DNA from: Eikenella longinqua
Lineage (GTDB): Bacteria; Pseudomonadota; Gammaproteobacteria; Burkholderiales; Neisseriaceae
Length of the DNA stretch: 32,000 bases
Direction: 5' to 3'
Assembly: GCF_001648355.1 (NCBI RefSeq)
Contig: NZ_LXSL01000017.1
Span: forward strand, 1-32,000
The notes below the pieces were generated by a model. The model saw only the letters and a list, made by a program, of their open reading frames with translations. It was not told where the DNA came from and did not search any database. Positions 1 to 32,000 of this stretch are shown one piece after another. Position numbers and translations under genes: made by a program. Position 1 is the first letter of the stretch. Every line of letters begins with the position of its first letter.

Positions 1-1559
1 GGGGCGGGCTTTGCGGGCGGTATCGCACATCGGTTCGTAGCTTATTCTTTGCTGTGTTCCGGCTATGCTGAATGAGGTAGGAGCGGGACAGGCGGCATCG
101 GTGTTGAAGATATTGACCGGGGATAGGGCGATATTGATATTTTGCTGCGGTAAGACGACATCTTGATAGTCGGTAGAGCCTATCGGGGCGCACATCATGC
201 TATTAGGGTTTTGGGCGCAGATATCGGGTTTTTCGGCAGTGCTGCCTTCCTTTTGCGGACGGGTGTCCTGCTGCCCCTGTTGATGCTGGCTGGCAACTTC
301 GGCACGGGTGGGGGCTTGGCTGCTGTTGGCGACCAAATCAGGGCGCTGAATGGTGTTTTGGGTGATGCTGCCGTTATTGTTGATGATGAATTGTGTTTGT
401 TGGGCTTGGTTTGCGCCTTCAGGGGTGTAGGGTTGGGTTAGGAAGGTGTTATCTGCAGGGCTGCCCATGACCATGCTTTGCGTGTTGCCGGGACCGATGA
501 CACCGGCGCCCCATAAAGCATTAATCAATTCGGTATGGTTGCGGTTGTTGTCGTTTAAAAGCTGCTCCATCAGGCGAACCATATCGGCTTCTTTAGGCAT
601 GATTTCGGCAAGCTGGGGGGCATGGCTTAAATTCCAGTTTTTCAAATCTTGTTCCGTTGCCTTCTCCGCGGTTATGGTAATCCACGAACCGGCTTGCAAT
701 CGCGGGCTAATTTCAACGCTGCCCAATCTAAACGGCCAGCTGACGTTATCGTTATTTTTCCGCTGCATTAAAATGCCTTCACGCCAGTATTTATATTGCG
801 AATAATCCGCCTTGCTTACGGGTATTTTCCAGTCAATCCGTTGTTTAGTATCATCATTCTGCTCTCTAATTGTTACCATGGCATAATCTTTGTAATCAGC
901 CGGATTAACCCTGTTAGGTAAATTCTGCGGCTGGTAAGTATTAAATTGCTGCTGGGCTTGTGCCAATGCCTGCTGATACATTTGTTGATTCATCTGCTGC
1001 ACATCTGAATTTCCCCAGAGGCTATCGGCTACGTTGCCGCCGAAGCCTGTCCAGTCAAACAGTTTAGCGGTGGCACTTGCAACCTTATTCCAATCGCCCT
1101 CTTCAAAGCCGCGGCTGTACATTTCAGATACACCTTGCGCTTTCAGGCGGCTTAGATGTTGGTCGGCCACCTGCAAAACATACAACGCGCCGAAACCCTG
1201 CGCCAATTTGGACGGGCCGGGCATGGCGGTTTGGGTTTGGATCTGGCCGCGGGCGACGTTGCCGTAATTGTCGTAGAGGTTGACGGGGTTGGTTTTAGTG
1301 CCGACTAGGCCGCCGGAGCCGGAGGAAACTCTTGAATATTGATCTATTCTTATAGGTCCACCATTACGCAAGCCCTCAATGCTAGGAACAAATGCCCTAC
1401 CATTCCCCAACTATAATTGATTGTTCTACCATTAGGGGCTTGCGCAACCGTTTGAAGAGTAGGAGTATTCTGCGGCAGATATGCTGGCACATCCGCCCAA
1501 GCTGGAGCAATCAAGCCCAGCCCAAATAGATTAATCGTAACTAATATCAACCTCCTCAT
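1..1559 (-). pseudogene. Secreted filamentous-prophage protein (TspB-like / pIII-like candidate). Its 3' end runs off the window and the reading frame is broken near 1405-1412.
   Basis: Hand translation of the minus strand from 1410 down to 1 gives about 470 stop-free codons (...GSGGLVGTKTNPVNLYDNYGNVARGQ..., a Q/N-rich middle, and a Cys-containing distal part ...DICAQNPNSMMCAP...ACPAPTSF...EPMCDTARKARP). The ORF track does not list it because its stop lies outside the window. The first in-frame ATG is at 1224, yet 62 more stop-free codons continue upstream and abut ORF 1350..1622. The Met of that ORF at 1559 begins a signal peptide (MRRLILVTINLFGLGLIAPAWA). One extra G in the GGGG run (plus-strand CCCC 1405-1408) would fuse the two frames. 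The gene lies downstream of a zot-like gene. The TspB-like label comes from gene order and memory only. Confidence 0.5.
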
Positions 1560-1800
1560 AACCTTGCTGCAATATATCCAATCCACGATTAAACCTCTCA
1601 TCAAACAAATGCCGGTTGGCACGCAATACGGCCAATTGCGCCGGACTCATCATCAAACCTAAATAAAGCGGCTTATCTGCGCTTGGCCGCACGCCCGCAA
1701 TACCACTATCAAAGCCATCTGCAACCAATGCTCCTACACCCTTAAAAACCGTCATGTAGCCATCATCAACACAATGTACAAACTCAGCCTGCCAATCCAT
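1531..1800 (-). CDS. Hypothetical small prophage-associated protein (89 aa)
   Basis: ORF track 1531..1800 (-). AAAGGG lies about 8 nt upstream of the ATG. It sits between zot and the TspB-like gene on the same strand. I recognise no motif. Confidence 0.4.
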   Translation of the reverse strand: MDWQAEFVHCVDDGYMTVFKGVGALVADGFDSGIAGVRPSADKPLYLGLMMSPAQLAVLRANRHLFDERFNRGLDILQQGYEEVDISYD

Positions 1801-1868
1801 CTTGCTACCCTTTCATTAACAATTTACGTCAGGGCAGCTTAACCAATCCGGGCAGGTTTGGCTAGCTT

Positions 1869-1880
1869 TTCAGGTAGCCT
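1869..1880 (-). repeat. Single DUS (TTCAGGTAGCCT, exact)
   Basis: Exact 12-mer read in the sequence, in the intergenic region between zot and the 89-aa ORF. Confidence 0.8.
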
Positions 1881-2021
1881 GTTCATGCGGCCACTTGAAA
1901 CGGCCGTTTCAACCAGCCCCACCATTTTCAGCACCCCTGCCGCGCTATCGCTTGGCGGATACCTGGCGGAATCGACTGCAAGCAGTCAATTCCGTCAGGC
2001 ATCTCATCCCTTCCCCGCCGT

Positions 2022-2033
2022 TTCAGGCAGCCT
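2022..2033 (-). repeat. Variant DUS (TTCAGGCAGCCT, reverse complement AGGCTGCCTGAA; one base differs from the local dialect)
   Basis: 12-mer read in the sequence. It abuts the zot stop codon (2033-2035). Confidence 0.6.
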
Positions 2034-3026
2034 TATTGCGCCATCGTGCCCTTAGTTTCTGCGTGTGCCATGGTAGGTTTAGCCGGGCTGTCCAAAGTCA
2101 GCACGCTGGCACCGCCTTCGCCGCTGTAGCTGCCCTGCGGCAGGTTGTCGGCAGTTTCCTGCCGGGCTTTGTAAGGGTTGTAAATGCCGTTTTCAACGTA
2201 GCTCCGGCATTGGGTATCGGGTACGGCCACAGGTGTGGCCTGTTCGGTGTAGCAGGTACAGCCACTATCGCTTTGGATACAGGCGACGGGATAGGGCATG
2301 GTTTGGATATTGCGGTTGTGGCCGTTGTAGATGGGAGCTGTCCACGGCTGGCCGTCTATGGCGGGCTGCCAATCTTCGGATTTCAGGTTGTTATCGGGCG
2401 GCTGTTGTACGGTAGCCGGTTGTTCGGCATAGCTGCCTGTTGCCGGATATTGGCCATTTGCCTGTTGTGGGTAGTTTTGCGGCTGCTGCTGATATTGTTC
2501 GACCTGTTGCGCTTGGGCTTGTTCGGGGTGGATTTTGCGCTGATAGCTTGCCCAAACGTAACTCATCAAATAGCCGACAATCACAATGATAACGGGGAGG
2601 GCGTAAACCCACGCGCTGACCGAGCCTTTAAGTTTGGTGTGTTCGCTGGCAGATTTGTACATGCCGAACACGCTTTTTTTCGGCAGAAAGATGCTGTTTT
2701 TGGCTTCGGCCACGTCTGCCCGGGCTTCGGGGTTGGCGCAACGCTGCCAGTAGGAGACACGGCGCAGGCCCAGCATGGTGCGGCTGATGTTGCGGTGTTC
2801 GCCAATCAGGCTTCTTAGATGGACGTCAATTAACCGCGGGTGTTGCGTAAGCACAAAAATATCAATGCCTTTATGGCGATGCGTTTCCAGAGCTTGGATA
2901 TAGTCGGGTACTTTCGCCCCGGCAGGCCGCGGGCGAAAGACCCTTTGCGCTTCGTCAATGACGAGTATCGAACCATCGGGCGCCCATTGGTGCCACGTTT
3001 CCATGCTTTCGCCTTCGGGTAACCAC
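2033..3026 (-). pseudogene. zot: Zonula occludens toxin-like phage assembly ATPase (pI/Zot family), 5'-truncated with the P-loop region missing
   Basis: ORF 2033..3370 (-). The segment WLPEGESMETWHQWAPDGSILVIDEAQRVFRPRPAGAKVPDYIQALETHRHKGIDIFVLTQHPRLIDVHLRSLIGEH matches the Walker-B/central region of Zot-like proteins. It is followed by a TM helix (WVYALPVIIVIVGYLMSYVW) and a Q/P-rich C-terminal domain. There is no GxxGxGK[ST] P-loop anywhere upstream. The first ~110 codons of the listed ORF are antisense to the AAA+ gene and are not Zot-like. Confidence 0.75.
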
Positions 3027-4079
3027 CTGCTCGAAAGCAATGCTGTGCCGATGGTGTGGATTTCCAACCATGTCGGCTGCATGGATGACGCCTTCCTGCG
3101 CCGCTTCGACATCGTACTGCATATGCCTGATTTGCCAGTGCAGCACAAAGCAGGCCTAATTCGCACCCTATCCGGCGGGCGGCTAGATGAAACACAGATT
3201 AATGCGTTATCCAAACAAGACGGCCTGACCCCGGCCGTACTGGAACGCGGTTTCAAAGTGGCTGCTGAGCTGGGAGGTAACCGAAAAGCCTTTGCTGGCC
3301 ATGCCGTTGCCCTATTCAACCAGACACTAAAGGCACAAGGTCGGCGGCCAATCAATCTACCCTCAGCCATACGTGCCGCCTACTCTTTAGACTGGATTGC
3401 CTGCGATAGCGACATACATGCTGTCAGCAAAGGCCTAATTACACATAAAAAAGGCCGCATTTGCTGTTACGGTGCGCCCGGAACAGGCAAAACTGCCCGG
3501 GCAAACTGGCTCGGCGAGCAGGCCGGACTCCCCATTTTGCTGCGCCAGGGCTCGGATTTGCTCGGATCATACGTCGGCGAAACCGAAAAAAATATCGCCG
3601 CCGCTTTCGAACAGGCCAAAGAGCAGGAAATGCTACTGGTGCTGGACGAAGTGGACAGCTTCCTATTCGCCCGCAACGGAGCCGATCGAAGCTGGGAGCG
3701 CAGCATGGTCAACGAAATGCTCACCCAGATCGAGCGCTTTGAGGGCCTCTTGATTGTCTCCACCAATCTGATGCACAGCCTCGATCCAGCTGCTCTTCGT
3801 CGCTTCGATCTGAAACTGCATTTCGGCTATCTCACCCCGCAACAGGTTATCGATCTAGCACAAGAGCAAGCTTCCCTTCTGGGTTTGCCACCCCTCAGCA
3901 CAATCGAGCAAGGCTACCTGAAAATCCTAAGCAACCTCACTCCCGGTGACTTTGCCGCTGCCGCCAGAAGGCATCACTTCGCACCATTTGCCAACACAGC
4001 TGCTTGGATGGCCGCCCTGCAGAGCGAATGCGCCCTCAAACCCGACGGCATACCGAACCGCATCGGCTTCGTTGCCTAA
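3027..4079 (+). CDS. AAA+ ATPase (classical AAA clade). It is the remnant of a two-module protein: the 5' part is deleted and the second AAA module is intact.
   Basis: ORF 2958..4079. The complete module has Walker A GAPGTGKT, Walker B LLVLDEVD, sensor-1 VSTN and LDPAALRRFD. Upstream, only the tail of an earlier module survives (VWISNHVGCMDDAFLRRFD), with no Walker A or B. The ATG at 2958 lies in zot-antisense sequence, so a chimeric N-terminus is possible. The gene contains an exact DUS at 3911-3922. Confidence 0.7.
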   Translation: MLESNAVPMVWISNHVGCMDDAFLRRFDIVLHMPDLPVQHKAGLIRTLSGGRLDETQINALSKQDGLTPAVLERGFKVAAELGGNRKAFAGHAVALFNQTLKAQGRRPINLPSAIRAAYSLDWIACDSDIHAVSKGLITHKKGRICCYGAPGTGKTARANWLGEQAGLPILLRQGSDLLGSYVGETEKNIAAAFEQAKEQEMLLVLDEVDSFLFARNGADRSWERSMVNEMLTQIERFEGLLIVSTNLMHSLDPAALRRFDLKLHFGYLTPQQVIDLAQEQASLLGLPPLSTIEQGYLKILSNLTPGDFAAAARRHHFAPFANTAAWMAALQSECALKPDGIPNRIGFVA

Positions 4080-4112
4080 TGTTTGTTTTACTGTCATGCA
4101 GGAGCAAGCACC

Positions 4113-4937
4113 ATGCTTAAAGAACCAATCCAACAGGCCGCCGCCTATATCCGCCGTGCCGACGCCCTCATCATTACCGCCGGGGCTGGTATCGGCATCG
4201 ATTCCGGTCTGCCCGACTTCCGCGGTATCGACGGCTTCTGGCGTGCTTTTCCACCGCTACGCCGTTGGGGCAAAAACTTCCAAAACATGGCCACCCCAGC
4301 CCTATTCCGTACCGACCCGCATCTGGCCTGGGGCTTCTATGGCTGGCGGCTCAACAGCTACCGCCAGACCGAGCCGCATCAAGGCTTCCATCTCCTAAAA
4401 CAATGGGCCGACAGCAAGGAGCACGGTGCCTTCATTTTTACCAGCAATGTGGACGGCCAATTCCAAAAAGCCGGCTTTCCCGACAACCGCATCATAGCCT
4501 GCCACGGCAGCATCCACGATTTACAATGCACCGGCCACTGCCATGACCAAACTTGGCCAGCCGACAGCTTCGTGCCGCAGGTAGATGAACAGACCTGCCG
4601 ACTGCAAAACAGCCTGCCAGTTTGTCCGCAATGTGGTGCTCTCGCTCGCCCCAACATCCTAATGTTTGACGATTGGGAATGGCTGGAAGAACCAACCATG
4701 ACGCGGCTTCGCCAGTTTAAACAATGGCTACCTGAAATCCGCTGCCCCGTGATCATCGAAATCGGTGCCGGCTCCGCCATCCCCACCGTGCGCCGCTTCT
4801 CCGACCGTACCGCCCGCCATCTGCATGCTCCGCTAATCCGCATCAATCCCGATGAAGCTCAAGTCGGCCAAGAACATCATGTTGGGCTGGCGATGGGAGC
4901 GTTAGCAGCGCTACGAGAATGTGCTCGTTTTTTATGA
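4113..4937 (+). CDS. SIR2-family (sirtuin) NAD-dependent protein deacylase / ADP-ribosyltransferase-like protein
   Basis: ORF 4083..4937. The ATG at 4113 is preceded by AGGAG (4100-4104). Motifs seen: GAGIGIDSGLPDFRGIDGFW (sirtuin GAGxSxxSGIPDFR motif), TSNVDG, catalytic His in ACHGS, and Zn-ribbon cysteines CTGHC...CPQC. The gene starts 33 nt after the AAA+ stop. Confidence 0.85.
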   Translation: MLKEPIQQAAAYIRRADALIITAGAGIGIDSGLPDFRGIDGFWRAFPPLRRWGKNFQNMATPALFRTDPHLAWGFYGWRLNSYRQTEPHQGFHLLKQWADSKEHGAFIFTSNVDGQFQKAGFPDNRIIACHGSIHDLQCTGHCHDQTWPADSFVPQVDEQTCRLQNSLPVCPQCGALARPNILMFDDWEWLEEPTMTRLRQFKQWLPEIRCPVIIEIGAGSAIPTVRRFSDRTARHLHAPLIRINPDEAQVGQEHHVGLAMGALAALRECARFL

Positions 4938-5005
4938 CGTGGTAAGCAGCAGACACGGCTTCAGAAAAGAGCGATCAAACTAACATTAATTCATATTATT
5001 TGATA

Positions 5006-5011
5006 TATAAT
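5006..5011 (+). promoter_or_regulatory. Candidate -10 hexamer (TATAAT) upstream of the AT-rich gene pair
   Basis: TATAAT lies within TGATATATAATTTTT, 29 nt upstream of the ATG at 5040. There is no convincing -35. The surrounding DNA is AT-rich, so chance matches are likely. Confidence 0.25.
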
Positions 5012-5039
5012 TTTTCTTACTTATCGAAAGGTTAAAACG

Positions 5040-5927
5040 ATGAAACTTATTTTTTCACGTAAAGGCTTTGATAGTTCGGCTGGTGGTATACCAAGCCCCA
5101 TCCTACCCGATGGAAGAATGATCTCCCTACCCATACCGGCCAACCCGTACGACAAGAAAACCTTGCATGACGTTTATCTAGACGGCGTTGATATTCATCA
5201 AATGGTTGATGATTTATCCGGCGGAAAGGCCCCGGAACACATACATTTAGATCCGGAACTCAGGCGGCATCCACGACAAACACCTTCCGATTGGCGACCT
5301 GCATTCGGGCAGGTAAATGCCGCGCAAACCCATTTAAACAACCATCAAGTTGGCATAGGTGATGTTTTCCTATTTTTTGGCTGGTTTAAAGAAGTAGAGC
5401 TATCCTCAACAGGACGATGGCAATATAAAAAAACTGCCCCTGATATTCAAGTCATGTTTGGCTGGCTTGAAATTGGAGAAATTTTCAACACCATTAAAGA
5501 TAGGATGCAAGCACTATCAAAGTATCCTTGGCTTATTGAACACCCACATTTTAATCAAGAAAATTACAAACATCCTAGCAATACAGTTTATCTCGCCAAA
5601 GATAAATCAGTATATTCGGATCAATTATCATATGGTGGCGGGATATTCCCATCTTTTTCTCCTGCTTTACAATTAACAAAAACCGGAATGAGCCGCAGTA
5701 TTTGGCAACTGCCAAAATGGTTCTATCCAGTTGATGGTCATGCCTTGTCATATCATTCAAATCTGGATTGCTGGAAATGCTCCGATGACCCTAAATATAT
5801 TATACTCCATAGCGCCAAACGAGGGCAAGAATTTATTATTGATAGCGCATACTATCCCCAGTTGGAAAACTGGCTTGCCAGTGTTATCAAAAACCATGCT
5901 AGCACTATTAAGGATTCTGAACAATGA
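5040..5927 (+). CDS. Uncharacterised 295-aa protein, first gene of the AT-rich pair (possibly Nmad3-like; unverified recollection)
   Basis: The ORF starts with ATG and has AAAGG about 10 nt upstream. Sample lines give about 30-38% GC. Its stop overlaps the next start (ATGA 5924-5927). N-terminal motif: IFSRKGFDSSAGGIPSPILPDGRMISLPIP. A later motif is IGDVFLFFGWF. I see no signal peptide, TM segment or P-loop. Confidence 0.8.
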   Translation: MKLIFSRKGFDSSAGGIPSPILPDGRMISLPIPANPYDKKTLHDVYLDGVDIHQMVDDLSGGKAPEHIHLDPELRRHPRQTPSDWRPAFGQVNAAQTHLNNHQVGIGDVFLFFGWFKEVELSSTGRWQYKKTAPDIQVMFGWLEIGEIFNTIKDRMQALSKYPWLIEHPHFNQENYKHPSNTVYLAKDKSVYSDQLSYGGGIFPSFSPALQLTKTGMSRSIWQLPKWFYPVDGHALSYHSNLDCWKCSDDPKYIILHSAKRGQEFIIDSAYYPQLENWLASVIKNHASTIKDSEQ

Positions 5928-6568
5928 AATTAGAACTTAGCAGTAATAATCGCCTTTATACCTACAAAGTTGCCTATGATTCTGGAACTGCTCCAAATCC
6001 CGATTTCAATACTTGTACATTAGCTATCTGTAAACCGGCAATACGGCGGACAGCTAAAGTTGGTGATATTATTGTCGGCTTTGATTGCCTTGAAAATCAG
6101 GATCGTATCATCTACTGCATGCAGGTTGATGAGGTTTTAACATGGTCAGAATATGTTGCACGTTGTGAGATAGATCAATCCCTAAACGGGAAGATTCCAA
6201 AAAATCAAAATGATGCGGGAGACTGCATATGGGTAGAAGAACGATTTGAGAGCTACGAGCCGCTGCCTTCATGGTCTTGGCACGGTCGAGACGAATTTTA
6301 TTCAGATGTATTAACAGGGAAAAATGTATTATTAGGCAAAAAATTCTGGTATTTCGGCAAAGGAGATAAGTATGAAATTCGCTTACCTGAAAAATTGCTC
6401 AATATTATCCCTAACCGCGGGCATCGTTCTAATTCCAATGATGAATATAAAGAGGCATTCATTACTTTCTTTAATATGATCTTGGATAAAGAAAAAATCC
6501 CTCTCGGAAAAAACGGCACACCTAAAAATGCTCCAAAAAACCAAACTGAACAGAAAAAATGCTCCTAA
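5924..6568 (+). CDS. Uncharacterised 214-aa protein, second gene of the AT-rich pair (possibly Nmad2-like; unverified recollection)
   Basis: ATG at 5924 with AAGGA 9 nt upstream. Motifs: YKVAYDSGTAPNPDFNTCTLAICKPAIRRTAKVGDIIVGF. The C-terminal tail is Lys-rich. It is translationally coupled to the upstream gene. Confidence 0.8.
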   Translation: MKLELSSNNRLYTYKVAYDSGTAPNPDFNTCTLAICKPAIRRTAKVGDIIVGFDCLENQDRIIYCMQVDEVLTWSEYVARCEIDQSLNGKIPKNQNDAGDCIWVEERFESYEPLPSWSWHGRDEFYSDVLTGKNVLLGKKFWYFGKGDKYEIRLPEKLLNIIPNRGHRSNSNDEYKEAFITFFNMILDKEKIPLGKNGTPKNAPKNQTEQKKCS

Positions 6569-6618
6569 CTCCCAAGCTATTCTAATGAGAAGAAACAGAC
6601 TAAACAAAAAGGATTTTC

Positions 6619-7362
6619 GTGCTTCAACTCGCCTACTTCCAAATGGCCGGCGCCGGCAAAACGCGCAATCAGGATGCCCTATTTGATGGCACGGCAGTAA
6701 GGCAAGTACGGCTGCACAAAACTCGTTTGTCCGAAACAGCCGATACTGTTCGGCTGGCGGTCGCCGACGGTGTATTCAACAGCCCGGCCGCACACCTGGC
6801 CAGCCGTTTTTGGATGGAAGCCTTTGCTCGCGAAGGCGATGCCGAAGGCCGTTTCCTACGGCGGCTGCACGGCAGCTTTTGTGATCAACTGGCAACTGCA
6901 TATTTCGGCTCAGCCTCCACCTTTGCTTCGGCAATAGTCGAAGCAAACGGTTTATGCCGTATCTGCAATGTTGGCGATAGCCGCGTTTATCATATATCCG
7001 CCAACGGCTGCTGGCGGTAAGTAAGCCATGATCACACCGTATTAGCCGATTTGATTGAACAAGGAGAAGCACAGCCAGGCACAGACTATGCTGGGATTTA
7101 CTACGCATTGGCACATTGCCTGACAGCGGATTATGAAGAAACCCTTTTTAAAATATACACCGCCTCCTTCACTCTGCTAAGAAACGAAACCGTTCTGGTT
7201 TGTTCCGATGGTTTGCACGATGCGCTATCTCATCACCAATTAGAAGAATTGTGGCGTGCTTACCATTCTTTGCCCGATAGGCTGGAAGCCTTACGCCGTA
7301 CAGTAAAACGGGTTCCCTTTCATGATGACTGTTCGGTGGCAGCATGCCTGCTGCAAGGTTAG
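6619..7362 (+). pseudogene. PP2C-family (PPM) Ser/Thr phosphatase interrupted by one in-frame TAA at 7018-7020
   Basis: ORFs 6619..7020 and 7051..7362 are in the same frame. Reading through the stop gives ...GDSRVYHISANGCWR*VSHDHTVLADLIEQG.... PPM motifs seen in order: TRNQDA, AVADGV, GDSRVY, SHDHT, VCSDGLHDAL and HDDCSV. The GTG at 6619 has AAGGA 6 nt upstream; an alternative ATG lies at 6643. Confidence 0.75.
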
Positions 7363-7454
7363 TTTCCACCGGTACCGTGTTGCACACCTTTTCCTTGAAG
7401 CCTAAAATGGTAACGTCATTCTGTTTTCCCATTTTCAGTGAAAAGGAGCAAATC

Positions 7455-7772
7455 ATGCCTGATATTACTTTACCTCGTGATTGGGTATGCAACGGTAGGG
7501 AGTTGAAACCAAGAAGTGGCGGTACATCTAGAGAAACTTGGATTTTCGATGGCAGGGAAATCAAACCCAAAATCGGTGGAACATCAAGGGATACCTGGCT
7601 TTTTGATGGTCGGGAGCTAAAACCCAAAATCGGCGGTACTTCCCGTGATGTATGGGTAATTGATCGAGATAAATTAAAACCCAAAATTGGCGGCAGCAGC
7701 AAAGATACCTATGATCTAAATGGCGAGCCAATTCTGGTGGCATTTGCCCAATTGATTTTGAAGCTGTGGTGA
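7455..7772 (+). CDS. Small 105-aa protein made of four tandem 19-aa repeats (consensus GRELKPKIGGTSRDTWxFD) plus a hydrophobic tail
   Basis: Lies within ORF 7344..7772. The ATG at 7455 is preceded by AAGGAG (7444-7449). The repeats are seen directly in the translation. I vaguely recall a RefSeq name '4-fold beta flower protein' for small four-repeat proteins; this is unverified. Confidence 0.75.
   Translation: MPDITLPRDWVCNGRELKPRSGGTSRETWIFDGREIKPKIGGTSRDTWLFDGRELKPKIGGTSRDVWVIDRDKLKPKIGGSSKDTYDLNGEPILVAFAQLILKLW
7494..7721 (+). repeat. Four tandem 57-bp coding repeats (7494-7550, 7551-7607, 7608-7664, 7665-7721)
   Basis: The repeat units are conserved at the protein level but use different synonymous codons. 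For GGTSR they read ggc ggt aca tct aga, then ggt gga aca tca agg, then ggc ggt act tcc cgt. Confidence 0.85.
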
Positions 7773-7882
7773 CCCTTTGAAACGATAGTGGCTTGACACT
7801 CTTTCGATATAAGGAGAGCAAGCTGCCTGCAGTACAAGTAATGCGGCAAAATACAGCAACAGAGAAAGTTACGTTACGATAA

Positions 7883-7920
7883 AAGCCGAATCCCATTGGA
7901 ACAGGATTCGGCTTTATTTA
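7883..7920. terminator. Bidirectional rho-independent terminator between the convergent repeat-protein and ompA-family genes
   Basis: A perfect 11-bp stem AAGCCGAATCC (7883-7893) / GGATTCGGCTT (7904-7914) with a 10-nt loop. It is followed by TTTATTTA on the plus strand and flanked by AAAA on the other side. Confidence 0.65.
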
Positions 7921-7942
7921 TGCAACATCATTATGCGGCCAG

Positions 7943-7954
7943 AGGCTACCTGAA
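7943..7954 (+). repeat. Single DUS (AGGCTACCTGAA, exact); first DUS after a 3.2-kb DUS-free stretch
   Basis: Exact 12-mer read in the sequence. Confidence 0.8.
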
Positions 7955-7995
7955 ACATGGCAGCCGCTTAAACTATGCCTTGTATTAGCAGCCGC

Positions 7996-8523
7996 CTATT
8001 GCTGCGCCGTGCCGGTAATCTCCACGGTAACGCGGCGGTCGGGCTGCAGGCAGGCTTTGAGCGCGGCGGTGGCGCGGGTGCCGTGGCAATCGGTGGTCAC
8101 GGGCTGGCTTTCGCCGGCGCTGGCCACGCTGATGGGGTCTTGCACGCCTTTGCTTTGCAGATAGGCTTTCACGGTTTCGGCGCGACGCAGGCCGAGGTTG
8201 TGATTGTATTGCTCGCTGCCCAGGCGGTCGGTGTGGCCGACGAGGGCGATGCTGTCGATCTGGGCTTGGCGGCTGACGAGGTTGGCGGCCAGCTGGTCGA
8301 GCGTGGCGCGGCCTTCGGGCAGCAGGTCGCCGACGGCGGATTTGTTGAAGCGGAACAGGGCGTCGGCAGAGAGGTTGATGCGCTCTACCTGCGGCTGCGG
8401 TGCGGGCTGGGCAACGGGCGCTTCTTCGGCACACCAGCGGTGGTGCACGTCGCGGGCGAGGGCGGAGCTGGCGAGGCCGGCGATGAGGCTGCCCAGCAGG
8501 AGGGTTTTTGCAATTGGGTTCAT
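7996..8523 (-). CDS. OmpA-family peptidoglycan-binding protein (RmpM-like C-terminal domain) with a signal peptide
   Basis: ORF track, 175 aa. Signal peptide: MNPIAKTLLLGSLIAGLASSALA. OmpA_C-like motifs: FRFNKSAV, LVGHTDRLGSEQYNHNLGLRRAETVKAYL and CLQPDRRVTVEI. Confidence 0.9.
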   Translation of the reverse strand: MNPIAKTLLLGSLIAGLASSALARDVHHRWCAEEAPVAQPAPQPQVERINLSADALFRFNKSAVGDLLPEGRATLDQLAANLVSRQAQIDSIALVGHTDRLGSEQYNHNLGLRRAETVKAYLQSKGVQDPISVASAGESQPVTTDCHGTRATAALKACLQPDRRVTVEITGTAQQ

Positions 8524-8537
8524 CTGTTTTCCTTTTG

Positions 8538-8577
8538 AAGCTACCTGAAAACTGCCATGCGGTTTTTCAGGTAGCCT
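8538..8577. terminator. Inverted DUS pair (AAGCTACCTGAA with one mismatch / TTCAGGTAGCCT) downstream of the autotransporter gene
   Basis: Read in the sequence, 18 nt past the autotransporter stop (8595). Inverted DUS pairs serving as terminator hairpins are established for Neisseria; extending that to this organism is inference. Confidence 0.6.
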
Positions 8578-8594
8578 TTTGATGGGTTGAACGG

Positions 8595-11500
8595 TTATTT
8601 CCAGGTGTACTTGAAGCCGACGCTGCCGCGGTAGCCTTGGCGGCTGGCGCTGCCGAAGTTGTGCTGGTAGCGGGCGTCGCCGTACAGGTAGGCGTTGTTG
8701 GACACGGGCAGCTGGCCGCCGATGCCGACTTCGCCCCAGGTGGCGTTGCGTTTTTCGCGCACGTTGTCTTCACCGATGTCCACGCCGTGCGGGTTGATGA
8801 AGTCGTGCCACACGTTGGCCACGGCGTAGAAGGTGTTGGTGCGCAGGTTTCTGCTGGGGCCGTTGTAGGCAAGGCGTGCGCCGAGGCGGCCGCGTAGGCT
8901 GTGCTGTTTATCCTGGCTCACTTGGCGGATGCCGTCGTTGAAGTCTTTCAGGCCAACGTATTGGTACACCAGCTGCGCCTGCGGCTCGATTAGCCAGCCG
9001 CCTTGGTTTTCGGCACGGCTACCGAGGGCGAAGGGGCGGCCGACTTCGGCAGAAAGGGCGGCTGCCCAGCCGTTTTGTTTCACGCTGGCGCTGTCGCGGC
9101 CTTGGTATTTGTTGCGCAACCAGCTCAGCTGGCCCACCAAGTCAAGATAGCTGCCGTTGGCGGCATAGTTGGTGTTGCTCAGGCCGAGGCTGACGGCGTC
9201 GGTGGTGCCTTTGCCGCTGTAGTGGTCGGCGCTCAGCACACCGTTGACGGCGCGGTAGCGGTCGTAGAAGTCGGTGTCGGCACGGCTGTAGGCCAGGTAG
9301 CCGCCAGTGAGGCGGTGGCCGCCTTTGTCGTTGCGGCTAACGGCGAAGTCGTGGCCGATTTGGAAACCGCCCATTTTGGTTTCGAAGTTGAGGCGCTCTT
9401 TGCCGTCGCTCTCCAGGCGGCTGCCCAGGATGCGGGTCCAGGTTTGGCCTTTGGCCTGCTCGCCGCAGCGGCCGCAGTCGTCCCAAGCGAGGGTTTGGTT
9501 CTCGCCGCGACGCTCATGCAGGGTGCCGAGGGTGTGGTGGCCGATTTCCTGGTTTACCTGCGGCATCAGCACATCGCCGGCCACGGCGGGGGCATAGATG
9601 TATGCCGAGGGGTTGGGGGCGTTAGGGTCGGCAAACAGCGTCCAGGCATACACGTTTTTGCCGCCGGCAGTGCTCTTCAACACCAACTGGGCTTGTCCGG
9701 CATTAGTAGTATTAGCGGTGCCGGTGAAGATGGCATTGTCGTCGGGCTGGCCTTCTTGCTGGGCGGGTGCGTTGGGCTGCGGCTGTTCAACCGTAACCAC
9801 ATCAGACGAGAACTGCTGGGCCCGGCTGCGGACAATGTTGCCGATGATGCCGTTGGGTGTGCTGACGGTGGTGGTGCCGGTGGCCGTGCCTTTGATGATC
9901 AGGTGGTCGGAATCCTGGTCGCTGGCACTGTTCCACAGGGTGTTCACCACCAATTGGCCATTATTGCCGGCGTAGTTGCCGTTTACCGTGATGGTTTTGT
10001 AGTTGCCTGCTGCGGCAGTGGCGGGGGCAACGAAGGCAACCGTGCCGGCGTTATCCAAGTTGGTTACGGTGGAGTTGCCGGTGTTGTTCCAGGTGGTGCC
10101 GTTGTCGAGCTCCACGGCAGACGTGCCTGCCGCCAGCGACATCGCGCCGTTCAGGGTTGCGCCGTTGGTTACCGTCAGCGAGTTGGTGCCGGATACGGAG
10201 TTGAACACGTTGGTGCTGCCGGTTACGGTGCCGCCGTTGATATTGATGGAGTTGCTGCCGCCATTGGCTTGCAGGGCGTTGCCATTCACTTTCACGGTGG
10301 CGTTGTTCAGCACGGCTTTGCCGCCGTTGAGCGTTTGCACGCCGGTGCTGCCGGCACCGTTCAGGTTGAGGCTACCTGAAAATTCTACGGTGGCACCGTT
10401 CTGCGCGGTGTAGCCGGTTGTGCCGGCCGCGCCGGTGGTGGTGTTCAGGGCGGAAAGCAATTTGGTGGTGTTCACGGGGCTGCTGCCGGCCACCAATTGG
10501 TTGTTCAAACCGTAGCTTCTGCCGTCGGCTTTACCGATGGTGACGCCGGTGGCGCTGTCGGCTACGGTGGCCGTGCCTGACAGGCTGCTTTCCGCACCGC
10601 CGGACACCAAGGCGACGGTTGAGCCGTTACCGGTCAGATTGAAGGTGCCGTTGTTTACCGTGATATTGGAGGTTTTGCTGGCAGCGGTATCCCGGCCGTT
10701 GCTGGCCAAAATAACGGCGTCTTTGCCGGAAGCGGTAACGTTCAGGCTGGCAGCATTAATCGAGCCGCCTTCATCCGCACGGAACAGGGTGGAGTTTTCG
10801 GTGGTGATGTCGGTGCTATTGGTTAAGGCTGCCACAGTGGCCGAAGCAGAGCCGCCGTTCACATGGTAGGCAATCTGGTTTTTTGCGCCGGCAGAGTTGT
10901 CGAACACGGTTTGCGTACCCGCATTCACGGCCATGACCGAATTGCCGCGTGCGTGCGCACCAATTACGTTGTCGCCTTTCAGCGTCAGCGTGCCGTCGGT
11001 CACCACTTCGGCTTTACCTGTGCCGCGACCATCGGCATAAATGCCGTAGTTGCGGGTAACTTGGTTGGCAGAAGCTTCTTCCACCGTGATTTTGCTGCTG
11101 GCGGTGTTGGTGATTTTGGCTGTGCGCCCCGCTTCGGCCACCACATTTTCGCCCACGGCATTGGTGCCGGTTACGTTAATTGCGCCGGCATTGGTGATTT
11201 TGGCCGCATCGGAGTTTTGCGCCTGGATGCCAACGTTCTGTTTCGGCTGACCACTGGCTACTGTAGCGTTACCTGACACGTTGATCACGCTGTCCGCACC
11301 CAAATTTACCGTGGTCGAGGCGTTGCCGTTGCTCACCCTAACAGCAGTTGCACCTTGGGTTTCCTTGCCGATGGTAATGATGCCGTTGTGGTTGACTTGG
11401 GCAGCATTTCCAATCACATTGATGCCTGTTTCTGCCGAGGTGTTGGCAATCAATGTAGTAGTAGCAGTTTTACTGTACTGTGCGGTTCGCCCGATATAAA

Positions 11501-13082
11501 TTTCACTACCCTTTTCTCCGATGAATGTGCCATTAGTGCCAGCATATACCCCATCTACACTACTACTTGGCGCATTATTGACACCAACATTAATAACCCC
11601 TCCAGTTTTATTAGCAATAACAGCATGATCCTTAACGATAATGCCATAATTAGGATGGGTATAATTAGGAAAAGTGTATCCTGCCACATTAATAATGCCA
11701 GAGTTCTCAAATTTTCCTGAGTCCTTGGCAATAACGGTATCTGCTTCAGAATAATATGCATTTCCACCAGGCGTGCTGCCACGGGTATCATATTCCTCAC
11801 CTGCATAATAACCTCCTGATATAACACCATAATTTTCTGCAACACTGCCTGCCCCACGTACCGTAACACTATTAAAGTGCCCTGATAATGAAGCACCTTC
11901 CTCCACCACCGCTTTACCACCATTCTCAGCCAGCATCCCTCCTCCATTTGATTCGAAATTTCCTGAACCAAAACTTACACGATGCTCTAAGATGGCACCA
12001 TTTTTTAAGGTAGCAGTCGAGCCTGTTCCCGTAGCAGCCATAATCCACCGTTCAGGTGTTGGTTTTAAAGAATCCGGGTGGTTGGTTCCCGTATTATTTT
12101 TAGTGAGAATAACCTTTTCCGTAGTAGTTGCCTCGTTATACCGACGGTTGTAGGCTGCTTGTTGTGTTTCCCCATCATTGGCAAATCCCGGTTGGCCGAC
12201 AGCCGCTTTTAAAGCCTCATTAAAAGCCTGCAAATCAGCAATGCTATTGATGTTATAGCTGGTTCCCAGCAAATTTACCGTTTTAGGAGCCAGCACCCAG
12301 AACGTACGGGAGGTACTTGTTTCCCCAATGAGCATTCCTTCAAAATTAATACGATTTTTAGAAACCCATGCTACGGCACCACCATTTTCTGCCTGAACCA
12401 TACGGGTTTGTTTTGCAGGAAGCTGACTTGGCGGAGTATTGACATTTTTTGAGGGCGCTTGCGTGCTGTCACCCAAGTTGGCAATCAGCATGCTGCCATT
12501 ACCATTGGCTGTACCCAAACGCATATTGACATAAGCATCATTTCCGGTCGGAACAGAAATGGTTGTATCGCCAACCGTTTGCCCTTGGATATTGTTATAA
12601 ACATTGACCGTCTGATGACTGCCGCTAGCTGGGTCTATTACCGTAACTGTTGTACCTTGTTGGTTGGAAATAATCCGTTCGCGTGCCAAATCATTTGCTA
12701 TCCCTGGATCGCTAAAAATATCCTTCGCTGCTTTTGAAATAGTGGATGGACTGTTAGTAGTCAATTGATTGTTCAGGGAGGCAGCGGTTAATGTAACCGT
12801 ATCGCCGCCGGTAACCAGCACCTGTCCCCTGTTATCATCGTTGGTGGAAACTGTATATATCCCCATATCGCAGCTGCCGCCGCTGGCCACGGTACTGCCG
12901 TTGCCGCAAGTAGAAGCCGTCGCCGGCAGGGCGGATACGCCGATGCCCACCACGGCAACAAAAGCCAGCAGTTTGGCAGCCGAGGGGCCGGAAGATTTCT
13001 TCCGGCTGGCGCGTTCCAGTTCCGAGCAAACCACCCAAGTGCTTTGTTCTTCAGAATAAACGATGTTATAAATTTTGTTCAT
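8595..13082 (-). CDS. Type Va (classical) autotransporter, 1495 aa: extended signal peptide, beta-helical passenger, C-terminal beta-barrel
   Basis: The N-terminus MNKIYNIVYSEEQSTWVVCSELERASRKK matches the ESPR motif (MNKIY...W.VSEL). The passenger is long and G/T/N/A-rich with repeats. The C-terminal ~280 aa are barrel-like, with alternating aromatic/hydrophobic residues, ending ...YRGSVGFKYTWK. Confidence 0.9.
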   Translation of the reverse strand: MNKIYNIVYSEEQSTWVVCSELERASRKKSSGPSAAKLLAFVAVVGIGVSALPATASTCGNGSTVASGGSCDMGIYTVSTNDDNRGQVLVTGGDTVTLTAASLNNQLTTNSPSTISKAAKDIFSDPGIANDLARERIISNQQGTTVTVIDPASGSHQTVNVYNNIQGQTVGDTTISVPTGNDAYVNMRLGTANGNGSMLIANLGDSTQAPSKNVNTPPSQLPAKQTRMVQAENGGAVAWVSKNRINFEGMLIGETSTSRTFWVLAPKTVNLLGTSYNINSIADLQAFNEALKAAVGQPGFANDGETQQAAYNRRYNEATTTEKVILTKNNTGTNHPDSLKPTPERWIMAATGTGSTATLKNGAILEHRVSFGSGNFESNGGGMLAENGGKAVVEEGASLSGHFNSVTVRGAGSVAENYGVISGGYYAGEEYDTRGSTPGGNAYYSEADTVIAKDSGKFENSGIINVAGYTFPNYTHPNYGIIVKDHAVIANKTGGVINVGVNNAPSSSVDGVYAGTNGTFIGEKGSEIYIGRTAQYSKTATTTLIANTSAETGINVIGNAAQVNHNGIITIGKETQGATAVRVSNGNASTTVNLGADSVINVSGNATVASGQPKQNVGIQAQNSDAAKITNAGAINVTGTNAVGENVVAEAGRTAKITNTASSKITVEEASANQVTRNYGIYADGRGTGKAEVVTDGTLTLKGDNVIGAHARGNSVMAVNAGTQTVFDNSAGAKNQIAYHVNGGSASATVAALTNSTDITTENSTLFRADEGGSINAASLNVTASGKDAVILASNGRDTAASKTSNITVNNGTFNLTGNGSTVALVSGGAESSLSGTATVADSATGVTIGKADGRSYGLNNQLVAGSSPVNTTKLLSALNTTTGAAGTTGYTAQNGATVEFSGSLNLNGAGSTGVQTLNGGKAVLNNATVKVNGNALQANGGSNSININGGTVTGSTNVFNSVSGTNSLTVTNGATLNGAMSLAAGTSAVELDNGTTWNNTGNSTVTNLDNAGTVAFVAPATAAAGNYKTITVNGNYAGNNGQLVVNTLWNSASDQDSDHLIIKGTATGTTTVSTPNGIIGNIVRSRAQQFSSDVVTVEQPQPNAPAQQEGQPDDNAIFTGTANTTNAGQAQLVLKSTAGGKNVYAWTLFADPNAPNPSAYIYAPAVAGDVLMPQVNQEIGHHTLGTLHERRGENQTLAWDDCGRCGEQAKGQTWTRILGSRLESDGKERLNFETKMGGFQIGHDFAVSRNDKGGHRLTGGYLAYSRADTDFYDRYRAVNGVLSADHYSGKGTTDAVSLGLSNTNYAANGSYLDLVGQLSWLRNKYQGRDSASVKQNGWAAALSAEVGRPFALGSRAENQGGWLIEPQAQLVYQYVGLKDFNDGIRQVSQDKQHSLRGRLGARLAYNGPSRNLRTNTFYAVANVWHDFINPHGVDIGEDNVREKRNATWGEVGIGGQLPVSNNAYLYGDARYQHNFGSASRQGYRGSVGFKYTWK

Positions 13083-13313
13083 TAGATTAATCCCTTGAAG
13101 TGAGAAACAAATCTCCGGCGCATTTAAAACCAGGCTTCAAATGCCGTTCCGCAAAATCGAAAAACAATGCAGCTTAACATAACCATACGGCACGCTTGCG
13201 GACTTCTGTAAAGAAAAACTGGAAATGATGGGGAAAAGATACAACGCAGCAACACGTCATCTCTTTGTATACATTACTCTAATTTCAATCATATTGACGC
13301 CCGCACCTCCTTG

Positions 13314-13325
13314 AGGCTACCTGAA
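13314..13325 (+). repeat. Single DUS (exact) in the divergent autotransporter/coaBC intergenic region
   Basis: Exact 12-mer read in the sequence. Confidence 0.8.
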
Positions 13326-13400
13326 AAGGCATAGCAGATTGACTCAACTTGCAGCAGCATTACTGCCCCTTGCCACATCGTTCCCATCAAGCTTTATATT

Positions 13401-13437
13401 TTCAGGTAGCCTGCCCCACCCCGTAAGGCTACCTGAA
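13401..13437. repeat. Tail-to-tail DUS pair (TTCAGGTAGCCT ... AGGCTACCTGAA)
   Basis: Both 12-mers are exact (13401-13412 and 13426-13437). Confidence 0.8.
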
Positions 13438-13524
13438 AAGCCCGAATTCCTGCGCAGCCAAAACCACCCCTTCCCTGTGTTACCATACCGCCCGTTTCCC
13501 TCGCTCAAGCAAGAACTCCACACC

Positions 13525-14718
13525 ATGTCCAAACCGCCCAAACACATCCTGCTCGGCATCAGCGGCGGCATTGCCGCCTACAAATCCTGCGAACTGGTGC
13601 GCCTGCTGCGCAAGCAGGGGCACAGCGTGAGCGTGGCCATGAGCCGCGCCGCCGCCGAATTCGTCGCCCCGCAAACCTTCCAAGCCCTAAGCGGGCAGAG
13701 CGTGTGGACCGACCATTCCGCCGCTGCCGGCAACGGCATGGCGCACATCAACCTCAGCCGCGAGGCCGACGTTTTCCTCATTGCCCCCGCCAGCGCCAAC
13801 ACCCTGGCCAAAATCGCCCACGGCCTGGCCGACAACCTGCTCACCACCCTCGCCGCCGCCCGCGCCTGCCCGCTGGCCGTGGCGCCTGCCATGAACGTGG
13901 AAATGTGGCGCAACCCCGCCAACCTGCGCAACATCGCCCAGCTCCAGGCCGACGGCATTACCGTGTTCGGCCCCGCCAGCGGCAGCCAGGCCTGCGGCGA
14001 AACCGGCCAAGGCCGCATGCTCGAAGCCGCCGAGCTGGCCGAGCTGCTGCCCGATTTGTGGACGCCCAAGCTGCTTGCCGGCAAACGCGTGCTGCTCACC
14101 GCCGGCGCCACCTTCGAAGCCATCGATCCCGTGCGCGGCATCACCAACCTTTCCAGCGGCCGCATGGGCGTGGCGCTGGCGCAGGCCTGCCGCGCCGCCG
14201 GGGCGGAAGTGGTGCTGGTGGCAGGGCAGCTTCAGGTAGCCCCGCCCGCCGGGGTGGCCGTGCATCATGCTCACAGCGCGCAAGCCATGCACGACGCCGT
14301 GATGCGAGAAGCGTGCGCCTGCGACATCTTCATCGGCGTAGCCGCCGTGGCCGACTACCGCGTGGCCAACCGCAGCGCCGAGAAGCTGAAAAAAGACGGC
14401 AGCGGCACACCGCCGACAATCGAGCTGGCCGAAAACCCCGACATCCTCGCCGCCGTGGCGCACCTACCCGATGCGCCTTTCTGCGTAGGTTTTGCCGCCG
14501 AAAGCCACCATGTGCTGGAGCACGCCCGCGCCAAACGCCTGCGCAAAGGCGTGCCGCTGATTGTGGCCAACTCGGTGGCCGACGCCATGGGCAGCGCCAG
14601 CAATCAGGTCACGCTCATCAGCGGCTCGGGCGAAACCGCGCTGCCGGAAATGGGCAAGCGCGACACCGCCGACGCCATCGTAGCCGAAATCGCCCGCCTG
14701 CTCGGCCAGGCCGGCTGA
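13525..14718 (+). CDS. coaBC: Bifunctional phosphopantothenoylcysteine decarboxylase / phosphopantothenate-cysteine ligase
   Basis: Lies within ORF 13339..14718, with an in-frame ATG at 13525 (MSKPPKHILLGISGGIAAYKSCELVRLLRKQGH...). The N-terminal flavoprotein domain and C-terminal CoaB domain are recognisable. At 397 aa, the length fits Dfp/CoaBC. Confidence 0.93.
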   Translation: MSKPPKHILLGISGGIAAYKSCELVRLLRKQGHSVSVAMSRAAAEFVAPQTFQALSGQSVWTDHSAAAGNGMAHINLSREADVFLIAPASANTLAKIAHGLADNLLTTLAAARACPLAVAPAMNVEMWRNPANLRNIAQLQADGITVFGPASGSQACGETGQGRMLEAAELAELLPDLWTPKLLAGKRVLLTAGATFEAIDPVRGITNLSSGRMGVALAQACRAAGAEVVLVAGQLQVAPPAGVAVHHAHSAQAMHDAVMREACACDIFIGVAAVADYRVANRSAEKLKKDGSGTPPTIELAENPDILAAVAHLPDAPFCVGFAAESHHVLEHARAKRLRKGVPLIVANSVADAMGSASNQVTLISGSGETALPEMGKRDTADAIVAEIARLLGQAG

Positions 14719-14748
14719 ACGCTTGCCCCGCGCCGAACCGTCAAATTT

Positions 14749-14786
14749 TTCAGGTAGCCTCCCGCCGCACGGGAAGGCTACCTGAA
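14749..14786. repeat. Tail-to-tail DUS pair downstream of coaBC
   Basis: Exact 12-mers at 14749-14760 (reverse) and 14775-14786 (forward). Confidence 0.8.
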
Positions 14787-14875
14787 AACCATTCTTGCTA
14801 CGTCAAACTCATTTTTACCGCATTGCAGCCCATGCTTTCAGACAGCCTGCTTGCAAAATAAGGAAGCAAAGATTA

Positions 14876-14914
14876 AGGCTACCTGAAAAGTGATTTCCGC
14901 TTTTCAGGTAGCCT
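14876..14914. terminator. Inverted DUS pair hairpin between the convergent coaBC and cls genes
   Basis: AGGCTACCTGAA (14876-14887) and TTCAGGTAGCCT (14903-14914), 19 nt past the cls stop. Confidence 0.65.
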
Positions 14915-14932
14915 TTATTCAACAGTTTGCCG

Positions 14933-16390
14933 CTATAGCAGCGGGCTGGCCAGCCGCACGCAGCGTTCGGCGAAGCGGCGTATCCTCGGGCGCTGCTGCC
15001 ATTTCTTCAGCTCCACCTCTTCGCAGTTTTTCAGGTAGCCTTCCAGCAGCGCGGCCACAGCGGCCACGCTTTCGGGCGAATACAGCGCCAGGCTCACTTC
15101 CAAATTGAGATAAAAGCTGCGCATATCCATGTTTACCGTGCCAAACAGCGCAAAGCGCCCGTCCACCACCACCGCCTTGGTGTGCAGCAGGCCGCCGCCA
15201 TACATTTTCAGCTTCACCCCCGCATCCAAGAGCGGCTGGTAATACGCGCTGCTGGCATAGCGCACCAGGCGCGAATCGTTGCGCCGCGGCAAAATCAGCA
15301 CCACTTCCACGCCGCGCTGCGCGGTCATGGTGAGTGTGTTGAGCAGGGCTTCGTCGGGCACAAAATAGGGCGTGCTGATCACCACCCGCTCCTGCGCCAC
15401 GTTCAGCGCATTGAGCAGCACGTCGTACACCAGCGCCGTGTCGCCGCCGGGGTGCGAGGGCACCACTTGCAGCGTTTCGCGCCCGCTGTCGGCGCCGCGT
15501 TCGGGCACGCCGTCGAGATAGCCGCTCAGGTATTCCAGCGTGGCGTTGAGGTTGTGCGCGTTTTCCACCGCCCAATCGCCGTAGAATACCGCCGCCAATT
15601 CCTGCGCCGCCACGCCTTCGCAGCGCAGCACCGCGTCCACCCATTCGCCCACGCCCGCGCCCTGCTTAAACAATTTGGGGTCCACCAGGTTGTAGCTGCC
15701 GGTGTAGGCGATGCGGTAGTCCACCACCAGGATTTTGCGGTGGTTGCGCAAATCGGCGCGCACCCACAGCGAGCTGATTAAGCCGAACGGCAGCGCGGGA
15801 GTGACTTCCACGCCGGCCTCGCGCAACCTGTCCGGCCAATCCGACAGCCAAAAACCCTGGCTGCCCAGCGAATCAGCCAGCAGCTGGCAGCGCACGCCGC
15901 GATCGGCCGCGCGCATCAGCGCCTCCAGCACGGCCTCCACCCGCCCGCTGCCTTCCACAATGTAAAACTCCAGCAGGCAGCAATGCTGCGCCGCTTCAAT
16001 ATCCGCAGTGAAGGCCTGCAAAATCGAATCGGTGTCGGCCAACAGGCGTGCGCTGTTGCCGCCGGTGGGCGCGAAGCCCGACTTGCCGCGCACGAAACGC
16101 GCGAGCTGGCGGAAGCGCATATCGGGCACCGGCGCGGCTTCGGGCGGCAGGAAGCGGTCGGCAAACTCGTCATGGAAGGCTTGCAGCTCGACCTGCCGCG
16201 CCACCCGCGCACGCCCCAGCTTGGATTCGCCGATGAGCAGGTAGGCGCCCACGCCCACGAAGGGGAAGGCAAACAGGAGCGTGAGCCAGGCCAACGCCGC
16301 GCCGCTCGAACGGCGCGAATAAATCACGCGCAGGGCGATGGCCAGCGTGAGCAAAAAGTGGGCGGTGAGGAAAATGTTCGACCAACTCAT
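14933..16390 (-). CDS. cls: Cardiolipin synthase (phospholipase D superfamily)
   Basis: ORF track, 485 aa. Two N-terminal TM helices and two HKD motifs (NHRKILVVD and LHTKAVVVDG). Confidence 0.93.
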   Translation of the reverse strand: MSWSNIFLTAHFLLTLAIALRVIYSRRSSGAALAWLTLLFAFPFVGVGAYLLIGESKLGRARVARQVELQAFHDEFADRFLPPEAAPVPDMRFRQLARFVRGKSGFAPTGGNSARLLADTDSILQAFTADIEAAQHCCLLEFYIVEGSGRVEAVLEALMRAADRGVRCQLLADSLGSQGFWLSDWPDRLREAGVEVTPALPFGLISSLWVRADLRNHRKILVVDYRIAYTGSYNLVDPKLFKQGAGVGEWVDAVLRCEGVAAQELAAVFYGDWAVENAHNLNATLEYLSGYLDGVPERGADSGRETLQVVPSHPGGDTALVYDVLLNALNVAQERVVISTPYFVPDEALLNTLTMTAQRGVEVVLILPRRNDSRLVRYASSAYYQPLLDAGVKLKMYGGGLLHTKAVVVDGRFALFGTVNMDMRSFYLNLEVSLALYSPESVAAVAALLEGYLKNCEEVELKKWQQRPRIRRFAERCVRLASPLL

Positions 16391-16424
16391 AAGCGTGTTA
16401 TCCGGTTAGGCAGGCGGCCGCTTG

Positions 16425-16436
16425 AGGCTACCTGAA
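16425..16436 (+). repeat. Single DUS (exact) upstream of cls
   Basis: Exact 12-mer read in the sequence. Confidence 0.8.
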
Positions 16437-16516
16437 ATTTAGCAAGCTGCTAGAAATCTCAAAACTATAAGCTGCTTAAGTTACGAAAAATTTTTACGAT
16501 ACGATCGCATCAAAAA

Positions 16517-16557
16517 AGGCTACCTGAAAAACCAAACCGCAGTTTTTCAGGTAGCCT
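16517..16557. terminator. Inverted DUS pair hairpin downstream of ispA
   Basis: Exact 12-mers at 16517-16528 and 16546-16557, 23 nt past the ispA stop. Confidence 0.65.
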
Positions 16558-16579
16558 CTTTATCGTTTGCCGCAGGGCA

Positions 16580-17467
16580 TCAGTTGCCCCGCGCGGTAAC
16601 ATAGGCCGCGAGCTGCCGCAGCCGTTCGGCCCGCTCGCCGAAGCCGGCTAAGGCCTGCTGCGCTTCGGCCACCAGCCGTTCGGCATAGGCGCGGGCGGCG
16701 GCCAGGCCCATCAGCCGCACATAGGTGGGTTTGTCGGCTTCTTGGTCTTTGCCGGCGGTTTTGCCCAGCGTGGCGGTGTCGGCTTCGCAGTCGAGCACGT
16801 CGTCGATCACTTGGAAGGCGAGGCCGAGCTTGGCGGCGTAGCTGTCCAGTTTGGCCAGCGCGTCTTCACCCAAATCGGGGCAGCTCAAGCCGCCCAGTGC
16901 CACGGCGGCGCGGATGAGGGCGCCGGTTTTCAGGCGGTGCATGGTTTCCAATTCGGCCTGTCCGATCTGCCGCCCCACGGATTGCAAATCAATCGCCTGC
17001 CCGCCGGCCATGCCGAGGCTGCCGGAGGCGCGCGCCAAGGTGTGCACCATTTCGAGCTGGCGCGCGGCGGGCAATGCGCCGGGGCGGCTGAGCACATCAA
17101 AGGCCAGGGTTTGCAGCGCGTCGCCCACCAGCAGGGCGGCGGCTTCGCCGTATTGCACGTGGCAGGTGGGCTTGCCGCGGCGCAGGCTGTCGTTGTCCAT
17201 GGCGGGCATGTCGTCGTGCACCAGCGAATAGGCATGCACCAGCTCCACGGCGGCCAGCGCGGCTTCGGCGGCGGCTTGGTCTGATTCGCCCAATTCGGCG
17301 GCGGCCAGCACCAAAAGCGGGCGCAGGCGTTTGCCGCCGCCGAGCACGGCGTAGCGCATGGCTTCATGCAGGCCTTCGGGCAGGCTGCTTGCGGCGGGCA
17401 GCACGCGCTCCAGCACCAGCTCAGTTTGGGCGCGGGCGCGCTGCTGCCATTGTTTCAGCTCACTCAT
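16580..17467 (-). CDS. ispA: Farnesyl diphosphate synthase ((2E,6E)-farnesyl diphosphate synthase)
   Basis: ORF track, 295 aa. Both aspartate-rich motifs are present: [12 protein letters not shown] and FQVIDDVLD. Confidence 0.93.
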
Positions 17468-17714
17468 CTTGTTCCAGCACCAGTTCGCGCTCCTGCCCGG
17501 CGTCGAGCACTTGCAGTTTTTGTTCCACTTCGGCCAAACGCGCCTGGCAGAAGCGCACCAGCTCGCTGCCTTCCTGATAGGCGGCCAGCGCGTCTTCCAG
17601 CGGCATGTCGCTGGCCTGCATGGCTTGGTTGATGGCTTCCAGCCGGCTCACGGCTTCTTCGAAGGTTTTCGGTTTTTTCTTGGTCATAGCGGGTGGTTTT
17701 GCGGTTTGATTCAA
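17460..17714 (-). CDS. xseB: Exodeoxyribonuclease VII small subunit
   Basis: ORF track, 84 aa. [43 protein letters not shown] is typical XseB. It overlaps the ispA start by 8 nt, matching the known xseB-ispA operon order. An alternative internal Met (MTKKKPK) is possible. Confidence 0.88.
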
Positions 17715-17768
17715 GGGCGGGATTGTAGCACAGCGGCCGGGCGGGTTCAGGCGGCTCCGACCAGGCAG

Positions 17769-17820
17769 AGGCTACCTGAAAATCTGCGGCCCCTGCCCGA
17801 GCGATGTTTTCAGGTAGCCC
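17769..17820. repeat. Inverted DUS pair in the divergent xseB/transporter intergenic region
   Basis: AGGCTACCTGAA (17769-17780) and TTCAGGTAGCCC (17809-17820, last base differs). Confidence 0.75.
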
Positions 17821-17952
17821 CAACGCCGATTTCATACTGACACACCGCCCACTTTCATTTACAATCCCCTCACCCGGCCGGATTGCTACAAGAAATCCGG
17901 CTTGCTATTTGCCGGCCCTTGCCGCCTCCAACCGCCATCAAAAGGAAACCCG

Positions 17953-19383
17953 ATGCGTATCCGTCACGCCCTCTTCCCGCTGCTGCTCGCCCTGCCGCTG
18001 CCCGCGCTGGCCGCCGAGCTCAACGGCGCCGAGCTGAGCCTGCCCTGGGGCATCCCCTTCGTGCTGATTCTGCTCTCCATCGCCACCGGCCCCCTGTTTT
18101 TCGCCCACATCTGGCACCACCACTTCGGCAAAATCACCGCCGGCTGGACGCTCGCCTTCCTCATCCCCTTCACCCTGGTATATGGCTTCTCCACCAGCCT
18201 GCACGTGCTCGTGCACGCCCTGGTGGCCGAATACATTCCGTTTATCCTGCTGCTGTGGGCGCTCTACACCATTTCCGGCGGCATCCTGGTGTGGGGCAAC
18301 CTGCACGGCAGCCCGTGCCTGAACACCGCCCTGCTCGCCATCGGCACGCTGCTGGCCTCCGTGATGGGCACCACCGGCGCCGCCATGCTGATGATCCGCC
18401 CCATCCTGAAAGCCAACGACAACCGCAAGCACCGCGTGCATGTGGTGGTGTTTTTCATCTTCCTGGTGGCCAATATCGGCGGCGGCCTCACCCCGCTGGG
18501 TGACCCGCCCCTCTTCCTCGGCTTTTTGAAAGGCGTGGATTTCATGTGGACGGTGGAGCACATGCTGCCGCCGGTGCTGATTAGCGCCGCCGTGCTGCTC
18601 ACCGTGTTCTACTTCCTCGACCGCCACTACTTCGCCCAGGCCGACGAAATCCTTGCCAAAGACCCGAGCCCCGACAGCCCGCCGGAAAAAATCAAGCTCA
18701 TGGGCAAATGGAACTTCCTGCTCTTGGGCGGCGTGGTGGCAGCCGTGATGATGTCAGGCATTTGGAAGCCCGAACACCCCGGCTTGGAAATCCTCGGCAC
18801 GCACTACGCCCTGCAAAACCTCGCCCGCGACGTGATTTTGGTGGCGCTGGGCATCACCTCGCTGCTGATCACGCCCAAGCAGGTGCGCGCCGGCAACGAA
18901 TTCAACTGGGGGCCGATTGCCGAAGTGGGTAAGCTCTTCCTCGGCATTTTCATCACCATCGCCCCCGTGCTCGCCATGCTGCAAGCCGGCGAGAGCGGCC
19001 CCTTCGCCCCGCTGATTGCGCTGGTGCACGACGCTGCGGGCAACCCGATCAACACCATGTATTTCTGGATGACCGGCATGCTCTCCGCCTTTTTGGACAA
19101 CGCGCCCACCTACCTCGTGTTCTTCAACATGGCCGGCGGCGACGCGCAGGCGCTGATGACCGGCCACCTGTTCCACTCGCTTTTGGCCATCTCCATGGGC
19201 TCGGTGTTTATGGGCGCACTCAGCTACATCGGCAACGCGCCAAACTTCATGGTGAAGGCTATCGCCGAACAGCGCAAAGTGCCCATGCCCGGCTTCTTCG
19301 GCTACATGATGTGGTCGTTCGGCATCCTCGTGCCGCTGTTTATCCTGCACACGCTGATTTTCTTCGTGTGGCAGATTTTCTAA
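17953..19383 (+). CDS. Ion-transporter-superfamily permease (ArsB/NhaD-like, putative Na+/H+ antiporter)
   Basis: Lies within ORF 17902..19383. The ATG at 17953 is preceded by AAAGGA. The protein is polytopic and hydrophobic throughout (about 12 predicted helices by eye), with motifs such as GGGLTPLGDPPLFLGF. The family call is from resemblance only. Confidence 0.8.
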   Translation: MRIRHALFPLLLALPLPALAAELNGAELSLPWGIPFVLILLSIATGPLFFAHIWHHHFGKITAGWTLAFLIPFTLVYGFSTSLHVLVHALVAEYIPFILLLWALYTISGGILVWGNLHGSPCLNTALLAIGTLLASVMGTTGAAMLMIRPILKANDNRKHRVHVVVFFIFLVANIGGGLTPLGDPPLFLGFLKGVDFMWTVEHMLPPVLISAAVLLTVFYFLDRHYFAQADEILAKDPSPDSPPEKIKLMGKWNFLLLGGVVAAVMMSGIWKPEHPGLEILGTHYALQNLARDVILVALGITSLLITPKQVRAGNEFNWGPIAEVGKLFLGIFITIAPVLAMLQAGESGPFAPLIALVHDAAGNPINTMYFWMTGMLSAFLDNAPTYLVFFNMAGGDAQALMTGHLFHSLLAISMGSVFMGALSYIGNAPNFMVKAIAEQRKVPMPGFFGYMMWSFGILVPLFILHTLIFFVWQIF

Positions 19384-19399
19384 GGGCGCAGTAAGATGA

Positions 19400-19431
19400 A
19401 GGCTACCTGAAAACTATTTTTCAGGTAGCCT
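19400..19431. terminator. Inverted DUS pair hairpin downstream of the transporter gene
   Basis: Exact 12-mers at 19400-19411 and 19420-19431, followed by TTTGATTTT. Confidence 0.7.
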
Positions 19432-19452
19432 TTGATTTTCGGGGAGCGAAAA

Positions 19453-19608
19453 ATGAAGCAATCCGGTTCTTATTCTGACCTTCAGTCTTTTGGTTATGGC
19501 TTGGCAATCGTTGCCGTAACCATCGTCTCTATTGCTGCTGTCGTCGCTAATTTCATCTTTACTTGGCACATCCTTGCCGCATTATTGGATACGGCAACTG
19601 CGCCTTGA
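19453..19608 (+). CDS. Possible small hydrophobic peptide (51 aa, one TM helix)
   Basis: Hand translation: MKQSGSYSDLQSFGYGLAIVAVTIVSIAAVVANFIFTWHILAALLDTATAP*. GGGGAG lies 6-7 nt upstream of the ATG. It is below the ORF-track size cut-off, and I have no homology evidence. Confidence 0.35.
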   Translation: MKQSGSYSDLQSFGYGLAIVAVTIVSIAAVVANFIFTWHILAALLDTATAP

Positions 19609-19698
19609 AGCCAAACAAGCAGCAAACCAAACTCCCGCCCCTCCGGAAAACCACCCAAACCACCACGATTAAACCCGTGCCAACCCCAATCCCCATTT

Positions 19699-19725
19699 TT
19701 CAGGTAGCCCCAAAGGCTACCTGAA
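19699..19725. repeat. Tail-to-tail DUS pair upstream of rsuA
   Basis: TTCAGGTAGCCC (19699-19710, one mismatch) and AGGCTACCTGAA (19714-19725). Confidence 0.75.
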
Positions 19726-19771
19726 ACCCTGTGCTATCATCCCGAATCCCACACTCATCCCCCGCCCAACC

Positions 19772-20455
19772 ATGCAGCTCACCAAATACCTCCAAGCCCA
19801 AGGCATCGGCAGCCGCAAACAATGCCGCCAGCTTATCGAACAAGGCCGCATCGCCATCAACGGCGCCCCCGCCGAACACCCCGCCGCCGAAATCGAGCCC
19901 ACCCAAGTGCACAGCCTCGCCATCGACGGCGAAGCGCTCGCCGTCATCCCCCTGCCGTATTATTACATCCTGCTGCACAAGCCCGCCGGCTACGAAACCT
20001 CCCACAAACCGCGCGACTACCCCAGCATCTTCTCCCTGCTGCCCGATCACCTCCGCGCCACCGGGCCCCAAGCCGTCGGCCGCCTCGACGCCGACACCAC
20101 CGGCGTACTGCTCCTCACCAACGACGGCGCCTTCAACCACCGCCAAACCTCGCCCAAACAACACGTGGCCAAGCTCTACCGCGCCACCCTCAAACACCCC
20201 GCCGGCGAAGAACTGTGCGCCACCCTGCGCCAAGGCGTGCTGCTGCACGACGATAACGAAACCGTGGCCGCCGCCGCAGCCGAGCTCGAAAGCCCGCACA
20301 GCCTGCTGCTCACCCTCACCGAAGGCAAATACCACCAAGTCAAACGCATGGTGGCCGCCGCCGGCAACCGAGTGGAAGCCCTGCACCGCCTGCGCTTCGG
20401 CGATTGGGATTGCCAAGGCCTGCAACCCGGCGAATGGCGCTTTATCCAGCCCTAG
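19772..20455 (+). CDS. rsuA: 16S rRNA pseudouridine synthase (RsuA family, S4 domain + catalytic domain)
   Basis: ORF track, 227 aa. N-terminal S4-like segment MQLTKYLQAQGIGSRKQCRQLIEQGRIAING. Catalytic motif GRLDADTTGVLLLTNDG, then EGKYHQVKRM. The length and layout match E. coli RsuA. Confidence 0.88.
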   Translation: MQLTKYLQAQGIGSRKQCRQLIEQGRIAINGAPAEHPAAEIEPTQVHSLAIDGEALAVIPLPYYYILLHKPAGYETSHKPRDYPSIFSLLPDHLRATGPQAVGRLDADTTGVLLLTNDGAFNHRQTSPKQHVAKLYRATLKHPAGEELCATLRQGVLLHDDNETVAAAAAELESPHSLLLTLTEGKYHQVKRMVAAAGNRVEALHRLRFGDWDCQGLQPGEWRFIQP

Positions 20456-20610
20456 CGCCGCCGTCAGGCAAACCAGCAGGTTGCCCTTCAACCTTCCCAT
20501 CCGTTCCCAACACAAGCCCGCGGCTTACTGCTTCCCTCCGGCCTGCCGATACTTTTTAGCTTCGCAGAAACTCCGCTGCACGGCGTTTTGACTGCGTTGA
20601 AGCTTACGCT

Positions 20611-20622
20611 TTCAGGCAGCCT
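20611..20622 (-). repeat. Variant DUS (TTCAGGCAGCCT), same variant as at 2022
   Basis: 12-mer read in the sequence, in the intergenic region. Confidence 0.55.
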
Positions 20623-20749
20623 TGCCCGCCCCAGCCAAACAAAAGGGCAATCTTTGCTTACTCGAATGCAGGCTGGTTGTCAAGAAACCGCCTAAGATAC
20701 TGTTCAGATTGGGTTTTACTGCTTGCCCCTGTTGTCGGGGCGTAATATA

Positions 20750-20776
20750 AGGCTACCTGAACTTTTCAGGTAGCCT
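20750..20776. terminator. Inverted DUS pair with a 3-nt spacer between the convergent rsuA and VOC genes
   Basis: AGGCTACCTGAA (20750-20761) and TTCAGGTAGCCT (20765-20776). Confidence 0.6.
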
Positions 20777-20803
20777 CTCTTTTCCAGCAAATTTCCAGCA
20801 AAT

Positions 20804-21202
20804 CTACTCGTTCCAAGCCATCGCTTCGATTTTGTGCCCGTCTAAATCGCGCACAAAGCAGCCGTAGTAGGCTTCTCCGTAGTGCGGGCGTTTGCCGGGC
20901 GCGCCGTCGGGCTGGGCGCCGTGGGCGAGGGCGGCGGCGTAGAAGGCGTCCACCTGCGCATTGTTTTCCGCCAAAAAGGCGATGTGCACGCCGTTGGCGG
21001 TTTGCGCGGGCTGCCCGTCGTGCGGCGCCTGAATCCAGAATTCGGGGAAGGCGCGGCCATAGGCGATGGCGCGGTGTTCGCTCAAATCCAGCACGCGGCG
21101 GATGCCCAGCGGGGCGAGCGCGGCATCATAAAAGGCGGCGGCCCGCTCGAATTGATTGGTGCCGAGGGAAACGTGCGACAGGGCGCTTTGCGGTTGGGTC
21201 AT
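20804..21202 (-). CDS. VOC-family (glyoxalase/bleomycin-resistance/dioxygenase fold) protein
   Basis: Lies within ORF 20804..21247. The internal ATG at 21202 is preceded by AAGGAG. MTQPQSALSHVSLGTNQFERAAAFYDAALAPLG...HIAFLAEN...YGCFVRDLDGHKIEA is typical of small VOC proteins. Confidence 0.85.
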   Translation of the reverse strand: MTQPQSALSHVSLGTNQFERAAAFYDAALAPLGIRRVLDLSEHRAIAYGRAFPEFWIQAPHDGQPAQTANGVHIAFLAENNAQVDAFYAAALAHGAQPDGAPGKRPHYGEAYYGCFVRDLDGHKIEAMAWNE

Positions 21203-21234
21203 GGCAGAACTCCTTTTGCGGGTGGGGAATGGCT

Positions 21235-21343
21235 TATAGCGAACCAACTTAACTTTCGCTACGGCGTTAGCTCGCCTTGCCGTACTCCTCTGTACTGTCT
21301 GCGGCTCGCTGCCTGGTATCGAAAGCCAATTTGATTCGCTATA
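21235..21343. mobile_element. Correia-like miniature inverted-repeat element (CREE-like, short ~109-bp form)
   Basis: TATAGCGAACCAACTTAACTTTCG...CGAAAGCCAATTTGATTCGCTATA form imperfect terminal inverted repeats of about 26-28 bp (about 22/28 match), both ending in TATA. The core TACGGCGTTAGCTCGCCTTGCCGTACTCCTCTGTACTGTCTGCGGCTCGCTGCC closely resembles the Neisseria Correia core as I remember it (GTACGGCGTTGCCTCGCCTTGCCGTACTATTTGTACTGTCTGCGGCTTCGTCGCC). Confidence 0.75.
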
Positions 21344-21401
21344 GTGATTTTAAACCATTGGGCATGGCGGATTCCAGAATCCGGCCTGCGGCCAAGCAAA
21401 G

Positions 21402-21458
21402 GGCTACCTGAAAAATGCGCAACGCTTTTGGCTGCGCCCAAACATTTTTCAGGTAGCC
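21402..21458. repeat. 57-bp DUS-capped palindromic element, copy A; terminator-like hairpin that overlaps the macrodomain gene stop
   Basis: GGCTACCTGAAAAATGCGCAACGCTTTTGGCTGCGCCCAAACATTTTTCAGGTAGCC. The gene's TGA stop (21449-21451) is the TCA of the DUS arm. Confidence 0.8.
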
Positions 21459-21961
21459 GCCAACAGCCGCCGATAGCGCGCCGCATCCTGCGTCGAAAAG
21501 CAGCAAAACACCACGCGCGCCACCTGCGGGCATTGCGCCAGCGTGTCGCGCACGGCCTGCACGGCGATTTCCGCCGCCTCGTCTGCGGGATAGCCGTACA
21601 CGCCGGTGCTGATGCAGGGGAAGGCGATGCTCTTGGCGCCGTGCGCGGCGGCCAGCCGGAGCGAGCGGGCATAGGCCGCGGCCAGCAGCGCCGCTTCTCC
21701 GTGCCGCCCGCCGCGCCACACCGAGCCGACGGTGTGCACCACCCATCGCGCGGGCAGGCGGTAGCCCCGGGTGATTTTGGCTTCGCCCGGCAGGCAGCCG
21801 CCCAGCGTGCGGCACTCGGCCAAAAGCTGCGGCCCGGCGGCACGGTGTATCGCCCCGTCCACCCCGCCGCCGCCGAGCAGCGAGGAGTTGGCGGCGTTTA
21901 CGATGGCGTCCACCGCCAGCGTGGTGATGTCGGCTTGGATGGTTTCGAGTGTGGCGGGCAT
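21449..21961 (-). CDS. ymdB: Macrodomain protein, O-acetyl-ADP-ribose deacetylase (YmdB-like)
   Basis: This is the C-terminal 170 codons of the spurious 894-aa ORF 21449..24133, with the ATG at 21961. [44 protein letters not shown]...[12 protein letters not shown]...[12 protein letters not shown] aligns almost motif-for-motif with E. coli YmdB. Confidence 0.9.
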
Positions 21962-21990
21962 GGCGCTTTCCTTGCTGCTGTGGGGTTGAA

Positions 21991-22047
21991 GGCTACCTGA
22001 AAAATGTTTGGGCGCAGCCAAAAGCGTTGCACATTTTTCAGGTAGCC
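21991..22047. repeat. 57-bp DUS-capped palindromic element, copy B (reverse complement of copy A with one mismatch)
   Basis: GGCTACCTGAAAAATGTTTGGGCGCAGCCAAAAGCGTTGCACATTTTTCAGGTAGCC. Comparing by hand to the reverse complement of 21402-21458 shows a single G/A difference. Confidence 0.8.
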
Positions 22048-22162
22048 TAGGCTTCGCCTGCATGATACGCCCGCTCGGCTGCCGACCCAAGAGGCTGGCT
22101 GAAATCTGCCGCCGCCGTTTCAGGTACAATACCCGCCGTCTCCCTCCCCGCCTCCCATTGCC

Positions 22163-24388
22163 GTGCCCTACTGCCAAGTTGCCCTCAACGTGCCGCTCGA
22201 CAAGCTGCTCACCTACCGCGCCGACCGCATTCCCGCGCCCGGTACGCGCGTGGCCGTGCCCTTTCGCGGCAAAACCGTGGCCGGCATCGCGTGGGGCGCG
22301 TGCGCAGCGCCGGAAATCGATCCCGCCAAAATCTTGCCGCTGGCGCAGATGTTTGCAAACGAGCCGCCGCTGCCCGCCGCCTGGCGCGAGCTCATCGAAT
22401 TCACCGCCCGCTATTATCACCACTCCATCGGCCAAACCGCCTTCACCGCGCTGCCGGCCGGCCTGCGCGAAGCCAAGCCCTGCCCGCTGCCGCCGCCCGA
22501 GCCGTGGTTTGCGCTCACTGAATTGGGGCGGCAGCAGCCCACGCCGCCGCCGCGCCACCGCCGCCAGGCCGCGCTGTGGCAGGCCTTGCTGGCCGCGCCC
22601 TTGAGCCGGAGCGCCGCCCGCGCCATTGCGCCGCAAGCCGCCGTGCAACTGGCCGCCTGGCAGGCGCAGGGCTGGCTCGCCGCCGAAACGCCCGTTGCCC
22701 CCGCCCGCCTGCCGATTCCGCCTTCGCCCGTGCCGCTCAACCCCGGGCAGCAGGCCGCCGCCGATGCGGTGGCGCAGGCGCAGGGCTTCGCCCCCTTCCT
22801 GCTGCATGGCATCACCGGCAGCGGCAAAACCGAAACCTATTTCGAAGCCATGGCCGCCGCGCTCTCTGCTGGCAGGCAAGTGCTGTTCCTGCTGCCGGAA
22901 ATCAGCCTCACGCCGCAGCTCATCGCCCGATTGCAACAGCGTTTTGCCGAGGTGCCCACCGCCGTGCTGCACAGCCAAACCGCCGCCGGCGAGCGCACCC
23001 AAGGCTACCTGAAAGCCATGTGCGGGCAAGTCCGCCTGGTGGTGGGCACGCGGCTGGCGGTGTTCACGCCGCTGCCGGATTTGGGGCTGATTGTGGTGGA
23101 CGAAGAGCACGACGCTTCGTTTAAGCAAGACAGCGAGCTGCGCTACCACGCCCGCGATTTGGCCGTGTGGCGCGCGCGGCAAGCCGGCTGCCCGATTATG
23201 CTGGGCAGCGCCACGCCCTCTCTGGAAAGCTGGCACAAAGCGAAAAGCGGTGCCTACCGCCTGCTCAGCCTGCCGCAGCGCGCCCGTGCCGCCGCCCGCC
23301 TGCCCGAAATCCGCCTCATCGACATCCGCCGCGAGCCGCTGGATCAAGGCTTCTGCCCCGCCGCCTTCAAGCTCTTGCGGCAAAACCACGCCGCAGGCGG
23401 CATGAGCATGGTGTACCTCAACCGACGCGGCTTCGCCCCCACCCTGTTTTGCGGCGACTGCGGCCACACCTTCGGCTGCCCGCACTGCTCGGCCAAGCTG
23501 GTGCTGCACCAGCGCGCCCGCCAGCTGCGCTGCCACCACTGCGGCCTGGCCGTGCCCATTCCGAAAAAATGCCCCAGCTGCGGCAACCAAGACCTCACCG
23601 CCGTGGGCATCGGCACGCAACGGGTGGAAGAAGCCCTGCGCGCGCAGCTGCCCGAAGCCAAAATCGAGCGTGTGGACAGAGACAGCGTGGCGCGCAAAGG
23701 CGACTGGCAGCGGCTCTACCAGCGCATTGCCGAAAACGGCGTGGACATTTTGGTGGGCACGCAGATGCTGGCCAAAGGCCACGATTTCGCCCGCCTGAAC
23801 CTGGTGCTGGTGCTCAACGCCGACGGCAGCCTTTATAGCGCCGACTTCCGCGCCCCCGAGCGCCTGTTTGCCGAGCTGATGCAGGTGGCCGGGCGTGCCG
23901 GACGCGCCGAGCTGCCCGGCCGCGTGTTTATCCAAACCCGCCTGCCCGAGCACCGCGTGTACCAATCCCTCCTGCGGCAAGACTACCCCGCCTTCGCTGA
24001 AGCCGAACTGGCCGAGAGAGAAAGTTTCGATATGCCGCCCTTCGCCCACACCGCCGCCGTCCGCGCCGACGCCGCCAATATGGCCGATGCGTTGGAACTC
24101 TTGCGCCTGGCCGCCGAGTGGGTGGCTCAGCAAGGGCTACCTGAAAACGAACGCAGTGAGTTTCGCCAAAACGGGGAAAGCGAAGCGGCCGAAGTGCTCT
24201 GCCTCGGCCCCGTGCCCATGCTGCTGGCCCGGCTCGCCGGCCGCGAACGCGCGCAGGTGTTCCTCGAAAGCCCCAGCCGCAAAGCCCTGCACCGCCAAGT
24301 GTCCCTCTGGCAGCAGGCACTCGCCGCGCTGGCACGGCAGTTTGCCGCCGCCAGATGGTCGGTGGACATCGACCCGCTGGAAATGTGA
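22163..24388 (+). CDS. priA: Primosomal protein N' (replication restart helicase PriA)
   Basis: ORF track, 741 aa, GTG start. Walker [14 protein letters not shown] box VVDEEHD, and the Cys-rich zinc region [20 protein letters not shown]...LRCHHCG...CPSCGN. Confidence 0.94.
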
Positions 24389-24425
24389 GCCGCCATAGAT
24401 GGATGGGCAATACCTGCCGCGCAAA

Positions 24426-24478
24426 AGGCTACCTGAAAAATAAGCCGCCAAAAGGGCAGGATATTTTTCAGGTAGCCT
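24426..24478. terminator. Inverted DUS pair hairpin downstream of priA
   Basis: Exact 12-mers at 24426-24437 and 24467-24478. Confidence 0.65.
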
Positions 24479-24604
24479 TTTCATGCCGCTGCAGCTTGGA
24501 CATTCATGCCCGATATTTGTACTAAAAACCGATAGACATTCCCCCTAAGTATCGGCAAAATGTGGTCTCTTTCGTTTCATCCCGCAACCCAAAAAGGAAA
24601 CCCC

Positions 24605-24922
24605 ATGAAGAAAACTCTGTTTGCCGCCGCCCTGCTGGCCGCCGTGCTTGCCCCTGCCGCTTCCGCCAAAACCGTGCAGCAGATGCGCAGCGAATTCGTG
24701 TCCTCCTGCGTGCAGTCTGCCACTTCCGGCGGCAGCACCCTAAACCGCTCGATGGCCACCACCCTGTGCGGCTGCACCTTCGACGAAACCGCCAAGCAAT
24801 ACCCCGCCGCCCAATGGAAACGCACGCTCGAGCAATACGACCGCACCGGCAACGACCCCGTGTTTGAACGCCGCATGCGCGCCTCCACCGAAACCTGCGT
24901 GCGCCGCCACGTGCGCCGCTAA
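24605..24922 (+). CDS. Small secreted Cys-containing protein of unknown function (105 aa)
   Basis: Lies within ORF 24560..24922. The ATG at 24605 is preceded by AAAGGAAA. Signal peptide: MKKTLFAAALLAAVLAPAASA. Four Cys residues in the mature part. Confidence 0.7.
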   Translation: MKKTLFAAALLAAVLAPAASAKTVQQMRSEFVSSCVQSATSGGSTLNRSMATTLCGCTFDETAKQYPAAQWKRTLEQYDRTGNDPVFERRMRASTETCVRRHVRR

Positions 24923-24941
24923 TCCCCGCGCATCAAACCAA

Positions 24942-24971
24942 AGGCTACCTGAATTTATTTTCAGGTAGCCT
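24942..24971. terminator. Inverted DUS pair hairpin
   Basis: Exact 12-mers at 24942-24953 and 24960-24971, 20 nt past the preceding stop. Confidence 0.65.
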
Positions 24972-25050
24972 CAATCTTTCCCGCCACAGCGGATGCTTTC
25001 CGCCGTCCTTCCCGCTACAATACGCCCTTTTCGTTTCCCCGCCACATCCC

Positions 25051-25989
25051 ATGAACATCCGCTTCGGCAACACCGCGTTTCTGCCGCACCCGCGCGGCAG
25101 CGCCGTAACCATCGGCAACTTCGACGGCGTCCACCTCGGCCACCGCCACATCCTCGAACGCCTGCGCCAAGAAGCCGATGCGCGCGGCCTGGCCGCCGTG
25201 GCCATCGTGTTCGAGCCGCAGCCGCAGGAATTTTTCAGCCGGCGGCGCGGCGTGGAACAGCCCTTCCGCCTCAGCCCCCTTCGCGAAAAACTGCGCCTGC
25301 TGCGCGATACCGGCTGCCTCGACGCCGTGTGGGTGCTGCGTTTCAACGCCGAGCTCTCCGCCATGCCCGCGCCCGATTTTATCCAAAACCTGCTGTTCGG
25401 CCAGCTGAACACCCGCTACCTGCTCATCGGCGACGACTTCCGCTTCGGCGCCGGCCGCCAAGGCGATATCGAGCTCCTGCGCCGCCGCCCCGAAATGCAA
25501 ACAGAAAGCACCCCCTCCGTGATGGTGCAAGACGTGCGCGCCAGCAGCACCCTGGTGCGCCAAGCCCTGAGCGAAGGCCGCCTCGCCTACGCCGAAAGCC
25601 TGCTCGGTCACCGCTATTCGCTCATCGGCCGCGTGAAGCACGGCGCCAAGCTCGGCCGCACTATCGGCAGCCCCACCGCCAATATCCACCTGCCCCCGCA
25701 CCGCTACCCGCTCGGCGGCGTGTTTGCCGTGGCCGCACACGGCGCATTCGGCAGCCGCCCCGGCGTGGCCAGCTTCGGGCTCAACCCCACCGTGTCCGAC
25801 CTGCCCACGCAGAAGCTGGAAGTGCACCTCTTTGATTTTGCGGAAAACCTATACGGCCAGCGCCTGCGCATCGACTTCCTGCACAAACTGCGCGACGAGC
25901 AAAAATTCCCCGGCCTGCCCGAGCTGCAAGCGCAAATCGCCGCCGATATGGCCGAAGCCCGCGAGTGGCTGGCACGGCATTCGCGTTAA
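25051..25989 (+). CDS. ribF: Bifunctional riboflavin kinase / FAD synthetase
   Basis: ORF track, 312 aa. N-terminal GNFDGVHLGHRHIL nucleotidyltransferase motif, and a C-terminal riboflavin-kinase region (GRTIGSPTANI...LEVHLFDF). Confidence 0.94.
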   Translation: MNIRFGNTAFLPHPRGSAVTIGNFDGVHLGHRHILERLRQEADARGLAAVAIVFEPQPQEFFSRRRGVEQPFRLSPLREKLRLLRDTGCLDAVWVLRFNAELSAMPAPDFIQNLLFGQLNTRYLLIGDDFRFGAGRQGDIELLRRRPEMQTESTPSVMVQDVRASSTLVRQALSEGRLAYAESLLGHRYSLIGRVKHGAKLGRTIGSPTANIHLPPHRYPLGGVFAVAAHGAFGSRPGVASFGLNPTVSDLPTQKLEVHLFDFAENLYGQRLRIDFLHKLRDEQKFPGLPELQAQIAADMAEAREWLARHSR

Positions 25990-26017
25990 GCCTTCACACC
26001 GTTGCAACATCCCAAAA

Positions 26018-26058
26018 AGGCTACCTGAAAATGTTTCAAACCATTTTTCAGGTAGCCT
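26018..26058. terminator. Inverted DUS pair hairpin downstream of ribF; left edge of the AT-rich islet
   Basis: Exact 12-mers at 26018-26029 and 26047-26058. Confidence 0.65.
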
Positions 26059-26175
26059 TTTTGTGTTTTCATCTTTCCCCTTAACATTATCTAGCAAATA
26101 TTAAGGATGCTTTAACTTTTATATCAGCCATGCTATGCTTTTGGCTCATCTTAATTAACTATAGTGGAGATAATC

Positions 26176-26697
26176 ATGAGAAGCCAAGAAGAAATCCAAC
26201 AGATGCTGACAGACTGTGGTGCTATAGACTTTTTTGGAACAAAAAAAGAAGTAAAAGAACTTCCTAACATCATACATGATGATGAAATAATTACTTATGC
26301 AACATCAGGTTTATTGGATGGAAATACATGGTTGATTGTTTCTACTAATAAGCGAGTCATTTTCTTAGATAAAGGCATGATATTTGGGTTAAAACAAGTA
26401 GAAATACCATTAGAAAAAATTAATTCAATAAGCTATAAAAAAGGACTTCTGCTAGGCGAAATTGATATCTGGGACGGTGCTTCTCGTATGGGAATAACTG
26501 GCGTCACGAAACAGACACTGGTTCCGTTTGTAAATGCAGTAAATAAGGCTAAGGAAGAATTAGCTAACTTACACTCCCAACCTGTTTCTTCTCATTTATC
26601 TACCGCTGATGAGATCTTAAAATTCAAGAATCTGCTGGATCAGGGGATACTGACCCAAGAGGAATTTGATAAAAAGAAAAAAGAATTGCTTGGCTAA
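26176..26697 (+). CDS. Bacterial PH-like (YokE-like) domain protein with a C-terminal SHOCT domain
   Basis: Lies within ORF 26164..26697. The ATG at 26176 is preceded by GGAG. The segment ...IITYATSGLLDGNTWLIVSTNKRVIFLDKG...INSISYKKGLLLGEIDIW is bPH-like. The C-terminal ADEILKFKNLLDQGILTQEEFDKKKKELLG is a typical SHOCT motif. The gene is strongly AT-rich. Confidence 0.8.
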   Translation: MRSQEEIQQMLTDCGAIDFFGTKKEVKELPNIIHDDEIITYATSGLLDGNTWLIVSTNKRVIFLDKGMIFGLKQVEIPLEKINSISYKKGLLLGEIDIWDGASRMGITGVTKQTLVPFVNAVNKAKEELANLHSQPVSSHLSTADEILKFKNLLDQGILTQEEFDKKKKELLG

Positions 26698-26725
26698 CGT
26701 GTTGCCTGAAACCTTCAAAATTAAA

Positions 26726-26753
26726 AGGCTACCTGAACTTTTTCAGGTAGCCT
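26726..26753. terminator. Inverted DUS pair hairpin between the convergent PH-SHOCT and ybaK genes; right edge of the AT-rich islet
   Basis: Exact 12-mers at 26726-26737 and 26742-26753. Confidence 0.65.
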
Positions 26754-26776
26754 TTCCTATGCCCACCAAGCGCCGG

Positions 26777-27259
26777 CTAATCCACCGCCACGTCCACCGC
26801 CTGCGCGCCCAAGCTCTCCAGCGCGGCGGGCGGCACGGCCACCAGGAAGCCGCGTTTGCCGCCGTTGATGTAGAGCGCGGGCAAATCCCAGATGCTGCGT
26901 TCGGCATACACCGGCAGCGCGGTTTTGCAGCCGAATGGGCTGGTGCCGCCCACCAGGTAGCCCGTCCATTTATTGGCCTGCTCGGGCGTGGCGGGCTCGA
27001 TGTGCTTCATGCCGAGGTGGCGGGCGAGCTGGCGGGTGGAGATGTGGCGGTCGCCGTGCATCAGCACGATGAGGCCTTGTTTGTGCTCGTTTTCCAGCAC
27101 GATGGTTTTGATCACGGCGTGTTCGTCCACGCCGAGGCATTCGGCGGGCTGGGCGGTGCCGCCGTGCTCGATATAGGGATAGAGGTGCGGCTCGTAGGCG
27201 ATGTGGTGCTCGCGCAGAAAGCGGATGGCGGGGGTAACGGGATAGTGGGGTTTGCTCAT
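26777..27259 (-). CDS. ybaK: Cys-tRNA(Pro)/Cys-tRNA(Cys) deacylase (YbaK/EbsC family)
   Basis: ORF track, 160 aa. TPAIRFLREHHIAYEPHLY...TGYLVGGTSPFG...YINGGKRG matches the YbaK layout. Confidence 0.88.
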   Translation of the reverse strand: MSKPHYPVTPAIRFLREHHIAYEPHLYPYIEHGGTAQPAECLGVDEHAVIKTIVLENEHKQGLIVLMHGDRHISTRQLARHLGMKHIEPATPEQANKWTGYLVGGTSPFGCKTALPVYAERSIWDLPALYINGGKRGFLVAVPPAALESLGAQAVDVAVD

Positions 27260-27262
27260 GTT

Positions 27263-27274
27263 GGGCTACCTGAA
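27263..27274 (+). repeat. Single DUS (GGGCTACCTGAA, first base differs)
   Basis: Read in the sequence, between the ybaK start and the ynfA stop. Confidence 0.7.
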
Positions 27275-27302
27275 AATGGAAATTCGCTGGGGAAACAAGG
27301 TT

Positions 27303-27638
27303 TCACGCGCGGCCGCCCCACATGATCACCGCCGCGCCACACAAACACAGGGTGGCGCCCAGCCAGTCGCTCGCCTTGGGCAACACGCCGTCGGCAAAAC
27401 GCAGCCAAAACAGCGCGGTAACGATATACACCCCGCCGTATGCGGCATAAATCCGCCCGCTGGCGGCCGGATGCAGGGTGAGCAGGTAGGCAAACAGCGA
27501 CAGGCTCGCGGCGGCAGGCAGCAGCAGCCAGGCGCTTTTGCCCTGCCGCAGCCACAAATAGGGCAGCCAGCAGCCGACGATTTCCGCCAGCGCGGTGAGC
27601 AGGAACAGCAGCAGGGTTTTGGCGGTGTGGGGCAGCAT
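27303..27638 (-). CDS. ynfA: YnfA-family small membrane protein (UPF0060)
   Basis: ORF track, 111 aa. [58 protein letters not shown] closely parallels E. coli YnfA. Confidence 0.85.
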
Positions 27639-27705
27639 GGCGGGGTGTCTGTGGGTGGAGGGTCGGCTTGGCCGAAATGGGTTTCACTGTGTGGAAGCCA
27701 ACGTT

Positions 27706-27742
27706 TTCAGGTAGCCTACATCTTGCCCGCAGGCTACCTGAA
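27706..27742. repeat. Tail-to-tail DUS pair
   Basis: Exact 12-mers at 27706-27717 (reverse) and 27731-27742 (forward). Confidence 0.8.
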
Positions 27743-27776
27743 AGCGCCAGCTTCAACGCAGTTAAAAACCGCCGGC

Positions 27777-28064
27777 CTATTTGGCAAACGGCAGCCAGCG
27801 CCGCGCCAGCACATACATCGCCGCGCCGCCCACGGCCAGCACGGCAAACACGATGCCCTTCTTGCGCGCGTTCGGGCAGAGCCAATACACGCCGAGGCTG
27901 AAGCTGAAAAACAGCAGCGACACCGCCCACACCAGCTGCTTATCTTTAAAGCGGTTGAGCGTGTAGCTTTCGGTGAGCATCACATAAAGCTGCCACAGCC
28001 CGGCAAAACACATAAAAAACACGCCGGCAGGCAGAAAAATCAGGCCGAGTTCTTGTTGGCTCAT
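27777..28064 (-). CDS. Small integral membrane protein of unknown function (95 aa, about 3 TM helices)
   Basis: ORF track 27777..28064 (-). The profile is hydrophobic. No family recognised. Confidence 0.55.
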   Translation of the reverse strand: MSQQELGLIFLPAGVFFMCFAGLWQLYVMLTESYTLNRFKDKQLVWAVSLLFFSFSLGVYWLCPNARKKGIVFAVLAVGGAAMYVLARRWLPFAK

Positions 28065-28248
28065 GGCGAGGCCTTATCAAACAGAATCAGGCCGGCATTA
28101 TAACCAAAGCACCGCCTGCTTCCTATGATGATGCCGTTTGCGGGGCATCCGTAGATTTTAGGTAGCCTTTCATCGCGGCAAATCCTCAACAACAAGACAA
28201 TTTGTCTAAAATAATCTATTCAGAGCAAACTTTTTTGCCGATTTCTAA

Positions 28249-29454
<1,206 letters not shown>

Positions 29455-29477
29455 GCTTTCTTAAGCAGCAAGCCAAC

Positions 29478-29509
29478 AGGCTACCTGAAAAATATTTTTC
29501 AGGTAGCCT
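29478..29509. terminator. Inverted DUS pair hairpin downstream of ilvC
   Basis: Exact 12-mers at 29478-29489 and 29498-29509. Confidence 0.65.
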
Positions 29510-29712
29510 GTTTCCTCTTTCTCTTGCTCCACACGCATATCAAGCAAAAAACTCTTTTCTAGAAAACCAGTTATCCGTTTCCGCACCCCAGCCCGCATCC
29601 AACCTGCATGAATCCCATTCATCGCCCGATGCCGATTTTTCAGCCCGCCGCCCTTGCCTAAACCCCCGTCGCCCGCTACCGTATCGCCCTTTACCGCCCT
29701 TATCCCACCGCC

Positions 29713-30546
29713 ATGCAAAACAACACCCTCAGCTTCGAATTCTTCCCCACCCGTACCCCCGAAGGCCGCGAAAAGCAGAAAATCACCCGCAAGCAGCTCG
29801 CCCAATACCAGCCCGAATTCTTCTCCTGCACCTCCGGTGCTGGCGGCACCACCCGCGAAGGCACCATGCAAACCATCCGCGACATCCTCGCCGAAGGCAT
29901 GGCCGCCGCCCCCCACATCCCCTGCGTGGGCCTCGATGCCGGCGAGCTCACCGAGCTGCTGCAAGAATACAAAAACATGGGCATCCGCCACATGGTCGCC
30001 CTGCGCGGCGACATCCCCTCCGGCATGGGCCTGGGCACCACCGGCCTGCACCACGCCAACGAGCTGGTCGAGCTCGTGCGCCGCCAATTCGGCGACTGGT
30101 TCCACATCGAAGTGGCCGCCTATCCCGAATACCACCCGCAATCGCGCAGCGCCGAAGACGACATCCAAAGCTTCGTGCGCAAAGTAAAAGCCGGTGCCGA
30201 TTCCGCCATCACCCAATTCTTCTTCAGCGCCGACGCCTACTTCCGCTTCCTCGACGATGTGCGCGGCCGCGGCGTGGACATCCCCATCGTGCCCGGCATC
30301 ATGCCGATTGCCAACTTCTCCAAGCTCGCCCGCTTCGCCGATATGTGCGGCGCCGAAATCCCGCGCTGGCTGCGGCTCAAGCTGCAATCCTACGCCGACG
30401 ACACCGCCTCCATCAAAGCCCTTGGGCTCGATGTGGTAACCGAAATGTGCGCCCGTCTACTGCGCCACGGCGCCCCCGGCCTGCATTTCTACACCCTAAA
30501 CCAAGCCGGCCTCTCCTCCACCATCTGCCAGCGCTTGGGCTATTGA
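29713..30546 (+). CDS. metF: 5,10-methylenetetrahydrofolate reductase
   Basis: ORF track, 277 aa. N-terminal LSFEFFPTRT motif, then ...HIPCVG...VALRGD...AAYPE...ITQFFF, typical of MetF. Confidence 0.9.
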   Translation: MQNNTLSFEFFPTRTPEGREKQKITRKQLAQYQPEFFSCTSGAGGTTREGTMQTIRDILAEGMAAAPHIPCVGLDAGELTELLQEYKNMGIRHMVALRGDIPSGMGLGTTGLHHANELVELVRRQFGDWFHIEVAAYPEYHPQSRSAEDDIQSFVRKVKAGADSAITQFFFSADAYFRFLDDVRGRGVDIPIVPGIMPIANFSKLARFADMCGAEIPRWLRLKLQSYADDTASIKALGLDVVTEMCARLLRHGAPGLHFYTLNQAGLSSTICQRLGY

Positions 30547-30573
30547 TCGGCCGCTTGCTGGTGCAAACAATAA

Positions 30574-30612
30574 AGGCTACCTGAAAACTGGATTGCGTTT
30601 TTCAGGTAGCCT
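30574..30612. terminator. Inverted DUS pair hairpin downstream of metF
   Basis: Exact 12-mers at 30574-30585 and 30601-30612. Confidence 0.65.
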
Positions 30613-30730
30613 TTCATCTTGGCCAGATTTGGCCTCACCATGCAGTCCTAAAATTTTGCCTTACCGCAAACCAAGCGCCATCGGGCGCTTATCTACTTTA
30701 AGCTGCCTCCTCGCCCGCCAATCATCGGTG

Positions 30731-30736
30731 TATAAT
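30731..30736 (+). promoter_or_regulatory. Candidate -10 hexamer (perfect TATAAT) upstream of lrgA
   Basis: GGTGTATAATCC, 40 nt upstream of the ATG at 30776. I found no good -35. Confidence 0.3.
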
Positions 30737-30775
30737 CCCGCCCCTTCTCAAACTATTTTCCCTAGGCAAGTAACC

Positions 30776-31114
30776 ATGTTACGCGCGCTCATCATCGTTT
30801 TCGCCTGCCTGGCCGCAGGCGAAGTGTTTTTGCACTTCACCCACCTCAAGCTCCCCGCCAGCATTGCCGGCCTGCTGATTTTGTTCGGCCTGCTCCAAGC
30901 CGGCTGGGTGAAAGACACCTGGCTCAAGCCGCTCACCGAATTCCTCATGCAGCACATGATGCTGCTGATGATTCCCGCCTGCGTGGCGCTGATGGACTAC
31001 TTCTCCATCGTGGTGCTGGATTTTTGGTCGATTGTGTTGGCCACGCTGGCCAGCACCATCCTGGTGCTGCTCTCCAGCGCCAAAACACACGAAATCCTGA
31101 GGAAACGGCAATGA
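30776..31114 (+). CDS. lrgA: CidA/LrgA-family holin-like membrane protein
   Basis: Lies within ORF 30593..31114, with the ATG at 30776. MLRALIIVFACLAAGEVF...LPASIAGLLILF... is a four-TM LrgA-like protein. Its stop overlaps the lrgB start (ATGA at 31111-31114). Confidence 0.85.
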   Translation: MLRALIIVFACLAAGEVFLHFTHLKLPASIAGLLILFGLLQAGWVKDTWLKPLTEFLMQHMMLLMIPACVALMDYFSIVVLDFWSIVLATLASTILVLLSSAKTHEILRKRQ

Positions 31115-31806
31115 AAGAGCTCGCCGCCAACCCCATCGTACTGATTCTGCTCATGCTCGGCGTGTACCGACTCAGCCTGCTCATCCGCCTGCGCAGTGGC
31201 AGCCCGCTGGCCAACCCGCTGATGGTGAGCACGGTTTTGGTGATCGGCTACCTGAAACTCTGCGGCATCAGCTACGACACCTTCATGCAAACCGGCCGCA
31301 TGGTGGGCTTCTGGCTGCAACCGGCCATCGTGTGCCTGGCCGTGCCGATGTATCAGCAATGGCCGCGCATCCGCACGCAATGGCTGCCGATTGCCGCCTC
31401 GCAGGTGGTGGGCAGCGTGGTGGGCATCATCACCGGCGTGCTGTTTGCCCACTGGCTGGGCGCGGGGCACGAAGTTACGCAGGCGCTGGCCGCCAAATCC
31501 GTTACCATGCCGATTGCGCTGGAAATCACGCATGTGCTGGGCGGCGTGCCCGCCGTTACCGTGGCCGCCGTGCTGCTGGCCGGCCTCACCGGCCAATTTA
31601 TCGGCTTCTGGCTCCTGCGCCACAGCCACATCCGCAACCGCATTTCCCATTCCATCGCGCAAGGCACCGCCTCGCACGCCATCGGCATCGCCGCCAGCTT
31701 GGAAATCAGCGGCCACTTCGCCGCCTACGCCACCCTCGGCCTCATCTTCAACGGTATCCTCACTTCCTTCCTCGCCCCGATTATCGTGCCGCTCTTGGGC
31801 GTGTGA
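31111..31806 (+). CDS. lrgB: CidB/LrgB-family membrane protein
   Basis: Lies within ORF 31024..31806, with the ATG at 31111. The 231-aa polytopic protein carries ...KSVTMPIALEIT...GTASHAIG... motifs typical of LrgB. Confidence 0.85.
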   Translation: MKELAANPIVLILLMLGVYRLSLLIRLRSGSPLANPLMVSTVLVIGYLKLCGISYDTFMQTGRMVGFWLQPAIVCLAVPMYQQWPRIRTQWLPIAASQVVGSVVGIITGVLFAHWLGAGHEVTQALAAKSVTMPIALEITHVLGGVPAVTVAAVLLAGLTGQFIGFWLLRHSHIRNRISHSIAQGTASHAIGIAASLEISGHFAAYATLGLIFNGILTSFLAPIIVPLLGV

Positions 31807-31807
31807 G

Positions 31808-31819
31808 AGGCTACCTGAA
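31808..31819 (+). repeat. Single DUS (exact) immediately after the lrgB stop
   Basis: Exact 12-mer read in the sequence. Confidence 0.8.
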
Positions 31820-31873
31820 AACGGGAGCCGGTATTCATACCCGGCAAGCCATCTCTGCCCGCTGCCACACAAA

Positions 31874-31912
31874 AGGCTACCTGAAAAACGAAAAACAGTT
31901 TTCAGGTAGCCT
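31874..31912. terminator. Inverted DUS pair hairpin downstream of lrgAB
   Basis: Exact 12-mers at 31874-31885 and 31901-31912, followed by TTTTTG. Confidence 0.65.
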
Positions 31913-32000
31913 TTTTGCCGCCCATCAATCCCGCCGCACAAACCCCGCCTGCGCCATACCCAAGCCCCTGCCGATTTGCTATGCTAAGGGCAATCCCATC

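Follow-up and report, generated by a model that had tools for sequence, protein, structure and literature searches.

An Nmad3–Nmad2 gene pair within a mobile, partly decayed seven-gene island of Eikenella longinqua

The Nmad2 and Nmad3 proteins form large families, and Nmad2 has newly been seen in a validated defence system of Escherichia coli. This system, DS-4 ('NTTI', DefensePredictor), comprises a thymidylate-synthase-like protein, a dNMP kinase, a 5-hmdU DNA kinase-like protein, a TIR protein and Nmad2 (PMC13092281). Its anti-phage activity was experimentally validated, with Nmad2, the fifth gene, carrying no assigned role (PMC13092281). The present work concerns a 32,000-nucleotide stretch of Eikenella longinqua DNA (contig NZ_LXSL01000017.1, positions 1 to 32,000; hereafter the window), in which a sequence-only reading had proposed a likeness of two adjoining gene products to Nmad3 and Nmad2 and had stated that no activity was defined experimentally for such a pair. 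The latter statement is accurate, as none is defined for either family and the sole experimental link is the Nmad2 of DS-4 (PMC13092281).

The two open reading frames lie on the forward strand at exactly the positions first read, 5040-5927 (295 aa) and 5924-6568 (214 aa); the start of the second overlaps the stop of the first in an ATGA at 5924-5927, and a Shine-Dalgarno-like AAGG/AAGGA is present 5' of both. Both genes are intact. Profile searches bore out the proposed likeness: the first product matched Pfam Nmad3 (PF18754) over the entire profile (1-247/247, E 8e-70, 235.7 bits, gathering threshold 27 bits) and the second matched Nmad2 (PF18753) over positions 2-186 of 200 (E 1.4e-35, 123 bits, gathering threshold 26.1 bits), the latter protein also being 100% identical to an E. 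longinqua entry at NCBI. The Nmad3 family is represented by more than 5,600 clusters, and the window protein carries its motif SRKGFDS...PSP. In a 47-sequence alignment, 46 columns were invariant, including S6, R7, K8, G9, D11, H69, D71, H170, R219, Q263 and E264, all 46 occurring in the window protein by construction of the alignment. For Nmad2, 48 sequences shared Y14, D19, G21, P24, C31, C36, K37, P38, R41, D100, H120, D128 and H167. The string CTLAICKP, which had been noted in the second product, is real and contains the signature of this family, C-x4-C-K-P, which is accompanied by conserved His and Asp residues. The two proteins had also been taken for distant paralogues with a common N-terminal motif. 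An Asp, a nearby Gly and a P-x-P are indeed conserved in both families, but homology is unsupported: BLASTP between the two returned E = 4 and hhalign a probability of 0.2% without aligning the N-termini, and we rejected paralogy as a demonstrable claim. Of the residues in the supposed shared motif, Y18 and S20 of Nmad2 vary within the family, and the proposed pattern was misplaced by one residue for this protein.

The pair differs from the rest of the window in composition. Across 5001-6500, successive 500-nt bins have GC contents of 0.428, 0.382 and 0.384, and the values are 0.416 for the Nmad3 and 0.381 for the Nmad2 gene, as compared to 0.603 for positions 8000-32000. The description of this segment as the most AT-rich of the window applies to its length, as it is the longest such stretch, whereas the lowest single 500-nt bin is found at 26001-26500 (GC 0.334). 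The uptake sequence (DUS) of the host is AG-eikDUS, AGGCTACCTGAA, of which the window contains 42 complete copies; the 10-mer core does not occur between 4727 and 7945, and this 3.2-kb interval, which had been recognized from the start, is the longest gap of the window. A second gap, of 2.9 kb, falls within an autotransporter gene. Scans for promoters and terminators yielded counts not clearly exceeding those of shuffled controls. The one feature that stood out was a weak hairpin with a T-run at 4913-4937, after the SIR2 gene.

Comparison with related genomes revealed that the co-inherited unit extends well beyond the pair. An intact island of E. glucosivorans S3360 (JACSGR010000001.1; L180, 7890-14793) exhibited 84.6% nucleotide identity to window positions 3017-7770 and had unrelated flanks; its genes encode, in this order, a WYL regulator, a Cdc48-like double-AAA ATPase, a sirtuin, Nmad3, Nmad2, a PP2C-type phosphatase and a 105-aa repeat protein. 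A further locus (L095) was colinear with window positions 3013-7770 at 79.4% nucleotide identity, and the limits of the two blastn blocks place the left breakpoint of the island at 3013-3017. The genes of 3017-7770 have been co-inherited as one block. Both genes that the sequence-only reading had delimited are real, but the block is wider than 5040-6568, and what had appeared to be a two-component module belongs to a single seven-gene island of which the AAA, SIR2 and PP2C genes are co-inherited parts, rearranged in other genera. At its left breakpoint the island joins a 5'-truncated Zot-like gene on the reverse strand (2033-3370), the remnant of a filamentous prophage, which matched phrog_197 only from profile position 83. 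The pair does sit in a conflict-type context, as previously proposed, to which this prophage remnant and the WYL regulator of the intact island belong.

The copy in the window has partly decayed. The WYL gene is lost, and the ATPase gene persists as its 3' half, a 5'-truncated pseudogene on the forward strand (3017-4079; the listed reading frame starts at 2958). In alignments, this remnant covers residues 338-689 of the ATPase of E. glucosivorans (689 aa; 85% identity) and residues 346-686 of that of Lonepinella (696 aa; 55%). The intact form matched phrog_10401 over its full length (E 2e-137), and its closest relatives in the PDB are the VCP-like ATPase and Cdc48. The sirtuin gene (4083-4937, forward strand; Pfam SIR2, E 1.6e-20) is intact, with its true start likely near 4113; the protein is 91% identical to its E. 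glucosivorans counterpart, and the PDB entries nearest to it are Sir2-Af1, SIRT5, a macro-sirtuin fusion and SirTM. The PP2C gene (6619-7362, forward strand) is a nonsense allele with an in-frame TAA at 7018-7020, codon 134, where intact orthologues encode Gln; it is otherwise colinear with these 245-250-aa proteins (81-84% identity), which match Pfam PP2C_2, and its dN/dS of 0.141 compares with 0.073 between intact copies. The last gene (7455-7772, forward strand) encodes the 105-aa protein with four repeats of about 19 residues (GRELKPKxGGTSRDTW). This protein is 94% identical to its E. glucosivorans orthologue (dN/dS 0.031), comes after PP2C in L083, L095, L096 and L097 too, and gave no family match. 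Relative to E. glucosivorans, Nmad3 showed 91% identity (dN/dS 0.106) and Nmad2 89% (dN/dS 0.050). With dN/dS ranging from 0.03 to 0.14, all island genes have evolved under purifying selection. Although both Nmad genes are intact, the whole system is probably inactive in E. longinqua.

The island and parts of it occur in several arrangements. A sub-cassette of Nmad3, Nmad2, PP2C and the repeat protein (window positions 5035-7770, forward strand) is found alone, without the ATPase gene, in L083, L096 and L097. There it is flanked by fabH and plsX, adjoins an IS1595 fragment and exhibits 78.5% nucleotide identity to the window. The same gene set is present in other orders in Lonepinella (L094: WYL-Nmad2-Nmad3-OGFr_N-PP2C-AAA) and in a metagenome, another order being WYL-AAA-Nmad2-Nmad3-SIR2-x-PP2C (L186), and across the rearranged islands orthology was retained at 55-58% identity for AAA, 38-44% for PP2C and 47-49% for SIR2. 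Several gene orders are represented in this way, and the chromosomal sites that carry them are unrelated. Taken together, composition, the DUS gap, the different flanks in E. glucosivorans and the sub-cassette beside an IS1595 fragment uphold the horizontal acquisition first proposed from the window. Conflict-type genes also neighbour related loci: HigBA and Fic in L094, a polyvalent Zeta/ART/MuF protein in L090/L187 and the IS1595 fragment in L083. In Haemophilus influenzae, the backbone occurs without Nmad genes, and two type IV restriction proteins of the GmrSD family take their slot. At each locus, the GC content of the slot genes lies 10-16 points under that of the backbone. The replacement seen in H. 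influenzae could instead reflect a backbone that does no more than border an insertion hot spot.

Based on these data, our leading reading, which we put forward tentatively, is that a mobile conflict island of seven genes, which occurs in Neisseriaceae and Pasteurellaceae and has recently decayed in E. longinqua, carries the Nmad pair as its exchangeable, AT-rich cargo. Also in favour of this reading are the linkage of the pair and its weak PUA-like structural matches, both described below, and the NAD- or ADP-ribose-related domains that adjoin Nmads in three independent contexts: SIR2 in the present island, a Macro-Nmad2-Nmad3 arrangement and TIR-Nmad2 in E. coli DS-4. The island looks like a putative anti-phage or anti-mobile-DNA system. 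In such a system, the WYL protein would repress the operon until infection or DNA damage occurs. Nmad3 and Nmad2, sometimes fused, might then cooperate as a PUA-like module that recognizes or chemically processes a non-canonical nucleotide or base, such as a modified base or an adduct derived from NAD or ADP-ribose. Coupled with the AAA unfoldase and with the sirtuin, which consumes NAD, this step could block the phage or mobile element, and PP2C may reset a phospho-switch. We assign only a modest chance to a more far-reaching version, according to which Neisseriaceae and Pasteurellaceae would have a hitherto undescribed, modular form of immunity with the pair as its sensing or catalytic core, with a WYL-controlled backbone of Cdc48-like double-AAA ATPase, SirTM-like sirtuin and PP2C, and with swappable Nmad or GmrSD-type cargo detecting non-canonical nucleic-acid chemistry. 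Several observations argue against the conflict-island reading. No nuclease or other recognized effector lies beside the pair, and no nuclease domain was found in any gene of the Eikenella-type island. The island sirtuin resembles true deacylases and ADP-ribosylating sirtuins, unlike the NADase SIR2 proteins of known defence systems. Moreover, Nmad3 proteins of different phyla share 44-53% identity, which is unusually high for an immune gene.

The protein partners of the pair could in principle reflect a function in protein handling. Lon has a PUA-like N-domain that delivers substrate, and by analogy the two β-barrel proteins might supply the Cdc48-like ATPase with its substrate, be it a protein or a nucleoprotein, with the sirtuin and PP2C acting as post-translational regulators. 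Consistent with such adaptors, genes for a double-AAA ATPase resembling Cdc48/VCP, a sirtuin of protein-deacylase type and a PP2C of Ser/Thr-phosphatase type are repeatedly linked to the pair. However, the pair is widespread without any AAA gene and its own sub-cassette with PP2C lacks one, the structural matches are nucleic-acid readers rather than Lon-N, and the set of invariant Cys, His and Asp residues has the look of a catalytic or ligand-binding site. We therefore consider an adaptor role highly improbable.

The distribution of the two families bears on both the conflict-island reading and a metabolic alternative. The sequence-only reading had named a lack of pairing elsewhere as evidence against its proposal, and this partly applies: the partner adjoins in no more than about 24 of 80 loci with Nmad3 and 13 of 83 with Nmad2. 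Nmad3 and Nmad2 are nonetheless adjacent in both gene orders and fused in two cases (P0118 and L078), and because both orders and fusions recur, the two genes are genuinely linked, though not obligatorily. In other phyla, most genes of either family stand alone among ordinary metabolic genes, a further point against the conflict-island reading. The operon partners (n = 126) fell into 112 Pfam families, none present in more than two partners, and neither BLAST clustering of neighbours nor Pfam and PADLOC scans of these 126 partners yielded a third conserved partner of Nmad3 across phyla beyond Nmad2; the PADLOC scan included four 'mad2' matches. An unannotated gene of 200-229 aa located 3' of Nmad3 in L002, L006 and L011 was considered as a divergent Nmad2 and discarded, having no Pfam match; the L011 gene, the only one of the three compared, gave an hhalign probability of 0.7% against Nmad2. 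A phage origin was likewise rejected, as searches of phage sequences, PHROGs, IMG/VR and BFVD gave few matches or none: Nmad3 and Nmad2 were missing from 50,697 phage records (tblastn) and from PHROGs, and only 5 of 2.9 million viral contigs (IMG/VR) carried Nmad genes. A single AAA protein searched against IMG/VR had no match, and no counterpart of the cassette was found in E. coli at the DNA level.

This pattern would fit a pair that metabolizes nucleosides or nucleotides, for example in salvage or detoxification of a modified nucleoside by a YqfB-like small-molecule hydrolase or lyase, the island being incidental or regulatory. The very strong conservation across phyla, the large number of polar positions (His, Asp, Glu, Arg, Lys and Cys) that are invariant in both families, the mostly solo members in metabolic neighbourhoods (folP, aldolases, aminotransferases), the near-absence from phages, the low dN/dS and the presence of catalytic ASCH proteins among the weak structural matches all point in this direction. 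The same holds for the SIR2, HDAC-like and Macro partners, all of which are de-acylating or ADP-ribose-processing enzymes. On the other hand, the patchy distribution, foreign composition, site mobility and repeated pseudogenization misfit core metabolism, a salvage function would not readily account for the tight yet rearranging linkage with WYL, PP2C and the Cdc48-like ATPase, and Nmad2 genes were scored as defensive by DefensePredictor, one of them belonging to a validated system. We regard the metabolic function as a possibility of limited likelihood.

Structural comparison provided a provisional view of the fold. The AF2 models were of high confidence (pLDDT 93.1 for Nmad3 and 91.9 for Nmad2), and their named weak Foldseek matches were nearly all PUA-like, comprising ASCH, EVE, YTH and the N-domain of ATP sulfurylase; ASCH-fold proteins were among the best matches of Nmad2, with a TM of up to 0.47 on the target. 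The best E values against the PDB were 0.06 for Nmad2 and 0.12 for Nmad3, that against BFVD 0.009, with TM ≤0.5. Because none of these matches was significant, the fold class is provisional, and we state only that the predicted models weakly resemble PUA-like folds (ASCH/EVE/YTH). Single-sequence and profile searches of PDB sequences returned no relatives of known structure for either protein. PUA-like folds bind flipped-out bases, and such binding would also suit a 'writer' that modifies bases in the DNA or RNA of the host, marking self or altering nucleic-acid metabolism. The Pfam family names ('nucleotide modification associated') hint at this function, as does the position of the DS-4 Nmad2 beside homologues of phage thymidine-hypermodification enzymes. 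We nevertheless judge a writer unlikely, since the hypermodification partners (kinase, pyrophosphorylase, TGT/DpdA-like transferase, glycosyltransferase or methyltransferase) are missing from the island and its relatives, there is no cognate restriction component, and phages, the usual home of hypermodification pathways, are without both families.

Under the more far-reaching version given above, the Nmad pair would stand for PUA-like enzymes of a new class, with modified or ADP-ribose-linked nucleotides as their substrates. Should the island prove to be immune in function, the sirtuin/Cdc48-like/PP2C architecture would join the defences of commensals and pathogens from the human mouth and respiratory tract, and a PUA-like scaffold might turn out to support a new enzyme chemistry directed at nucleotides. 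The window's own copy, being a decaying remnant, is a more modest result; the intact, clonable E. glucosivorans copy and the GmrSD 'cargo swap' of H. influenzae offer a testable framework for Nmad2 and Nmad3 function.

Compared with known systems, the window proteins are full-length, high-scoring members of Pfam Nmad3 and Nmad2 with the family motifs and show no difference at the family level, while the seven-gene context is not among the family descriptions that we retrieved. PADLOC 2.0 has no model for the island, and it is undescribed in the literature sources searched. The island shares with SIR2 defence systems (Thoeris ThsA, DSR1/2, SIR2-HerA, SPARSA) and with IetAS the combination of SIR2 and an oligomeric ATPase in a mobile setting. 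No PADLOC SIR2 model matched the sirtuin of the window or of L095, and SLOG/TIR, HerA and pAgo partners were absent. The AAA core is similar to IetA (PADLOC, E about 1e-32), but the island protein is a Cdc48-like double AAA, reached 87.6 bits against the IetA-equivalent NCBIfam model NF042959 (listed as IteA_antiphage; cut-off 510) and is not accompanied by the IetS protease. Among ASCH-fold enzymes, YqfB is an N4-acetylcytidine amidohydrolase; it and ZmASCH are small stand-alone β-barrels acting on modified nucleosides or RNA, without sequence or profile similarity to Nmad2, whose signature (Cys-x4-Cys-Lys-Pro, His, His) we take to be unlike the ASCH catalytic residues. The neighbours typical of phage thymidine-hypermodification clusters (5-HMUDK, aGPT-Pplase and Nmad5 types) are absent from the island. 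The Nmad models are also weakly similar, below significance, to the PUA-like readers of type IV restriction (EVE/SRA/YTH/ASCH-nuclease fusions), but these readers lack the catalytic-looking invariant residues that the Nmads carry. In turn, no nuclease is fused to or adjoins the Nmads, one being present only in the Nmad-less H. influenzae variant, where GmrSD fills the slot that the Nmad pair fills in Eikenella. DS-4, which itself lacks Nmad3, PP2C, AAA and WYL, differs from the island in its other four genes, all missing from the latter by Pfam. What the two have in common is a homologous Nmad2 (31% identity between the E. coli and window proteins, E 3e-17) near an NAD-consuming domain, TIR in DS-4 and SIR2 in the island.

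The two open reading frames (ORFs) under study, at 5040-5927 (295 aa) and 5924-6568 (214 aa), were found exactly as the sequence-only reading had described them: they are coupled, with one ATGA serving as the stop of ORF1 and the start of ORF2, and AAGG-type ribosome-binding motifs lie 5' of each. The resemblance to Nmad3 and Nmad2 proposed in that reading was confirmed by Pfam profile matches. Both products are full-length family members: ORF1 belongs to Nmad3 (PF18754, E 8e-70) and ORF2 to Nmad2 (PF18753, E 1.4e-35), and the CTLAICKP motif of ORF2 is the Nmad2 signature. The Nmad2 protein is 100% identical to an NCBI Eikenella longinqua entry, and NCBIfam, PADLOC 2.0 and PHROGs hold no model for either family. 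Nmad3 is a very large family, to which 5,686 clusters of scored candidates belonged, and the window protein is 44-53% identical to homologues from Burkholderia, Cupriavidus, cyanobacteria, Chloroflexi, Acidobacteria and even one archaeal MAG. In the alignments, invariant polar residues are dense in both families: Nmad3 has S6 R7 K8 G9 D11, H69 D71, Q91, Q96, H170, N181, Y184, R219, Q263 E264, and Nmad2 has Y14 D19 G21 P24 C31 C36 K37 P38 R41 D100 H120 D128 H167. Both proteins are ordinary members of known, uncharacterised families. Their proposed distant paralogy found no support (BLASTP E = 4; hhalign probability 0.2%, N-termini unaligned). AlphaFold2 models (pLDDT 93.1 and pTM 0.92 for Nmad3, 91.9 and 0.89 for Nmad2) yielded no significant Foldseek match in PDB or BFVD, and profile searches of PDB sequences returned none. 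The weak named Foldseek matches of both models were nearly all PUA-like barrels, namely ASCH (ZmASCH), EVE (THYN1, PH1033, MJECL36), YTH, the ATP sulfurylase N-domain and viral ASCH, EVE and DUF3850. Both Nmads are probably divergent PUA-like barrels; judging from their secondary-structure strings, the helix-'GD'-beta-hairpin element that each contains is typical of this fold.

We next considered base composition. The pair is indeed AT-rich: successive 500-nt bins across it have GC of 0.43, 0.38 and 0.38, and GC is 0.416 for Nmad3 and 0.381 for Nmad2 vs 0.603 in the housekeeping part. Its description as the window's most AT-rich stretch is only partly right, since the single 500-nt bin with the lowest GC is 26001-26500 (GC 0.334), holding a 177-aa bPH_3 + SHOCT gene (26164-26697, plus strand) that is probably another small foreign insert. 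Within the 1,495-aa autotransporter gene (8595-13082, minus strand), GC dips to 0.43 at 11501-12000 with strongly negative GC skew, which may mark a mosaic passenger-domain segment. The reported gap in DNA uptake sequences (DUS) held up as well: the 10-mer core is absent from 4728-7944, at 3.2 kb the longest gap in the window, and the first 8 kb contain only four core copies. The host uptake sequence is the Eikenella dialect AG-eikDUS 12-mer AGGCTACCTGAA, with 42 full copies in the window. Many form closely spaced inverted pairs (for example 13401/13426, 14749/14775, 19400/19420 and 24942/24960) that look like terminator hairpins 3' of genes.

Across species-representative genomes, Nmad2 directly adjoined Nmad3, co-directionally and with either gene first, at about 24 of 80 Nmad3 loci, one of them a fusion; P0118 is a 511-aa Nmad3+Nmad2 fusion. 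Conversely, Nmad3 was present at only 13 of 83 Nmad2 loci (80 from a metagenome scan plus L092-L094). Because both gene orders and fusions occur, the linkage is real; it is also facultative, and for both genes solo occurrence is commoner than pairing. Among 126 co-directional operon partners of Nmad3, falling into 112 Pfam families with no more than two members each, no conserved partner across phyla other than Nmad2 emerged. The main rival explanation, that the two are small-molecule nucleoside/nucleotide enzymes, draws on their extreme conservation, on solo Nmads in metabolic neighbourhoods and on their absence from phages, and we consider it possible, if rather doubtful. Several loci showed further peculiarities. 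In Steroidobacteraceae and Nevskiales, a 200-229-aa protein without Pfam or PADLOC match lies directly 3' of Nmad3 (L002 1361-1960, L006 8831-9517, L011 8861-9514) and may be an alternative partner; the L011 protein, the sole one compared, had no hhalign similarity to Nmad2. DUF2779 and WYL genes adjoin Nmad3 in Propionivibrio (L022) and Polaromonas (L034), the latter also having Nmad2 and, upstream, SIR2-like and HDAC-like genes; with its DnaB, tubulin/FtsZ-like and DnaA-like ATPase genes, L022 looks like an integrative element. Damaged Nmads, with Nmad3 split in two ORFs or Nmad2 called without its N-terminal 65 residues, occur at L097 990-1852, L106 10600-11459 and L186 11269-11858, reflecting either recurrent pseudogenisation or assembly error.

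The wider neighbourhood proved to be a seven-gene island, carried intact by metagenome contig L095 and Eikenella glucosivorans (L180): WYL (325 aa), double AAA (689-702 aa), SIR2 (274 aa), Nmad3 (295 aa), Nmad2 (214 aa), PP2C (250 aa) and a repeat protein (105 aa). Window positions 3017-7770 are colinear with these as one block, at 84.6% nucleotide identity to L180 and 79.4% to L095, and the flanks are unrelated. The same genes are rearranged at L186 (WYL-AAA-Nmad2-Nmad3-SIR2-x-PP2C), Lonepinella (L094) has WYL-Nmad2-Nmad3-OGFr_N-PP2C-double AAA, and a sub-cassette of Nmad3 (86% identical), Nmad2, a 245-aa PP2C and a small protein sits between fabH and plsX, adjoining an IS1595 fragment. The Lonepinella OGFr_N protein (9675-10172; PF04664, E 4e-13) occupies the SIR2 position of the Eikenella island; this domain is mainly known from animal opioid growth factor receptors and is not known to have a bacterial role. 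A variant of the island is present in a well-studied pathogen, Haemophilus influenzae (L183-L185), where WYL, SIR2, PP2C and AAA are 35-58% identical to the window proteins, and the slot of the Nmad pair holds a GmrSD_N+DUF7834 protein and a complete GmrSD_N+GmrSD_C protein, both of the type IV restriction family. These loci also have NT5C+SIR2 and a Fic/RhuM gene (PADLOC PDC-S23). At each locus, GC is lowest in the slot genes, by 10-16 points relative to the backbone, which is consistent with cassette exchange. The repeat protein (window 7455-7772, plus strand; L180 14476-14793, L095 6702-7019, L083 8101-8361) is always the last island gene, after PP2C; it consists of four repeats of about 19 residues (GRELKPKxGGTSRDTW) and matched no family.

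The E. longinqua copy is a recent wreck. Its PP2C, seemingly split into ORFs 6619-7020 and 7051-7362, is colinear with the sub-cassette PP2C (81% identity) and interrupted by a single in-frame TAA at 7018-7020, a Gln in relatives; Logan assembly L001, possibly from the same reads, has the same stop. The AAA ORF (373 aa) aligns to residues 346-686 of the 696-aa Lonepinella protein (55% identity) and is thus the 3' half of the gene; WYL and the first ~336 AAA codons are missing. The left breakpoint, at ~3013-3017, lies inside AAA, which stands head to head with a Zot-like gene (2033-3370, minus strand; phrog_197, E 2e-57, the match beginning only at profile position 83) that likewise lacks its 5' end and belongs to a filamentous-prophage remnant. 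The junction is the scar of a deletion or rearrangement in which WYL and half of AAA were lost. Nei-Gojobori dN/dS against E. glucosivorans was lowest for the repeat protein (0.03), followed by Nmad2 (0.05), Nmad3 and SIR2 (0.11 each) and PP2C and AAA (0.14 each). The last two genes, which are the damaged ones, are at about twice the value between the two intact copies (0.07), and the damage is thus recent. Nmad3 and Nmad2 show no sign of decay.

Among the backbone proteins, the ATPase is VCP/Cdc48-like and matches prophage family phrog_10401 over its full length; that the Nmads serve as its adaptors is very unlikely. PP2C weakly resembles bacterial Ser/Thr phosphatases, and PADLOC 2.0 recognised only generic WYL and AAA cores in the intact island. 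The best-supported reading, tentative and at somewhat less than even chances, is that the Nmad pair recognises nucleotides or nucleic acids and forms the exchangeable cargo of a mobile conflict island under WYL regulation, acting with the sirtuin, the Cdc48-like ATPase and PP2C. On this reading, the co-inherited island would be an immune system, and the PUA-like proteins might recognise a non-canonical base or an ADP-ribose adduct. That the pair instead 'writes' a self-modification seems improbable to us.

Returning to the cargo reading, three independent contexts place Nmad2 next to a domain that handles NAD or ADP-ribose: SIR2 in the window, Macro in oral-metagenome loci (Macro-Nmad2-Nmad3) and TIR in E. 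coli DS-4. The latter, validated in the DefensePredictor study (PMC13092281), combines thymidylate-synthase-like, dNMP kinase, 5-hmdU-kinase-like, TIR and Nmad2 proteins. Its Nmad2 is 31% identical to ours (E 3e-17), although DS-4 was validated as a system rather than for Nmad2 singly, and the remaining operon is unrelated to the island. In the literature searched, no paper names Nmad2 or Nmad3, and none brings WYL, SIR2 and PP2C together in bacteria. Four features appear undescribed in the databases and literature covered: the architecture of seven genes, the rearranged versions of it, the swap between Nmad and GmrSD cargo and the GC offset that the slot consistently shows. The Nmad families had already been flagged as defence candidates and the window copy is degraded; intact, testable island copies are now identified. 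The nearest relatives of the window SIR2 are genuine sirtuins, namely Sir2-Af1, SIRT5, a fusion of macro domain and sirtuin, and SirTM, which ADP-ribosylates; it matches none of the PADLOC SIR2 models and stands apart from the NADase SIR2s that act in Thoeris, DSR or SIR2-HerA. The island as a whole is counted among the mobile SIR2/ATPase conflict islands, a kind already known.
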